Source: a virus (taxonomy: Duplodnaviria > Heunggongvirae > Uroviricota > Caudoviricetes). From it: a stretch of 17,392 nt of DNA. This document shows, piece by piece, positions 1 through 17,392 of this stretch. Made by a program: the position numbers and the translations under genes. Numbering within the stretch: the stretch's first letter is position 1; every line of letters begins with the position of its first letter. Below the pieces are notes generated by a model. It had not been told where the DNA came from, did not search any database, and worked only from the letters and a program-made list of their open reading frames with translations. The stretch lies in IMG/VR virus record IMGVR_UViG_2778261152_000002, positions 1 to 17,392 of that record; one strand, written 5' to 3'.

Positions 1-6
1 GAGGCA

Positions 7-222
7 TTATTCACCTCTCGCAGCCTTGCGCTTATCTTCTTTAATCTTGAAATAAAGGTTTGTCAGGTACGTCAGCAAGCCAAATACCAGACTACCCAGC
101 ACACCTATTGCCGCCCACTGTGAGGGCGTGACTTTATCGAGCAACTGTAAAAACCAGTACCCGGCACTACCTGCTGAGGTGCCATAGGCGACACCCGTTG
201 TTAACTTATCCATGGATTTCAT
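7..222 (-). CDS. S: Class II holin (pinholin), phage 21 S-like, with dual start
   Basis: 71 aa beginning MKSMDK (Met1 and Met4 give the antiholin/holin dual-start motif), two hydrophobic segments, charged C-terminus [16 protein letters not shown] at 220-222, SD GAGGTGG upstream, TAA at 7-9. Close to phage 21 S as recalled from memory. Confidence 0.85.
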
Positions 223-257
223 AACCCCACCTCGCAGATGCGGGTGCTGTGTAATGG

Positions 258-282
258 AAATAAAAAGGCCACCTACCTGGCC
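258..282 (-). terminator. Candidate intrinsic terminator between methyltransferase and holin
   Basis: Minus-strand RNA folds GGCCA-GGUAGG-UGGCC (plus coordinates 267-282) followed by UUUUUAUUU (plus A-run 258-266). Lies 6 nt after the methyltransferase stop. Confidence 0.35.
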
Positions 283-288
283 ACCAGA

Positions 289-1341
289 TTATTTCCCCAC
301 CAGCTCGTTTATCTCTTTCACTGTCTGGTTAAACCGCTCTGACTCAAGCTCAACACCTAAGGCCCGACGCCCCAGCGCCATTGCTGCTTTTATTGTGGAA
401 CCGGATCCCATAAAAAAATCAGCAACCAGATCACCAGGTCGACTACTGGCATTGATTATTTGCCGGAGCATATCCGCAGGTTTCTCACACGGATGTTTAC
501 CCGGGTAGAACTGAACGGGTTTATGCATCCAGACATCGGTATAAGGCACGGAGACTGATACGGAGAAATAGCGCCGGAGAGATTTAAACTCATCCAGCAA
601 TTCAGAATATTTGCGATTCAGTGAATCATAAGATGCCACCAGCTGGTGGTGTGGTTGTTCCAGTTGTTGTTCCTGAAACTTCTCTGCCGCTATACGGGAA
701 AACAGTGCCTGTAACTTCCGATAGTCAGCCTCATTCGGCAACTGCCACTGACTGGCACCAAACCAGTGGGAAACCATATTTTTCTTACCTGTGGCTTCGG
801 CAATTTGTTTTGCCGTTATACCCAGTTCGGCACGAGCATCCCTGAAATACGATATCAGCGGTGCCATTATGTGCTGTTTGAGTTCCCTTTCTTTTGCCGC
901 ATAGCAGTCACTTTTGCCGCGATATGGCCCCTGGTAATGTTCAGCAAACAGAACGCGCTCTGTGGCAGGAAAATATGCGCGCAGACTTTCTTTATTACAC
1001 CCATTCCAACGTCCGGACGGCTTCGCCCAGATGATATGGTTAAGCACGTTGAAACGTTCACGCATCATGATCTCAATATCAGATGCCAGGCGATGCCCAC
1101 AGAACAGGTAAAGGCTTCCGGCAGGCTTTAACACCCGCCAGAACTGGGCCAGACAGTGGTCCAGCCACTTAAGGTAATCTTCGTCCCCTTTCCACTGATT
1201 GTCCCAGCCGTTGGGTTTCACCTTGAAGTACGGCGGATCGGTAACAATCAGGTCAATGGAATCATCAGGCAGGGACTGAATAAAATGCAGGCAATCAGCG
1301 TTGATTAAATCAACACTGTTTATTTTTACAGTATTTTTCAT
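289..1341 (-). CDS. DNA methyltransferase, beta-class (DPPY before FxGSG), probably N6-adenine
   Basis: 350 aa. Motif IV DPPY near the N-terminus (IVTDPPYF), SAM-binding FFMGSGS near the C-terminus. ATG at 1339-1341, TAA at 289-291. Confidence 0.85.
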   Translation of the reverse strand: MKNTVKINSVDLINADCLHFIQSLPDDSIDLIVTDPPYFKVKPNGWDNQWKGDEDYLKWLDHCLAQFWRVLKPAGSLYLFCGHRLASDIEIMMRERFNVLNHIIWAKPSGRWNGCNKESLRAYFPATERVLFAEHYQGPYRGKSDCYAAKERELKQHIMAPLISYFRDARAELGITAKQIAEATGKKNMVSHWFGASQWQLPNEADYRKLQALFSRIAAEKFQEQQLEQPHHQLVASYDSLNRKYSELLDEFKSLRRYFSVSVSVPYTDVWMHKPVQFYPGKHPCEKPADMLRQIINASSRPGDLVADFFMGSGSTIKAAMALGRRALGVELESERFNQTVKEINELVGK

Positions 1342-1491
1342 GGATCAGTAAGCGTAACTCTGGTAGGCTCACTCTGCTTTTGCGCTAAAGCAGTGGGCCG
1401 TGGTTCGCTTGTGACCAGTAAGCATGAGCGAATGGCTGGCAGGTGCTACCAACACCCACCAGCCGCCCATTTTCACAGCAGGAAACCGCCA

Positions 1492-1719
1492 TTACTGGCA
1501 GCGTCTGAATTTATTCCCGTACCCGCCGTTATCCTTCGCCAGACCCGCCAGAACTAACTGAGTCAGTATTAACTGGCACCGGGCTTCGCTTACTCCGGTA
1601 GTTCTCGTCATCATGCGTGGCGTTACCCACTTGTCAGCAGGTAAGAAATGAAGGACTGCGGCGGCGGTTTCTGTCATATCTTGCTGTTTTAGCATGTCTT
1701 TTTCCCTTCTGGTTAACAT
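1492..1719 (-). CDS. Hypothetical small phage protein (possible winged-helix DNA-binding)
   Basis: 75-aa ORF with ATG at 1717-1719. An internal ATG at 1693-1695 (Met9) has a better SD (GAAGGGA) and may be the true start. No family recognised. Confidence 0.5.
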   Translation of the reverse strand: MLTRREKDMLKQQDMTETAAAVLHFLPADKWVTPRMMTRTTGVSEARCQLILTQLVLAGLAKDNGGYGNKFRRCQ

Positions 1720-1817
1720 GACATACCAATAACTCTTGTCTAAAAAGCCAGCAAGATAAAAAGTCAGTATTCACGACCACCAGCGTGTTTACTGTACTGC
1801 ACCAAGTTTACAGGTAC

Positions 1818-1840
1818 AAAAAAACCGCTCAGCGGCGGGT
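1818..1840 (-). terminator. Candidate intrinsic terminator (possible tR'-like element)
   Basis: Minus-strand RNA: G-CCGC-UGA-GCGG-U stem (4 GC pairs plus a G.U) followed by seven U (plus A-run 1818-1824). Short stem, so weak call. Confidence 0.3.
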
Positions 1841-1955
1841 TTAAGTTGTGTGGCGAAGTAACCACTCTTAACACGATACAATAGTTTTTGCGTACGCGTT
1901 AGTGGTTATGTAAACTTTCTCCATATAAAAACAGCAAAGAAGCGGATATTTTGAA

Positions 1956-2984
1956 ATGGCTACACTGGACGCATTCAGTAGAGTAATAACTCATCATACT
2001 ATTACGATCGATACACAATACCGTACACAGAAAATTGATGATAGCATCAGATCGAACTGTGTTTGCCCGGTACCAACAATGCGTGAACTTGCTTCTAAAA
2101 TAGTACGTTGTAAAGCAATGATGCACAGTTATGAAAAAGGAGACTTAGTTTTAACTTTGCAAGATGTAATCTTCTTATCAAACAGAGCCGATAAAAAACC
2201 CAGCCATCTTGGTCTTTTAATTAATGCTGTAGATAAAAATGGAAGCACTACTGTGTTAAAAAACATTAATACAGATGTTCGTACCGAAATATCACCAAAA
2301 CATGAGGAAGGTGAAGGTTACGAAGTTTCTTCTCATATGATTATTTCTCTAGACGGAAATATGCGAACCTATGACATGAGTTTTATGCCAATACCAGGAG
2401 TTTCCACAGCAAAAATAAATGGTTTCCTGAATAAAGTTCTCTTTAACGTAGCCAAAGATAATGAAGATATCTTTTCATGTAACACTTTAACAAATGAAGT
2501 ATCAAGTTTAACAAAGAAAAAAATAAAAGTATTATACAAGCCAGTCTTTGATATATCTGGAAAGTTAGATGAAGATTTGTTCAATAAAATAAATAAAGAA
2601 GGACTTTCTGATGTCGTTTTGGTAAAGAATGAATACAGAACTATTAATGCGCCAGATGTTAACGCGGCTATTATTCCTAAAGAAAGTACTTTACGCTTAG
2701 TACCAAACCATGGCCCCAACAATGTCCTTGGATGGATAAAATCTGTCTCAAACTTCTTTAAAGAAGATAAAAATGGAGGTTATGACTTAATAAAAATAAA
2801 ATTCAAAGAGCCAGAGACAGGATTCACAAGACAAGTTGACCTTCAAACTTCAAATGTAAGGCTCGATGGGCTGGAAAAAACATTTATCAAAAAGAGTGTA
2901 ATAAATGGTTTTTCTTCGCGCTTAAAGGATTCTTATGATAGTATTAACATGGAGTTTGTGAATAAGATTATCGAGGTCATGTGA
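1956..2984 (+). CDS. Hypothetical soluble protein, first gene of AT-rich two-gene cassette
   Basis: 342-aa ORF, ATG 1956, TGA 2982-2984. K/N/D/I-rich, no TM segments, no nucleotide-binding or catalytic motif I can recognise. Markedly lower G+C than flanking phage genes. Opposite strand to the surrounding late operon. Confidence 0.7.
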   Translation: MATLDAFSRVITHHTITIDTQYRTQKIDDSIRSNCVCPVPTMRELASKIVRCKAMMHSYEKGDLVLTLQDVIFLSNRADKKPSHLGLLINAVDKNGSTTVLKNINTDVRTEISPKHEEGEGYEVSSHMIISLDGNMRTYDMSFMPIPGVSTAKINGFLNKVLFNVAKDNEDIFSCNTLTNEVSSLTKKKIKVLYKPVFDISGKLDEDLFNKINKEGLSDVVLVKNEYRTINAPDVNAAIIPKESTLRLVPNHGPNNVLGWIKSVSNFFKEDKNGGYDLIKIKFKEPETGFTRQVDLQTSNVRLDGLEKTFIKKSVINGFSSRLKDSYDSINMEFVNKIIEVM

Positions 2985-2991
2985 GGCTAAT

Positions 2992-3567
2992 ATGATTAGT
3001 ATATTTTCACATTTATTTAGACCGTTTGGTTACCTTTTCATTAAGGGAATTAGTGGTAAGTGCGCATACGATTTTTATGCACCTGCCGGGCTTGCTGTGA
3101 TTTCTTTTTTTTACTTTTATTTATTTAAAATACCCACATCAGACCTACTAAAAGATGGCGGCTTTATTAAGTCTATATCTGGATTTGTATCAAATCTGCC
3201 AGGTTTTTATATAGCAGCTCTTGCAGCAATAGCCACTTTCAACAGAGAACAAATTGACTACCCTCTGATAGGAACTAATGGCACGCCTTTTATTAAAATT
3301 ACACGAACAAAAGAAAATGGTAGAATTGTTGACACTCAAGAGAAACTTACCAGAAGATTATTTCTGTGCATGTTATTTTCATTTTTAACTGCCCTCAGCA
3401 TATGCATAGTGATTTTCAACGCTTTTATCACACCACTAATAAACATACTGAATAATGATATAGCAAACTGGTGCTATATCATTATCTTTTTATTCCTTAC
3501 ATGGCAAATGCTTGTTTCAACATTTTTTGGACTATACTATCTTGGTGATAGGATTCACATTAATTAA
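2992..3567 (+). CDS. Hypothetical integral membrane protein (about 4 TM helices), second gene of cassette
   Basis: 191 aa. ATG 2992 is 7 nt after the upstream stop, with SD GAGG overlapping that stop (translational coupling). Four hydrophobic stretches (about residues 22-45, 62-85, 125-150, 160-185) separated by a charged loop. Confidence 0.7.
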   Translation: MISIFSHLFRPFGYLFIKGISGKCAYDFYAPAGLAVISFFYFYLFKIPTSDLLKDGGFIKSISGFVSNLPGFYIAALAAIATFNREQIDYPLIGTNGTPFIKITRTKENGRIVDTQEKLTRRLFLCMLFSFLTALSICIVIFNAFITPLINILNNDIANWCYIIIFLFLTWQMLVSTFFGLYYLGDRIHIN

Positions 3568-3922
3568 CTACCATAATGGGGTTTATAGTTATTATTACAC
3601 CGCTGATAAACCCCATGGCAGTCTGCAATTCCTTCCTAATTGTGCCATCTGAACATCTTCTCTTCTTGGCAATAGTGCGTAATGAGATACCAATAACAAA
3701 GTGAGCTATGATCAGCTCATATTCCTCTGGTTTATACTTTCGCAACCGAGCCACACAACCGTCTATCATGATGCCTTCATCATCATCACACTGGAGACGT
3801 GACTTTTTACCGTGTGGTAAAAGTCCCTTGAAACCAGCCGCTATCGGCTGCCAGTCCACACCACTATTTTCTGCTGCAGCCCATGCTCCCCAGCGGTCCA
3901 ATACTTCATACATATCACGCAT
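3560..3922 (-). CDS. Late-gene antitermination protein Q (small Q family, QuuD-like)
   Basis: Protein MRDMYEVLDRWGAWAAA...IAAGFKGL...SRLQCDDDEG...CSDG matches the about 125-aa Q-like antiterminator pattern as recalled. The track start at 3937 is TTG; ATG at 3920-3922 with SD GGAGA is preferred. Confidence 0.7.
   Translation of the reverse strand: MRDMYEVLDRWGAWAAAENSGVDWQPIAAGFKGLLPHGKKSRLQCDDDEGIMIDGCVARLRKYKPEEYELIIAHFVIGISLRTIAKKRRCSDGTIRKELQTAMGFISGVIITINPIMVVN
3576..3616. repeat. Perfect 11-bp inverted repeat ATGGGGTTTAT / ATAAACCCCAT with 19-bp spacer
   Basis: Read directly: 3576-3586 and 3606-3616 are exact reverse complements. Sits at the 3' junction of the cassette, inside the C-terminal codons of Q. 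Confidence 0.6.
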
Positions 3923-3939
3923 CAACTTTCTCCACAAAA

Positions 3940-4935
3940 TCAGGCCAGCACGCCAATTGCCAGCGCACGATCGATAAAACGAAATATCAGCTCCAGCTGG
4001 GAGCCATACTTCTCTTCAAATGCCACGGTATCCGCATGCAGCTCGTCGTGATGCTTTCTGCACAAAGGCAACACAAAAAGGTCATGCGCTTTTGTTCCCA
4101 TTCCACCCTGACCGTGACCTATCAGGTGGTGGGGATCATCAGCGGGCTTTCCACAACATGCACACGGCTGTGTCTTAACCCAGCGCGTGTACTTTTCATT
4201 AACCCAGCGGCGACGTTTTGGGCGTAACATAAAAGACTCCGGCGACTCCGGATCCACTTTCAGCGCCAGCACCTTTTTCGCTTTATCCTGGATGATACTG
4301 GTGGCAGGAACCGAAGGCACAAGGTCACTTTCCCGGGTGACAGACGGCACAACAGGCTTCGGTAATCTCAGTGCCTTACGGGCTGCACTTTCCGGTAAGG
4401 CATCCGCCAGGTCATTACGAACCAGCCACCAGCACAGTTCCGGCATTGTCACAACGTGACTGTCATCAAAACCGAGATCCCGACGCACGACAGACAACAC
4501 CCAGCGGGCACAGTTATCCGTTGCCATTGATTCCAGCCGTTCCGTGAATTGATCGCGCAGCTGGTTATCGCAGTGCCAGCACAGACGGATTGCGCCCGGA
4601 GCATGTCGCATTGTGGTCATGTTCTCGCTGTGCCAGTCGGAATGAGGCCACTGACAGCCTTTTTCACGAAGTAACCAGCTTTCAAGACATTCCACGCCAC
4701 CAGCACGACGGATCACTGCCTCATTACGGAACACGGCCCGAACGGCAGGATCATCCGCCAGTGGTTGTGATGCCGCCGGAACGGCACCACTGGCAAAAGA
4801 TGAATAACGTTCCGGCTCAGGCTCCAGCAGGACACGCCCCTGCATAAACAGGGGCATCAGCTCTGAACCAGGCCTGAACAATACGATCCCCATACGCGGG
4901 GCAATTTCAGGGGTCAGTAGTGCTCTCACGATCAC
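3940..4935 (-). CDS. DUF968-like phage protein with C-terminal HNH/zinc-finger-like motif
   Basis: 331-aa ORF (GTG start at 4935, 1 nt after the upstream stop). C-terminus CACCGKPADDPHHLIGHGQGG...LPLCRKHHDELH has paired Cys and His-His typical of HNH-like folds. DUF968 assignment is from memory of Qin prophage YdfU-like proteins. Confidence 0.65.
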   Translation of the reverse strand: MIVRALLTPEIAPRMGIVLFRPGSELMPLFMQGRVLLEPEPERYSSFASGAVPAASQPLADDPAVRAVFRNEAVIRRAGGVECLESWLLREKGCQWPHSDWHSENMTTMRHAPGAIRLCWHCDNQLRDQFTERLESMATDNCARWVLSVVRRDLGFDDSHVVTMPELCWWLVRNDLADALPESAARKALRLPKPVVPSVTRESDLVPSVPATSIIQDKAKKVLALKVDPESPESFMLRPKRRRWVNEKYTRWVKTQPCACCGKPADDPHHLIGHGQGGMGTKAHDLFVLPLCRKHHDELHADTVAFEEKYGSQLELIFRFIDRALAIGVLA

Positions 4936-4936
4936 C

Positions 4937-5746
4937 TCAATGAACGGTATCGAGCAGCTTTAACAGCTCAGGGAATCGGGATTCGAAGAAATGCGGCTGC
5001 GTCTCGCGCGGATTTGCAGGACTGGTGATGTTCTTGCCGAACATGCAGCCTTTCGCCGTCAGCGACCAGAATTTTTTGATGTTGTTAATCGCGGTACGGC
5101 TGTATCGTTCGCGTTGTTCAACGATCCCCAGCTTCACCATCTGGTGATATGCCTGATTAGCCGTCAGGCGGATACCATACTGTTTCAGCAGTGCACTCAG
5201 TGACAGCGTGGGACGGCTTGAGCCATCAGTCGCGTCAGCAGGAGCATCAATGGCATAGCGCGGTGCCAGATTCGGTAAGCCAACAGCCTCCTGGAGTTTC
5301 TGACAGGCACCAAGCACTGAAGAGTTAGACAGGTTTAATTCCCGGCGCATAAAGTCCAGCAGAATCACGCCAGCCTGCATCTTGTCAGCAGCCTGTCCGG
5401 ATAACTTTTCCGGCGCGCTGGTTACCATATCGAAAGTACGGATCACCTTCAGATGGAATGACGGGCTGATCCACATTGCATAGGCATACACCAGTTCCTT
5501 ACAGACATACGTTCCCCGTTCATTTCCCCCATGAATCACACTCACCGGGTCAACACCCAAATTCTGGGTGTTGATTAATTCATGAACAAGATCAACAGTT
5601 TGTTGGCTGGAAAGAAACTTTCCTGGCTCCTTGGTTCTGGCATTTGCACCAGATGCTACTGCTGCGCGATGCAGATCGTTCAGGCTGTAACGCTCATAAG
5701 CATCACGACGAACTTCAATACCATCAATGACCATCAGATTATTCAT
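4937..5746 (-). CDS. KilA-N domain protein (antirepressor-like)
   Basis: 269 aa. N-terminus MVIDGIEVRRDAYERYSLNDLHRAA fits the KilA-N pattern. ATG 5744-5746 with SD AGGAGA 8 nt upstream. Confidence 0.7.
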   Translation of the reverse strand: MNNLMVIDGIEVRRDAYERYSLNDLHRAAVASGANARTKEPGKFLSSQQTVDLVHELINTQNLGVDPVSVIHGGNERGTYVCKELVYAYAMWISPSFHLKVIRTFDMVTSAPEKLSGQAADKMQAGVILLDFMRRELNLSNSSVLGACQKLQEAVGLPNLAPRYAIDAPADATDGSSRPTLSLSALLKQYGIRLTANQAYHQMVKLGIVEQRERYSRTAINNIKKFWSLTAKGCMFGKNITSPANPRETQPHFFESRFPELLKLLDTVH

Positions 5747-5765
5747 ACTTCGTTTCTCCTCTTAA

Positions 5766-6155
5766 TCAGGCAGCTGCACCCGCCGTTTTCTCGTACTTAC
5801 TGATAGTGATCTCGACCTTCCCTTCCGGGATAACCGGTCCCCACTCCACCAGCATTCTTTTCACCTGACTGTCGTCTTCCCACACCCCCGCGTGGGTCAG
5901 GGCGTCAAACAGCGCCTTGTTATAGTTGTCCAGATCGCGGATCCTGTTATCCGGAGGAAACAACACGATCTCCACTGAAGCAGGTGCCGACGTTGGTTTC
6001 GGCAGACGACGTAACTGCTCAACTATTGCTGCGCACGCCGCGCTCTGGAATTTTCGCCCCGCCGCGCTTATCAGGCTCTTACCAGCAAACGCCCCTTTGT
6101 TGGGGTGTCGCCAGTACGTGTTCACGCTGGGCGGAAAAGGCAGGATCAGCTTCAT
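5766..6155 (-). CDS. rusA: Holliday junction resolvase RusA
   Basis: 129 aa with PPSVNTYWRH and RDLDNYNKALFDALTHAGVWEDDSQV, matching the RusA catalytic region. ATGA overlap with the upstream gene. Confidence 0.85.
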   Translation of the reverse strand: MKLILPFPPSVNTYWRHPNKGAFAGKSLISAAGRKFQSAACAAIVEQLRRLPKPTSAPASVEIVLFPPDNRIRDLDNYNKALFDALTHAGVWEDDSQVKRMLVEWGPVIPEGKVEITISKYEKTAGAAA

Positions 6156-6478
6156 ACTTTCAGGCCCCTCTCATGTAACCAGTGGGTTGCACGCAGCCTT
6201 GCGTTTTCCTCACCGGCAAGCAGTGAGCGGATAATCCCGACCGCCTCGCTGTCGTCGTCCTTCACCGCGGTATGAAGCGTGATGCCCCGGGCCACGCCAC
6301 GCTTTATCGTGATGACGCCTTTTTTCTCCAGTGCGCGAAGATGCTCCACCGCTGCATTCACTGAACGGTATCCCAGCATGGTTGCCACCTCCTGATTGGT
6401 TGGCGGGAAGCCACGTTCTTTCTGATAAGAAATCAGCATATCCAGCACCTGCTGCTGGCATTGAGTTAACGTCGTCAT
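6152..6478 (-). CDS. LexA-type winged-helix DNA-binding protein (no peptidase domain)
   Basis: 108 aa. N-terminus LTQCQQQVLDMLISYQKERGFPPTNQEVATMLGYRSVNAAVEHLRALEKKGVI closely parallels the LexA N-terminal DNA-binding domain. SD AGGGAGA, ATG 6476-6478. Confidence 0.6.
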   Translation of the reverse strand: MTTLTQCQQQVLDMLISYQKERGFPPTNQEVATMLGYRSVNAAVEHLRALEKKGVITIKRGVARGITLHTAVKDDDSEAVGIIRSLLAGEENARLRATHWLHERGLKV

Positions 6479-7161
6479 GCCGCCATCTCCCTGACCAGTT
6501 TTTCTGCCTGCTGGCGAACCTGCGCCAGAAAGGCCTCACCACATGCCTCAAGTTCATAGCGCCCGATGTAGCTGATTGCCGGTCCCTTCCAGGTCTTGTC
6601 GAAAACAGCAATAGCACCAGCGAAGAAAGCGCCTGTCGGCACCTGCTTCTCATCCTTCGGGATAAACCAGGCAGGCAGTTCAAAACCAATACGCCCGCGA
6701 ATAAAAGCAATATGATCTGCATCTTCCGGCCACCACACTTCGCTGGTGGCAGCTTTGATCAGGAAAACATAGCGCCCGCCTTTATCACGCATGGCACTGG
6801 CATGCTTCATGATGTAACGCATGCCGGTGATGTATTGCCCCTCATGCTGACTGGCGCGGCTGTATGGGGGATTACCAAAGGCAGCACCTTTAAGCTCCGC
6901 AAGGCATTCTGACCAGTCATGCGCCAGCGCGTTGTCTTCCGCCGTGTAATACGCAGCACATTTGGCGTTATCACCGTCAGTAAACAGATCCAGAACAAAC
7001 GGGCCAAACAGAGTGTTAATTCCCCAGAAAATGTTGTCCGGCGTGCGCCACTGATCGCCCACTTCCTTCAGTTCATGGGCTGGTTTGTTCCGCAGTTCCG
7101 CCAGCGCCTGGCAATATTTATTACTCATTAAGCCCCCACGTAATTCCCTGAGAGATACCAC
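6475..7161 (-). CDS. Phage Dam-like N6-adenine DNA methyltransferase
   Basis: FGNPPYS (NPPY) motif. The track start at 7161 is GTG; ATG at 7126-7128 overlaps the upstream TAA by 1 nt (TAATG) and is the likelier start, giving 217 aa. Confidence 0.75.
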   Translation of the reverse strand: MVSLRELRGGLMSNKYCQALAELRNKPAHELKEVGDQWRTPDNIFWGINTLFGPFVLDLFTDGDNAKCAAYYTAEDNALAHDWSECLAELKGAAFGNPPYSRASQHEGQYITGMRYIMKHASAMRDKGGRYVFLIKAATSEVWWPEDADHIAFIRGRIGFELPAWFIPKDEKQVPTGAFFAGAIAVFDKTWKGPAISYIGRYELEACGEAFLAQVRQQAEKLVREMAA

Positions 7162-7616
7162 TCTTCACCTGATGCAGCCCGCTTACTGCTTTTCCGTAAA
7201 CACCGTTCACGACGCGCCAGAAAATTGTTTCGTTCTGGCTGGGAGTGGCTTTCACGGAATGCCGCCATCCACACCGTTGCAGCACGACGGTATAAGCCCC
7301 TGGACTCCAGTTCTTCCGCCTGGCGGGTCAGGCACAAAATCACCCGCGGGTCGTTAGTGCCGACATAGAAATTGCGCACAGGTCTGGTTTCACGAACTGG
7401 TTGTGGTTCCGGATCCTGCGCTCTCTCAGTCAGGCGCGGGAAATGTCTGTGTGTATCTCCTTCACAACGGTGAGCCACACGCCCACTCTGACGTAACTTG
7501 CTTGCTGACTGCAGAACGCGCTGCCGTGAGTAACCTGCAAAAGCATCCGCAATGTCTCCGGAAGTACAGCCCGGATGGGCTTCAATGAATTTCTGAACGT
7601 CATTCAAAAGACTCAT
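7128..7616 (-). CDS. Hypothetical regulator with PerC-like C-terminal motif
   Basis: ORF to 7622 starts with GTG; ATG at 7614-7616 with SD GGGGTG is preferred. C-terminal LESRGLYRRAATVWMAAF...RRERC resembles the PerC-family signature as recalled. Confidence 0.5.
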   Translation of the reverse strand: MSLLNDVQKFIEAHPGCTSGDIADAFAGYSRQRVLQSASKLRQSGRVAHRCEGDTHRHFPRLTERAQDPEPQPVRETRPVRNFYVGTNDPRVILCLTRQAEELESRGLYRRAATVWMAAFRESHSQPERNNFLARRERCLRKSSKRAASGEEWYLSGNYVGA

Positions 7617-7618
7617 GA

Positions 7619-8560
7619 TCACCCCCTGAATCCTGCCGGGATCTGGCTGTAGTCCACGTTGTCGTAACTGGCTTTGAAGTACGGGTCTTCACGTTTTTCT
7701 GTGTGCGTGCTGACGGACGGCGATAAGCGCAGGGAAAGCTCATCCCATTTTTCCCGCAACTTCGACGGGCTGAGCACGTTACGGCACCAGAACGGATCGC
7801 GGCTGACGCGGCTGTACATCTCGCAGATTTGTTTGTGAGTACGACCATCCTGCACACACATCAGGCGAATTTCGTTTGCCCATGCTGTCCAGTTCGGTTC
7901 TTTGGGACGAACCACCTCGCCGTCACATTCGGCGGCCTGCTCGTACAGGGCAATGATTTTTTTCCAGAGCCACTGTGCGCAGGTCAAATCATCCTGCGTT
8001 CCCCACTGGCGCTTTTTAGGGCTGAATACAACCGCATCAGGATGGCGAGTTAAAAAATCCTGTTCAGCCGTCTGCGTGTCCGGTTGCGAAGCGTCCGGAC
8101 GAGAAGGTTTTTTATCTGACGGATCATGTTTTGATTTTACTGACGGATCCCCGCCAGATTCTGACGGGTGAAAACCCGCTTTTTTGCCAGATTTCGACGC
8201 ATCAAATTTTGACGGGTCAGATTTTGATGCGTCAGATTTTGACGGGTCAGAATCTGACAGTTGAGAAAATGCCGCTGCCTGAAGCTTCGCAACGTTAAGC
8301 TGATAAACATTCGACGCATTGCGGTTACCCTGGCGACGCGCCTTACGCGTTAACCAGCCTTCTGCTTCCAGCCGTGCGATAGCCGTCCTGACGGTACTCA
8401 TCCCCGCGCCAATCTGACGGGCAATAGTTTCAATTGATGGCCAGCACACACCTTCGTCATTACTGAAATCAGCCAGGCGGGCCATAATTGCCACGCTGGA
8501 TAATTTCATGCCTGATGCAGCGCAACCATCCCATACATAGCCGGTTAATTTAGTGCTCAT
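7619..8560 (-). CDS. Replication initiator (O-like): N-terminal HTH, iteron-encoded linker, DnaT-like C-terminal domain
   Basis: 313 aa. N-terminal winged-helix-like segment, central pentapeptide repeats (DPSKS DASKS DPSKF DASKS) encoded by the 15-bp DNA repeats, C-terminus ending ...YSQIPAGFRG like the C-terminus of primosomal protein DnaT (recalled). ATG 8558-8560 with SD GAGG. Confidence 0.8.
   Translation of the reverse strand: MSTKLTGYVWDGCAASGMKLSSVAIMARLADFSNDEGVCWPSIETIARQIGAGMSTVRTAIARLEAEGWLTRKARRQGNRNASNVYQLNVAKLQAAAFSQLSDSDPSKSDASKSDPSKFDASKSGKKAGFHPSESGGDPSVKSKHDPSDKKPSRPDASQPDTQTAEQDFLTRHPDAVVFSPKKRQWGTQDDLTCAQWLWKKIIALYEQAAECDGEVVRPKEPNWTAWANEIRLMCVQDGRTHKQICEMYSRVSRDPFWCRNVLSPSKLREKWDELSLRLSPSVSTHTEKREDPYFKASYDNVDYSQIPAGFRG
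8114..8260. repeat. Iteron array (candidate replication origin) inside the initiator gene
   Basis: At least five tandem 15-bp units (CCAGATTTCGACGCA, TCAAATTTTGACGGG, TCAGATTTTGATGCG, TCAGATTTTGACGGG, TCAGAATCTGACAG) at 8187-8260, plus degenerate copies at 8114-8170. Analogous to lambda ori inside gene O. Confidence 0.6.
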
Positions 8561-8569
8561 GACCGACCT

Positions 8570-8908
8570 CTATTTCCCTGAATTTACGACGAAACTGTTC
8601 GAGCGGGCTGAAGCACTCATGCTCATAGCCTTCGCGGAGGTAGATAACTCGTTGTGTTTCCGGCTCCCAACGAATGACTCTGACGGGCACTCCGTAGTGA
8701 TCTTTGAACCAGCGGTTAACTTGTCGCAAAGGACTGTCTCCTTCTGCCGGTTGAAATCACCCACAGCCCACTCAGCAAAGCTGTGGGTTACAATTTCCCT
8801 GTCACCTGGTACATTAACTGCATAGCAATACTCCACCTTCGCTTTTCCACCCGGTACAGGAAGCGCAATCAGTTGCGAGCGACGGTAGTGTGTTGTTAAA
8901 CTGTTCAT
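8570..8908 (-). CDS. Hypothetical phage protein between cII-like gene and initiator; possible frameshift
   Basis: ATG 8906-8908 overlaps the upstream stop. The N-terminal 53 aa look protein-like; the rest of this frame is Ser-rich and low complexity, while an alternative frame open from about 8746 to a TAA at 8550-8552 encodes a more protein-like tail. Confidence 0.45.
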
Positions 8909-9513
8909 GCGTTAGTTTCTCCACAGTCACGACACGCCACGGCGCCCGGAGCTGCACACTCGCGGGCGTCATTACTTTCTGAAATGCAAAAGATTTTGTA
9001 GACCAGTGCTGCATGCTCCTGCAGCTTCGAAATTGAGAGATACAGCTCGTCGTTAATTGCTGTCTTCTCATGCGGTTCCACCACACCGTCTTCGATTGCC
9101 GAACGAATCTGTCTGGAATAACTGCCAATTTGTTCAATGACTTCCAGCAGGCGCTGGTTAATATCGGCGTTGTCCACATCCTCGACGTCAGGAAGAGACA
9201 CAAAGACGCCATTTGCAGACTGCGCCACAGCGTCAGCAATGAAGTGAGTTCCACCAGCACGTTGCAAAATCATTGCCCATCCCAGCGGGAAAATCTGATC
9301 GCCATCGGCACGAAGGCGGTTAAATAATGCGTTTTCTGTTACATCCAGCCAGTCAGCTGCTTCAGCGTAACCACCCGGCAACGCTGCGATAGTTTTTCTG
9401 ACAGCTTTCACGTACCACTCAGGCTGTTTTTCTACTTTCCAGTGATGCTTACCCACGGTTAGCCTCATCGTTCTGTGGTTTCTGTTAATCGATTTATCCA
9501 TTAGATTTTTCAT
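8905..9513 (-). CDS. cII-position regulatory protein (CII/CP76- or YdaT-like), start uncertain
   Basis: ORF is open from a GTG at 9570; candidate ATG starts at 9513, 9501 and 9468, none with a strong SD. C-terminus has a C-x7-C-x7-C-x2-C cluster. Function inferred mainly from position downstream of cro. Confidence 0.5.
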
Positions 9514-9694
9514 AAAGCTCAGGTTTAAATGGCAACCGTCCGCAAGTTCTATATGCAGCTTCTGCTGCACGTCCTTTTGGAATTAACTGGCCCGGACGGT
9601 TTCGCCACTGATAAACGGCTTCAGTTGTTATGCCGAAAAAAGCAGCAACTTTCTCAATACTGCCGAAGTAGCTTTCGATATCGTCAGTTGTCAT
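9494..9694 (-). CDS. cro: Cro-like HTH repressor
   Basis: 66 aa, divergent from cI. HTH-like segment AAFFGITTEAVYQWRN. ATG 9692-9694 with SD GGAGG. Confidence 0.7.
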   Translation of the reverse strand: MTTDDIESYFGSIEKVAAFFGITTEAVYQWRNRPGQLIPKGRAAEAAYRTCGRLPFKPELYEKSNG

Positions 9695-9791
9695 ACGCCC
9701 TCCAAGCTAAGTTTTATTAGATGCTAATTACAAATCTATCTTTGGTCAATAAAAACTAAGATTACTTAGCAATTAAAGAAATGGTGCTCCT
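9695..9791. promoter_or_regulatory. Divergent cro/cI operator-promoter region
   Basis: 97-bp AT-rich interval between divergent cro and cI. Near-palindrome CTAAG-ATTA-CTTAG at 9756-9769 and CTAAG at 9707-9711 with partial inverted partners. Confidence 0.5.
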
Positions 9792-10418
9792 ATGGAAACG
9801 GTTGGTCAGCGTATAAAAGCTCTGAGAAGAGTTACCGGAACGTCCCAGAAAGAATTGGGTAAATTTTGTGGAGTAAGCGACGTTGCTGTGGGGTACTGGG
9901 AGAAAGACATCAATACCCCTGGTGGGGAAGCACTTTCGAAATTAGCGAAGTTCTTCAATACGTCAATAGATTACATTCTTTATGGTGCTGAGTTTGAAGG
10001 CAAACTCGTCACAAACATGCGCAGAGTTCCTGTAATATCGTGGGTTCAGGCTGGGCAGTTTACTGAGTGCAGGGCAGCAGAAGTGTTTAGTGAAGTGGAC
10101 AAGTGGGTAGATACATCATTAAAGATTGGTGATAACTCATTTGCATTAGAGGTTAAAGGTGACTCCATGACTAACCCTAATGGCCTCCCAACAATACCAG
10201 AAGGCGCAACAGTGATTGTAGATCCAGATGCAGAACCTCGTCATGGAAAAATAGTCATCGCTCGACTTGATGGAACAAACGAAGCTACAGTAAAAAAATT
10301 AGTCATCGATGGCCCTCAAAAGTTTTTAGTGCCATTAAATCCTCGGTATCCCAACATCCCTATCAATGGTAATTGCCTTATCATTGGTGTAGTCAAAGGA
10401 GTTCAATACGAACTCTAA
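9792..10418 (+). CDS. cI: CI-type prophage repressor (XRE HTH plus S24 LexA-like peptidase)
   Basis: 208 aa. N-terminal HTH (QKELGKFCGVSDVAVGYWEKD), Ala-Gly cleavage site in VQAGQF, catalytic Ser in GDSM and Lys in ATVKKL. Confidence 0.9.
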   Translation: METVGQRIKALRRVTGTSQKELGKFCGVSDVAVGYWEKDINTPGGEALSKLAKFFNTSIDYILYGAEFEGKLVTNMRRVPVISWVQAGQFTECRAAEVFSEVDKWVDTSLKIGDNSFALEVKGDSMTNPNGLPTIPEGATVIVDPDAEPRHGKIVIARLDGTNEATVKKLVIDGPQKFLVPLNPRYPNIPINGNCLIIGVVKGVQYEL

Positions 10419-10580
10419 GACCTCTCTTCTCTAACTAAGGCACCGAACTAAGAAAAGTTTGGTGTTTTCTCTTGCCACAATAACTAAGTTAAGTTAGATT
10501 TTATATCAAAGATAACGAACAGGCAGGACGCCCACGAAGTAGCCGCCTGGGGCATATGAAGTCCAGGATGATTCGTTAGC

Positions 10581-10606
10581 AACAAAAAAGCGCCCTACAG
10601 GACGCT
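10581..10606 (-). terminator. Candidate intrinsic terminator (minus-strand transcripts)
   Basis: Minus-strand RNA: AGCGUCC-UGUA-GGGCGCU (7-bp stem including one G.U) followed by UUUUUUGUU. The plus-strand version has a C-A mismatch and a poor U tract. Confidence 0.4.
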
Positions 10607-10665
10607 TAGCTCTTTAACAATCTGGTCCCCATCAACAAGTAACTGATAACTTGAGGAGATGTGAA

Positions 10666-10872
10666 ATGCACAAAACAGAACCCAAAATCGTCGCGCCTGG
10701 CTACACAGATGAGGAAATTTATGAGTGGATGACAAAGAAGCTGGCAGCTATAAACCAGCTTCGTGAAGTGCTGTCTTATCGACAGGAAACAATAGACTCC
10801 TTAAAAAAACTGGATCAGGAAATCACGGTTTTATCACAGGATGTTACTTTAGATATTGTGCAGACAAATTAG
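10666..10872 (+). CDS. Hypothetical small coiled-coil protein (immunity-region insert)
   Basis: The track ORF starts at a TTG at 10651; ATG at 10666 with strong SD GAGGAG is preferred, giving 68 aa. Heptad-like charged/hydrophobic pattern. Its 3' end overlaps the convergent 144-aa gene by 29 nt. Confidence 0.45.
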   Translation: MHKTEPKIVAPGYTDEEIYEWMTKKLAAINQLREVLSYRQETIDSLKKLDQEITVLSQDVTLDIVQTN

Positions 10873-11278
10873 GATCCCATTCATTTTCGTCAAAATCATC
10901 AAAGTGATGAATTTGTGATCTCCAGTCTCGATAATCTAAAAATTTCTGGGCGGTTACGCTTATTTTATCAAGTGTGAGTTCATCCTGAATTGAAAGAAGA
11001 AGTTCATCAAATTTCATCTCATTAATCTGTTTTGGCATCCAGTGATGCTTCATCAGAATAAGGTGAACCAGAGCCTTTTTCCCATTCAACTGATTATAGG
11101 GAGTGCCGAATTTCTTCCGGTGCTCATGTAAGACAAGGTCCAAAAGAGTAAGTAATGTTGCCCTTGATTCAACTTTGCTTATTTCGACTGATGACACTAC
11201 CCCACTGATTTCAATGCCCCGATACTTTCCAACATTTTCACAGTGGGATTTGTACAGCGTATAGATATTACCGGACAT
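10844..11278 (-). CDS. Hypothetical 144-aa protein in the immunity region (rex/sieB position)
   Basis: ATG 11276-11278 with SD AAAGGAAAAG. AT-rich gene. No TM segments. Contains R-x6-H (RDWRSQIH), too degenerate to call a HEPN domain. Confidence 0.55.
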   Translation of the reverse strand: MSGNIYTLYKSHCENVGKYRGIEISGVVSSVEISKVESRATLLTLLDLVLHEHRKKFGTPYNQLNGKKALVHLILMKHHWMPKQINEMKFDELLLSIQDELTLDKISVTAQKFLDYRDWRSQIHHFDDFDENEWDPNLSAQYLK

Positions 11279-11430
11279 TTCTTTTCCTTTTGCGTTGTTG
11301 GGGATAACCAGATTAACCGAATCCTTGTTGTTGGGGAATAACTAGGTCCACCTCGCCTGATGTGGCTAAAAGCAGGCACATAACAGCTAAGTATTTTCAA
11401 CCAGAGAGAATCCTTAGCGTTGTGGTGAAT
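11279..11430. promoter_or_regulatory. Candidate OL/PL-type control region
   Basis: Position between the immunity insert and the early-left genes. Direct repeats GTTGTTGGGGATAAC (11294-11308) and GTTGTTGGGGAATAAC (11327-11342). CTAAG (11387-11391) and CTTAG (11413-11417) form an inverted pair. No confident -35/-10 identified. Confidence 0.3.
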
Positions 11431-11564
11431 GCGGCTCAGCGCACGCGGGTTAAGGTTGAGGCTGACAGTCGACCTTCTGTGGATACCCACCCGCCTGGTG
11501 TGCAACCTTCGCCAGGCACCGGGAGGCACCCGGCACCACAACTTTATGCTGTGTGTAGTCTTGG

Positions 11565-11609
11565 CGGTACCAGCTTGTACCCTTGCTTCCGGCTGGTACC
11601 GTCCTTTTT
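11565..11609 (+). terminator. Candidate intrinsic terminator in the early-left leader
   Basis: Plus-strand hairpin CGGTACCAGC (11565-11574) / GCTGGTACCG (11592-11601), 10-bp stem with 17-nt loop, then TCC and TTTTT (11605-11609). Confidence 0.35.
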
Positions 11610-11746
11610 ACAAAACAGAGAAGAGCATCACCGGACGACGGGCTCATAACCCAATCCATCCGGGCGGCAGTCACCGCAGGTGTTCTTCTCTGTTTTGTGG
11701 AGAAACTAACCGACCTTGCAGGGTCGATATGATGAGGAGCAGCAAA

Positions 11747-12109
11747 ATGGCTAGCGAACGCAGTACTGATGTGCAGGCATTTATCGGGGAGCTGGACGGC
11801 GGCGTATTTGAAACCAAAATCGGCGCAGTTCTCAGTGAAGTCGCTTCCGGTGTGATGAACACGAAAACCAAAGGTAAGGTCTCGCTCAACCTGGAAATCG
11901 AACCGTTTGATGAGAACCGAGTGAAAATCAAACACAAACTCTCATATGTTCGCCCGACTAACCGCGGGAAAATTTCCGAAGAAGACACCACCGAAACGCC
12001 GATGTATGTCAATCGCGGTGGTCGCCTGACTATTCTGCAGGAAGACCAGGGACAGTTACTGACTCTTGCCGGTGAACCTGACGGAAAACTCCGCGCAGCA
12101 GGTCGTTAA
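11747..12109 (+). CDS. Hypothetical early protein, YfdP-like (120 aa)
   Basis: The track ORF from 11429 has a Pro/Arg-rich, improbable N-terminus; ATG at 11747 with SD GAGGAG gives a 120-aa product. YfdP-like call rests on size and on neighbourhood with the YfdQ/R/S/T-like genes. Confidence 0.6.
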   Translation: MASERSTDVQAFIGELDGGVFETKIGAVLSEVASGVMNTKTKGKVSLNLEIEPFDENRVKIKHKLSYVRPTNRGKISEEDTTETPMYVNRGGRLTILQEDQGQLLTLAGEPDGKLRAAGR

Positions 12110-12174
12110 TATCGTTTTTAATTAACTGATTATTTATCTCATCACTGAATATCTTTATATAGTGAGGACTTATT

Positions 12175-12999
12175 ATGTCTCAGAACTTAGACGCAACCGC
12201 AATTAATCAAATCCATGCCCTTATTTCTGCTCAGGGTGTTAATGAAATTATCAGTAAGATTGGTGCCGATGCTGTGGCATTGCCTGAGAATTTCCGCATT
12301 CATGATCTGGAAAAATTTAATTTAAATCGCTTCCGTTTCCGTGGTGCGCTTTCCACTGCCAGCATCGATGACTTTACCCGTTATTCTAAAGATCTTGCAG
12401 ATGAAGGCACCCGCTGCTTTATCGATGCTGATAATATGCGTGCCGTCAGTGTGCTTAACCTGGGTACTATTGATGAACCAGGTCACGCAGATAACACCGC
12501 CACACTCAAACTGAAAAAGACAGCACCGTTCTCTGCTCTGTTGTCTGTTAACGGCGAGCGTAACTCCCAGAAGTCACTAGCAGAATGGATTGAAGACTGG
12601 GCCGACTATCTTGTGGGCTTTGATGCTAATGGTGACGCTATTCAGGCAACAAAAGCGGCTGCGGCTGTCCGTAAAATCACGATTGAAGCAAACCAGACCG
12701 CTGATTTTGAAGATAATGACTTCAGCGGCAAACGCTCCCTGATGGAGTCTGTCGAAGCGAAGACCAAAGACATTATGCCAGTGGCATTTGAATTTAAATG
12801 CGTTCCGTTTGAAGGTCTGAAAGAACGTCCGTTTAAATTACGCCTCAGTATTATCACTGGCGATCGTCCTGTACTGGTTCTGCGCATTATTCAGCTGGAG
12901 GCGGTGCAGGAAGAAATGGCTAACGAATTTCGTGATCTGCTTGTTGAGAAATTCAAGGACAGCAAAGTAGAAACCTTTATTGGTACTTTCACCGCCTGA
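12175..12999 (+). CDS. yfdQ: YfdQ-like protein (DUF2303 family as recalled)
   Basis: 274-aa ORF with SD GTGAGGA. Length and position match E. coli YfdQ; family assignment is from memory. Confidence 0.7.
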
Positions 13000-13126
13000 T
13001 TTCATTACTGCAAATGCCCCTGCGGGGGCATTTATGGAAACGTAATTTACTCAATAATCGCCGGATGGTGAGGGATTCTTTTTGCCAGAATTCAGCGCGG
13101 TGCAGCGCATATACGTGGAGAACAAA

Positions 13127-13663
13127 ATGTCATTTATTAAAACTTTTTCCGGGAAGCATTTTTATTATGACAGGATAAATAAAGACGACATCGATATTAA
13201 CGATATCGCGGTTTCCCTTTCAAATATCTGTCGCTTTGCCGGTCATCTTTCGCACTTCTACAGCGTCGCCCAACATGCGGTTCTTTGCAGCCAGCTGGTG
13301 CCGCAGGAATTTGCTTTTGAAGCGTTAATGCATGATGCAACAGAAGCGTATTGCCAGGACATTCCCGCACCACTGAAACGCCTTCTTCCTGACTATAAAC
13401 AAATGGAAGAAAAAATAGACGCCGTAATCCGTGAGAAATACGGGTTACCCCCAGTTATGAGTACGCCCGTGAAATATGCCGATCTCATCATGCTGGCAAC
13501 CGAACGCCGCGATCTCGGGCTTGATGATGGCTCTTTCTGGCCTGTACTGGAAGGTATCCCGGCAACAGAGATGTTCAACGTGATTCCACTGGCACCGGGC
13601 CATGCCTACGGGATGTTTATGGAACGCTTTAACGAGTTATCGGAGTTACGCAAATGCGCATGA
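13127..13663 (+). CDS. yfdR: HD-domain phosphohydrolase, YfdR-like
   Basis: The track start at 13082 is TTG; ATG at 13127 with SD GGAGA gives 178 aa. Metal-binding signature H...HD present (VAQHAV ... ALMHDATEAY). Confidence 0.8.
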   Translation: MSFIKTFSGKHFYYDRINKDDIDINDIAVSLSNICRFAGHLSHFYSVAQHAVLCSQLVPQEFAFEALMHDATEAYCQDIPAPLKRLLPDYKQMEEKIDAVIREKYGLPPVMSTPVKYADLIMLATERRDLGLDDGSFWPVLEGIPATEMFNVIPLAPGHAYGMFMERFNELSELRKCA

Positions 13664-14016
13664 ATGTTTTCGAAATGGAAGGGTTTCTTCGTGGGAGATG
13701 TGTACCGCGAGATCTGAAAGTAAATGAAACAGATGCTGAATACCTGGTGCGTAAATTCGATGCGCTTGAAGCTAAATGTGCAGCACAGGAAAACAAAGTA
13801 ATACCAGTGTCAACTGAACTGCCACCAGCAAATGAAAGTGTTTTGTTATTCGATGCTAACGGAGAAGGCTGGCTAATTGGCTGGCGTTCTCTCTGGTACA
13901 CCTGGGGACAAAAAGAAACCGGAGAATGGCAGTGGACATTTCAGGTCGGGGACCTTGAAAACGTCAATATCACTCACTGGGCAGTAATGCCAAAAGCACC
14001 GGAGGCTGGAGCATAA
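13654..14016 (+). CDS. DUF551-like protein (YfdS-like)
   Basis: 120 aa. Trp-rich C-terminal half ending ITHWAVMPKAPE, reminiscent of DUF551. Overlaps upstream stop; stop overlaps next start (TAATG). Confidence 0.6.
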   Translation: MRMNVFEMEGFLRGRCVPRDLKVNETDAEYLVRKFDALEAKCAAQENKVIPVSTELPPANESVLLFDANGEGWLIGWRSLWYTWGQKETGEWQWTFQVGDLENVNITHWAVMPKAPEAGA

Positions 14017-14321
14017 TGACCACTTTTACCGACAAAGAACTGATTAAAGAAATTAAAGAGCGTATCAGCAGCCTTGACGTGCGAGACGATATTGAGCGCC
14101 GTGCTTATGAAATCGCACTCCTATCTCTGGAAGTAGAACCAGATGAACGCGAAGCTTATGAATTATTCATGGAAAAGCGTTTCGGTGACTTAGTAGATCG
14201 TCGGAGAGCAAAAAACGGCGATAACGAATACATGGCATGGGATATGACTCTCGGTTGGATCGTCTGGCAGCAACGAGCTGGTATCCATTTTTCAACAATG
14301 TCACAGCAAGAGGTGAAATAA
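14016..14321 (+). CDS. Hypothetical early protein (YfdT-like, 101 aa)
   Basis: 101-aa ORF, SD GGAGG, TAATG overlaps with both neighbours. No motif recognised. Confidence 0.55.
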   Translation: MTTFTDKELIKEIKERISSLDVRDDIERRAYEIALLSLEVEPDEREAYELFMEKRFGDLVDRRRAKNGDNEYMAWDMTLGWIVWQQRAGIHFSTMSQQEVK

Positions 14322-14671
14322 TGGAGCCATACAGCCTCACACTCGATGAGGCCTGTCATTTTCTCAAGATATCCAGACCGACTGCCATTAACTGGATACG
14401 CACAGGGCGTCTTCAGGCAACACGCAAAGATCCCACTAAGAATAAATCTCCTTACCTCACAACACGACAAGCCTGCATTGCGGCTCTTCAGTCTCCGCTG
14501 CATACTGTCCAGGTGAGCGCGGGTGATGGCATAACAGAGGAAAGAAAATGTCACTCTTCCGCAGAGGTGAAATATGGTACGCCAGTTTCACATTGCCGAA
14601 CGGTAAAAGATTTAAACAGTCTCTTGGAACAAAGGACAAAAGGCAGGCGACAGAACTCCATGACAAGCTAA
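14321..14671 (+). CDS. xis: Excisionase (Xis), P22-like
   Basis: ATG 14321 with SD AGAGGTG gives 116 aa. N-terminal HTH-like segment [26 protein letters not shown]. Sits immediately upstream of int. The 3' end overlaps int by about 120 nt in another frame, so the true stop is uncertain. Confidence 0.55.
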
Positions 14672-15711
14672 AGGCTGAAGCATGGCGGGTCAGCAAACTT
14701 GGTGAAATACCTGATATAACGTTCGAGGAAGCGTGTGTCAGGTGGCTTGAAGAGAAAGCACATAAAAAATCACTGGACGATGACAAAAGCCGGATCGGAT
14801 TCTGGCTTCAACATTTCGCAGGAATGCAACTAAGAGACATTACTGAATCAAAAATTTATTCAGCAATGCAGAAAATGACGAACCGGCGTCATGAGGAAAA
14901 CTGGAAACTCAGGGCAGAAGCATGCAGAAAAAAAGGGAAACCTGTTCCAGAATACACGCCAAAACCAGCGTCCGTTGCAACGAAGGCTACGCATCTTTCA
15001 TTTATAAAGGCCCTACTAAGAGCCGCAGAGCGTGAATGGAAAATGCTGGATAAGGCACCAATTATTAAAGTGCCTCAACCAAAGAATAAACGGATCCGCT
15101 GGCTGGAGCCCCATGAAGCACAAAGGCTGATTGATGAATGTCCGGAGCCATTAAAGTCTGTTGTTGAATTTGCACTGGCAACAGGCTTAAGACGCTCGAA
15201 CATCATCAACCTTGAATGGCAACAAATAGATATGCAGCGCCGGGTGGCATGGATAAACCCGGAAGAGAGTAAATCAAACCGCGCAATCGGCGTTGCGCTG
15301 AATGATACTGCATGTCGCGTTTTGAAAAAACAAATCGGGAATCATCACCGTTGGGTATTTGTGTACAAGGAAAGCTGTACCAAACCAGACGGAACGAAAG
15401 CGCCAACAGTAAGGAAGATGCGGTATGACGCAAACACAGCCTGGAAAGCGGCGCTGAGACGGGCTGGTATTGATGATTTCAGATTTCACGACTTGAGACA
15501 CACCTGGGCAAGTTGGCTGGTTCAAGCCGGAGTCCCGTTGTCAGTGTTACAGGAAATGGGAGGCTGGGAGTCTATCGAAATGGTTCGTCGATATGCTCAC
15601 CTTGCACCTAATCACCTTACCGAACACGCACGGCAAATAGACTCGATCCTGAACCCATCGGTCCCAAATTTGTCCCAGTCAAAAAATAAGGAAGGTACTA
15701 ATGATGTGTAA
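14548..15711 (+). CDS. int: Tyrosine integrase (P22/Sf-type, 387 aa)
   Basis: N-terminus [34 protein letters not shown] typical of P22-family integrases. Catalytic-region residues in [11 protein letters not shown] and Tyr in RRYAHL. SD AGAGGA. Transcribed toward the att core. Confidence 0.9.
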
Positions 15712-15725
15712 CTTATTGATTTAAA

Positions 15726-15772
15726 TGGTGCCGATAATAGGAGTCGAACCTACGACCTTCGCATTACGAATC
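15726..15772 (-). other. attP core: 47-nt 3' fragment of tRNA-Thr (anticodon loop to CCA end)
   Basis: Reverse complement reads GATTCGTAATGCGAAGGTCGTAGGTTCGACTCCTATTATCGGCACCA: anticodon loop with CGU, T-arm GGTTCGACTCC, 3' CCA. Similarity to the tRNA breaks 5' of the anticodon stem, so this is not a complete tRNA. Matches thrW as recalled. Confidence 0.75.
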
Positions 15773-16061
15773 TGTAGCACCAATCATAACTATCTGTTTT
15801 AGCAAGCATTAACCGCATTCACTAAGCTATAGTTGATGGCACAAACAGAAAGTTGATGCATGATGTTGTCATGTATATGTCACAAATACGGCACAACGAT
15901 CTTCAAACATGTAGCCACACATCCACAGAAGAGCACAAAGCCTTGCAATCAAGTGCAAAGCTTTGTGTACCAGAGTTTTTCCTCATCAACTAACACAAGT
16001 ATCGATCGATTGAGACTTGGATGATAGACTTCATGCCTTTCAGAACTCATTGATTACATAA

Positions 16062-16424
16062 ATGTTAAAGCTATTTGCAAAGTACACCTCGATTGGTGTG
16101 CTGAACACACTTATACACTGGGTGGTTTTTGGTGTATGTATCTATGCCGCGCATACCAATCAGGCTCTGGCAAACTTCGCAGGTTTTGTTGTGGCTGTGA
16201 GTTTTAGCTTCTTCGCGAATGCAAAATTCACATTCAAAGCATCAACTACAACGATGCGCTACATGTTATATGTCGGGTTCATGGGAACACTGAGTGCAAC
16301 TGTTGGATGGGCTGCTGATAGATGTTCACTTCCTCCAATTGTCACTCTTGTCACCTTCTCCGCCATCAGCCTGGTGTGCGGTTTCGTCTATTCAAAGTTC
16401 ATTGTCTTTAGGAATTCAAAATGA
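16062..16424 (+). CDS. gtrA: GtrA, bactoprenol-linked glucose translocase (flippase)
   Basis: 120-aa 4-TM protein starting [20 protein letters not shown], characteristic of GtrA. ATGA overlap with gtrB. Confidence 0.9.
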
Positions 16425-17344
16425 AAATTTCGCTTGTTGTTCCGGTCTTCAATGAGGAGGCCGCAATACCAATCTTCTACAAAACGGTGCGAGAATTCGA
16501 CAAGTTAAAGCAGTATGAAGTTGAAATAGTTTTCATCAATGATGGCAGTAAAGACGCAACAGAATCAATTATCAACGCGCTTGCGATGTCAGATCCTCTT
16601 GTAGTTTCACTGTCATTCACAAGGAATTTTGGTAAAGAGCCAGCTTTGTTTGCTGGACTTGAACATGCAACTGGCAATGCAGTAATACCTATAGATGTTG
16701 ATCTTCAGGACCCAATCGAGGTTATCCCGCACCTGATAGAGAAATGGCAGTCAGGATCTGACATGGTTCTTGCTAAGCGATCAGAACGTTCTACTGATAG
16801 TCTATTAAAGCGGAAAACAGCGGAGTGGTTCTACAAACTACATAACAAAATCAGCAATCCAAAGATTGAGGAAAATGTTGGTGATTTTCGGCTGATGAGC
16901 CGCGATGTTGTCGAAAACATAAAGAGAATGCCAGAACGAAACCTGTTCATGAAAGGCGTGTTGAGTTGGGTTGGTGGCAAGACAGACGTCGTTGAATATG
17001 TCCGTGCTGAACGTGTTGCGGGAGATTCAAAGTTCAATGGCTGGAAATTATGGAACCTAGCACTTGAAGGTATTACCAGCTTTTCAACTTTTCCTCTCAA
17101 AATATGGACATATATAGGTTTGTTCGTCGCCGGTACAGCGTTCACGTATGGCTCGTGGATGATTATTGATACGTTAGCATTTGGTAACCCCGTTAGAGGT
17201 TATCCGTCAATTCTGGTATCGATTCTTTTCCTTGGAGGCATCCAACTTATTGGAATCGGTATTCTTGGTGAATATGTTGGCCGTATATATATAGAAACAA
17301 AAAAACGACAAAATAATTTTTTACTGAATAAAAATGAAATTTAA
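16421..17344 (+). CDS. gtrB: GtrB, bactoprenol glucosyltransferase (GT2 family)
   Basis: 307 aa. N-terminal GT2 fold signature ([11 protein letters not shown] ... INDGSKD ... DVDLQDP), C-terminal two TM helices. Confidence 0.9.
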
Positions 17345-17367
17345 AAAAACAAAAAACCCCGAATACC

Positions 17368-17392
17368 ATGAGGAAAATGGTTTATCATTTAT
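17368..17392 (+). CDS. Possible 5' end of the serotype-specific glucosyltransferase gene, truncated by window edge
   Basis: ATG at 17368 (or 17377) about 25 nt after the gtrB stop. In gtr operons the type-specific transferase follows gtrB. Only about 8 codons visible. Confidence 0.25.

Follow-up and report, generated by a model that had tools for sequence, protein, structure and literature searches.

Where does late transcription start in a phage whose antiterminator gene Q is cut off from its lysis genes by genes on the opposite strand? In lambda, the late promoter and its terminator lie directly after Q. In the window (the whole stretch of 17,392 nucleotides analysed here), the Q stop and the holin start are 3,337 bp apart; the first-pass annotation had put the end of Q at 3560 and the start of the holin at 222, and both positions were confirmed by the open reading frames and Pfam. 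It had also described an opposite-strand cassette, a 75-aa gene and a methyltransferase between them, and all three are present in or near the places assigned to them. The features, from Q toward the holin, are as follows.

3560-3922, minus strand: antiterminator Q gene (PF06530, Q21/Q933W family), here of clade A, 120 aa from the ATG at 3922
2992-3567, plus strand: cargo gene 2, 191 aa (PADLOC PDC-M53B, E 1.7e-54; phrog_8257)
1956-2984, plus strand: cargo gene 1, 342 aa (PADLOC PDC-M53A, E 1.3e-31; phrog_9879)
1888-1916, plus strand: predicted cargo promoter, -35 TTGCGT (1888-1893), 17-nt spacer, -10 TAAACT (1911-1916)
1902-1885, minus strand: clade-A element CTAACGCGTACGCAAAAA, candidate Q-binding element, overlapping the weak -35 CTAACG
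1878-1873, minus strand: -10 hexamer TATCGT of the late promoter pR', in register with TATCAT of the Stx-phage pR'
1858-1869, minus strand: conserved box AAGAGTGGTTAC across the predicted start (A1866, its fourth base), the same or nearly the same in three Q clades
1817-1836, minus strand: first terminator-like hairpin, equivalent of tR' (stem 1836-1824, U7 1823-1817, about +31 to +50)
1492-1719, minus strand: small ORF of 75 aa, the first gene after pR' (phrog_331)
289-1341, minus strand: N6/N4 DNA methyltransferase (PF01555, E 2.3e-42)
258-282, minus strand: second terminator-like hairpin, just upstream of the holin (stem 282-267, then TTTTTATTT)
7-222, minus strand: holin of the S21 type (pinholin), the first lysis gene (PF04971, phage 21 S holin, E 2e-35)

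The kind of Q was determined from its Pfam family. The minus-strand ORF at 3560-3937 matched PF06530 (E 2.8e-45, 113 of 118 model positions) and gave no Pfam match to PF03589, the lambda-type Q, whose late units combine a QBE between -35 and -10 with an AACGAT pause. The ORF-finder version reaches a TTG at 3937; because relatives start at the ATG at 3922 (MRDMYEV), the true gene is probably 3560-3922, encoding 120 aa. The protein is 81-91% identical to the Q of 569R4, Stx1_499, Stx2a_1447 and Klebsiella P7641, and its direct match to the solved Q21 structures (6P18/6JNX) is distant and weak (E 0.0045).

The first-pass annotation saw no obvious late promoter and supposed one near 1850-1950. The first statement is correct for a strict sigma-70 consensus, since a scan of the minus strand over 1842-1955 gave no match of at least 9/12, but it does not hold when homology is considered. 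Positions 1902-1813 align with the unit directly downstream of Q in the 933W/Sakai-type Stx phages, the sequence similarity being limited to 1878-1813, the first ~50 nt of the transcript (~83% over 66 nt). In the Stx phage of strain Sakai, dRNA-seq placed the pR' start 258 nt before a 3' end found by Term-seq (PMC7547250). On the Sakai sequence, this start corresponds to the A of AAGAGTGG, seven nt past TATCAT; since the mapped start falls on the same A of the box, the start in the window would be near A1866. The box has a single mismatch-free occurrence in the window, and TAnnnT is found at the -10 offset in all 46 distinct clade-A promoter segments. By homology, thus, the late promoter pR' lies at about 1902-1866 on the minus strand, inside the interval supposed earlier and 1.69 kb from the Q stop. 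It was missed by the consensus scan because the cut-off was too strict for it: its -35 is poor (CTAACG, 3/6, with an 18-nt spacer) and it scores only about 7/12. A sigma-dependent pause element may be present where the transcribed region begins; the best candidate, TACTTC at +7 to +12, is without the final T (933W has TACATT), and no clear TAnnnT follows the start in the window.

The comparison with phages that have the lambda-type Q (PF03589) suggests how this region is built. Homology between the window and SfV, Ayreon and 720R4 begins exactly at the first hairpin, at 1841, and upstream of the equivalent position the lambda-type-Q phages carry a lambda-like TTGCAT-17-TAAGAT together with AACGATGGG; the lambda-like promoter of SfV and 720R4 is absent from the window. 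Thus, the promoter travels with Q, and the terminator and late genes form a shared module. A late promoter in the lambda position would lie directly downstream of Q, in the 3' end of the cassette (about 3450-3560), in which case late transcription would cross the entire cassette in antisense. The scan did find minus-strand promoter-like sites near Q (3507-3478, TTGCCA-18-AATGAT, and 3482-3455), and the distance could be covered by a Q-modified polymerase. However, these sites are in DNA of 30% GC, where chance matches are expected (10 found versus 8.5 expected), and the phages of the same clade have unrelated sequence at this site: homology stops at 3618, within Q, and beyond the Q stop they share nothing, so that no promoter is conserved directly after Q. 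Both the clade-specific element and the counterpart of the mapped pR' lie instead at 1902-1866, and we give a Q-adjacent promoter hardly any credence.

The placement of pR' at 1902-1866 also agrees with the sequence around its -35. Each of three Q clades has its own element at about -37 to -20, and the -10 and the transcribed box are common to all. The clade-A element contains the palindrome GCGTACGC; in its place, clade B has GCGGTCCGC and clade C has TTTACG(A/T)(T/A)CGTAAAAA. Of 85 clade-A loci, 77 carry the clade-A element beyond Q (most of the remaining eight are on contigs that end soon after Q), and it is near-invariant in these 77 loci, which comprise 57 distinct promoter segments, even where the transcribed box has diverged. 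Since the element changes with the Q clade, as expected of a Q-binding element, we propose 1902-1885 as the candidate Q-binding element. The QBE of phage 21 sits in the equivalent -35/-10 spacer, according to the curated phage 21 record.

Both minus-strand terminators noted earlier, at 1818-1840 and 258-282, were recovered by the terminator scan, which found 12 terminator-like sites in 1-4500, where shuffled sequence gave 3.9 +/- 1.8. Judged by folding energy only, the first hairpin (-6.3 kcal/mol, z -1.2) and the second (-9.3 kcal/mol, z -0.45) are both indistinguishable from shuffles; we regard them as real because they are conserved in related phages and annotated as terminators in SfV and Ayreon. 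A hairpin with a U run is present within +95 in 100 of 118 distinct related promoters, with 68 different stems, among which the first stem of the window (-5.7 kcal/mol) is at the weak end. The second hairpin is kept in all eight relatives (8/8), and in the window a C-to-G change shortens its stem. The window variants are GAGCGG and, in the second stem, GGCCAG; relatives have stronger ones. The homologous promoter in Sakai gives transcripts that extend to a second terminator, at +258 (PMC7547250); thus, the first hairpin is not fully efficient even in the stronger Sakai form. No counterpart of the +258 terminator was found in the window before the 75-aa ORF. A weak first terminator might allow a constitutive pR' to express the methyltransferase in lysogens. 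Both hairpins are on the path from the pR' start to the holin, and by analogy with the family, their read-through would depend on Q.

The 75-aa ORF is kept in SfV, Ayreon, cdtI and Stx2 phages (annotated as 65-75 aa in relatives) and has no Pfam or NCBIfam match. The methyltransferase is matched by NCBIfam adenine methyltransferase models below their cut-offs. Because a tRNA scan of the window was empty, the tRNA genes that follow pR' in Stx phages and in phage 21 are absent here. No Rfam family reached its threshold in 1-4200 at a permissive E-value; the sub-threshold matches to STnc130 (26 bits versus 55) and Vault (19.6 versus 34) were taken as chance. The short pR' transcript might conceivably correspond to HnrS, a prophage sRNA of 66 nt.

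The methyltransferase stop and the holin start are only 66 bp apart, and this gap is mostly taken up by the second hairpin and the ribosome-binding site. As an alternative, the lysis genes could have their own Q-independent promoter near the holin, with pR' serving mainly the 75-aa ORF and the methyltransferase; the hairpin directly upstream of the holin would otherwise bar entry. A DLP12 review cites control of the lysis operon of this prophage by RpoE and Hha (PMC7918800), which is in line with such a promoter. However, a scan for sigma-70-like sites found none in the 66-bp gap, and the same methyltransferase-holin junction is kept in phages with different holins. Furthermore, the DLP12 regulatory region cited there includes a long leader (-121 to +650), which fits a remote start of the pR' type (PMC7918800). 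We consider a separate lysis promoter very unlikely, and expression of the lysis genes from pR' is the reading we prefer.

The switch could also be a decayed one, in which Q or pR' no longer works in the prophage and the region persists as a remnant because of its cargo. The -35 is weak, both hairpins are weaker than in relatives, the exact arrangement of the window occurs in only 3 of 5,426 complete E. coli genomes, and cargo gene 1 is split in two contigs with the same cargo. Nevertheless, Q is full length over the PF06530 model; the element, the -10 and the box are identical to the clade consensus; and the weak first hairpin is common to the isolated phages 569R4, mEp460_4F5 and PhiR40_1. 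Decay is thus very unlikely. From the sequence evidence, the region is quite probably a late switch of the Q21/Q933W family in which inserted cargo has set Q and its promoter 1.69 kb apart.

The first-pass annotation regarded this layout as unusual, which was not borne out by a survey of 225 viral contigs with enough sequence downstream of Q (77 of clade A, including the window and four phages, 77 of clade B and 71 DLP12-like). Q was next to its promoter in none of the 225, and opposite-strand cargo splits the two in every clade-A locus and every locus of the neighbouring clade surveyed (77 each). DLP12 and several Stx phages, such as Stx1_499 and Stx2a_1447, are alike in this respect, as are the isolated viable phages 434B, cdtI, 569R4, mEp460_4F5 and PhiR40_1. 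The split layout is the rule for the surveyed Q clades, not an oddity. In the 154 contigs of clades A and B, the gap holds 47 different cargo types, almost always on the opposite strand; these include Kiwa, PifA, PD-Lambda-5, and TIR and HEPN proteins, plus many without a match.

In the window, the two cargo genes are 8 bp apart on one strand and match the PDC-M53A and PDC-M53B models over their full length, which makes the cassette a candidate anti-phage defence system, PDC-M53, predicted only. The PDC systems in PADLOC are predictions; our literature search found no paper mentioning PDC-M53, and the cassette proteins have no Pfam or NCBIfam match. The C-terminal segments of the cargo gene 2 product are hydrophobic (hydropathy windows at residues 121-155 and 157-182), and the stops of this gene and Q overlap by 8 nt. 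The GC content of the cassette is 0.26-0.38 versus about 0.5 in the flanks. Diverged copies of cargo gene 1, 74% and 58% identical, are at the same position in two other contigs (L051 and L097). There was no sign that the cassette was gained by transposition, since its borders are without direct or inverted repeats; a better fit is that it was exchanged through recombination within the Q and pR' modules on either side, with a junction inside Q at 3618.

The earlier supposition that the late promoter is divergent from a cassette promoter agrees with the promoter-like site TTGCGT-17-TAAACT, which is back to back with pR' and has a predicted start near 1923. TAnnnT follows TTGCGT at exactly 17 nt in 34 of 47 distinct clade-A cargo-strand segments, no other single spacing accounting for more than 9%, and the TTGCGT itself lies inside the clade-A element. 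One tentative explanation is that the gap between Q and pR' is a dedicated, undescribed defence hotspot of lambdoid phages of the Q21/Q933W type, with antisense cargo placed behind a resident promoter fixed beside the Q-binding element; binding of Q and the early transcript from Q would then switch the cargo off at the commitment to lysis. We are inclined to doubt rather than to accept it. A literature search for a described Q-proximal defence hotspot found nothing relevant, which does not prove such a hotspot unpublished.

Following the known mechanism of the family, RNA polymerase would start at pR' constitutively and, without Q, halt at least partly at the hairpin and U7 at +31 to +50; polymerase leaking past it would be halted at the second hairpin before the holin. 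Q, made from the early transcript, would bind the clade-specific element and load onto the promoter-proximal polymerase, which could then pass both hairpins, the 75-aa ORF and the methyltransferase to reach the lysis genes. The PDC-M53 cassette is predicted to be a separate unit, transcribed away from pR' from the back-to-back promoter at 1888-1916, and its transcription would converge on the 3' end of Q.

The late switch is an ordinary member of a known regulatory kind. It would work as a textbook Q/pR'/tR' system, and little changes now that the "missing" promoter has been found by homology. Annotation pipelines and readers that expect pR' next to Q would, however, misplace it in the PF06530 family, which includes the Q of Stx1 and Stx2 phages, whose toxins are expressed from pR'. 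The interval from Q to pR' is also a rich and easily found source for mining new anti-phage systems, and the fixed cargo promoter beside the candidate Q-binding element suggests a link between the lysis decision and the shut-off of defence.

Phage 21 resembles the window in having a PF06530 Q and a terminator that ends near +50, and its Q-binding element lies in the -35/-10 region, as the candidate element of the window does. However, Q21 has 162 aa and is only distantly similar (E 0.0045) to the 120-aa Q of the window. Its QBE (ATTGAGCA AATGAGCA, taken from the curated GenBank record) is a direct repeat unrelated in sequence to the palindromic element of the window; the pR'21 start is 7 bp after the Q stop rather than 1.69 kb; and the strengths of the promoter hexamers are reversed, the -35 being perfect and the -10 poor in phage 21. 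In the Q933W-pR'-tR' unit of 933W and Sakai (Sp5/Sp15), the -10, box and first hairpin are homologous to those of the window, and the Q proteins are 41-46% identical; the upstream element is different (TTTACGATCGTAAAAA), and the promoter overlaps the Q stop codon in 933W-type phages. The small RNA StxS, a product of this unit, is defined in Stx phages by the second terminator at +258; the window is without the StxS 3' part, as homology ends at 1813, and the 258-nt transcript, the 74-nt Hfq-binding 3' part and a tR' at +258 have no equivalent in it. The methyltransferase, intact in the window, is only a remnant in 933W-type phages.

The cryptic prophage DLP12 and phage 434B (quuD, nmpC on the opposite strand, pR', essD) are like the window in that a short Q of PF06530 is followed by cargo on the other strand, then by a pR' unit whose box and hairpin are the same, and then by an S21-type holin, and 434B shows that the split layout supports lytic growth (PMC9119081). 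The DLP12 Q belongs to a different clade (42-43% identity) with a different upstream element, its cargo is a porin and not a defence candidate, and DLP12 has no methyltransferase module. The Shigella phage SfV and Ayreon are like the window from the first hairpin onward (small ORF, methyltransferase and second terminator, 91-99% identity) but have a lambda-type Q (PF03589, 250 aa), an adjacent lambda-like pR', the AACGATGGG pause and no cargo. Finally, the Tai/Ati "noncontiguous operon" of phi80 also sets a defence gene against phage lytic transcription, and in phi80 the expression of Q lowers the level of the defence gene (PMC11364771). In phi80, however, the defence gene is situated within the late operon and late transcription passes through it, whereas in the window the cargo precedes pR' and only the early transcript that continues past Q would traverse it.

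Late transcription in the window runs along the minus strand, and every component of the layout described in the first-pass annotation (Q, a cassette, a 75-aa ORF, a methyltransferase, a holin and two hairpin/T-run sites) was present, as follows.

3940-4935, minus strand: DUF968/HNH gene
3560-3937, minus strand: ORF of the late antiterminator Q (PF06530, E 2.8e-45)
2992-3567, plus strand: cassette ORF 2, between Q and the 75-aa ORF
1956-2984, plus strand: cassette ORF 1, between Q and the 75-aa ORF
1836-1824, minus strand: stem of the first terminator-like site, followed by T7 (pattern scan)
1492-1719, minus strand: 75-aa ORF
289-1341, minus strand: N6/N4 DNA methyltransferase
282-267, minus strand: stem of the second terminator-like site, followed by TTTTTATTT (pattern scan)
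7-222, minus strand: S21-type holin

Because all of the Q relatives compared start with MRD, the ATG at 3922 is probably the true start of Q (120 aa). The stops of Q and cassette ORF 2 overlap by 8 nt, and the GC content of the cassette is 0.26-0.38, as against about 0.5 in both flanks. Beside the DUF968/HNH gene, upstream of Q, are KilA-N (4937-5746) and RusA (5766-6155) genes, also on the minus strand; the genes at 3940-6155 form a typical equivalent of the lambdoid nin region.

On the minus strand, a pattern scan of 1842-1955 gave no strong match to a sigma-70 promoter. The related phages fall into two groups by Q type, lambda-type or short PF06530. SfV, Ayreon and 720R4 have a 250-aa lambda-type Q (PF03589) and, less than about 100 bp past it, TTGCAT-17-TAAGAT with the lambda pause sequence AACGATGGG; further on, a hairpin, a small ORF, a methyltransferase and a second terminator follow, all as in the window. 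Position 1841, at the foot of the first hairpin, is exactly where these three phages become homologous to the window; the late promoter (pR') therefore goes with Q, and the terminator is part of the late-gene module. A longer stretch is shared by phages that have the short PF06530 Q, in which homology resumes at 1916 (the Q allele of the window) or 1873 (other alleles). Furthermore, 1878-1813 matches (about 83%) a segment 20-100 bp past Q in hundreds of Stx phages, annotated in the phi345 record as a promoter (TTTACG-16-TATCAT) and a terminator. For the Sakai Stx phages, the pR' start was mapped by dRNA-seq and the 3' end of the StxS precursor by Term-seq, with the start 258 nt upstream of that end (PMC7547250). 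Counted back 258 nt from the U-tract end of the second Sakai hairpin, this start is 7 nt past TATCAT, at the fourth base of the 12-mer AAGAGTGGTTAC, a box that occurs only once in the window (1869-1858). The following elements are predicted by homology.

1878-1873, minus strand: -10 of pR', TATCGT
near A1866, minus strand: late start
+31 to +43 from the predicted start: first hairpin, with its U tract to +50

Scan matches are also found next to Q, inside the cassette, but a late promoter there is unlikely, as the matches occur at chance frequency for AT-rich DNA and phages sharing this Q show no conservation in the region. Alternative sigma factors leave room for a promoter of the lysis genes' own near the holin; however, only 66 bp are available upstream of the holin, mainly hairpin and ribosome-binding site, and we regard this placement as very improbable.

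Comparison of 14 Q proteins gave three clades, A (including the window), B and C (including DLP12-like Q), with identities of 81-99%, 72-85% and 76-96% within the respective clades and 40-58% across them. All three clades share the -10 and the transcribed box, and the element at about -37 to -20 is clade-specific: CTAACGCGTACGCAAAAA in clade A, a motif with GCGGTCCGC inside in clade B, and TTTACG(A/T)(T/A)CGTAAAAA in clade C. A Q-binding element should covary with Q in this way, and we consider these elements candidates. Divergence of Q between clades is greatest around positions 75-100, which may be the DNA-binding region, fitting different DNA specificities. In the clade-A survey (80 viral contigs, the window and four phages), ACGCGTACGCAAAA was found downstream of Q in 77 of 85 loci, even where the box had drifted; the other eight were mostly contigs ending soon after Q. 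TAnnnT was at one fixed offset in all 46 distinct clade-A promoter segments. Two overlapping -10-like hexamers 5 nt apart, TATTGT and TATCGT, are present at 1873-1883 (minus strand), and the upstream one was found in 34 of the 46.

A hairpin with a U run behind it occurs in the first 95 nt from the predicted start in 100 of 118 distinct transcribed segments of clades A and B. Since the hairpins have 68 different sequences (median stability -11.5 kcal/mol), the first terminator is maintained by function, not by descent alone. The first hairpin of the window lacks one G in the 3' arm (GAGCGG, as against GAGCGGG in most relatives) and is among the weakest (-5.7 to -6.3 kcal/mol); the same variant is present in the isolated phages 569R4, mEp460_4F5 and PhiR40_1. 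The second hairpin is kept in 8 of 8 relatives examined, and its stem in the window is shortened by a C-to-G change in the 5' arm. Both hairpins are thus weaker than in most relatives, and this is the sole support for the possible explanation that the late switch has decayed in this prophage. In the Sakai phages, where the first hairpin is stronger, transcripts run past it and stop at +258 (PMC7547250), and the first hairpin is therefore probably leaky. Since the +258 terminator has no counterpart in the window, part of the pR' transcription in lysogens may continue as far as the 75-aa ORF and methyltransferase, and the second hairpin would then be the final barrier ahead of the holin. The weakened hairpins could permit lysogenic expression of the methyltransferase from pR'. 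Homology and comparison thus agree with the earlier proposal of a late promoter near 1850-1950 followed by two terminators.

Within its 3' end, cassette ORF 2 contains an inverted repeat (3452-3485) with perfect 14-bp arms and a 6-nt loop. The repeat precedes the stop of this ORF by about 80 nt and follows the Q stop by about 75 nt. It scored as terminator-like on both strands, and might stop transcription leaving Q or be incidental.

TTGCGT is part of the clade-A element. On the cargo strand, 34 of the 47 distinct clade-A segments have TAnnnT exactly 17 nt past this hexamer, although their cargo differs, and any other spacing occurs in at most 9%. In the window, this recurring spacing predicts a cargo promoter whose -35 is inside the candidate Q-binding element.

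1888-1893 and 1911-1916, plus strand: TTGCGT, 17 nt, TAAACT

In 37 of 58 clade B segments, a similar -10-like hexamer is found at a constant position 14 bp further away. Because the site adjoins pR', the two predicted promoters would be back to back, as had been suggested when the late and cassette promoters were described as divergent. It is a speculation that Q binding or converging early transcription switches the cargo off, which would echo the phi80 Tai case (PMC11364771).

The separation of Q from the late genes had been called unusual. This was not the case: among contigs with enough sequence downstream of Q, all clade A, clade B and DLP12-like loci counted were split.

Split between Q and the late promoter by Q clade
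Clade A: split 77/77; gap 626-2,965 bp, median 1,634; 24 cargo types; largest gap ORF on the opposite strand 77/77
Clade B: split 77/77; gap 693-2,731 bp; 23 cargo types; largest gap ORF on the opposite strand 73/77
Clade C, DLP12-like subset: split 71/71; gap about 1,640 bp (up to 2,352); 1 cargo type (porin gene); largest gap ORF on the opposite strand 71/71

The layout is found in the viable phages 434B, cdtI, 569R4, mEp460_4F5 and PhiR40_1 and in the Stx phages Stx1_499 and Stx2a_1447. The exact arrangement with the cargo of the window is rare (3 of 5,426 complete E. coli genomes).

The cargo proteins match the PADLOC candidate system PDC-M53 (A, E 1.3e-31; B, E 1.7e-54), and neither has a Pfam or NCBIfam match; protein B has hydrophobic segments at its C-terminal end. 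In the 154 contigs of clades A and B, the cargo is nearly always on the opposite strand and comprises 47 types, none common to both clades. The gap proteins include Kiwa KwaA/KwaB, PifA, QatA-like, PD-Lambda-5, TIR-TM, PDC-S20 and PDC-S42, others with KAP NTPase, GmrSD, RelA/SpoT, HEPN and NYN domains, and many without any match. Because of these cargo types, the gap between Q and pR' (1917-3559 in the window; loci L018-L178 of the survey) is a hypervariable defence hotspot, and this hotspot, together with the fixed cargo promoter, is what deserves further study here. In two IMG/VR contigs with the cargo of the window (L018 and L019), the PDC-M53A gene is split into ORFs of 189 and 135 aa and is apparently a pseudogene; intact diverged copies (74% and 58% identical) occupy the same site in L051 and L097. 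DNA homology within the same Q clade stops inside Q (3560-3618), about 19 codons before the stop, and the C-terminal tails of Q vary both in length (113-126 aa) and in sequence; this end of the gene seems to move together with the cargo.

Unlike these loci, 933W-type phages have a promoter overlapping the Q stop, and in Stx2d_112808 the box is 41 bp past Q. The 933W-like phi345 (L009, 994-1092) retains a 33-codon remnant annotated as DNA methyltransferase after the +258 terminator, which suggests that a deletion gave rise to the compact 933W layout, removing the small ORF and the greater part of the methyltransferase gene seen in the window. The late region of the window is a probable Q21/Q933W-family switch of the type found in DLP12 and 434B. 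The curated record of phage 21 has the same geometry, with the terminator end near +50, the Q-binding element in the -35/-10 spacer and a pause element after the start.

Follow-up and report, generated by a model that had tools for sequence, protein, structure and literature searches.

The perfect inverted repeat at the junction between the PDC-M53 cassette and the antiterminator gene Q in the window (the whole stretch of 17,392 nt of phage DNA analysed here) is regarded by us, with moderate confidence, as a conserved stem-loop which belongs to the 3' end of the PDC-M53 operon and acts in the RNA as a transcript-end element. Comparison of homologous junctions establishes that the stem is real, that it is linked to the cassette and that it is maintained at the nucleotide level. 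It would most likely serve to form or protect the cassette mRNA's 3' end and, to some extent, to insulate the cassette and Q from each other, and the hairpin would most likely be an ordinary transcript-end hairpin of a horizontally acquired cassette. It represents a clean case of a nucleic-acid structure that is kept within two overlapping convergent genes, in which compensatory changes are synonymous and one arm persists in a different reading frame.

Geometry of the junction hairpin and its neighbouring genes

The cassette (1956-3567, plus strand) consists of two genes which are convergent to Q and match the PADLOC candidate defence system PDC-M53. The first gene (1956..2984) encodes a PDC-M53A homologue of 342 aa (PDLC04696, E = 1.3e-31). 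The last gene (2992..3567) encodes a predicted membrane protein of 191 aa, a homologue of PDC-M53B (PDLC04699, E = 1.7e-54), which covers 185 of the 188 profile positions. Since adjacent genes match both profiles, the gene content of PDC-M53 is present. The G+C content is 26-36% in the cassette vs about 50% in the flanks. A Pfam search with both cassette proteins assigned them to no family, and neither a transposase nor a recombinase was found in the cassette. PDC-M53 is a candidate anti-phage system and 'defence' is used here as a candidate label. A literature search on the function of PDC-M53 or on this junction returned no paper, and the one paper found to name the system does so only as 'phage defense candidate'.

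On the minus strand, Q (3560..3922) encodes a small antiterminator of 120 aa (Pfam PF06530, E = 2.8e-45, profile positions 1-113 of 118). Its start was set at the ATG at 3922, the mechanically called ORF opening at a TTG at 3937, and the RefSeq annotation of strain 14EC007 has the same Q gene. The surrounding minus strand is the late-regulation region of a lambdoid prophage, with replication genes, a LexA-like gene, RusA, a KilA-N gene, a DUF968 (NinG-like) gene and the small Q. A DNA methylase and a holin are encoded further downstream of Q on the same strand.

The inverted repeat was confirmed as perfect over 11 bp. Its left arm ATGGGGTTTAT (3576..3586) and right arm ATAAACCCCAT (3606..3616) are 100% complementary and enclose a spacer of 19 nt (3587..3605); the complementarity ends at 11 bp, without any extension beyond. 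The repeat starts 9 nt past the stop codon of the 191-aa gene and lies entirely inside the last 19 codons of the convergent Q gene. On the Q strand the left arm codes for Ile-Asn-Pro-Ile in the variable C-terminal tail of the protein and the spacer for Ser-Gly-Val-Ile-Ile-Thr, while the right arm is the reverse complement of the codons for Met-Gly-Phe-Ile. The stop codons of the 191-aa gene (TAA 3565-3567, plus strand) and of Q (TAA 3560-3562, minus strand) share the palindrome TTAATTAA (3560-3567), by which the two genes overlap by 8 nt. Past the stem, the plus strand reads GGCAGUCU and the minus strand UAUGGUAG. A U tract (at least 5 U in 8 nt) follows the stem on neither strand and the site is absent from the terminator scan. 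The original prediction had given this position, the overlap with Q, the missing U tract and the difference from a classic terminator, and both the sequence and the terminator scan agree with that description.

Dinucleotide-preserving shuffles were used to estimate the chance level of such a structure. Perfect 11-bp repeats with a spacer of 3-30 nt are expected 0.13 times per whole window and about 0.0008 times per 200-nt junction segment, and chance does not explain the repeat. The 11-mer is confined to the two arms, as no further copy was found in the whole window with one mismatch allowed. A permissive search of positions 1-6000 of the window with the Rfam 15 covariance models (E up to 1) gave no match. 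As RNA, the 58-nt junction folds with -16.6 kcal/mol (z = -2.6) on the plus strand and with -20.6 kcal/mol (z = -4.0) on the minus strand. Only 4 of the 11 bp are G-C pairs and the stem is A/U-rich, so that, given the long loop, the hairpin is only moderately stable. An intrinsic terminator was rejected on account of the few G-C pairs, the loop of 19 nt instead of a short one of 3-8 nt, and the missing U tract.

Covariation of the stem across homologous junctions

The right arm corresponds to ATG GGG TTT AT(C) on the Q strand, and the encoded motif is conserved across this Q family. The 11-mer occurs in Q genes which stand beside other cassettes, as an exact copy in L009 and with one mismatch in L008. 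The first bases of this arm, 3606-3608, are where nucleotide homology (about 90% identity) with the nearest other Q genes sets in. The left arm and the spacer were found only alongside the PDC-M53 cassette, in 15 of 5,426 complete E. coli genomes. The full repeat is identical in all 15 of them, the single nearby difference, in one strain, falling one base outside the stem. The tripeptide Ile-Asn-Pro, encoded by the left arm, recurs in several Q tails. The Q genes beside other cassettes lack the left arm; the hairpin follows the cassette and not Q. It had been proposed that the same repeat in related phages without the cassette would reveal it as plain Q coding sequence; this applies to the right arm, which is present in Q genes without this cassette, but not to the full repeat, which occurs only with it.

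Diverged homologues of PDC-M53B were gathered from IMG/VR, metagenomes, one species-representative genome and a protein collection. The scan of species-representative genomes with the B protein yielded two loci only, one of them a 100% identical, contaminant-like MAG contig. The 2.2-kb contig L016 (JBJFHC010000248.1), binned as an Erysipelotrichaceae MAG, carries a PDC-M53B 100% identical to that of the window and an identical junction; it is almost certainly a fragment of an enterobacterial prophage which was mis-binned. A convergent Q adjoins every B homologue of at least 62% protein identity.

The covariation set comprised 12 distinct junctions of at least 74% protein identity from Escherichia, Enterobacter, Cronobacter and Serratia. 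In all 12 junctions the stem is found at the same place, in 9 of them with the arm-to-arm spacing of the window, while the loops differ in sequence. Pairing is kept almost throughout in the nine core pairs, and 6 of 14 pairs are altered on both sides. The observed covariation was 0.206 vs 0.112 after shuffling and was reached by 0 of 500 shuffles, figures which, with 12 sequences from few independent lineages, do not represent probabilities. In register, 80.6% of the cells are paired, vs 30-49% with the partners slid by 1-3 columns. A smaller set of homologues gave an agreeing result. Nine of the 12 sequences are also under Q coding constraint on both arms.

Several single changes illustrate how the stem is kept. 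In L123 and L125, GGGATTTAT pairs with ATAAATCCC, where a G-C pair has become A-U without altering the amino acid of either Q codon (Gly GGG->GGA, Asn AAC->AAT), and L230 has the G.U intermediate of this change. Two further compensatory pairs are found in L231 (Serratia rubidaea), in which GAGGTTTACA pairs with TGTAAACCTC. Translation of the left arm gives Ile-Asn-Pro in most loci; L040 and L233 have a loop shortened by one base, and their left arm is read in another frame as Leu-Thr-Pro. The convergent genes overlap by 4, 8 or 11 nt in the homologous loci or leave a gap of 7 or 77 nt. The largest gap belongs to L127/L232 and L231, where Q is of a different subtype, its stop lies 77 nt past that of PDC-M53B, and all of the hairpin falls between the two genes.

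Because of these compensatory changes, the left arm kept in two frames and the hairpin kept where it is intergenic, the junction stem can be concluded to be maintained by selection at the nucleic-acid level and not on the peptide. A remnant of the insertion event, as had also been suggested, does not agree with compensatory substitutions across genera. The proposed search for a matching repeat, with one mismatch allowed, gave none at the other boundary or elsewhere in the window. A terminal inverted repeat or insertion scar of a mobile element was likewise rejected, for want of such a matching repeat and of a transposase or recombinase; the left cassette boundary abuts the conserved putative late-promoter block without any repeat.

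Beside the intergenic hairpin of the Serratia locus (L127:3110-3150), about 25 nt read ...Lys-Thr-Asp-Met-Gly-Leu-Ile on the Q strand by hand translation. This stretch resembles what is left of a degenerated Q 3' end that moved along with the cassette.

A second stem-loop (3452..3485) is located inside the PDC-M53B coding region, 80 nt ahead of the stop. It consists of perfect 14-bp arms, ATAATGATATAGCA and TGCTATATCATTAT, around a 6-nt loop and is followed by the T-rich CTTTTTATT. It is a stronger repeat than that of the junction, and the terminator scan flagged it as terminator-like on both strands. This stem-loop covaries in 7 homologues as well, with 86.7% of the cells paired and 5 pairs changed on both sides, some of these changes altering amino acids.

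Probable role at the transcript end and alternative readings

In the reading we favour, the low-G+C PDC-M53 cassette would have been inserted in opposite orientation between Q and the late promoter of Q. The hairpin is built into the C-terminal codons of Q because the cassette gene and Q converge and overlap; one arm would borrow the conserved Met-Gly-Phe-Ile codons, and the other would fall in the variable tail. By itself, the hairpin is probably inefficient as a terminator because it lacks a U tract. Rho loads onto untranslated C-rich, G-poor RNA, and Rho-dependent termination is followed by trimming back to a stable stem by 3' exonucleases. The plus strand downstream of the hairpin, which is antisense to both Q and the DUF968 gene, is rich in C and poor in G (GC skew -0.25 to -0.31). 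Untranslated read-through into the C-rich antisense-Q sequence might be ended by Rho or by head-on collisions of polymerases. In that case the stem-loop would set the 3' end of the mRNA, shield it from 3'-to-5' exonucleases and keep read-through between cassette and Q low.

Among the three options given in the original prediction, a role at the 3' end of the cassette transcript appears to fit best: the hairpin travels with the cassette and covaries, and distant homologues have terminators at this place. A Rho-dependent element or an antisense element against the Q mRNA, the second option, may also be involved; what speaks for it is the C-rich, G-poor plus strand downstream. In the B homologues of 62-69% identity with a Q context, a different hairpin, TTAAGCCC-loop-GGGCTTAA with variable loops, straddles both stops. 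The B homologues of at most 58% identity come from metagenome contigs only and have no Q within 600 nt downstream; many of them carry a canonical intrinsic terminator directly past the stop.

Several known systems resemble the junction hairpin in part. Prophage 'morons', reportedly described by Juhala et al. and by Hendrix et al. (2000), are independent transcription units inserted between phage genes. As with the terminator hairpins of morons, a low-G+C insert is found between genes that are adjacent in a cassette-free relative and a stem-loop follows right after the last gene; unlike them, the stem of the window has no U tract, has a loop of 19 nt and lies inside the coding tail of the convergent neighbour instead of being intergenic. 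Stem-loops were described to position polymerase collisions between convergent genes of E. coli (Wang et al., bioRxiv 10.1101/2022.10.23.513370). Like these bidirectional terminators, the window has a palindromic stem-loop (3576-3616) where two convergent genes end, foldable in both transcripts. However, the A tract upstream and the U tract downstream are missing at the junction hairpin and the element is inside an ORF. In addition, both units of the window may not be transcribed simultaneously, since Q is expected to be silent in the lysogen.

Hairpins of REP elements in 3' UTRs attenuate transcription, partly via Rho, and stabilise the upstream mRNA (Harris et al., bioRxiv 10.64898/2026.03.23.713779). 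The junction hairpin similarly is a stem-loop without a U tract just past a stop codon, which could plausibly both end the transcript and stabilise it. It differs from REP elements in being single-copy, in being tied to one cassette family and in having no Rfam match; inspection by eye against the REP consensus revealed no REP-like sequence in it. A covarying stem just past the stop, 9 nt in the window and supported by 12 sequences, is what is expected of a protective 3' stem-loop.

Wobble pairs of the junction stem, from few lineages, do not single out an acting strand, with 9 G.U on the plus strand vs 6 on the minus strand (p = 0.30); an earlier count over both stem-loops (3452-3485 and 3576-3616) gave 12 vs 5. 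The fold energies of the two strands are similar in the window and in the homologues. It is conceivable, although unlikely, that the hairpin acts mainly in the Q transcript on the minus strand, as a 3' end or stability element of the early Q-carrying RNA or as a barrier to an antisense run through the cassette. The minus-strand fold is at least as stable as that of the plus strand, in the window (-20.6 kcal/mol, z = -4.0) and in several homologues, and six stem positions are G.U on the minus strand only. In L127 and L231, moreover, the hairpin is located just downstream of the Q stop, as a 3' hairpin of the Q mRNA would be. On the other hand, the element tracks the cassette, Q genes by other cassettes being without the left arm, and in the window a translating ribosome would unwind the stem inside the Q frame. 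The minus strand also lacks a U tract.

Quite unlikely, in our estimate, is a regulatory switch in which the 3' end of the cassette mRNA, antisense to at least the last 57 nt of Q, holds down leaky expression of Q in the lysogen. In the lytic cycle, conversely, transcription of Q would continue in antisense over the cassette and silence it, which would amount to self-immunity. The 8-nt gene overlap, the hairpin within Q and the cassette between Q and the putative late promoter all suit such a switch. Precedents come from phage lambda, in which OOP RNA lies antisense to the 3' end of cII and Q is covered in antisense by the paQ transcript. The arrangement of the window resembles both in that a convergent transcript carries a 3' hairpin in the last codons of a phage regulator, Q itself being the target of paQ. 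In contrast to OOP and paQ, however, the convergent RNA is here no dedicated small RNA but part of an mRNA, namely its 3' end, and the hairpin is conserved off Q too. As it is equally conserved without Q overlap in L127 and L231, antisense pairing with the Q codons cannot be what maintains the stem. Furthermore, most other cassettes at the site end outside Q.

An extended form of this idea, in which both stem-loops (3452-3485 and 3576-3616) and the position of the cassette together form a convergent-transcription switch that gives the prophage self-immunity, is considered decidedly improbable. In lysogenic cells the defence mRNA would owe its stability to the structured 3' end, and leaky Q would be dampened by the antisense overlap. 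After induction, polymerases passing through Q would transcribe the cassette in antisense and thereby switch off a membrane effector that is potentially suicidal, so that self-immunity would arise from gene position alone. If the hairpin indeed controls the cross-talk between a defence operon expressed in the lysogen and Q, this would bear on how prophages spare their own lytic cycle.

An element acting at the DNA level, such as a cruciform, a single-strand hairpin or a palindromic protein-binding site which serves cassette exchange or regulation, is very improbable. Two observations are compatible with it: homology to the nearest other Q genes breaks off precisely where the right arm begins (3606-3608), and the site is a cassette-exchange hotspot. 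The binding site of a dimer would also give symmetric changes in both arms. Against it, the cassette contains no recombinase or transposase and the other boundary no partner repeat, G.T is tolerated in the stem and the arm spacing differs in 3 of 12 homologues. Other cassettes have unrelated hairpins, and their exchange is explained by recombination in conserved flanks. An integron attC-like site was rejected on the same grounds, namely the unrelated hairpins of other cassettes and the conserved flanks that explain exchange, together with the absence of an integrase. Finally, a functionless product of chance or coding is barely credible: the right arm is conserved Q coding sequence and the left arm codes for a tripeptide recurrent in Q tails, but the chance expectation at the junction (0.0008), the compensatory synonymous changes and a left arm that is kept in a second frame and in non-coding settings speak against it.

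Exchange of cassettes between Q and its putative late promoter

The left boundary of the cassette is formed by a small-Q-specific block (1837..1902, minus strand), which is followed by an intrinsic terminator (1824..1836, minus strand; GCCGCTGAGCGGT then T7), presumably the tR' of the late leader transcript. The block of about 65 nt is common to all small-Q loci, irrespective of the cassette. In the cassette-free relative L168 it begins only 13 nt past the Q stop. The big-Q phages Ayreon, 720R4 and SfV share the terminator and all sequence beyond it, and other sequence replaces the block; the records of Ayreon and SfV annotate the homologous site as a terminator. Since the block is shared by small-Q loci, adjoins the Q stop in L168 and is replaced in big-Q phages, it appears to go with the Q type. 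We infer that it is the late promoter of Q itself and the Q-utilisation site. If so, the cassette would separate Q from its site of action.

Among the 80 closest relatives of Q in IMG/VR (L148-L227), 31 distinct downstream contexts were found, and one site is empty (L168). In nearly all contexts a convergent ORF is present, its end falling anywhere from 24 nt ahead of the Q stop to 61 nt past it. At this site the relatives carry over 20 different convergent cassettes; in annotated E. coli genomes they include a TIGR04255-family set and a pair of nucleoid-associated proteins. Judged from these contexts, the junction between the small-Q stop and the putative late-promoter block is a hotspot of cassette exchange, which is explained by homologous recombination in the conserved flanks. 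Many of the cassettes are likely to be defence genes. The hairpin fixes the boundaries of the cassette and marks the Q/late-promoter junction of small-Q lambdoid phages as a busy exchange site, which is useful for mining prophages for new defence systems or for engineering prophages.

Other cassettes at the site were also surveyed for hairpins. In the interval of -60 to +70 nt around the Q stop, 15 of 22 cassette contexts by close Q relatives have a perfect inverted repeat of 7 bp or longer, vs 13.9% of 440 background segments (Mann-Whitney p = 1e-9). This count of perfect stems was substituted for a survey of free energies in 44-nt windows, in which 24 Q junctions did not differ significantly from 144 background segments (p = 0.19), probably due to the G+C-rich flanks. 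The hairpins of the other cassettes are unrelated in sequence, and most of them are compact and GC-rich. The repeat of the window is the positional equivalent of the terminator hairpins which end cassettes at the Q site, from which it differs by its long loop, the missing U tract and its location inside Q.

A hairpin within Q codons was also seen in L183. There, a 9-bp perfect repeat (ACAGCCCTT, 10 nt, AAGGGCTGT) is located inside the C-terminal codons of Q (Thr-Ala-Leu ... Glu-Gly-Leu), 21-48 nt upstream of the Q stop (Q match L183:1743-2084) and beside an unrelated convergent ORF of 299 aa. Hairpins in the tail of Q may thus have originated repeatedly.

Two further repeats were noted in the window. 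A 16-nt direct repeat, identical at 15 of 16 positions, is formed by ATGACATACCAATAAC (1718-1733), at the start of a small ORF (1492-1719), and ATGAGATACCAATAAC (3682-3697), inside Q; by a rough estimate, about 0.03 such repeats are expected by chance in a region of 2.4 kb. It was rejected as a boundary repeat of the cassette, as its first copy lies in sequence common to all relatives. A third perfect 11-bp inverted repeat (8196-8206 / 8223-8233, spacer 16 nt) is located inside a minus-strand gene for a helix-turn-helix protein (RefSeq product name) of 313 aa, which has a Ser/Asp/Pro/Lys-rich repeat. This gene may be replication-related and the repeat at 8196-8233 may be related to an origin.

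Follow-up and report, generated by a model that had tools for sequence, protein, structure and literature searches.

The closest described counterpart of the locus studied here is the replication module of phage lambda, in which the O protein joins an N-terminal DNA-binding domain of the Phage_rep_O family to a C-terminal domain, the iterons of ori-lambda (four spaced 19-bp units) lie in the part of the gene that encodes the linker between the two domains, and a dedicated P gene stands beside O. It is by its C-terminal domain that lambda O pairs with P. Further described modules in lambdoid early operons, namely YdaU-YdaV of the Rac prophage, the O and DnaC-like proteins of Gifsy-2, and gp16-gp17 of POCJ13, possess initiators with a tail of the DnaT type, each followed by the phage's own DnaC-like loader. 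In addition, a class of "initiator-solo" phage replication modules, reportedly proposed in the classification of Weigel and Seitz in 2006, comprises loci whose initiator gene harbours the origin, while neither a helicase nor a loader gene is linked to it; we found no helicase-delivery mechanism described for this class, nor any use of the tail as a predictor in it. On the host side, DnaT of E. coli is a fork factor depending on PriA and PriB, which contacts PriA by its folded C-terminal domain and PriB by an acidic linker (PMC13377028), while the way in which it recruits DnaB/DnaC has been stated to be unknown (PMC13377028; PMC4132743).

The window analysed here (the whole 17.4-kb stretch of DNA) contains the replication module of a lambdoid prophage of the SfII/SfIV/CPS-53 type, with all genes of the module read on the minus strand. 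Its features are:

8570 to 8908, minus strand: upstream gene of 112 aa (DUF4222 in RefSeq; PHROG 1170, unknown function), between the cII-like gene and the initiator gene
7619 to 8560, minus strand: initiator gene, lambda-O-type, 313 aa plus stop (open reading frame and translation)
8276 to 8560, minus strand: N-terminal winged-helix DNA-binding domain, about aa 1-95, presumed iteron reader
8111 to 8262, minus strand: presumed origin, with tandem 15-bp iterons at 8188-8262 and spaced copies at 8116-8167
7712 to 8065, minus strand: globular C-terminal domain, about aa 166-283, homologous to that of lambda O
7622 to 7711, minus strand: disordered C-terminal tail, aa 284-313, pLDDT 47-64
7622 to 7648, minus strand: DnaT-type motif SQIPAGFRG, the final 9 residues of the initiator
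7128 to 7616, minus strand: yfdN-like gene, 162 aa, a PerC-family regulator (Pfam PerC, PHROG 1324, RefSeq yfdN)

As an object, the initiator sequence is no discovery but a commonplace, already annotated replication gene of E. coli and Shigella prophages: it matches PHROG 391 ("replication initiation O-like", E 9e-136), is 98-99% identical to its counterparts in phages SfII (98.6%), SfIV, Kati and vB_EcoM-689R6, was found in 3357 of 5426 complete E. coli genomes, and is named "helix-turn-helix domain-containing protein", "primosomal protein" or "DNA replication protein O" in RefSeq. In K-12, the module persists as a remnant in CPS-53. The SfIV paper merely lists the replication module, and our search of the literature on the tail motif, initiator-solo modules, DnaT-like initiators and YdaU returned nothing relevant.

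Like O in lambda, the initiator gene comes after cro and cII within a lambdoid early-right operon, and the C-terminal domain of its product is homologous to that of O, with 39% identity at E 1e-19 by tblastn, E 5e-26 by blastp within a small set of sequences, and a collinear alignment. The N-terminus, in contrast, is of a different family than in lambda, as Pfam assigns aa 23-70 (8351-8494) to HTH_36 with E 4e-11, next to weak matches to DnaD_N and RP-C, and found no Phage_rep_O domain (PF04492) in it. PF04492 does match lambda O, Gifsy-2 O and a protein of Klebsiella phage 5.

Between these two domains the gene carries the repeats. Tandem Repeats Finder described an array at 8188-8251 with a period of either 15 (4.3 copies, 81% matches) or 30 (2.1 copies, 88%), which a second repeat search extended to 8262 and supplemented with diverged copies at 8111-8125, 8135-8149 and 8152-8174. 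The units are of the type TCTGACCCGTCAAAA, each containing a TGAC-NN-GTCA dyad, and the array is translated in frame as SDSDPSKSDASKSDPSKFDASKSGKK, in agreement with the earlier note, which had described tandem 15-bp repeats that encode pentapeptides. With up to three mismatches, TCTGACCCGTCAAAA matched five times in the window, always inside 8159-8251, where 0.51 matches were expected by chance and five were reached in none of 200 shuffles. Furthermore, the core CCGTCAR occurs 15 times versus 3.8 expected; five same-strand copies lie at 8116-8245, and three spaced CCGTCAG copies at 8116-8167. Tandem 15-bp iterons take the place of the four spaced 19-bp units of lambda, whose annotated iterons occupy the same relative position within the gene, and most relatives of the initiator have repeat arrays of their own at the equivalent position. 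Two relatives with similar N-termini, L097 (90% identical) and L114 (77%), keep 15-bp arrays of the form TCTGAC..GTCAAAA, and two others with unrelated N-termini (L096 and L098) carry repeats of another type. The iteron type, as compared among these sequences, therefore appears to follow the N-terminal domain, and it is because of this co-variation that we presume this domain to read the iterons.

A disordered pentapeptide repeat could also be nothing else than a low-complexity, Ser/Asp/Lys-rich linker, a kind of sequence in which repeat expansion is tolerated, and the array would then have no origin function. We consider this highly improbable, as relatives with the same N-terminus keep the DNA motif, along with copies that stand outside the tandem array and in other reading contexts, and it is replaced where the N-terminal domain differs; moreover, the proven origin of the homologous lambda system occupies the same place, and one TGAC-NN-GTCA dyad per unit suits a dimeric winged-helix protein. 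Given the homology of the C-terminal domain to that of lambda O and the same relative position of the iterons, the protein is very probably, as had been supposed before, a lambda-type initiator with an intragenic origin, the iterons falling within the stretch that encodes the linker. On the promoter-distal side of the iterons, the GC content falls to 0.325 over 40 bp (8100-8139), a modest and weak A+T-rich dip, and GATC enrichment was looked for at the putative origin and not found.

A single-gene initiator with iterons is the classic arrangement of plasmids, and one might thus imagine that DnaA, bound to DnaA boxes and cooperating with the initiator, recruits DnaB-DnaC, the tail being incidental. 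Against this, a search for TTWTNCACA detected no DnaA box within 5 kb of the repeats, the lone match in the window being at 2957 and the count below chance, and the tail is strongly conserved on unrelated initiator scaffolds; there is very little to recommend such a route.

The most conspicuous departure from lambda is the lack of P. Using seven references (lambda P, a second P, four DnaC-type proteins, and DnaB), tblastn at E<1e-3 detected no P, DnaC or DnaB homologue in the 17.4-kb window or in the complete 41-kb genome of SfII, while the same search recovered the loaders in 44 control loci. Furthermore, the annotation of SfII, a viable phage, lists no loader. The earlier claim that no helicase-loader gene follows the initiator is thereby upheld and extended to the rest of the phage, which very likely encodes no loader, in the sense of a homologue of the three known loader types. 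What does follow is, as the same note had it, a 162-aa PerC-like protein: the yfdN product scores 36.1 bits against Pfam PerC (PF06069; cut-off 22.6; aa 100-151, E 8e-9), and PHROG 1324 is a "transcriptional activator". For the 112-aa protein encoded upstream, no Pfam match was obtained.

YfdN, the DUF4222 protein or another small early gene product might nevertheless be a loader in disguise, that is, a functional analogue of P. The yfdN gene is translationally coupled to the initiator, its ATG at 7616 lying one base past the initiator TGA (TGAtcATG), and it accompanies the tail across a mosaic junction into SfV and Stx2c phages. However, Pfam, NCBIfam and PHROGs concur in describing YfdN as a PerC-family/HTH regulator, and other loader-less modules with DnaT-type tails do without yfdN, having LygF, DUF1627, unrelated genes or nothing in its stead. 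YfdN is no constant partner of the tail, and we regard a hidden loader as quite improbable.

The initiator ends in ...NVDYSQIPAGFRG, unlike lambda O, which ends in ...DLTNTDWIYGVDL. Compared by BLASTP with E. coli DnaT (PDB chain 9zbt_D, identical to the dnaT product of MG1655), the extreme C-terminus SQIPAGFRG shares 8 of 9 residues with the DnaT end SQIPPGFRG, and the same comparison, made with the full initiator, detected no similarity outside the tail. At the level of family profiles, hhalign aligned only 30 tail columns of the initiator and DnaT families (probability 93%, E 3e-7). The three-helix DnaT domain (PF17948), which binds ssDNA and docks on PriA, was not detected in the initiator by Pfam, profile or fold comparison, and neither the N-terminal oligomerisation domain of DnaT nor its acidic PriB-binding linker has a counterpart by BLASTP. 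Hence, the earlier recognition of QIPAGFRG as a DnaT signature was correct, whereas the DnaT-like C-terminal domain proposed along with it holds for the tail motif only, as the folded domain resembles lambda O. Judged from these alignments, the likeness to DnaT consists of a 9-residue tail in this protein and of about 20-30 residues in the family profile, and includes no folded domain. The name "primosomal protein" given by PHROG and RefSeq was considered as a sign of DnaT homology and rejected, since PHROG 11896 matches aa 1-203 and not the tail; this label overstates the kinship of the initiator to DnaT.

In enterobacterial DnaT, the terminal motif R-D-x-N-x-x-S-x-P-D-x-x-I-P-x-G-F-R-G is almost invariant. 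The initiator keeps only the last 9 of these roughly 19 residues, preceded by YDNVDY rather than NxxSEPD, and relatives of it match the entire motif, e.g. RDVNAISEPDNTIPEGFRG. Tails of this type end initiators of at least four C-terminal contexts, namely the lambda-O-like one, that of SfV orf39, that of the YdaU/Gifsy-2/POCJ13/Tritos type, and the true DnaT domain of SPN1S. The lambda-O-like context with such a tail was seen in the initiator studied here and in mEp460_ev081. The Rac, Gifsy-2 and POCJ13 proteins differ from our initiator in that their C-terminal globular regions are not of the lambda-O type. The initiator of the epsilon15-like Salmonella phage SPN1S is likewise loader-less and ends in IPPGFRG, but unlike ours it has a genuine DnaT domain (PF17948, E 4e-18) with 63% identity to E. 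coli DnaT over 94 aa. SfV orf39 and a "replication protein" of Stx2c phages agree with our initiator at the C-terminus, with the last 24 residues identical, the same yfdN-dam genes downstream and no loader; the region between HTH_36 and tail differs, however, as do the repeats. The mosaic junction with SfV and Stx2c phages lies just upstream of the tail, near 7695. Because SfV orf39 has the identical tail after a different central region, the tail is evidently exchanged by recombination, and because it is strongly conserved across unrelated initiator scaffolds, it is probably functional, serving as an adaptor to a host factor.

To survey which loaders accompany which tails, we used a collection of one genome per species, since a scan of viral contigs had yielded 80 near-identical loci without diversity. 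Among the resulting 71 loci, a P gene adjoined the initiator gene in 40 clear cases and a weak one, all of them after non-DnaT tails that were mostly tryptophan-rich and lambda-type. Tails of the DnaT type or its GFR variants (n=20) were followed by P in no case, by a DnaC-like gene in three, and by no loader in the remaining 17; as the regular expression for tails placed many tryptophan-type tails in "other", our conclusion is drawn from the counts of DnaT-type tails versus P. A DnaC-like gene is paired with a DnaT-type tail in Rac YdaU-YdaV, Gifsy-2 and POCJ13. In all 74 assessable loci of the Rac YdaV type, the upstream product ends in IPxGFRG, despite at least 18 different N-termini. The host dnaT and dnaC genes are adjacent in E. 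coli, too. By these comparisons, the DnaT-type tail appears to track with DnaC-type loaders and to exclude P, an association that is one of gene-neighbourhood co-variation among related and non-independent enterobacterial prophages.

Which host factor does the tail address? In the earlier note, the phage was proposed to recruit the PriA-PriB-DnaT restart primosome, with DnaB then loaded through DnaC once the initiator has opened the origin. The absence of a phage loader agrees with this proposal, DnaT is the only host protein sharing the tail, and PriA primosomes are used by Mu, phiX174 and ColE1-type replicons (PMC4129139). However, the initiator lacks both parts by which DnaT docks onto its partners, the PriA-contacting folded domain and the PriB-contacting acidic linker, and carrying the tail of DnaT itself suggests replacement of DnaT over its recruitment. 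Moreover, the co-occurrence of the tail with DnaC-type loaders, and never with P, is explained most simply if the tail contacts the loader. Thus, of the earlier proposal the lack of a phage loader stands, while recruitment of PriA-PriB-DnaT now seems unlikely, and less likely than a route through a DnaC-type loader.

Other replication factors of the host, such as DnaB itself, SSB-interacting pockets or the beta clamp, might be bound by the tail instead. Direct contact with DnaB is known for many plasmid initiators, and by eye, the ...PD-x-x-IP-x-GF pattern loosely recalls the acidic, IPF-ending tip of SSB as well as the Q-x-x-x-x-F motifs of clamp binders. Yet a DnaB-binding tail would suit any loader, and this one never occurs alongside P; at the Q position, phage tails have varying residues (E, T, A, S, H) unlike clamp motifs, and the tail ends in F-R-G where SSB ends in a C-terminal Phe. 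We consider these targets doubtful, in about the same measure as the PriA route.

We instead favour DnaC or the DnaB-DnaC complex as the target, which the sequence comparisons make quite possible, if a little short of an even call. As the tail goes together with DnaC-type loaders, and as the regions by which DnaT contacts PriA and PriB are missing here, the initiator looks like a stand-in for DnaT and not like its recruiter. In such a model, dimers of the N-terminal winged-helix domain would bind the 15-bp dyad iterons (8188-8262) together with the spaced copies, which reach to about 8116, and the bound dimers would form an O-some-like complex that may open the adjacent A+T-richer DNA. Where lambda combines the C-terminal domain of O with a dedicated P gene, this module offers the lambda-O-like domain followed by the disordered tail with the DnaT end motif, and has no recognisable phage loader. 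This tail might then act as a portable adaptor peptide for DnaC-type loaders, and the initiator, being a predicted sequence-specific origin binder, would substitute for DnaT by delivering host DnaB6-DnaC6 straight to the opened origin, with no need of a phage loader nor of PriA/PriB/DnaT. The model implies dependence of replication on dnaC and not on dnaT, which differs from the prediction of the earlier note. Counter to it, a 2026 preprimosome paper proposes the N-terminal domain of DnaT, and not its tail, as the recruiter of DnaB/DnaC (PMC13377028). For the explanation as a whole, in which a lambda-type initiator with its origin recruits a DnaC-type loader, here the host's, by a tail that mimics DnaT, we find belief and doubt evenly balanced.

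More generally, and more tentatively, the roughly 10-20 residues of the DnaT-type tail (...IPxGFRG) might constitute a portable peptide that recruits DnaC-type loaders or DnaB-DnaC, grafted by phages, prophages and plasmids onto unrelated origin-binding proteins. These elements would then have no need of PriA/PriB/DnaT and, in modules of the present kind, could do without a loader gene of their own. In that case, the peptide would also be the missing contact by which the restart primosome is handed over from DnaT to DnaB-DnaC, and the tails of the lambda-O family would form a small "code" for the choice of loader, tryptophan-rich tails calling for P and DnaT tails for DnaC. The rule linking tail and loader gives a testable clue to the manner in which DnaT engages DnaB/DnaC, a question called open in the replication-restart field. 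Its value lies in a natural experiment, in which one initiator scaffold bears either a lambda-type tail together with P, or a DnaT-type tail together with a DnaC-like gene or no loader; since the tail of the same scaffold varies with the loader, a short peptide may be what selects the helicase-loading route. For instance, the initiator of an Erwinia prophage (L100) is collinear with ours, with 65% identity in the N-terminus and 71% in the C-terminal domain, but ends in HWNSPEAWENTL and is followed by a P gene, representing a natural swap of tail and loader. Rep proteins of Serratia plasmids also end in a DnaT-type tail.

The initiator (313 aa) and the PerC-like gene behind it both lie on the minus strand, in the early-right operon of a lambdoid prophage:

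9792-10418, plus strand: cI, divergent from the minus-strand operon
9494-9694, minus strand: cro
8905-9570, minus strand: cII-like CP76
8570-8908, minus strand: 112-aa unknown
7619-8560, minus strand: initiator
7128-7616, minus strand: PerC-like gene
6475-7161, minus strand: phage Dam gene (dam), next after the PerC-like gene
beyond dam, minus strand: LexA-DBD protein, RusA, KilA-N, DUF968/HNH and Q, in this order

This module is very common and already annotated. Shigella phages SfII and SfIV and Escherichia phages Kati and vB_EcoM-689R6 share a 2-kb stretch at 98-99% identity, their records labelling the initiator 'DNA replication protein O', 'primosomal protein' or 'Primosomal protein I', and of 5426 complete E. 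coli genomes 3357 carry the gene in some version, 1576 of them with 80% or more of it. RefSeq names the initiator 'helix-turn-helix domain-containing protein' and the next gene 'PerC family transcriptional regulator (yfdN)'. The latter starts one base past the initiator stop and its 162-aa product passes the Pfam PerC threshold, bearing out the earlier note's description of it as PerC-like and not a loader.

The initiator itself falls into four parts:

aa 23-70: N-terminal winged-helix domain (HTH_36, Pfam)
following region: low-complexity linker, encoded by the repeats
about aa 166-283: globular domain, a homologue of the lambda O C-terminal domain
about 30 C-terminal residues: disordered tail (AlphaFold2 model)

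The globular domain, common to 2676 representative protein clusters, aligns collinearly with that of lambda O (39% identity, E 1e-19). When the C-terminal 155 aa were modelled with AlphaFold2, pLDDT was 82 overall and above 90 in the globular core, and the tail was left disordered at 47-64. DnaT (sequence identical in PDB 9zbt_D and in dnaT of MG1655) ends in SQIPPGFRG and the initiator in SQIPAGFRG, so the terminus is indeed the E. coli DnaT signature at eight of nine residues. The proposed 'DnaT-like C-terminal domain', however, has to be reduced to a lambda-O-like domain followed by a DnaT-like tail, because a Pfam search of the C-terminal half did not bring up a DnaT domain with the cut-off relaxed to E<=10, and because in profile-profile alignment with DnaT or a 20-member DnaT alignment only the tail aligned (30 columns, probability 93%, E 3e-7) and nothing beyond it. 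Having the tail alone in common, the initiator is not a member of the DnaT family; it belongs to the lambda O C-terminal-domain family, although, unlike the lambda module, it has neither a Phage_rep_O N-terminus nor P as a partner.

The absence of a helicase-loader gene downstream, also claimed earlier, is upheld and extends further. SfII, a viable phage whose genome is complete, has no annotated P, DnaC or DnaB. Queried by tblastn with two P proteins (that of lambda and one other), DnaC from E. coli, three DnaC-like proteins from phages, and DnaB, neither the window nor SfII gave a match; the same loader queries readily picked up loaders at 44 other loci. Known loader genes are absent, and the module fits the 'initiator-solo' class of loader-less phage replication modules that Weigel and Seitz are said to have described in 2006. 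The PerC-like gene is an inconstant partner, being replaced by LygF in mEp460_ev081, by unrelated genes in Tritos and SPN1S, and by DUF1627 in some prophages. One form of the module runs initiator, DnaC-like gene, DUF1627 (YdaW), as in the Rac prophage (L088) and loci L108, L111 and L115; at L119 and L122 DUF1627 directly follows a DnaT-tailed initiator without the DnaC-like gene, consistent with a dispensable phage copy of DnaC.

Which loader accompanies an initiator is associated with its tail. Tail and downstream genes were read at 71 loci encoding a lambda-O-like domain in a one-genome-per-species collection, related prophages whose counts are phylogenetically non-independent. A clear lambda P homologue at 40 loci, and one weak match, all followed non-DnaT tails, mostly tryptophan-rich (lambda type ...NTDWIYGV.. 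or the related ...HWNSxEAWENxL). Where the tail was of DnaT type or a GFR variant, P occurred in 0 of 20 loci; a DnaC-like gene lay directly downstream in three and no loader in 17. Among annotated phages, the DnaT-type tail goes with a DnaC-like gene in Rac YdaU-YdaV, Gifsy-2 and POCJ13, and the lambda-type tail with P in lambda, Mulock and Klebsiella phage 5. Reciprocally, the product upstream of a YdaV-type DnaC-like gene ends in IPxGFRG in all 74 assessable of 80 viral contigs, on at least 18 different N-termini, and in E. coli dnaT lies directly upstream of dnaC. The Erwinia prophage L100 is a clean tail-loader swap: its initiator is collinear with that of the window (N-terminus 65%, C-terminal domain 71% identical), it ends in HWNSPEAWENTL, and P comes next. 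The pattern persists where the N-terminal domain, the C-terminal domain or the host genus differs.

The tail is also portable. Enterobacterial DnaT ends in an almost invariant ...RDxNxxSEPDxxIPPGFRG, which likewise terminates many phage and plasmid initiators, some of which come closer to the full motif than the initiator of the window does (e.g. RDVNAISEPDNTIPEGFRG, RCVNHISEPDTEIPPGFRG). At least four different regions precede it: the lambda-O-like domain (window initiator, mEp460_ev081), the SfV orf39 region, the YdaU/Gifsy-2/POCJ13/Tritos type, and, in the epsilon15-like phage SPN1S, a true DnaT domain. The SPN1S initiator (L090, 2284-3099; Pfam PF17948, E 4e-18; 94 aa at 63% identity to E. 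coli DnaT) has no loader gene nearby. SfV and many Stx2c/Stx2a phages share window DNA only for dam, yfdN and the last about 25-33 initiator codons, which places a mosaic recombination junction near 7695 (about codon 289), immediately before the tail; the tail thus travels with the downstream genes onto another initiator body.

Related tails occur further afield. 'Replication initiation proteins' of Serratia plasmids (38-57 kb; H146-H149, H158), which may be phage-plasmids, carry DnaT-type tails with 65-80% identity to the last 20 DnaT residues (H146, 51.6% over 31 residues). In Acerihabitans, Sodalis and Edwardsiella (L123-L125) the same C-terminal domain bears ...WNKIWAECSQRQ.. with no recognisable loader downstream, and in Aeromonas (L138, L144, L145) the tail is ...LNQMIQEGY and the gene behind it is P-like but highly diverged (E about 1e-11 to 1e-15). 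Two contigs in records titled Bacillota and Veillonella MAGs (L101, L103) encode LygF and an initiator of the E. coli mEp460 type, at 91-100% identity; they probably come from enterobacterial phages and were binned wrongly.

We propose that the N-terminal domain would bind the repeats and open adjacent DNA in the fashion of lambda O, and that the tail would act as an adaptor for DnaC-type loaders, so that the initiator would deliver host DnaB-DnaC to its own origin as an origin-specific stand-in for DnaT. A tail that binds DnaB itself seems to us the less attractive reading, since it should tolerate P, and tail and P never occur together; a loader is therefore favoured as the target. The earlier note instead suggested that the initiator may recruit host PriA-PriB-DnaT. 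Its observations (repeats, terminus, next gene) stand, and its interpretation was half right. According to a 2026 cryo-EM paper (PMC13377028), DnaT contacts PriA through its folded C-terminal domain and PriB through its acidic linker, and both are absent from the initiator, for which reason we prefer the stand-in model. How DnaB/DnaC is recruited is stated to be unknown there and in the 2014 DnaT structure paper (PMC4132743). In the 2026 paper the N-terminal domain of DnaT is the favoured recruiter, by analogy to DnaA, which counts against the tail as adaptor; the tail is not discussed in the sections consulted, and the deposited mature model ends at residue 154. We found no published treatment of the tail as a motif or as a link to loader type in the open-access literature, which is absence of evidence. 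The tail-loader rule offers a new, cheaply testable hypothesis on helicase recruitment by phage initiators and DnaT.

Tandem 15-bp repeats inside the coding sequence, as previously described, were recovered by TRF (8188-8251, period 15 or 30) and by a repeat search that extended the array to 8262, with diverged copies as far as 8111. The consensus TCTGACCCGTCAAAA has five matches with at most three mismatches, all inside 8159-8251, compared with 0.51 expected by chance per whole window, and 0 of 200 shuffles reached five. A CCGTCAR core is over-represented four-fold, with five copies on one strand at 8116-8245, and every unit contains a TGAC-NN-GTCA dyad. The repeats occupy 33-48% of the gene length, much as the four annotated iterons of lambda lie at 39-48% of gene O, and most relatives have their own arrays at the matching position. 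In frame, the array reads SDSDPSKSDASKSDPSKFDASKS. A mere coding linker would not be expected to give the pattern seen among relatives, where repeat type goes with the N-terminal domain. L097 (N-terminus 90% identical) and L114 (77%) keep 15-bp TCTGAC..GTCAAAA arrays and distal GATCCGTCAG copies, whereas L096, L098 and SfV orf39, with unrelated N-termini, have wholly different repeats, as expected for initiator-binding sites. A stretch that is only modestly A+T-rich (8100-8139, GC 0.325), with no DnaA box near it, lies on the promoter-distal side of the repeats, the side on which that of lambda lies. The intragenic repeats are a putative origin, and by analogy the initiator would work as lambda O does at ori-lambda.

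GATC sites at 8122-8125 and 8146-8149 each abut a promoter-distal iteron-like copy (GATCCGTCAG), and the Dam methylase gene lies two genes downstream of the initiator; GATC is not enriched across the window overall. Methylation control of the origin through these sites is possible. Besides Dam (6475-7161), a second DNA methyltransferase is encoded at 289-1341 (minus strand; 350 aa, N6/N4 type; Pfam N6_N4_Mtase E 2e-42, PADLOC MTase_II E 3e-151), with no obvious restriction partner within the window. Between Q and the DNA methylase gene, two opposite-strand ORFs (1956-2984, plus strand, 342 aa; 2992-3567, plus strand, 191 aa) gave zero Pfam matches and match components A (E 1e-31) and B (E 2e-54) of the candidate defence system PDC-M53 in PADLOC; they are probably a prophage-borne anti-phage moron.

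What the first reader, a model, noticed from the sequence alone, without database searches (positions are those of the whole stretch)
8550..8908. Frame switch inside the small gene between the cII-like gene and the initiator
Seen: the 112-aa ORF has a protein-like first 53 aa and then a Ser-rich, low-complexity tail. An alternative frame open from about 8746 encodes a far more protein-like 56-aa tail (...[56 protein letters not shown]) ending at a TAA at 8550-8552 that overlaps the initiator start. That frame also has an internal TTG (8727-8729) preceded by AAGGAG. Inference: either a single-base indel (pseudogene or sequencing error) or two small overlapping genes.
Basis: seen in the sequence. 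Interest (0 to 1): 0.35.

Follow-up and report, generated by a model that had tools for sequence, protein, structure and literature searches.

The report
Small gene nested inside prophage ymfM
The apparent frame switch is not an error: a 59-residue gene (DUF4222) sits out of frame inside the second half of the prophage gene ymfM, so experiments that credit ymfM with blocking E. coli cell division have not shown which of the two proteins does it.

Summary
On the minus strand, the 112-aa ORF 8908-8570 is ymfM of an e14-like lambdoid prophage. The 59-aa ORF 8729-8550 (TTG start, AAGGAG 8 nt upstream) is the DUF4222 gene that NCBI's PGAP pipeline annotates (WP_001250269.1). There is no indel: the layout recurs in at least 1932 complete E. 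coli genomes and in many other Enterobacterales phages.

Selection switches frame near 8730. Upstream, polymorphisms are mostly silent in the ymfM frame (18 silent, 7 not). In the overlap, 14 of 15 are silent in the DUF4222 frame and change the YmfM tail.

The ymfM frame nevertheless stays open. All 98 distinct sequences with an upstream run-on ORF have no stop across DUF4222. Codons that would create a stop are absent (0 of 60, against 176 of 351 in neighbouring genes).

So both genes appear real: a conserved YmfM N-domain with an unconstrained, probably disordered Ser-rich tail, and a well-folded small beta-barrel protein nested in the -1 frame.

The K-12 reference annotates only ymfM ("cell division inhibitor"); PGAP annotates only DUF4222. 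As far as their descriptions show, every published filamentation construct carries both genes. Interest is moderate: a new example of a known kind of gene overlap.

The parts
8905..9456 (-). ymfL, a cII-like regulator (Phage_CP76 family). Its TGA stop (8907-8905) overlaps the ymfM ATG as ATGA.
   Evidence: Pfam PF06892 at E = 8.6e-14. PGAP coordinates come from the 100%-identical genome.
8570..8908 (-). ymfM ORF, 112 aa (ATG 8908, TAG 8572-8570). It is 97% identical to E. coli K-12 YmfM (b1148, 'cell division inhibitor YmfM').
   Evidence: It matches phrog_1170 over its full length at E = 3.8e-70.
8735..8908 (-). Conserved N-terminal module of YmfM (aa 1-58), under purifying selection in the ymfM frame. 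It occurs as a stand-alone 59-65-aa gene in Hafnia phage yong2 and Citrobacter phage phiNP.
   Evidence: Polymorphisms are 18 silent to 7 non-silent. It matches phrog_20047 (63 aa). AF2 pLDDT is 58-73.
8573..8734 (-). YmfM tail (aa 59-112): Ser-rich and predicted disordered. It is read in the +1 frame of the DUF4222 gene. Its amino-acid sequence is unconstrained, but the frame is kept free of stops.
   Evidence: 14 of 15 polymorphisms are non-silent in this frame. pLDDT is below 50 for residues 68-112. Stop avoidance is shown.
8738..8743 (-). Shine-Dalgarno sequence AAGGAG for the nested gene, 8 nt upstream of the TTG.
   Evidence: Relatives have GGAG, GGAGG or AAGG at the same place, followed by ATG, GTG or TTG.
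8550..8729 (-). Nested DUF4222 gene, 59 aa, TTG start, TAA stop 8552-8550. The protein is identical to WP_001250269.1.
   Evidence: Pfam PF13973 at E = 8.6e-19. It matches phrog_1343. It is 88% aa identical to the Klebsiella phage copies where the DNA is 76% identical. AF2 gives pLDDT 84 and a small beta-barrel.
8757..8759 (-). TGA in the DUF4222 frame that closes that frame upstream. It limits any N-terminal extension to 9 codons.
8567..8572 (-). The ymfM stop codon TAG, formed by the DUF4222 codons ATA-GAG. It overlaps the GAGG Shine-Dalgarno sequence of the initiator gene. NTA followed by A or G at this position recurs across lineages although the encoded residue varies (I, L or V).
   Evidence: column 54: ATA in 10 representatives, TTA in 2.
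7619..8560 (-). Replication initiator (O-like; HTH_36 N-terminal domain). Its ATG at 8560 lies 9 nt after the ymfM stop and 11 nt inside the DUF4222 gene.

Best explanation
The region holds two overlapping genes in the early-right operon of an e14-like lambdoid prophage. It is not a damaged gene.

**Layout (shown).**
- ymfM (112 aa) starts at an ATG that overlaps the stop of the cII-like gene ymfL.
- Its first ~58 codons encode a conserved module.
- Its last ~54 codons run in the +1 frame across a complete, independently initiated gene for a 59-aa DUF4222 protein (AAGGAG, 8 nt, TTG).
- ymfM ends on a TAG that overlaps the Shine-Dalgarno sequence of the replication-initiator gene.
- The DUF4222 gene ends 11 nt inside the initiator gene.

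**Selection (shown).**
- The amino-acid sequence is under selection in the ymfM frame upstream of ~8730 and in the DUF4222 frame downstream of it.
- The YmfM tail is free to vary in sequence.
- Stop codons in the tail's frame are selected against in many divergent lineages, so ribosomes most probably translate ymfM to its annotated end.

**Inferred.**
- DUF4222 is made by internal initiation on the same mRNA.
- The ymfM frame is most likely kept open so that ribosomes loaded at ymfL/ymfM are carried to the start of the next major gene, i.e. translational coupling along the operon. I put this at about 55%.
- The alternative is that a disordered Ser-rich tail of any sequence is useful to YmfM itself (about 35%).
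For: **Identity and annotation.**
- A genome 100% identical over the 551-base query annotates ymfL, DUF4222 (8729-8550) and the initiator.
- The K-12 reference annotates ymfM at the 112-aa ORF.
- Phage SfII annotates the 112-aa ORF.
- PHROGs hold separate families for both ORFs.

**The two modules are separable.**
- Phage yong2 has a stand-alone 59-aa YmfM-N gene directly after cII, with DUF4222 about 850 nt downstream.
- Phage phiNP has the order cII, YmfM-N, rha, DUF4222, repO.

**Frame-specific constraint.**
- E. coli versus Klebsiella phages: DUF4222 is 88% aa identical, YmfM-N 61% and the tail about 50%.
- In 53 haplotypes the ymfM-only part shows 18 silent and 7 non-silent changes. In the overlap, 14 of 15 changes are silent in DUF4222 and non-silent in ymfM.
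- K-12 differs from the window by 3 residues in the YmfM tail and none in DUF4222.

**The ymfM frame is kept open.**
- All 98 distinct sequences with an upstream run-on ORF have no stop over the first 50 DUF4222 codons. The +2 frame has 1-8 stops.
- P(open) is 0.02-0.11 per sequence under local codon usage.
- Even when each gene's own codons are only permuted, the product over 22 lineages below 80% nt identity is 10^-7.7.
- Leu/Val/Ile codons ending in TA or TG before an A-initial codon: 0 of 60 in DUF4222 genes, 176 of 351 in the adjacent initiator genes (Fisher 8e-17), and 28 of 81 before C or T within DUF4222.
- At the dangerous sites GTC and GTT alternate but GTA and GTG never occur. At safe sites CTG and GTG are common.
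- Where the run-on is absent, stops do appear: phiNP 6, L187 5, L165 and L169 3 each, and 5 sequences of the YeP2 group 1 each.

**Operon chaining.**
- The YmfM-like ORF starts as acgcATGAAC on the cII stop. It is 108-128 aa by the first in-frame start codon, or about 108-119 aa counted from the MNSLT-type Met.
- It ends between 21 nt before the initiator ATG and 11 nt inside the gene. DUF4222 stops 1-32 nt inside the initiator gene.

**Structure.** DUF4222 is predicted with confidence as a small beta-barrel (pLDDT 84). The YmfM tail has pLDDT below 50.
Against: - There is no direct expression evidence (ribosome profiling or peptides) for either product. No paper in the searched library discusses the nested gene.
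- The stop-avoidance statistics treat homologous sites in related lineages as independent. The P values are therefore too small, although the effect is all-or-none.
- Within E. coli the test has no power (P = 0.22).
- Three stand-alone DUF4222 groups (YeP2, yong2, PSTCR8lys) also have an open +1 frame without an upstream run-on. Part of the openness could therefore be inherited or intrinsic.
- The reason the frame is kept open (coupling or tail function) is inferred, not shown.
- Homologues without a tail exist (yong2, phiNP, the YeP2 group), so the tail is not essential to the family.
Confidence: 0.8

Rival explanations
1. A single-base indel (real pseudogene or sequencing/assembly error) split one ancestral gene. 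The true product would be an in-frame YmfM-N plus DUF4222 protein of about 118 aa.
For: A few database proteins are such fusions: P0030, P0052, P0059, P0065 and P0090.
Against: - The fusions have different junctions and come mostly from Logan or ENA assemblies, as expected of sporadic errors.
- The two-frame layout is identical in 85 loci (53 haplotypes) without any indel.
- It occurs in 1932 complete E. coli genomes and across genera.
- DUF4222 has its own Shine-Dalgarno sequence and start codon, aligned across lineages.
- Both modules exist as separate genes elsewhere.
Confidence: 0.02
2. Programmed -1 ribosomal frameshifting near 8730-8756 makes a YmfM-N::DUF4222 fusion in addition to YmfM.
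For: - The DUF4222 frame is -1 relative to ymfM.
- It is open for 9 codons upstream of the TTG.
- A U UUC at 8755-8752 could in principle allow single-tRNA slippage.
Against: - There is no X XXY YYZ heptamer in the ymfM frame between 8760 and 8700 (read).
- No junction motif is conserved across the three N-terminal subtypes.
- In several lineages the DUF4222 frame is closed by a stop one codon before its start (L164, L168, L172, L178).
- The RNA around the junction folds no better than shuffles to a convincing degree (z = -1.8).
Confidence: 0.03
3. Only YmfM-N and DUF4222 matter. The 54-codon tail of ymfM would be a meaningless run-on whose openness is an accident of DUF4222's amino-acid sequence and codon usage.
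For: - The tail's amino-acid sequence is unconstrained and predicted disordered.
- Tail-less homologues exist.
- Within-gene codon permutation gives a mean P(open) of 0.48 per sequence.
- Three stand-alone DUF4222 groups are open in +1 without a run-on.
Against: - Codon choice switches with context. NTA or NTG before A occurs 0 of 60 times, against 35% in safe contexts and 50% in neighbouring genes.
- All 98 run-on sequences in at least 22 lineages are open.
- Stops accumulate where the run-on is lost.
- The NTA-R that forms the ymfM stop is kept while the encoded residue changes.
Confidence: 0.12
4. ymfM (112 aa) is the only real gene, and the 59-aa ORF is a spurious call.
For: The curated K-12 reference and several phage records annotate only the long ORF.
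Against: - In the overlap, 14 of 15 polymorphisms fall on DUF4222 third positions.
- DUF4222 is 88% aa identical where the DNA is 76% identical.
- The Pfam match is E = 8.6e-19.
- Stand-alone DUF4222 genes exist whose +1 frame is full of stops (phiNP, L187, L165).
- The fold is predicted with confidence.
Confidence: 0.02

Closest known systems
YmfM (b1148) of cryptic prophage e14, reported as the SOS-inducible division inhibitor SfiC (Ansari et al., bioRxiv 10.1101/2020.11.19.390815)
   Same: - It is the same gene: 109 of 112 residues are identical.
- It has the same position between ymfL and the O-like initiator.
- Its ATG overlaps the ymfL stop in the same way.
   Different: - Here the prophage has an intact initiator, whereas in K-12 it is truncated and fused to a terminase gene.
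- The paper treats ymfM as a simple single gene. Its pBAD24 clone of the ORF also contains the Shine-Dalgarno sequence, the TTG and 54 of the 59 codons of the nested gene. This is my inference plus the sequence.
Pfam DUF4222 (PF13973) / phrog_1343, small phage proteins of unknown function
   Same: - The match covers the full domain.
- The length is typical (51-70 aa).
- The invariant residues are present: D10, G13, V16, V18, V28, R32, Y35, C39, F46 and F50.
- The location is typical: just upstream of, and overlapping, the replication-initiator gene.
   Different: In this lineage the gene lies wholly inside another ORF. In phiNP, EKP1 and others it stands alone.
Rz/Rz1 of phage lambda (a complete gene embedded out of frame in a longer gene; from established knowledge)
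   Same: - A short gene with its own ribosome-binding site is nested in a different frame of a longer gene.
- Both frames are maintained.
   Different: - Rz1 lies in the +1 frame of Rz, and both products form one machine (the spanin).
- Here the nested gene is in the -1 frame.
- No functional link between the two products is known.
- The host ORF's overlapping part is unconstrained in sequence and is only kept open.
Translationally coupled gene chains in the lambdoid early-right operon (overlapping stop/start signals such as ATGA; from established knowledge)
   Same: - ymfL and ymfM share ATGA.
- The ymfM stop lies on the initiator's Shine-Dalgarno sequence.
- The DUF4222 stop lies inside the initiator gene.
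   Different: Here one link of the chain spans an entire other gene in a second frame.

Membership tests
Pfam DUF4222 (PF13973) | Profile match above the gathering threshold over the whole domain | tested here: met
   E = 8.6e-19, 67.3 bits against a cut-off of 27. Residues 2-53 match profile positions 3-52 of 53.
Pfam DUF4222 (PF13973) | Small stand-alone protein with its own start codon and ribosome-binding site | tested here: met
   59 aa; AAGGAG, 8 nt, TTG. Relatives are 51-70 aa with ATG, GTG or TTG at the aligned position.
Pfam DUF4222 (PF13973) | Family-invariant residues present | tested here: met
   D10, G13, V16, V18, V28, R32, Y35, C39, F46 and F50 are invariant in an alignment that reaches down to 33% identity.
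YmfM / phrog_1170 (e14 SfiC) | Full-length sequence similarity to K-12 YmfM | tested here: met
   phrog_1170 at E = 3.8e-70 over residues 1-112 of 112. There are 3 differences from K-12 YmfM in 112 residues.
YmfM / phrog_1170 (e14 SfiC) | Position: start overlapping the stop of the cII-like ymfL, upstream of the O-like initiator | tested here: met
   ATGA at 8908-8905; initiator ATG at 8560.
YmfM / phrog_1170 (e14 SfiC) | Inhibits FtsZ-ring formation and causes filamentation when expressed | not testable with these tools
   Reported for the K-12 ORF clone. As described there, that clone also carries the nested gene.
Nested out-of-frame gene pairs (Rz/Rz1 type) | A complete ORF with its own start signals inside a longer ORF in another frame | tested here: met
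   All but the last 20 nt of 8729-8550 lie within 8908-8570, in the -1 frame.
Nested out-of-frame gene pairs (Rz/Rz1 type) | Evidence of selection on both frames | tested here: met
   The DUF4222 frame shows amino-acid-level constraint. The ymfM frame shows stop avoidance across at least 22 lineages.
Nested out-of-frame gene pairs (Rz/Rz1 type) | Both products detected in vivo | not testable with these tools
   No ribosome-profiling or proteomic report was found.
Programmed -1 ribosomal frameshift site | Slippery heptamer X XXY YYZ in the upstream frame at the start of the overlap, conserved in relatives | tested here: not met
   None is present between 8760 and 8700. The junction sequences differ between subtypes.
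Programmed -1 ribosomal frameshift site | The -1 frame is open upstream of the nested coding region, so that a fusion can form | tested here: not met
   It is open for only 9 codons here. It is closed one codon before the start in L164, L168, L172 and L178.
Frameshifted pseudogene / assembly error | Intact single-frame homologues are the norm and the frameshift is private to this sequence | tested here: not met
   The two-frame layout is the norm. Single-frame fusions are rare and have differing junctions.

The most novel reading that the evidence does not exclude
The filamentation (SfiC) phenotype assigned to YmfM may be caused wholly or partly by the nested DUF4222 protein. The pBAD24 clone of the ymfM ORF carries the nested gene's Shine-Dalgarno sequence, its TTG and 54 of its 59 codons, which include the whole Pfam domain. 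Library clone D1-8E carries the complete nested gene. A deletion of ymfM would also remove it. The K-12 label 'cell division inhibitor YmfM' could then be attached to the wrong reading frame, and DUF4222, a widespread phage family of unknown function, would gain a function.
Probability: 0.3. Interest if true: 0.65.

Novelty: new member of a known kind. Interest (0 to 1): 0.5.

Why it matters
- **Conflicting annotations.** The curated E. coli K-12 reference lists only ymfM ("cell division inhibitor YmfM"). PGAP-annotated genomes list only the DUF4222 gene at the same place. The comparative evidence says both reading frames are maintained, so each annotation is missing a gene.
- **An unassigned phenotype.** The genetics behind a 35-year-old phenotype (SfiC, SOS-inducible division inhibition from e14) has not been assigned to a reading frame. 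Single-base mutations that are silent in one frame and disruptive in the other can settle this directly.
- **A general point about overlaps.** An ORF can be kept open by selection while its amino-acid sequence drifts freely. This suggests that the act of translating through the nested gene, for example to couple translation of the replication initiator, is what matters.

Tried and rejected
- **Sequence search of DUF4222 against PDB chains:** no match.
- **Foldseek of the DUF4222 model against PDB and BFVD:** only generic small beta-barrels (KOW, Tudor, SH3, DUF1653), none at E < 0.001. No function can be inferred.
- **NCBIfam:** no model for either protein.
- **Literature:** five papers mention DUF4222, all in passing. 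None links ymfM to ribosome profiling. Mehta and Casjens 2004 is not held. Ansari et al. have no supplementary files held, so the exact primers are unknown.
- **RNA structure around the nested start and around the initiator start:** z = -1.8 and +1.0, so nothing convincing.
- **Promoter and terminator scan of 8400-9800:** counts as in shuffles, and no internal promoter for the nested gene.
- **Stop avoidance within E. coli polymorphisms:** no power (10 of 97 silent changes would make a stop; P of seeing none in 14 is 0.22).
- **First IMG/VR scan with alignment A1:** returned only near-identical E. coli copies. These were useful for polymorphisms but not for diversity.
- **Programmed frameshifting and the indel reading:** considered and rejected (see the rival explanations).
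Full report
**What is there**

All features below are on the minus strand.
- The window carries the early-right operon of an e14-like lambdoid prophage.
- A PR-like promoter lies at about 9749-9721.
- The genes run in this order:
  - a Cro-like gene;
  - the cII-like gene ymfL (9456-8905, Phage_CP76);
  - the 112-aa ORF of the finding (8908-8570);
  - an O-like replication initiator (8560-7619);
  - a PerC-family gene;
  - a Dam methylase.
- The 551 bases around the finding are 100% identical to E. coli chromosomes and to phage vB_EcoM-689R6. They are 99% identical to Shigella phage SfII and 96.8% identical to e14 of K-12.
- The region occurs in 2647 of 5426 complete E. coli genomes. In 1932 of them at least 80% of the query is covered.

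- The 112-aa ORF starts at ATG 8908, overlapping the ymfL stop as ATGA. It ends at TAG 8572-8570.
- In the -1 frame a 59-aa ORF starts at TTG 8729. AAGGAG (8743-8738) lies 8 nt upstream.
- This ORF ends at TAA 8552-8550, 11 nt inside the initiator gene.
- That frame is open from 8756, not 8746.
- The last 54 residues of the long ORF include 12 Ser.

**Both ORFs are already in databases, but never together**
- PGAP annotates the short ORF as 'DUF4222 domain-containing protein' (WP_001250269.1) and omits the long one.
- The curated K-12 record NC_000913.3 annotates the long one as 'cell division inhibitor YmfM' (b1148) and omits the short one.
- SfII also lists only the long ORF.
- Pfam recognises the short ORF (DUF4222, E = 8.6e-19) and nothing in the long one.
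- PHROGs have separate families:
  - the 59-aa protein (phrog_1343);
  - the 112-aa protein (phrog_1170);
  - a 63-aa form of its N-terminal part (phrog_20047).

**The two halves are separable modules**
- Hafnia phage yong2 has a 59-aa homologue of YmfM residues 4-56 as a stand-alone gene directly after cII. Its DUF4222 gene lies about 850 nt further on.
- Citrobacter phage phiNP has the order cII, YmfM-N (about 65 aa, not annotated), rha, DUF4222, repO.
- DUF4222 also stands alone just upstream of the initiator in YeP2, EKP1 and PSTCR8lys.

**Which frame is under selection**
- Between E. coli and Klebsiella phages the DNA is 76% identical. DUF4222 is 88% identical, YmfM-N 61% and the YmfM tail about 50%.
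- I aligned 85 near-identical loci (53 haplotypes, no indels).
  - In the ymfM-only part there are 18 silent and 7 non-silent changes in the ymfM frame.
  - In the overlap, 14 of 15 changes fall on the third position of DUF4222 codons. These are silent there and non-silent in ymfM.
- K-12 differs from the window by three residues in the YmfM tail and none in DUF4222.

**The unexpected part: the ymfM frame stays open**
- In 28 loci from other Enterobacterales genomes and 80 more distant IMG/VR loci, an ORF starts as acgcATGAAC on the cII stop.
- From that Met (M-N-S-L/V/I...) it is about 108-119 aa long (up to 128 aa if the first in-frame start codon is taken).
- It reads across the whole DUF4222 gene in the +1 frame.
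- It stops between 21 nt before the initiator ATG and 11 nt inside the gene.
- Its N-terminal half comes in at least three divergent subtypes, and mosaics exist.
- Of 130 distinct DUF4222 coding sequences, 98 have such a run-on. All 98 lack a stop in that frame over the first 50 DUF4222 codons.
- The third frame has 1-8 stops.

**Null models for the open frame**
- With synonymous codons drawn from the window's own long ORFs, P(open) is 0.02-0.11 per sequence.
- When each gene's own codons are only permuted among synonymous sites, a conservative test, the mean P is 0.48. The product over 22 representatives below 80% nt identity is 10^-7.7.

**The clearest evidence is context-dependent codon choice**
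- In the 22 representatives, Leu/Val/Ile codons ending in TA or TG never precede an A-initial codon (0 of 60). NTA never precedes G (0 of 50).
- The same codons make up 28 of 81 before C or T within DUF4222.
- They make up 176 of 351 before A in the adjacent initiator genes (Fisher 8e-17).
- At the dangerous columns GTC and GTT alternate, so synonymous turnover has occurred, but GTA and GTG are never used. At safe columns CTG (9 of 13) and GTG are common.

**Further points, and a caveat**
- Where the run-on is missing, stops appear: phiNP 6, L187 5, L165 and L169 3 each, EKP1 2, and five members of the YeP2 group 1 each.
- The ymfM stop is made by an NTA codon followed by A or G (ATA-GAG, ATA-AAG, TTA-AAG, CTA-AAG, GTA-GCC). 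These use rare codons, and the encoded residue changes between them.
- These counts treat related lineages as independent, so the P values are overstated. Three stand-alone groups (YeP2, yong2, PSTCR8lys) are open in +1 without a run-on. The pattern in run-on sequences is nevertheless all-or-none.

**Structure**
- AlphaFold2 with a 30-sequence alignment gives DUF4222 a confident small beta-barrel: five strands and one short helix, pLDDT 84.
- Foldseek finds only generic KOW, Tudor or SH3-like barrels and nothing at E < 0.001.
- No PDB chain matches by sequence.
- YmfM is modelled poorly (pLDDT 54). Its N-part reaches 58-73 and residues 68-112 are below 50.

**Interpretation**
- The region is a nested pair of overlapping genes, not an indel.
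- DUF4222 is the older, sequence-constrained gene.
- The YmfM tail is a run-on over it whose sequence is dictated by the other frame. The tail is nevertheless translated, because stops in it are selected against.
- Why is inferred. All genes of this operon are chained by overlapping or abutting stop and start signals. The ymfM stop sits on the initiator's GAGG.
- In SfV, ST64B and Stx phages the same ORF stays open for about 100 further codons until it runs in frame into the Rha/antirepressor domain. Outside the DUF4222 overlap, that stretch shows no codon-position bias in its substitutions.
- This favours ribosome delivery to the next major gene (translational coupling, about 55%) over a role for the tail as protein (about 35%).

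**Rivals**
- An indel or pseudogene, programmed -1 frameshifting, and a spurious DUF4222 call are each contradicted by specific tests.
- A meaningless tail that is open by accident remains possible at about 0.12.
- Details are in the rival explanations and the membership table.

**Relation to what is known**
- ymfM has been reported as the gene for SfiC, the SOS-inducible division inhibitor of e14. The evidence is a pBAD24 clone of the ORF and a deletion.
- From the sequence, a clone of 8908-8570 also contains the nested gene's Shine-Dalgarno sequence, its TTG and 54 of its 59 codons, which include the whole Pfam domain.
- Library clone D1-8E (ymfL 142-185, ymfM, ymfN 1-92) contains the complete nested gene. 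The UTI89 screen region spans ymfN to ymfK.
- A deletion of ymfM would remove the nested gene too (my inference).
- No paper in the searched library mentions the nested gene in this context. The phenotype is therefore not yet assigned to a frame.

**Verdict**
- The indel reading is refuted, and the overlapping-genes reading is supported and sharpened.
- This is a new, well-supported example of a known kind of arrangement: a nested out-of-frame gene, as in Rz/Rz1. It has one unusual property, a frame that is kept open while its sequence is unconstrained.
- It has a practical consequence for a published gene-function assignment.
- Interest is 0.5.

Noticed in passing
L037:1352-2188, L038:1358-2515, L039:1352-2503 (phages SfV, ST64B, Stx2a_1447): The annotated 'transcriptional regulator', Sb41 and 'antirepressor' genes start with a degenerate YmfM-like MNSLT N-terminus on the cII stop. 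They run over an unannotated DUF4222 gene in its +1 frame. They then stay open for about 100 more codons until the real Rha/Ant domain begins (MATVPTL...). Between ST64B and the Stx phage, substitutions outside the DUF4222 overlap show no codon-position bias. These 5' extensions therefore look translated or kept open, but are not constrained as protein.
   Followed up: partly
window 8188-8251: There are four and a third copies of a 15-nt unit (CAGATTTTGACGGGT) inside the initiator gene, encoding the PSKSDASKSD-type repeat. They look like iterons of an origin located within the O-like gene, as in lambda.
   Followed up: partly
L040 and L123-L146 (Yersinia phage YeP2 group): The YmfM-like ORF (subtype 'FRYER..CNHSRA..') ends 5-10 codons before the DUF4222 start. 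The old +1 frame over DUF4222 is still mostly open, but five sequences have acquired one stop each. This looks like recent loss of the run-on followed by decay.
   Followed up: partly
window 8718-8722 (TTAAC) and the aligned position in all relatives: DUF4222 codons 4-5 are almost always NTT-AAC or NTC-AAC. This gives a conserved (G/C)TTAAC in many lineages. It is explained here by avoidance of TGA or TAA in the ymfM frame, but a DNA-level site was not excluded.
   Followed up: no
window 8905-9570: The mechanical ORF for the cII-like gene extends to a GTG at 9570 (221 aa) and overlaps the Cro-like gene. PGAP starts ymfL at 9456 (184 aa), which fits the Phage_CP76 domain.
   Followed up: no
proteins P0076 and P0089: These are natural mosaics. 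A subtype-C or SfV-type N-terminus is joined to the e14-type tail and DUF4222 region at the conserved 'LC.(K/N)LT' junction. This indicates recombination at the start of the overlap that preserves both frames.
   Followed up: no
L008:2996-3679 (Hafnia phage yong2): The annotated 'Ash family protein' CDS begins in the +1 frame over the unannotated DUF4222 gene (open frame 2971-3177). This is probably an over-extended start call, or another run-on of the same kind.
   Followed up: no

Follow-up and report, generated by a model that had tools for sequence, protein, structure and literature searches.

The DNA analysed here, a stretch of 17,392 nucleotides that we refer to as the window, derives from a lambdoid prophage of the SfV/SfIV/CPS-53 type, and the thrW-proA site of E. 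coli strain SCEC020001 holds the same DNA. The repressor region comprises cro (9494-9694, minus strand) and cI (9792-10418, plus strand), the latter with HTH_3 and Peptidase_S24 domains (Pfam). From 11747 onwards, yfdP, yfdQ (DUF2303) and yfdR on the plus strand lead to xis/int, and this gene order indicates that early-left transcription proceeds on the plus strand, away from cI. Two convergent genes lie between cI and yfdP. The small gene (10666-10872, plus strand, ATG to TAG) encodes a 68-residue protein of the YdfC/phrog_1744 family, and the large gene (10844-11278, minus strand) encodes a 144-residue protein of the ECs1072 family (NF033230, phrog_5286). Their coding sequences overlap by 29 nt at the 3′ ends (10844-10872), as stated in the original prediction, which had been made from the letters of the window. 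The strong Shine–Dalgarno sequence ascribed to the small gene is GAGGAG (10653-10658), 7 nt before the ATG, and the good one ascribed to the large gene is AAGGA, about 8 nt before the ATG. Both reading frames are genuine genes, as judged by matches to phrog_1744, phrog_5286 and NF033230 and by the annotation of both in RefSeq. The pair had also been described as AT-rich relative to cI and cro; the direction of this difference holds, but its size is only marginal (the GC content of the small gene is 40.6% and that of the large gene 37.9%, compared with 43.1% in cI, 43.3% in cro and 46.6% over the window).

The original prediction had placed the two genes within the immunity region, at the position of rex and sieB. 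This placement did not survive inspection of the DNA downstream of cI. Directly 3′ of the cI stop codon is an intrinsic terminator (10437-10472, plus strand), in which a 13-bp hairpin (10437-10468; -15.1 kcal/mol, z = -5.1) is followed by UUUUCUCU; in SfV a terminator is likewise found directly 3′ of its cI. Next comes a pL-like promoter, TTGCCA-N17-TAGATT (10472-10500, plus strand), which is overlapped in its spacer and -10 element by an operator-like palindrome, ACTAAGttaaGTTAGA (10483-10498). Weaker operator-like sites are present at 10434-10462, and the best copy of the motif, the related palindrome ACTAAGattaCTTAG (9755-9770), is located in the cI-cro gap. Five of the nine matches to this motif in the window cluster in the cI-cro gap and the pL-like region. 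The heteroimmune phage SfV has at the same place TTGACA-N17/18-TAATGT, overlapped by its own TGTACC repeats/operators, which recur in the SfV cI-cro operator region. Homology of the window to the heteroimmune SfIV, SfV and PhiR29_1 starts at 10514, and the match to the homoimmune mEp460_4F5 extends through 10575. From these comparisons, the immunity module (oR, cI, terminator and oL/pL) ends near 10510, and the pair belongs to the early-left transcript. Since the cI terminator and the pL/oL-like site intervene, we assign the pair to a slot for exchangeable cassettes (10578-11347) that opens this transcript, and a placement equivalent to that of rexAB is also contradicted by the fact that immunity-specific DNA is already over at 10514.

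The left flank of the slot is a backbone leader (10514-10577, plus strand) common to heteroimmune relatives, and the homology with SfV and mEp460_4F5 stops at 10575-10577; the conserved right flank extends from 11348 onward. Within the slot, SfV carries orf33 and mEp460_4F5 a gene for a 122-residue HTH protein, both on the plus strand, and PhiR29_1 carries a gene for a zinc-ribbon protein on the minus strand. PhiR29_1 has the minus-strand terminator (to 10625) and the sequence from 11294 rightwards in common with the window, although the gene between them differs, which suggests that the slot brings a resident antisense promoter region and terminator. The slot is thus a cargo hotspot. None of these three cargo genes is a known defence gene, and therefore the slot gives no guilt by association. 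A structured RNA resembling STnc100 (11389-11612, plus strand; 43.4 bits, E 9.4e-8, just below the gathering score of 47) lies in the right backbone flank upstream of yfdP. It ends in a strong hairpin and U-run (z = -5.8) and contains a weak DicF-like match (11550-11604); at gathering thresholds Rfam gave zero matches in the window. We considered this RNA as a part of the module and rejected it, as SfV has the RNA without the pair and the RNA is absent beside the pair in ST64B and Serratia. Elsewhere in the same prophage, a Q-proximal slot (1956-3567) carries the PADLOC candidate system PDC-M53A/B on the strand opposite to Q (3563-3937), in the same antisense orientation as the large gene, and this provides circumstantial support for a defence reading of the large gene.

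To assess conservation of the pair, we used a sample of about 160 fetched loci encoding ECs1072-family genes, which form 36 clusters at 80% identity. A convergent YdfC-like reading frame overlapping the 3′ end of the large gene is present at 147 of 159 loci, and the overlap, 29 nt in the window, spans 29-194 nt in relatives, 95 nt being the commonest length. At 80% identity clustering, a detectable YdfC-like partner accompanies the large gene in 30 of the 36 clusters. Two further clusters, L161 and L162, give weak partner matches, and in the L092 group (six clusters) the convergent reading frame is not detectably YdfC-like. The locus in prophage Sp4 of strain Sakai, which lies outside the 36 clusters, has the same divergent type of partner as L161. 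Pairing is far beyond chance, and both the proposal that the two genes form a functional unit and the proposal that antisense interplay is built into them are supported. As to annotation, records frequently lack one of the two genes: the large gene is missing from those of ST64B and KPP5665-2 and the small gene from that of Sakai Sp4.

The pair occupies three operon settings. In the first (type A, 15 clusters with at least three repressor types), it lies between cI and yfdP/yfdR, as in the window. In the second (type B, 17 clusters including those of Salmonella ST64B, Klebsiella KPP5665-2 and Serratia), it lies between Q and the lysis genes. The third (type C), between cro/cII and the replication gene O, is represented by L161 and by ECs1072 of Sakai, the gene that gave the family its name and which is ECs_5703 of prophage Sp4. 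Irrespective of setting, in 33 of 33 classifiable clusters the flanking lytic genes run against the large gene and in the direction of the small gene; within 3.5 kb, 99 kb of flanking coding sequence is on the strand opposite to the large gene and 27 kb on the same strand. The convergent, overlapping arrangement is kept down to approximately 25-35% protein identity in all three settings. Taken across genomes, the distribution of the two genes is asymmetric. A survey of 5,426 complete E. coli genomes found the large gene in 416-422 and the small allele of the window in 412, and about 2,480 further genomes match ydfC only; of the records in the phage collection, six carry both genes and 19 only YdfC. 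The large gene thus hardly ever lacks its small partner, and YdfC-like genes are common on their own. Sequence comparison therefore portrays the pair as a conserved, uncharacterized and apparently mobile two-gene module of enterobacterial lambdoid prophages.

The large gene has the hallmarks of a lysogen-expressed moron, namely reverse orientation, a promoter-like element and a terminator of its own. The minus-strand terminator, previously placed at 10581-10606, is located at 10578-10607, with the stem at 10588-10607 (-11.5 kcal/mol, followed by UUUUUUG) and the T-run at 10578-10587; it is weak in the plus direction. The same terminator is present in PhiR29_1, in conjunction with a different minus-strand cargo, and in cluster L136. 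A second hairpin for minus-strand transcripts (10737-10762; -15.6 kcal/mol) lies inside the small gene and has a weak U-run with the tail CUUUGUCA. This hairpin is the positional equivalent of a terminator embedded in pairs with long overlaps (type B), in which a hairpin and T-run are found 18-54 nt past the stop codon of the large gene, within the small gene, and the opposite strand there codes for KEKAALEERL, a conserved peptide of the small protein. Since the hairpin at 10737-10762 may stop part of the 144-residue gene's transcript, the earlier claim that this transcript is antisense to the whole of the small gene is true for read-through RNA and does not extend to RNA stopped at the hairpin. 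Upstream of the large gene, the 5′ UTR (11279-11341, minus strand) contains, besides the AAGGA sequence, a direct repeat (TTATYCCCCAACAAC, two copies); the stretch with the repeat is a 32-nt insert compared with most relatives. It is preceded by a promoter-like element with an internal inverted repeat, CCAC..GTGG (11342-11382, minus strand; consensus TTCACC-N17-TGgTATCTT). In the window allele the -10 sequence of this element is degenerate (GGTGGACCTAG), and a scan for sigma-70 promoters found none on the minus strand upstream of the large gene in the window. The element is of the extended -10 type and recurs, approximately 60 nt upstream of the ATG, in numerous type A clusters as well as at the Serratia locus (type B); other type B loci share a different element, TGnTATTGT. 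Because the promoter-like element is also found in SfV, mEp460_4F5 and PhiR29_1, all of which lack the large gene, it may be an antisense promoter of the backbone that is exploited by cargo genes.

The small protein matches phrog_1744 over its entire length (6e-35, residues 1-68 of 68) and is 40.9% identical to annotated YdfC over 66 residues (E 2e-9). Its N-terminal codons share about 80% nucleotide identity with E. coli ydfC, and RefSeq ydfC lies beneath the match. Members of the family have an N-terminal motif, EPxI..G.T.EE...W[ML], in which W21 is invariant, followed by a helix of coiled-coil composition; a profile search of the family against PDB sequences gave only compositional matches to coiled coils. 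YdfC is one of three promoter-proximal genes in the DicA-repressed dicBF operon of the Qin prophage, where dicF comes next, and is an uncharacterized protein (PMC5069750). In both Qin and the window, the gene is promoter-proximal in the early-left operon and precedes a DicF/STnc100-like RNA, but Qin-type loci have no ECs1072-family gene opposite ydfC. As the small gene runs with the lytic operon in every context, it is more likely a lytic-cycle product. The original prediction that both genes are expressed in the lysogen is thus not upheld for the small gene, which lies downstream of the cI terminator and of the pL-like promoter and is homologous to a gene of the repressed dicBF early operon (PMC5069750).

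The large protein matches NF033230 ('ECs1072 family phage-associated protein') with 157.8 bits against a cut-off of 70, over profile positions 2-142 of 142, and phrog_5286 at 1.5e-90. A profile search of 1.84 billion representatives returned only 76 relatives, all of about 145-155 residues and with a single domain. Across an alignment of 43 sequences, H72 and W134 are fully conserved, and L50, R54, L64, G66, A69 and W80 are nearly so. The AlphaFold2 model based on the same alignment is of high confidence and all-alpha (pLDDT 93.5, pTM 0.88) and has no match to a known fold, nor did a profile search of the family against PDB sequences or Pfam scans of all 43 members identify a solved structure or a characterized domain. 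The protein is predicted to be a soluble, mildly acidic, helical protein of 17 kDa with no hydrophobic segment. In uninduced Sakai cultures, ECs1072 gave a measurable, growth-phase-dependent microarray signal (PMC2241611), which lends circumstantial support to the proposal of a lysogen-expressed protein set out below. Between the window and SfIV, the large gene differs by 3 nt and 0 amino acids and the small gene by 5 nt and 2 amino acids, which are too few differences to measure selection.

The original prediction had proposed profile and structure searches on both proteins, and these supplied family names (NF033230/phrog_5286 and YdfC/phrog_1744) but no functional match. Pfam, PADLOC and NCBIfam scans of both proteins together with 43 and 16 family members returned only these two uncharacterized family names, and at E <= 1 PADLOC-DB v2 gave 0 families for either protein. 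Resemblance to RexA/B or SieB (PADLOC, Pfam) and to toxin-antitoxin families (Pfam, PADLOC) was found for neither. The two proteins share an acidic, hydrophilic composition (GRAVY -0.47 and -0.50) and neither has a membrane segment, the maximum 19-residue hydropathy being 0.84 and 0.29. In literature searches we found no functional study of either family. GiPD474 of Gifsy-1, which was also considered, is an unrelated ATPase.

On the basis of gene arrangement and by analogy with a known system described below, we tentatively propose that the large gene encodes an accessory or defence protein expressed in the lysogen and that the small gene encodes its cognate inhibitor, made only during lytic transcription, a proposal that we regard as plausible yet somewhat short of probable. 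We infer the timing of expression from the promoter-like element and terminator of the large gene, from its orientation against operons that are silent in lysogens and from a partner that is read only when these operons fire. The large gene would be transcribed from its own promoter against the lytic operon and, because this operon is repressed, its product would be made in the lysogen. The small gene, being in the window the first gene after pL and on the strand of the lytic operon, would be made only upon prophage induction or by an infecting phage that carries it. Upon induction, vigorous transcription of the operon through the module would silence the large gene by polymerase collision; operon RNA, fully complementary to the mRNA of the large gene, would add to the silencing, and the small protein supplied at the same time would bind and neutralize the large protein. 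Such a circuit would suit a function that benefits the lysogen and is incompatible with the lytic growth of the phage itself, most likely an anti-phage or exclusion factor, and the orphan YdfC-type genes of other phages might then act as antidotes. It is possible, although more doubtful, that the ECs1072-family protein is an anti-phage immunity protein of the Enterobacteriaceae with a new fold, that its antidotes form a family that includes YdfC, that the overlap acts as a switch coupling immunity to lysogeny and that the orphan ydfC genes of Qin-like and other lambdoid phages serve as counter-defence.

Several observations weigh against the proposal of a lysogen-expressed protein with a lytic inhibitor. 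For neither protein was a counterpart found among known defence families, enzymes or solved folds, and a helical protein of 17 kDa has no obvious effector activity. The promoter-like element has a degenerate -10 sequence in the window allele, where no minus-strand sigma-70 promoter was found, and it also occurs in relatives without the large gene. The small gene does not keep to one expression class (it is the first gene after pL, part of the pR operon or downstream of Q), unlike what a tightly timed antidote would predict, and the convergent reading frame of six clusters (the L092 group) is not detectably YdfC-like.

The architecture of the pair has a known counterpart in Tha/Ith of Staphylococcus aureus prophages, in which a gene active in lysogeny is overlapped by a small gene on the opposite strand whose product inhibits Tha (PMC11087260). 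Tha is a HEPN RNase, and in phage 80alpha the defence gene belongs to the cI operon and ith is transcribed constitutively from a promoter of its own (PMC11087260). By analogy, we consider Tha/Ith the closest tested precedent, the likeness consisting of a small gene that overlaps a larger one in antisense and is conserved across phages (here with 29-194 nt at 147 of 159 loci). There is no relation in sequence or fold, and the 144-residue protein has no HEPN or other recognizable domain. Moreover, the arrangement of promoters differs: in the window the large gene would have the separate promoter and the small gene would ride the lytic operon. A looser counterpart is sieB/esc of P22 and lambda, a lysogen-expressed exclusion gene in the pL operon with self-escape and antisense RNA control. 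SieB is an inner-membrane protein whose gene shares its strand with pL, and translation from an internal start within sieB yields Esc; Ranade and Poteete (1993) reportedly described an antisense RNA, sas, at P22 sieB. The pair in the window differs in consisting of two separate convergent genes with the large gene on the strand opposite to pL, and in that both proteins are predicted to be soluble and show no homology to SieB. The reverse-oriented lysogenic-conversion morons such as lambda bor also have their own promoter and terminator, lie against the lytic operon and are expressed from the prophage, but each consists of one gene, with no conserved partner overlapping it on the strand of the operon.

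The main rival to our proposal reverses the roles of the two genes: the YdfC-like protein would be the lytic effector, with a host-takeover or toxic early function, and the ECs1072-family protein would guard the lysogen against leaky expression, being turned off by convergent transcription on induction. The architecture fits this reading equally well. YdfC-like genes are frequent without the large gene, which suggests a role of their own, and they reside in early operons together with the toxic dicB, dicF and ydfD (PMC5069750). Conversely, the large gene is almost never alone, as expected if its sole job is to counter the small gene. The asymmetric distribution, which suits the reversed roles as well as it does our proposal, therefore does not separate the two. 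We nonetheless regard the reversal as unlikely, given that no toxicity of YdfC is reported in the literature searched, that most YdfC phages do without the guard, and that a timing which shifts between immediate-early, delayed-early and after Q, as that of the small gene does, would be odd for a host-takeover effector.

Three other explanations are each contradicted by features of the pair that were tested. In the original prediction both genes were expressed in the lysogen from the immunity region, in the manner of rexAB with cI, as a joint exclusion or abortive-infection pair. The pair does lie 250-860 nt from cI, the small gene points in the same direction as cI and might be expressed at a low level by transcription that passes the cI terminator, and the exclusion genes rexAB of lambda and sieB of P22 are located near this position, close to cI. 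An accessory function in lysogens is likewise common to rexAB and to what we propose here. The rexAB genes lie between cI and oL and are co-transcribed with cI from pRM, whereas in the window a stable hairpin with a U-run, followed by a pL/oL-like site, stands between cI and the pair, and the immunity-specific DNA ends at 10514, before the pair begins. Furthermore, the pair is found beside heteroimmune repressors, in most clusters it is remote from cI and sits between Q and the lysis genes, and RexB is a polytopic membrane protein, unlike the proteins of the window, which lack membrane segments and any similarity to Rex (PADLOC) or SieB. P22 SieB, whose gene is near this position, spares P22 itself (PMC10883804). 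We consider expression of the two genes together with cI to be improbable.

A toxin-antitoxin type of addiction or stabilization module, in which the antisense overlap would provide RNA control similar to that of type I systems, would account for two small genes with strict linkage and complementary 3′ ends and for a partner family that also occurs as orphans. However, the genes are convergent and not co-transcribed, and since the presumed antidote is in a repressed operon, the toxin would be unopposed in the lysogen. Type II systems are co-transcribed bicistronic operons with known folds, in contrast to this convergent pair, for which Pfam and PADLOC gave no match to known families; type I toxins are short, hydrophobic peptides kept in check by an antisense RNA, in contrast to the hydrophilic, acidic proteins encoded here, and the large protein has no known nuclease or kinase fold. 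There is little probability, in our judgement, that the pair is such a module. Finally, an accidental overlap of two functionally uncoupled morons, which could be suggested by the mere 29 nt shared in the window allele and by the unrelated cargo genes that the slot takes, is strongly disfavoured and would be a most improbable coincidence, since the same two families remain convergent and overlapping at approximately 25-35% protein identity in three operon settings and in the long-type pairs the terminator of the large gene falls within codons that are conserved in its partner.

The architecture of the pair has its known counterpart in Tha/Ith and, more loosely, in sieB/esc; what is new comprises the proteins and the fold, the rule of orientation that applies in all three operon settings, and the connection with YdfC. 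About 8% of complete E. coli genomes carry the window allele, and relatives occur in Salmonella ST64B, Klebsiella, Serratia and Sp4 of O157 Sakai. If correct, the proposal of a lysogen-expressed protein with a lytic inhibitor would extend to the lambdoid phages of Gram-negative bacteria, with unrelated proteins, the principle exemplified by Tha/Ith, namely that an overlapping antisense inhibitor ties a function to lysogeny. It would also add a new protein fold to the accessory and defence functions of prophages, and would provide the first testable function for YdfC, the product of a K-12 gene that is present in roughly half of E. coli genomes.

The sequence TGGGAYCC lies within the overlap between the large (ECs1072-family) and small (YdfC-like) genes in 14 of 29 clusters, including that of ST64B, where it falls at approximately 3247-3256. 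On the large-gene strand it encodes a W-D-P motif, the W of which is invariant. Where the site takes its full palindromic form, TGGGATCCCA, the opposite strand specifies (W/Q)DP in the tail of the small protein as well. In the window, the stop codon of the small gene immediately precedes the TGGGAYCC site (...TAGGATCCCA).

Members of the pair are missing from the annotation of several relatives. The ECs1072-family gene is unannotated in both ST64B (2845-3279) and the Klebsiella phage KPP5665-2 (2845-3291), in which only Sb50 and GP45, respectively, have been called on the other strand, and the small partner is absent from the annotation of the Sakai Sp4 locus (34117-34677).

The first AT-rich insert of the window (1956-3567, plus strand; GC approximately 30-35%) is located between Q (3563-3937, minus strand) and a DNA methylase gene (292-1341, minus strand). 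It has two genes, both facing against Q, which match PDC-M53A (1.3e-31) and PDC-M53B (1.7e-54), a defence system listed as a candidate in PADLOC. The same Q-proximal slot is occupied by ECs1072/YdfC-like pairs (type B) in other phages.

In PhiR29_1, the slot that holds the pair in the window carries a different cargo gene (3133 to ~3640, minus strand), whose product combines a coiled coil with a zinc ribbon (CPKC...CLHC); the upstream region and terminator are the same as in the window. The likely promoter sits downstream of this gene's annotated start, which is probably incorrect.

To the right of the slot, yfdP is preceded by an STnc100-like leader (11389-11612, plus strand; Rfam match slightly below threshold at 43.4 bits, E 9.4e-8), which is GC-rich and heavily structured, with a hairpin followed by a U-run at its end. 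This RNA could be a promoter-proximal leader or a terminator RNA. It contains a weak DicF-like match (11550-11604), and there is another long hairpin at ~11605-11700. RefSeq annotates the region as a frameshifted hypothetical protein, and in the SfIV annotation it is fused to yfdP. STnc100 (108 bits) is found between the large gene and holin in KPP5665-2, and adjoins DicF in a Qin-like phage. C4 antisense RNA and isrK gave no match in the window at gathering thresholds; both match SfV (82 and 64 bits; 813-1001, minus strand) within orf37, annotated 'immunity region'.

The 5' UTR of the large gene (11279-11341, minus strand) contains two copies of TTATYCCCCAACAAC with A-A-C/A-A-G triplet runs, an insert restricted to the window, L136, SfIV and PhiR29_1 alleles. 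Adjacent to it (11342-11382, minus strand) is a promoter-like element, TTTTCACCACATCAGGCkcGGTGGTATCTT, that is highly conserved and includes an inverted repeat. Copies occur in SfV (3588), PhiR29_1 (3719), the compared loci L004 (4278) and L008 (3940), and twice in L092 (2945 and 3852), whose convergent ORF is not detectably YdfC-like. In many SfV-like phages the element is directed against pL, independently of cargo, and it could represent an operator-controlled antisense promoter belonging to the phage backbone.

Follow-up and report, generated by a model that had tools for sequence, protein, structure and literature searches.

The early-left leader of a lambdoid prophage, contained in a window of 17,392 nt (the whole stretch of DNA that was analysed), very probably carries a divergent member of the STnc100 family, an RNA whose core is pseudoknotted and which has a terminator of its own. 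On balance, we favour the explanation that the terminator of this leader-embedded RNA would gate the early-left operon, and we infer that read-through arises from a promoter-proximal RNA, element A, and/or from an upstream boxA. STnc100/PasD RNAs rank with the most abundant transcripts of prophages in EHEC and EPEC, and one copy lies beside stx2. To this family our analysis adds a covarying pseudoknotted fold common to its members and a promoterless subfamily that lies in early-operon leaders, often flanked by a boxA-like motif; it also adds a second, uncatalogued RNA near the promoter, element A, in the same phages. The STnc100 family itself is known; the subfamily to which the window copy belongs (window-type units), its leader position and its association with boxA are new, as far as checked.

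The window is an SfV/SfIV/e14-like lambdoid prophage whose host is E. coli. The DNA of the leader interval was found at 100% identity in many E. coli chromosomes and at 96-99.8% identity in phages Kati, SfIV, SfV and SfII. Pfam, PHROGs and the RefSeq annotation indicated that the prophage encodes cI, cro, cII, Q and int. The Q antiterminator gene (3560-3937), a cII-like gene (8905-9570) and a P22-Cro-like gene (9494-9694) lie on the minus strand. The plus strand carries the cI-like gene (9792-10418; Pfam S24 and HTH), a 68-aa ORF (10666-10872), yfdP (11747-12109; phrog_204, E 1e-49), yfdQ (12175-12999; DUF2303) and the integrase gene (14548-15711). A 144-aa accessory (moron-type) gene of the 'ECs1072 family' (10844-11278) is on the minus strand, opposite to the leader. 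By this gene layout, the plus strand to the right of cI is the early-left operon, as a preliminary description of the DNA had assumed when it placed the interval on the early-left side. That description had named ATG 11747 as the start of the first credible early gene; RefSeq starts yfdP there, and a small hairpin (11711-11726, +) and a Shine-Dalgarno sequence, GAGGAG (11734-11739), precede it. It had also let the control region adjoin the interval, which was not borne out: the probable early-left promoter pL (10472-10500) lies about 900 nt further left, and the 68-aa ORF and the oppositely oriented accessory gene stand between them. A search for tRNA and tmRNA genes found none.

The interval had been described as a GC-rich leader with consecutive hairpins, and both statements agreed with our results. 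The GC content of 11401-11700 was 0.573, against 0.35-0.42 in the flank just upstream. Folding was compared with dinucleotide shuffles (200 per segment). For 11389-11612 the minimum free energy was -87.9, whereas the shuffles averaged -75.0 (z -2.84; 3 of 200 shuffles equally good), and for 11613-11760 the z value was -3.64, with 0 of 200 shuffles as stable. All three hairpins were found at the positions given for them. GCCUGGU/GCCAGGC pairs 11493-11499 with 11511-11517 (GCCTGG/CCAGGC in the description), CCGGG-AGGCA-CCCGG occupies 11519-11533, and the stem before the T-run, described as 10 bp at 11565-11609, was seen as a 12-bp stem pairing 11563-11574 with 11592-11603. The structure had been said to begin at 11440; the domain in fact begins at 11419, or at 11389 when a 5' hairpin is included.

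The interval 11389-11609 is non-coding. The leader ORFs (11429-11746 and 11362-11649) are Pro/Arg/Gly-rich, in keeping with the Pro/Arg-rich low-complexity ORFs noted before, and show no Pfam or PHROG family, no Arg-rich motif and no coding pattern of substitutions. The leader is 74% identical to that of ST64B; substitutions are spread 21/21/23 over the codon positions of the long ORF, the indels measure 1, 1, 1, 20, 1, 2 and 1 nt, and stops break every leader reading frame in ST64B, phiES15 and cdtI. The 68-aa ORF after pL, with acidic and neutral residues, had no family match and no Arg-rich motif. A search for an N-like ORF, which the preliminary description had recommended, found none within the window, and Pfam and PHROGs detected no N-family protein encoded there, so the statement that the region holds no convincing N gene stands. 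Alternatively, the interval could code for an N-like protein, small and Arg/Pro-rich, or extend YfdP at its N terminus. An ATG ORF (11429-12109) is indeed in frame with yfdP, SfIV gp34 (226 aa) is annotated in this way, and RefSeq/PGAP has a frameshifted hypothetical protein. This alternative is nevertheless highly improbable in view of the even substitutions, the non-triplet indels, the stops in ST64B, phiES15 and cdtI and the lack of a Pfam or PHROG family, and the conservation follows the paired helices. Since the leader shows no coding pattern or family match, gp34 and the 'frameshifted' PGAP pseudogene are probably annotation artefacts, and we flag them as mis-annotated 'proteins' over this region.

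The Rfam scan that had likewise been recommended aligned 11389-11612 (+) with STnc100 (RF02076) over model positions 1-206 of 206, with 43.4 bits and an E value of 8e-8. The curated cut-off of STnc100 is 47 bits; in gathering mode Rfam gave zero matches in the window, and this shortfall is a point against our explanation. The STnc100 scores of the ST64B, phiES15 and RCS47 lineages are likewise below the cut-off, at 35-41 bits. The consensus helices of STnc100 and its conserved core sequence (UGGUGAAU...CACCGGGAGGCACCCGGCACCA) are present in the window; the 22-mer CACCGGGAGGCACCCGGCACCA is invariant and common to the window core and to canonical STnc100 units, and a 3' Rho-independent terminator and a prophage location, both features of the family, were found as well. 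The three hairpins described earlier correspond to the variable hairpin P4, the invariant P5 and the terminator of the STnc100 family. Twelve window-type cores were used to build a covariance model, R1, which gave the window core 127.6 bits and canonical STnc100-type units 30-60 bits. With filters off, it found no second core copy in the window, either putR-like or near Q, and everything else there scored at most 10 bits. DicF (RF00039) was also considered for 11550-11604 and rejected: it scored 19.4 bits (E 0.22) against a cut-off of 48, and the likeness is limited to the terminator stem.

The STnc100-type core (11419-11542, +) comprises about 124 nt, five helices and a pseudoknot. P1, a closing helix of 9 bp, pairs 11419-11427 with 11534-11542; P2 pairs 11430-11433 with 11440-11443; P3, 11447-11449 with 11490-11492; P4, 11493-11499 with 11511-11517; and P5, 11519-11523 with 11529-11533, leaving the loop AGGCA. 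The pseudoknot joins AAGGUUG (11452-11458) to CAACCUU (11503-11509) in the P4 loop. The Rfam alignment and the fold place a 5' hairpin at 11389-11415 (+), and inside it lies a weak candidate -10-like sequence, GAGAAT (11406-11411), 7 nt upstream of P1, with no good -35.

Exact matches to the 22-mer CACCGGGAGGCACCCGGCACCA occurred in more than 120 IMG/VR contigs and gave 73 unique cores; when the window-type 5' motif was used for a second scan, 16 unique cores from about 8 lineages were obtained, and an R1 search gave 78 units in 54 loci. The preliminary description had proposed to look for compensatory changes among relatives, and these were found in the core helices and in the pseudoknot. In the R1-fitted alignment of 75 distinct family sequences, a procedure that favours structure and that slid controls offset only partly, 89.2% of the cells were paired, against 74.2% after shuffling and at most 47.8% after sliding; both-sided changes occurred in 20 of the 28 pairs, and the covariation score was 0.401 against 0.136. 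P1, P3 and P4 covary in this alignment, and P5 is invariant. A plain MAFFT alignment left the strands of the pseudoknot out of register between lineages; the pseudoknot was assessed by searching each sequence for the helix, with permutations as the control. Among 28 lineage representatives the mean for a sequence with its own loop was 6.89, against 5.07 across lineages, and none of 20,000 permutations reached it, although per-sequence registers also favour structure and the permutation offsets this only in part. Different lineages have their own complementary pair at the same place: AAGGCUGG/UCAGCCUU, AUCAGC/GCUGAU, CCAGUC/GACUGG, GUGAUACCA/UGGUAUCAC, AGACUGACAAA/UUUGUCAGUCU and UGGUUAAU/GUUAACCA. 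The pseudoknot helix is missing from the RF02076 consensus structure as displayed in the Rfam alignment of the window. These results indicated that the interval is a conserved structured RNA with covarying helices and not a protein gene, one of the readings offered before. A pseudoknot and invariant junction nucleotides are unusual for a plain base-pairing sRNA and hint at a protein, polymerase or ligand partner.

The core is followed by a single-stranded linker (11543-11562, +) and by an intrinsic terminator (11563-11609, +) that consists of the 12-bp stem, a 17-nt loop and then C + U5 (11604-11609). The linker contains UGCUGUGUGUAGUCUU, which is conserved in the SfV-like, ST64B and phiES15 lineages; the form UGCUGUGUG(U/A)AGUCUU is conserved in three lineages. 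If the RNA is trans-acting, UGCUGUGUGUAGUCUU is, judged by its sequence, a candidate seed for base pairing. A terminator-like hairpin with a T-run was found 32-82 nt past the core in 64 of 86 unique downstream sequences of the family. The closing P1, the multi-helix junction with its invariant nucleotides, the pseudoknot and a terminator that follows 20-60 nt later would also suit a riboswitch-like attenuator, in which the core is the aptamer for a metabolite or for a host or phage protein and the ligand decides whether the terminator forms. We consider such an attenuator unlikely. In the window, ST64B and phiES15 lineages P1 and P5 are constant but the terminator sequences are unrelated, no conserved antiterminator pairing was noted in that comparison, and no Rfam riboswitch matched; moreover, stand-alone tandem units without a following gene, as they occur in this family, are not expected of a riboswitch.

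Two kinds of unit were distinguished in the family. Of 57 representatives of the canonical units, 18 have a sigma-70 -10 hexamer (TAnnnT) whose end is exactly 7 nt upstream of UGGUG; TTGAC usually stands 17 nt further upstream, so the canonical RNA starts at P1. Canonical units are often tandem, with a period of about 250 nt and up to 4-5 copies; promoter, terminator and tandem arrangement are the features of a stand-alone small-RNA gene. Several relatives are known as RNAs. Prophages of Salmonella, EHEC and EPEC encode STnc100, PasD1/PasD2 and EcOnc27. STnc100 is multi-copy: EDL933 transcribes eleven copies, and a Northern blot confirmed one of them (PMC5331693). A copy found 75 nt past stx2B overlaps EcOnc27, an RNA that binds Hfq (PMC12370729, PMC12711010), and PasD of EPEC is related to STnc100 and abundant in Hfq RIL-seq (bioRxiv 10.64898/2026.05.13.724894).

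The window RNA shares with STnc100, PasD1, PasD2 and EcOnc27 the UGGUG/CACCA closing helix, P4, the invariant P5, the pseudoknot that joins the P4 loop to the segment after P2/P3, the 3' intrinsic terminator and the lambdoid prophage setting. It differs from canonical STnc100 in the P2/P3 region (GAAUGCGGCUNAGCGCACGCGGG in the window, GAAUCCCCCUGUGCGGAGGGGC in canonical units), in its score below the curated cut-off and in the lack of its own promoter at the fixed 7-nt distance, a lack common to window-type units. It also differs in location: the window copy lies in the early-left leader, whereas canonical units lie downstream of stx/Q or in tandem arrays. Window-type units were always found in early-operon leaders, in P1-like phages before ban (a dnaB-like helicase gene). 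The order repressor gene, pL, element A, core and first early gene recurs in ST64B, phiES15, AH07 and mEp237. A further difference is that a boxA-like motif stands beside P1 in half of the window-type subfamily: in 7 of 14 lineages, 7-8 nt separate the end of UGCUCU(C/U) from the UGGUG of P1 downstream, the flanks being otherwise unrelated. It reads UGCUCUUU in the P1-like RCS47, and the variant core of cdtI, which retains only P1, has UGCUCU(C/U) too. Its occurrence would suit a Nus-linked role in cis better than one in trans, and counts against our explanation. Among species-representative genomes, those of Escherichia, Shigella and Enterobacter have the window-type motif; it is also present in two gut MAG bins, which are probably mis-binned.

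A promoter scan placed the probable pL (TTGCCA-17 nt-TAGATT, +) just past the stop of the cI-like gene. An operator-like repeat, CTAAGTTAAGTTAG (10484-10497), overlaps it, and the motif CTAAG-N4-YTTAG also occurs at 10448 and, between the cI-like and cro-like genes, at 9707 and 9756. Directly after pL lies element A (10515-10576, +), a 62-nt RNA with a three-way junction, formed by P1 (ACGAA/UUCGU), a GGC-loop-GCC hairpin, CACGAAGUAGCC, stem II (CCUGG/CCAGG) and AUGA. The invariant parts are the GGC-loop-GCC, CACGAAGUAGCC and AUGA; the search key was the 15-mer GCCCACGAAGTAGCC, whose own invariance is not independent evidence. Element A is 81-100% identical in SfV, SfII, ST64B, mEp237, SPN3UB and Klebsiella phages, as well as in Pectobacterium ZF40, Pantoea AH07 and Yersinia YeP1. 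In ZF40, AH07 and mEp237 it lies a few nt past a TTGAC(A/T)-17-T(A/T)(C/T)A(C/T)T promoter, which itself follows the repressor gene. The 15-mer scan recovered 85 unique versions, of which nearly all follow a TTGACA-17-TAnnnT promoter at a distance of 15-25 nt; the promoters are of a strong sigma-70 type with many different operator sequences. Each of the 10 pairs in P1 and stem II shows both-sided changes in a set of 25 diverse sequences, with 98.5% of the cells paired; the covariation score is 0.633, against 0.152 after shuffling and at most 0.137 after sliding. RNAalifold, unaided, gave the identical structure. Element A had no match in Rfam 15 at E values up to 10, and no description of it was found in the searchable literature.

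In 27 of 32 loci collected via the core, element A shares the strand of the core and is situated 440-1070 nt upstream of it. Since the core is present in only about 15 of 74 loci collected via element A, element A is a general leader element and the core an optional addition. Many phages with a promoter-proximal element A are without N, and no copy of element A was seen behind pR. Downstream of element A, a hairpin (10588-10607, +) is followed by a perfect rrn-type boxA, GCUCUUUAACAA (10609-10620), an exact 12-mer for which 0.17 matches with at most one mismatch are expected per window. It thus resembles the rrn boxA leader, with the boxA after a hairpin in the pL leader, in the rrn order. A terminator scan read the same hairpin on the minus strand as the terminator of the 144-aa accessory gene. 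The boxA belongs to an inserted module (the 68-aa ORF and the accessory gene) and was found only in relatives that carry the module.

Lambdoid early operons require antitermination, either by N with the nut boxA and boxB or by RNA-only put elements as in HK022. The preliminary description had suggested that the leader may be an attenuator or an antitermination RNA. The first part stands, in that a terminator between pL and yfdP...int can attenuate; for the second, no nut or put features were found in the core. The hairpin that it had called boxB-like is present, but it is the invariant P5 of STnc100; its loop, AGGCA, is not GNRA-like, and for that reason P5 is not a boxB. A nut boxA (CGCUCUUA-like) is absent beside the core, where the boxA position is degenerate (AAUCCUU, in AAUCCUUAG), and the only boxA of the window lies 800 nt upstream. 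A lambda-type nut site was rejected on these grounds, namely no adjacent boxA, the AGGCA loop and, in contrast to lambda, no Arg-rich N protein in the window.

The window and the phages HK022 and HK639 are alike in being without N, in having a structured nascent RNA in the pL leader and in having terminators downstream. An HK022-type put RNA binds the zinc-binding domain of RNA polymerase beta' and suppresses termination with no protein needed; rpoC Y75N blocks its action. The put elements of HK022 and HK639 resemble each other (GACGAACGGCGCG...AAACCAUGCGUCGG...UCAGGAUGAACGGCAAU), and the GenBank record of HK639 annotates a putL-like RNA; the core is unlike both. The HK022 put comprises about 74 nt in two stem-loops and lies behind both pL and pR, whereas the core has about 124 nt, five helices and a pseudoknot and lies, as a single copy, about 910 nt from pL. 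A single copy in the window means that there is no putR counterpart. On the loci of HK022 and HK639, R1 did not exceed 8 bits, in a comparison that is one-way (Rfam contains no put model), and no visual likeness to putL, putR or the annotated HK639 putL was seen; an HK022-type put was also rejected. Element A is like put in its position directly after pL and shares with it only CGAAC.GGC and GGAUGA. King et al. 2011 (J Bacteriol 193:5784) reportedly lists further put-like RNAs.

The main rival reading is that the core itself is a cis-acting processive antitermination site, analogous to nut or put, in which a boxA-like motif and the large folded RNA take the place of boxB and N. Together with Nus factors or through direct contact, the nascent RNA would then let the pL complex pass its own and later terminators. 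There is no N, yet an intrinsic terminator lies between pL and the early genes (two in ST64B). The promoterless state and constant leader location of window-type units, the fixed distance of the boxA-like motif from UGGUG (including UGCUCUUU in RCS47) and a complex conserved fold with invariant single-stranded nucleotides point the same way. We regard this reading as doubtful, given that the boxA position is degenerate in the window, that the only copy has no counterpart behind pR or pR' and that the core has no similarity to the HK022 or HK639 put. Most of the family, in addition, consists of stand-alone promoter-core-terminator units, often tandem, which would be odd for a cis-acting site. 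The classical putL position is occupied by element A, mostly without the core.

Element A (and/or the boxA), about 900 nt upstream, is probably a better candidate than the core for an antitermination signal that needs no protein, as judged by position and conservation. It is plausible that this N-less phage relies on an RNA or host-factor antitermination signal. More broadly, and tentatively, N-less phages of the SfV/ST64B/mEp237/ZF40 type may use an undescribed RNA/host-factor antitermination, consisting of element A and perhaps also the boxA and the core. If so, element A would be a put analogue unrelated in sequence to the HK022 put; and if the core takes part, the STnc100/PasD fold would be an RNA that binds the elongation complex or Nus factors and not an ordinary base-pairing sRNA. 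The core, the boxA-like motif and element A are mutable targets for the question of how N-less lambdoid phages pass their early terminators.

In the explanation that we favour, a leader-embedded STnc100-type RNA with a gating terminator, transcription from pL would begin at about 10507 and pass element A, the boxA and then the core. The terminator lies in the path of this transcription, and the element is therefore at least the first barrier of the early-left operon. Unmodified RNA polymerase would halt at 11609, and yfdP...xis-int would stay off. Termination would yield a stable, structured, U-tailed RNA. This RNA may work in trans via the conserved linker, by the precedent of its Hfq-bound, Northern-detected relatives in EHEC and EPEC. 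Read-through would most likely come from element A and/or the rrn-type boxA, and less likely from the core itself. Terminated leader transcripts that persist as small RNAs are known from lambda (6S RNA, pR'-tR') and from Stx phages (StxS), where the terminator is overridden only in lytic growth. Those RNAs arise at the late promoter under Q, whereas the window RNA lies in the early-left leader, with no antiterminator protein known.

Between the terminator and the ribosome-binding site of yfdP lies a long hairpin (11610-11698, +) with a 21-bp lower stem. Two compensatory pairs accompany its conservation in cdtI and ST64B; the G.U pairs are compatible with the plus strand only, and the hairpin is possibly a processing site or a stability element. 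Terminator, long hairpin and yfdP are 92-97% identical in cdtI, mEp460 and Stx2c phages that have a different core. A mosaic joint was observed near 11561.

We identified a 62-nt three-way-junction RNA, element A, on the plus strand of the window at 10515-10576, directly 3' of the early-left promoter pL. It is kept in many lambdoid phages that lack the antitermination protein N, from Escherichia, Salmonella, Klebsiella, Yersinia, Pectobacterium and Pantoea. Covariation was found in all 10 of its 10 testable pairs, and a comparison of element A with Rfam gave no match. For a put-like role, i.e. protein-free antitermination of the HK022 type, element A is the strongest candidate.

The pL leader also contains a hairpin followed by an exact rrn-type boxA, GCUCUUUAACAA (10588-10620, plus strand). 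Read on the minus strand, this hairpin is the terminator of an accessory (moron-type) gene encoded on the opposite strand (10844-11278), and the hairpin and boxA are restricted to relatives with this inserted module. A 38-nt block, CCACCTCGCCTGATGTGGCTAAAAGCAGGCACAYAACA (11348-11385, plus strand), is conserved in phage phiES15 (L006 2899-2934); in both the window and phiES15 it has a minus-strand accessory gene on one side and the RNA on the other. The block may contain a promoter that serves one strand or the other.

A boxA-like motif was also found beside the STnc100-type core. In 7 of the 14 lineages of the window-type subfamily, whose cores lie in early-operon leaders, UGCUCU(C/U) ends 7-8 nt 5' of the P1 sequence UGGUG, and the flanks are unrelated. 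The motif is located near P1 in loci L143, L225, L226, L234, L066, L086 and L309, in phage RCS47 (L003 2488-2500) and in phage cdtI (L004, about 2365-2372). The window's own copy is degenerate (AAUCCUU, 11410-11416). Among the canonical, stand-alone units, many carry a TTGAC-17-TAnnnT promoter, of which the -10 ends exactly 7 nt 5' of P1. STnc100-type units also occur in viral contigs as tandem arrays of 3-5, repeating about every 250 nt (L016 2322-3353, L063 4378-5463, L024 371-992, L032 1724-2345 and L040 837-1435).

A mosaic joint was placed at about 11561; the region concerned in cdtI is L004 2374-2493. The terminator, a long hairpin and yfdP are common to the window and the cdtI, mEp460 and Stx2c phages. 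The core of these phages is different: P1 (GUUGUGGU/ACCACAAC) is the only helix retained, together with a similar loop-to-upstream pairing, GUAUGG/CCAUAC. The long hairpin (11610-11698, plus strand), which has a 21-bp lower stem and separates the terminator from the yfdP ribosome-binding site, is also kept in cdtI and ST64B; it may serve as an RNase III or stability element.

Within the leader of the ST64B pL operon (L005 2660-2950, plus strand), element A is followed by about 250 nt of GC-rich sequence and then by an STnc100-type core. The GC-rich stretch ends in its own terminator-like hairpin and T-run (L005 2905-2950), ahead of the core, and the first early gene therefore has two terminators 5' of it. 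Above-threshold Rfam matches to C4 antisense RNA and isrK were obtained in related phages, on the minus strand of their replication/regulator region (ST64B, L005 409-597; cdtI, L004 27-103); these had no counterpart in the window at the Rfam gathering threshold.

Public records place protein-coding features over the RNA at 11422-11746: SfIV gp34, a 226-aa extended YfdP, and RefSeq CNQ52_RS27890, a 'frameshifted hypothetical protein'. Substitution and indel patterns indicate that these are not genes. Elsewhere in the window, an AT-rich block (1956-3567, plus strand; GC 0.29-0.36) contains two plus-strand ORFs of 342 and 191 aa. This probable accessory or defence cassette is an insertion that adjoins the Q gene and is oriented opposite to the late region.

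Follow-up and report, generated by a model that had tools for sequence, protein, structure and literature searches.

The attP core of phages SfI, SfII, SfV, SfX and P22 is one and the same 46-mer (PMC3636060). Two such phages, SfI and SfX, have been shown experimentally to integrate in tandem at the tRNA gene thrW of Shigella flexneri 036_1d, with an att site between them (Sun et al. 2011, PMC3306764). In this study, a locus with the same core was analysed in a DNA stretch of 17,392 bp (the window), which is the entire contig NJMY01000073.1 of NCBI assembly GCA_002466665.1. It had been predicted that this stretch carries an intact attP between int and gtr and represents excised, packaged or circular phage DNA. 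The analysis points elsewhere: positions 15726-15771 and their flanks are most likely a composite att joint between two different prophages lying in tandem at thrW. Published work already describes the core, thrW as the target, the layout int-attP-gtr and tandem lysogeny at this gene, and the contig is another instance of them.

Results

Gene content and ends of the contig

Judging by its number, contig NJMY01000073.1 probably comes from a bacterial draft of many contigs and not from a phage genome. The ORFs up to position 15711 are all lambdoid early, nin or lysis genes: a holin fragment, a DNA methylase, DUF968, KilA-N, RusA, Dam, replication genes, cro, cI, yfdP-yfdT, xis and int. They are assigned here to a left-hand SfV-like prophage (A), which looks intact on the contig. 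ORFs and Pfam matches along the 17,392 bp revealed phage genes only and no host genes. With this phage-only content and an intact-looking prophage A, the contig, taken alone, is also compatible with free phage DNA.

The contig starts (window 1-236) inside a holin gene, in sequence 93% identical to the essD region of E. coli ES9, and it ends inside a type-specific gene:

gtrC, first 58 bp, 17335..17392, plus strand, read from the sequence and cut by the contig end

The start of gtrC is collinear with that of ES9, the alignment reaching window base 17392. No IS sequence was found at the contig end in gtrC; low coverage of AT-rich DNA and an insertion just past the end are both possible reasons for the break.

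A two-gene cassette interrupts the left part of the window:

DNA methylase gene, 289-1341, minus strand, flanking the cassette
Two-gene cassette (342 aa and 191 aa), 1956-3567, plus strand, between the DNA methylase and DUF968 genes
DUF968 gene, 3940-4935, flanking the cassette

The stretch 1899-3875 has no match in the prophage of E. coli APEC O78, and 1842-3943 has none in SfV. Neither cassette protein gave a Pfam match; they match the PADLOC candidate defence system PDC-M53 (1.3e-31 for its protein A and 1.7e-54 for its protein B).

Integrase, excisionase and integration target

The right end of prophage A carries the recombination genes:

xis (excisionase), 14237..14671, plus strand, Pfam HTH_17 (3e-08), overlapping the start of int
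int (tyrosine integrase of the P22/SfV type, here "type 1"; 387 aa), 14548..15711, plus strand, Pfam Phage_integrase (3.2e-48)

The xis gene is collinear with the annotated xis of SfV. The expectation of an integrase of the P22/Sf kind was borne out, the window Int being 98.5% identical to SfV Int and 90% identical to P22 Int. It is only 56% identical to the Int of HK446 and to int2 of ES9 (here "type 2"); the GenBank record of HK446 describes its Int as SfX-like.

The predicted target, thrW, also agrees with the chromosomal matches. In the best 30 hits among 5,426 complete E. coli genomes, the match to the window ends exactly at 15771. In APEC O78, the same early region and an int whose product is 100% identical to the window Int over the annotated 372 aa lie directly against a complete tRNA-Thr, with proA and proB beyond it; this arrangement is an ordinary int-side host junction.

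The thrW core

The 350-bp gap between int and gtrA (15712-16061) houses the att core:

att core, 15726..15771, minus strand (tRNA sense), 46 bp equal to the 3' 46 nt of tRNA-Thr(CGU) thrW

The presence of a tRNA-Thr (CGU) 3'-end fragment between int and gtrA had been noticed from the letters alone, and its alignment to a host thrW had been proposed as a check. When this alignment was made, window 15726-15771 was identical at 46 of 46 positions to the reverse complement of thrW positions 31-76 of APEC O78. The fragment is thus real, its length being 46 nt instead of the 47 nt first given. It spans the anticodon loop, the CGU anticodon and the CCA end. Towards the 5' end of the tRNA, identity to thrW extends as far as position 31, the final base of the anticodon stem's 5' strand, which is where the similarity had been said to stop. 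The 46-mer occurs once in the window and, with up to 3 mismatches allowed, had 0 matches in 200 dinucleotide-preserving shuffles; the match is therefore not due to chance. The same exact 46-mer was found in the attP regions of 11 phages (SfV, SfI, SfII, SfIV, SfX, HK446, mEpX2, HK542, mEp213, ES18 and P22).

A functional tRNA-Thr gene was considered for this position and rejected: only tRNA positions 31-76 are present, ARAGORN calls no cloverleaf there, and it reports no complete tRNA gene anywhere in the window.

Two types of arm around one core

The DNA on the two sides of the core carries different repeats:

Two direct GTCCCA repeats, 15661-15666 and 15672-15677, plus strand, within the 3' end of int (core-relative positions -65 and -54)
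Arm on the gtr side, SfX/HK446 type ("type 2"), 15772..15936, plus strand, 165 bp, recognised by sequence identity and repeats
Three G[GT]CACAA repeats, 15838-15844, 15879-15885 and 15890-15896, plus strand, at +67, +108 and +119 from the core

On the int side, the GTCCCA motif is found at the same positions in P22, ES18, SfV, SfI, SfII and SfIV and is absent from sites of the SfX/HK446 type. These repeats are candidate int-side arm-type sites at which a type-1 Int may bind. On the gtr side, GTCCCA is absent from 15772-15936 on both strands, and there is one near-match to it past a palindrome further right (GTACCA at 15967). The arm 15772-15936 is 94-95% identical to the arms of SfX and HK446, 97-98% identical to those of other SfX-type phages (HK542, mEp213 and ECP1) and 100% identical to the chromosomes of E. 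coli ES9 and 19451123. It has no similarity to the 76-bp arm of SfV or P22; beyond the core, the P22/SfV-type arm reads TATAAGAA...GTCCCA. Accordingly, an alignment of the window with SfV runs at 99% up to 15771, is lost over 15772-15936, and resumes at about 81-82% from 15937 through gtrAB.

Repeat positions relative to the core were compared across att sites:

Type 1 sites (P22, ES18, SfV, SfI, SfII, SfIV): GTCCCA on the left at -65 and -54, and on the right at +55
Additional type 1 right-arm GTCCCA: +109 in ES18; +109 and +120 in P22
Type 2 sites (SfX, HK446, mEpX2, HK542, mEp213): G[GT]CACAA on the left at -65 and -54, and on the right at +66/67, +107/108 and +118/119
Window site: GTCCCA on the left at -65 and -54; G[GT]CACAA on the right at +67, +108 and +119

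All 11 phage genomes examined have a homotypic attP, whereas the window site is heterotypic, with a type-1 left arm and a type-2 right arm. The two att types have the same core and nearly the same repeat positions but different repeats, and their integrases are 56% identical. One geometry with differing repeats would be expected for the arm-type sites of two diverged heterobivalent integrases. The P22 attP has five arm-type sites, which fits the count of two plus three repeats. The motif of these sites is not given in papers citing the P22 footprinting study (Smith-Mungo et al. 1994); the repeats are therefore taken as putative arm sites on the strength of their conservation and position.

Search for the joint in phages and chromosomes

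A 381-bp probe (window 15560-15940) was compared with 50,697 phage records. None of the 108 matching records covers both arms. Among the matches listed, SfV, SfI, SfII, SfIV, phi458 and ES18 cover the left arm and the core, and SfX, HK446, HK542, HK75, mEpX2, mEp213, mEp043 and ECP1 cover the core and the right arm.

Bacterial chromosomes gave a different picture. At least 80% of window 15400-16400 is covered in five complete E. coli genomes, in ES9 at 100% identity, and the hybrid joint is present in six closed E. coli chromosomes: ES9, GF66.2, G4/9, two SWYHX138 strains and E89, the last with an IS100 inserted in the spacer. Every locus read has the same order, starting with a lambdoid prophage or remnant, xis, type-1 int, the core, the type-2 arm and gtrABC, and continuing with P22-like tailspike or tail genes, type-2 int, a complete tRNA-Thr, proA and proB. 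The chromosomal loci with the hybrid joint are two prophages in tandem at thrW. Two to three copies of the core lie within 41 kb in ES9, E89, G4/9 and GF66.2.

Two of these loci have further peculiarities. In GF66.2, a third exact copy of the core (7222-7267) has on its left a partial integrase with one type-2 repeat and on its right an arm 96% identical to that of SfV, which makes it a reciprocal hybrid; with this third copy, the thrW locus of GF66.2 holds at least three elements in series. In SWYHX138.261ft, a CDS beside the core (19171-20307) is labelled "IS30 family transposase" in RefSeq. Its last ~300 bp align to the 3' end of the window int (95.7% over the whole match), which suggests that the CDS is either misannotated or altered.

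A search of IMG/VR with an exact 89-bp probe spanning the hybrid joint also recovered seven predicted viral contigs of 23-62 kb. Like the chromosomal arrays, the DNA examined in them, a stretch that stops short of the contig ends, continues rightwards from the joint with P22-like tail genes.

Spacer palindrome and gtr genes

Features to the right of the arm are as follows:

Conserved imperfect palindrome (stem of 14 bp), inner end of the arm, 15933..15968, no strand assigned, predicted hairpin of -20.5 kcal/mol
Region upstream of gtrA common to Shigella gtr phages, 15937..16061, plus strand, about 81-82% identical to SfV
gtrA (bactoprenol-linked glucose flippase; part of the right-hand element, B), 16062..16424, plus strand, Pfam GtrA_DPMS_TM
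gtrB (bactoprenol glucosyltransferase), 16421..17344, plus strand, Pfam Glycos_transf_2 (2.7e-29)

The palindrome gives a terminator-like match on the minus strand, and sequence like it occurs in the far arms of SfV, P22, SfX and HK446; the SfII record has a putative rho-independent terminator annotated in the int-gtrA spacer. A consensus scan of 15600-16150 found no sigma-70 consensus promoter. In lambda, the sib/tI element is split from int upon integration. The palindrome lies across the core from int, a position that recalls sib/tI, and at a tandem joint int would regain a sib/tI-like element from the neighbouring prophage.

The gtr variant of the window is rare, being present at 97% identity or more in only four complete E. 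coli genomes. In all four, a gtrC of 1,485 bp comes next, together with a P22-like tailspike or tail-fibre gene. Over 15700-17392, the window has 99.0% DNA identity to ES9 and 19451123, and for 19451123 the value is likewise 99.0% over 15725-17392. In 19451123, a complete P22-like prophage of about 44 kb has the variant at its distal end. The first 300 bp of its right arm are 100% identical to the window, and its integrase (WP_231818808.1) is of type 2 and adjoins thrW-proA. The int and gtr genes of this single lysogen thus lie at opposite ends of the prophage, as had been stated for phages of this kind. The same gtrABC variant (97.5%) is found in E. coli 74-2 (7583-11885) at argW, directly after intS, where no thrW-type core was found. 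The gtr module thus moves between P22-like prophages with different integration sites.

Discussion

A probable composite joint of tandem prophages

The flanks of the core belong to two phage types, which most likely makes the site a joint between side-by-side prophages and not the attP of a free phage. The observed core identity, the arm types, their combination being found in no sequenced phage, and the identical joint in closed chromosomes are best explained in this way. The left half, up to 15771, would be the int end of the lambdoid SfV-like prophage A, comprising xis, type-1 Int and its int-side arm. The right half, from 15772, would be the distal end of element B, most likely a P22-like prophage, comprising the type-2 arm and gtrABC. 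The SfX-type integrase of B itself would lie about 10-45 kb further, against a complete thrW-proA. A composite joint has arms of two att types on one core, as seen here, and the homologous joints in other strains belong to arrays that end at a complete thrW.

Such a joint could arise as follows. Both phage types recombine through the same 46-bp core, and a first phage, once integrated, offers a usable copy of the core at both ends to a second; integration of this kind was demonstrated for SfI and SfX (PMC3306764). The second integration would leave one core with the int arm of one phage on one side and the far arm of the other phage on the other side. For excision, A would then use the joint as its int-side site, and B would use it as its gtr-side site. 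Its own Int and Xis should still be able to excise each phage by acting on the joint and on the other end of that phage, and the native homotypic attP of the phage would thereby be restored. We infer the tandem state of this genome because homologous closed genomes show the same joint; element B and thrW probably lie on other contigs of the draft.

A simple attL or attR junction between prophage and host was rejected, as the right flank consists of a phage arm and gtr, and not of the 5' half of thrW followed by proA.

Other explanations

The explanation that comes closest to the original prediction is a native, intact attP of one excised circular or packaged (circularly permuted) phage that carries int and gtrABC in the same genome. 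The order int-core-gtrA-gtrB is exactly that of the packaged SfV and P22 genomes, the contig lacks any host gene, and P22-like phages have gtrABC beside attP and then the tailspike, so that a lambdoid early region joined to gtr is possible in principle. The site itself fits only in part: it has the core, the cognate int and xis and the int-side repeats of a native P22/SfV-type attP, but the window lacks a homologous far arm with GTCCCA at +55. Its heterotypic arms stand against the 11 of 11 homotypic phage sites, none of the 108 matching phage records spans both arms, and the gtr half (99%) belongs in 19451123 to a prophage with a type-2 int. The contig, moreover, comes from a bacterial draft assembly, and the draft of a single lysogen would normally yield host junctions instead of attP. 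A native attP is therefore very unlikely. The prediction of a non-integrated or circular phage thus loses its footing on the heterotypic arms, the phage records, the six chromosomes and the bacterial draft. It was to be abandoned if host chromosomal genes flanked the locus on the same contig or if the fragment matched no host tRNA. Host genes are indeed absent and the tRNA match is present, but tandem lysogeny is touched by neither point, because it, too, results in the order int-core-gtr.

A recombinant phage or prophage with a truly heterotypic attP, whether proficient in integration or not, ranks just below the native site and is likewise very unlikely. It might be produced, for example, by homologous recombination between tandem lambdoid prophages, which share Q, nin and lysis regions and could recombine there. 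The seven predicted viral contigs (23-62 kb) that carry the exact joint are in keeping with such an origin. Most of their identifiers, however, resemble those of isolate genomes, judged by the numbering, and the DNA examined in them has the layout of the chromosomal arrays, from type-1 int through the core to P22-like tail genes. The hybrid combination is also absent from the sequenced phages (0 of 108 matching records), and in native sites the repeats at all five arm positions follow the att type, an argument for the importance of the arms. Equally small is the probability that the contig is a viable recombinant phage, circular or packaged, whose heterotypic attP combines type-1 Int and its int arm with an SfX-type far arm. 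If this were true, Int would either assemble its intasome on a foreign arm, or integration at thrW would need only one cognate arm; the foreign-arm sites would be nearly co-positioned with the native ones (+67, +108 and +119 versus +55, +109 and +120).

Least probable of all is an assembly artefact in which the int arm and the gtr arm of different core copies, of which a polylysogen may have three or more, were mis-joined: short-read assemblers can mis-resolve repeats shorter than the read length, and the core is an exact repeat with two to three copies within 41 kb in ES9, E89, G4/9 and GF66.2, but the identical joint exists in closed chromosomes (100% over 1 kb in ES9), usual reads and k-mers are longer than 46 bp and normally span such a repeat correctly, and assemblers would usually break at unresolved repeats instead of joining them.

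Implications for annotation

Under the preferred reading, a tandem joint, the order of int, tRNA fragment and cargo on a contig is no proof of an excised phage, as polylysogeny at one tRNA gene gives the same order. Arm-repeat typing can tell a native attP from a tandem joint from the sequence alone, since the two integrase lineages that use thrW share the core and the geometry of the site but not the repeats. The gtrABC genes are probably cargo of the neighbouring P22-like prophage, and not of the SfV-like prophage whose int lies next to them. This ownership bears on which phage confers O-antigen modification and on what induction would mobilise. The biology was known already; the main value of the case is a caution for annotation, with the arm-repeat code as a mildly useful by-product.

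Comparison with known systems

The tandem in S. flexneri 036_1d resembles the window in having one integrase of the P22/SfV type (SfI) and one of the SfX type, as judged by arm motifs and by comparison with HK446. The order differs. SfI adjoins thrW in 036_1d, as we read the report, and the middle joint there would be the reciprocal one, with a type-2 int arm and a type-1 gtr arm; in the present case the distal prophage is of type 1, and the neighbour of thrW would be the P22-like element of type 2 that carries gtr. The tandem in 036_1d was demonstrated by PCR in the strain itself, whereas the arrangement proposed for the window was deduced from related genomes.

The native attP of SfV and P22 shares with the window the 46-bp core, the gene order and GTCCCA at -65 and -54, with 99% identity to SfV in the int-side arm. 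Its far arm, in contrast, is 76 bp long with GTCCCA at +55, whereas that of the window is 165 bp long with three G[GT]CACAA repeats, and gtrAB of the window is only about 81% identical to gtrAB of SfV. The attP sites of SfX, HK446, mEpX2, HK542 and mEp213 show the opposite pattern: they share the core and a far arm that is 94-98% identical, with three co-positioned repeats, but their Int is 56% identical to that of the window, and their int side has GGCACAA, not GTCCCA, at -65 and -54.

The thrW/ptwF pair on either side of the cryptic prophage CP4-6 in E. coli K-12 offers a further parallel, and the GenBank notes for HK446, HK542, mEpX2 and mEp213 describe attP as similar to both thrW and ptwF. 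As at the locus studied here, a partial copy of thrW lies at the far end of a thrW-integrated element. However, ptwF is a junction between element and host, whereas the site in the window has phage DNA on both sides.
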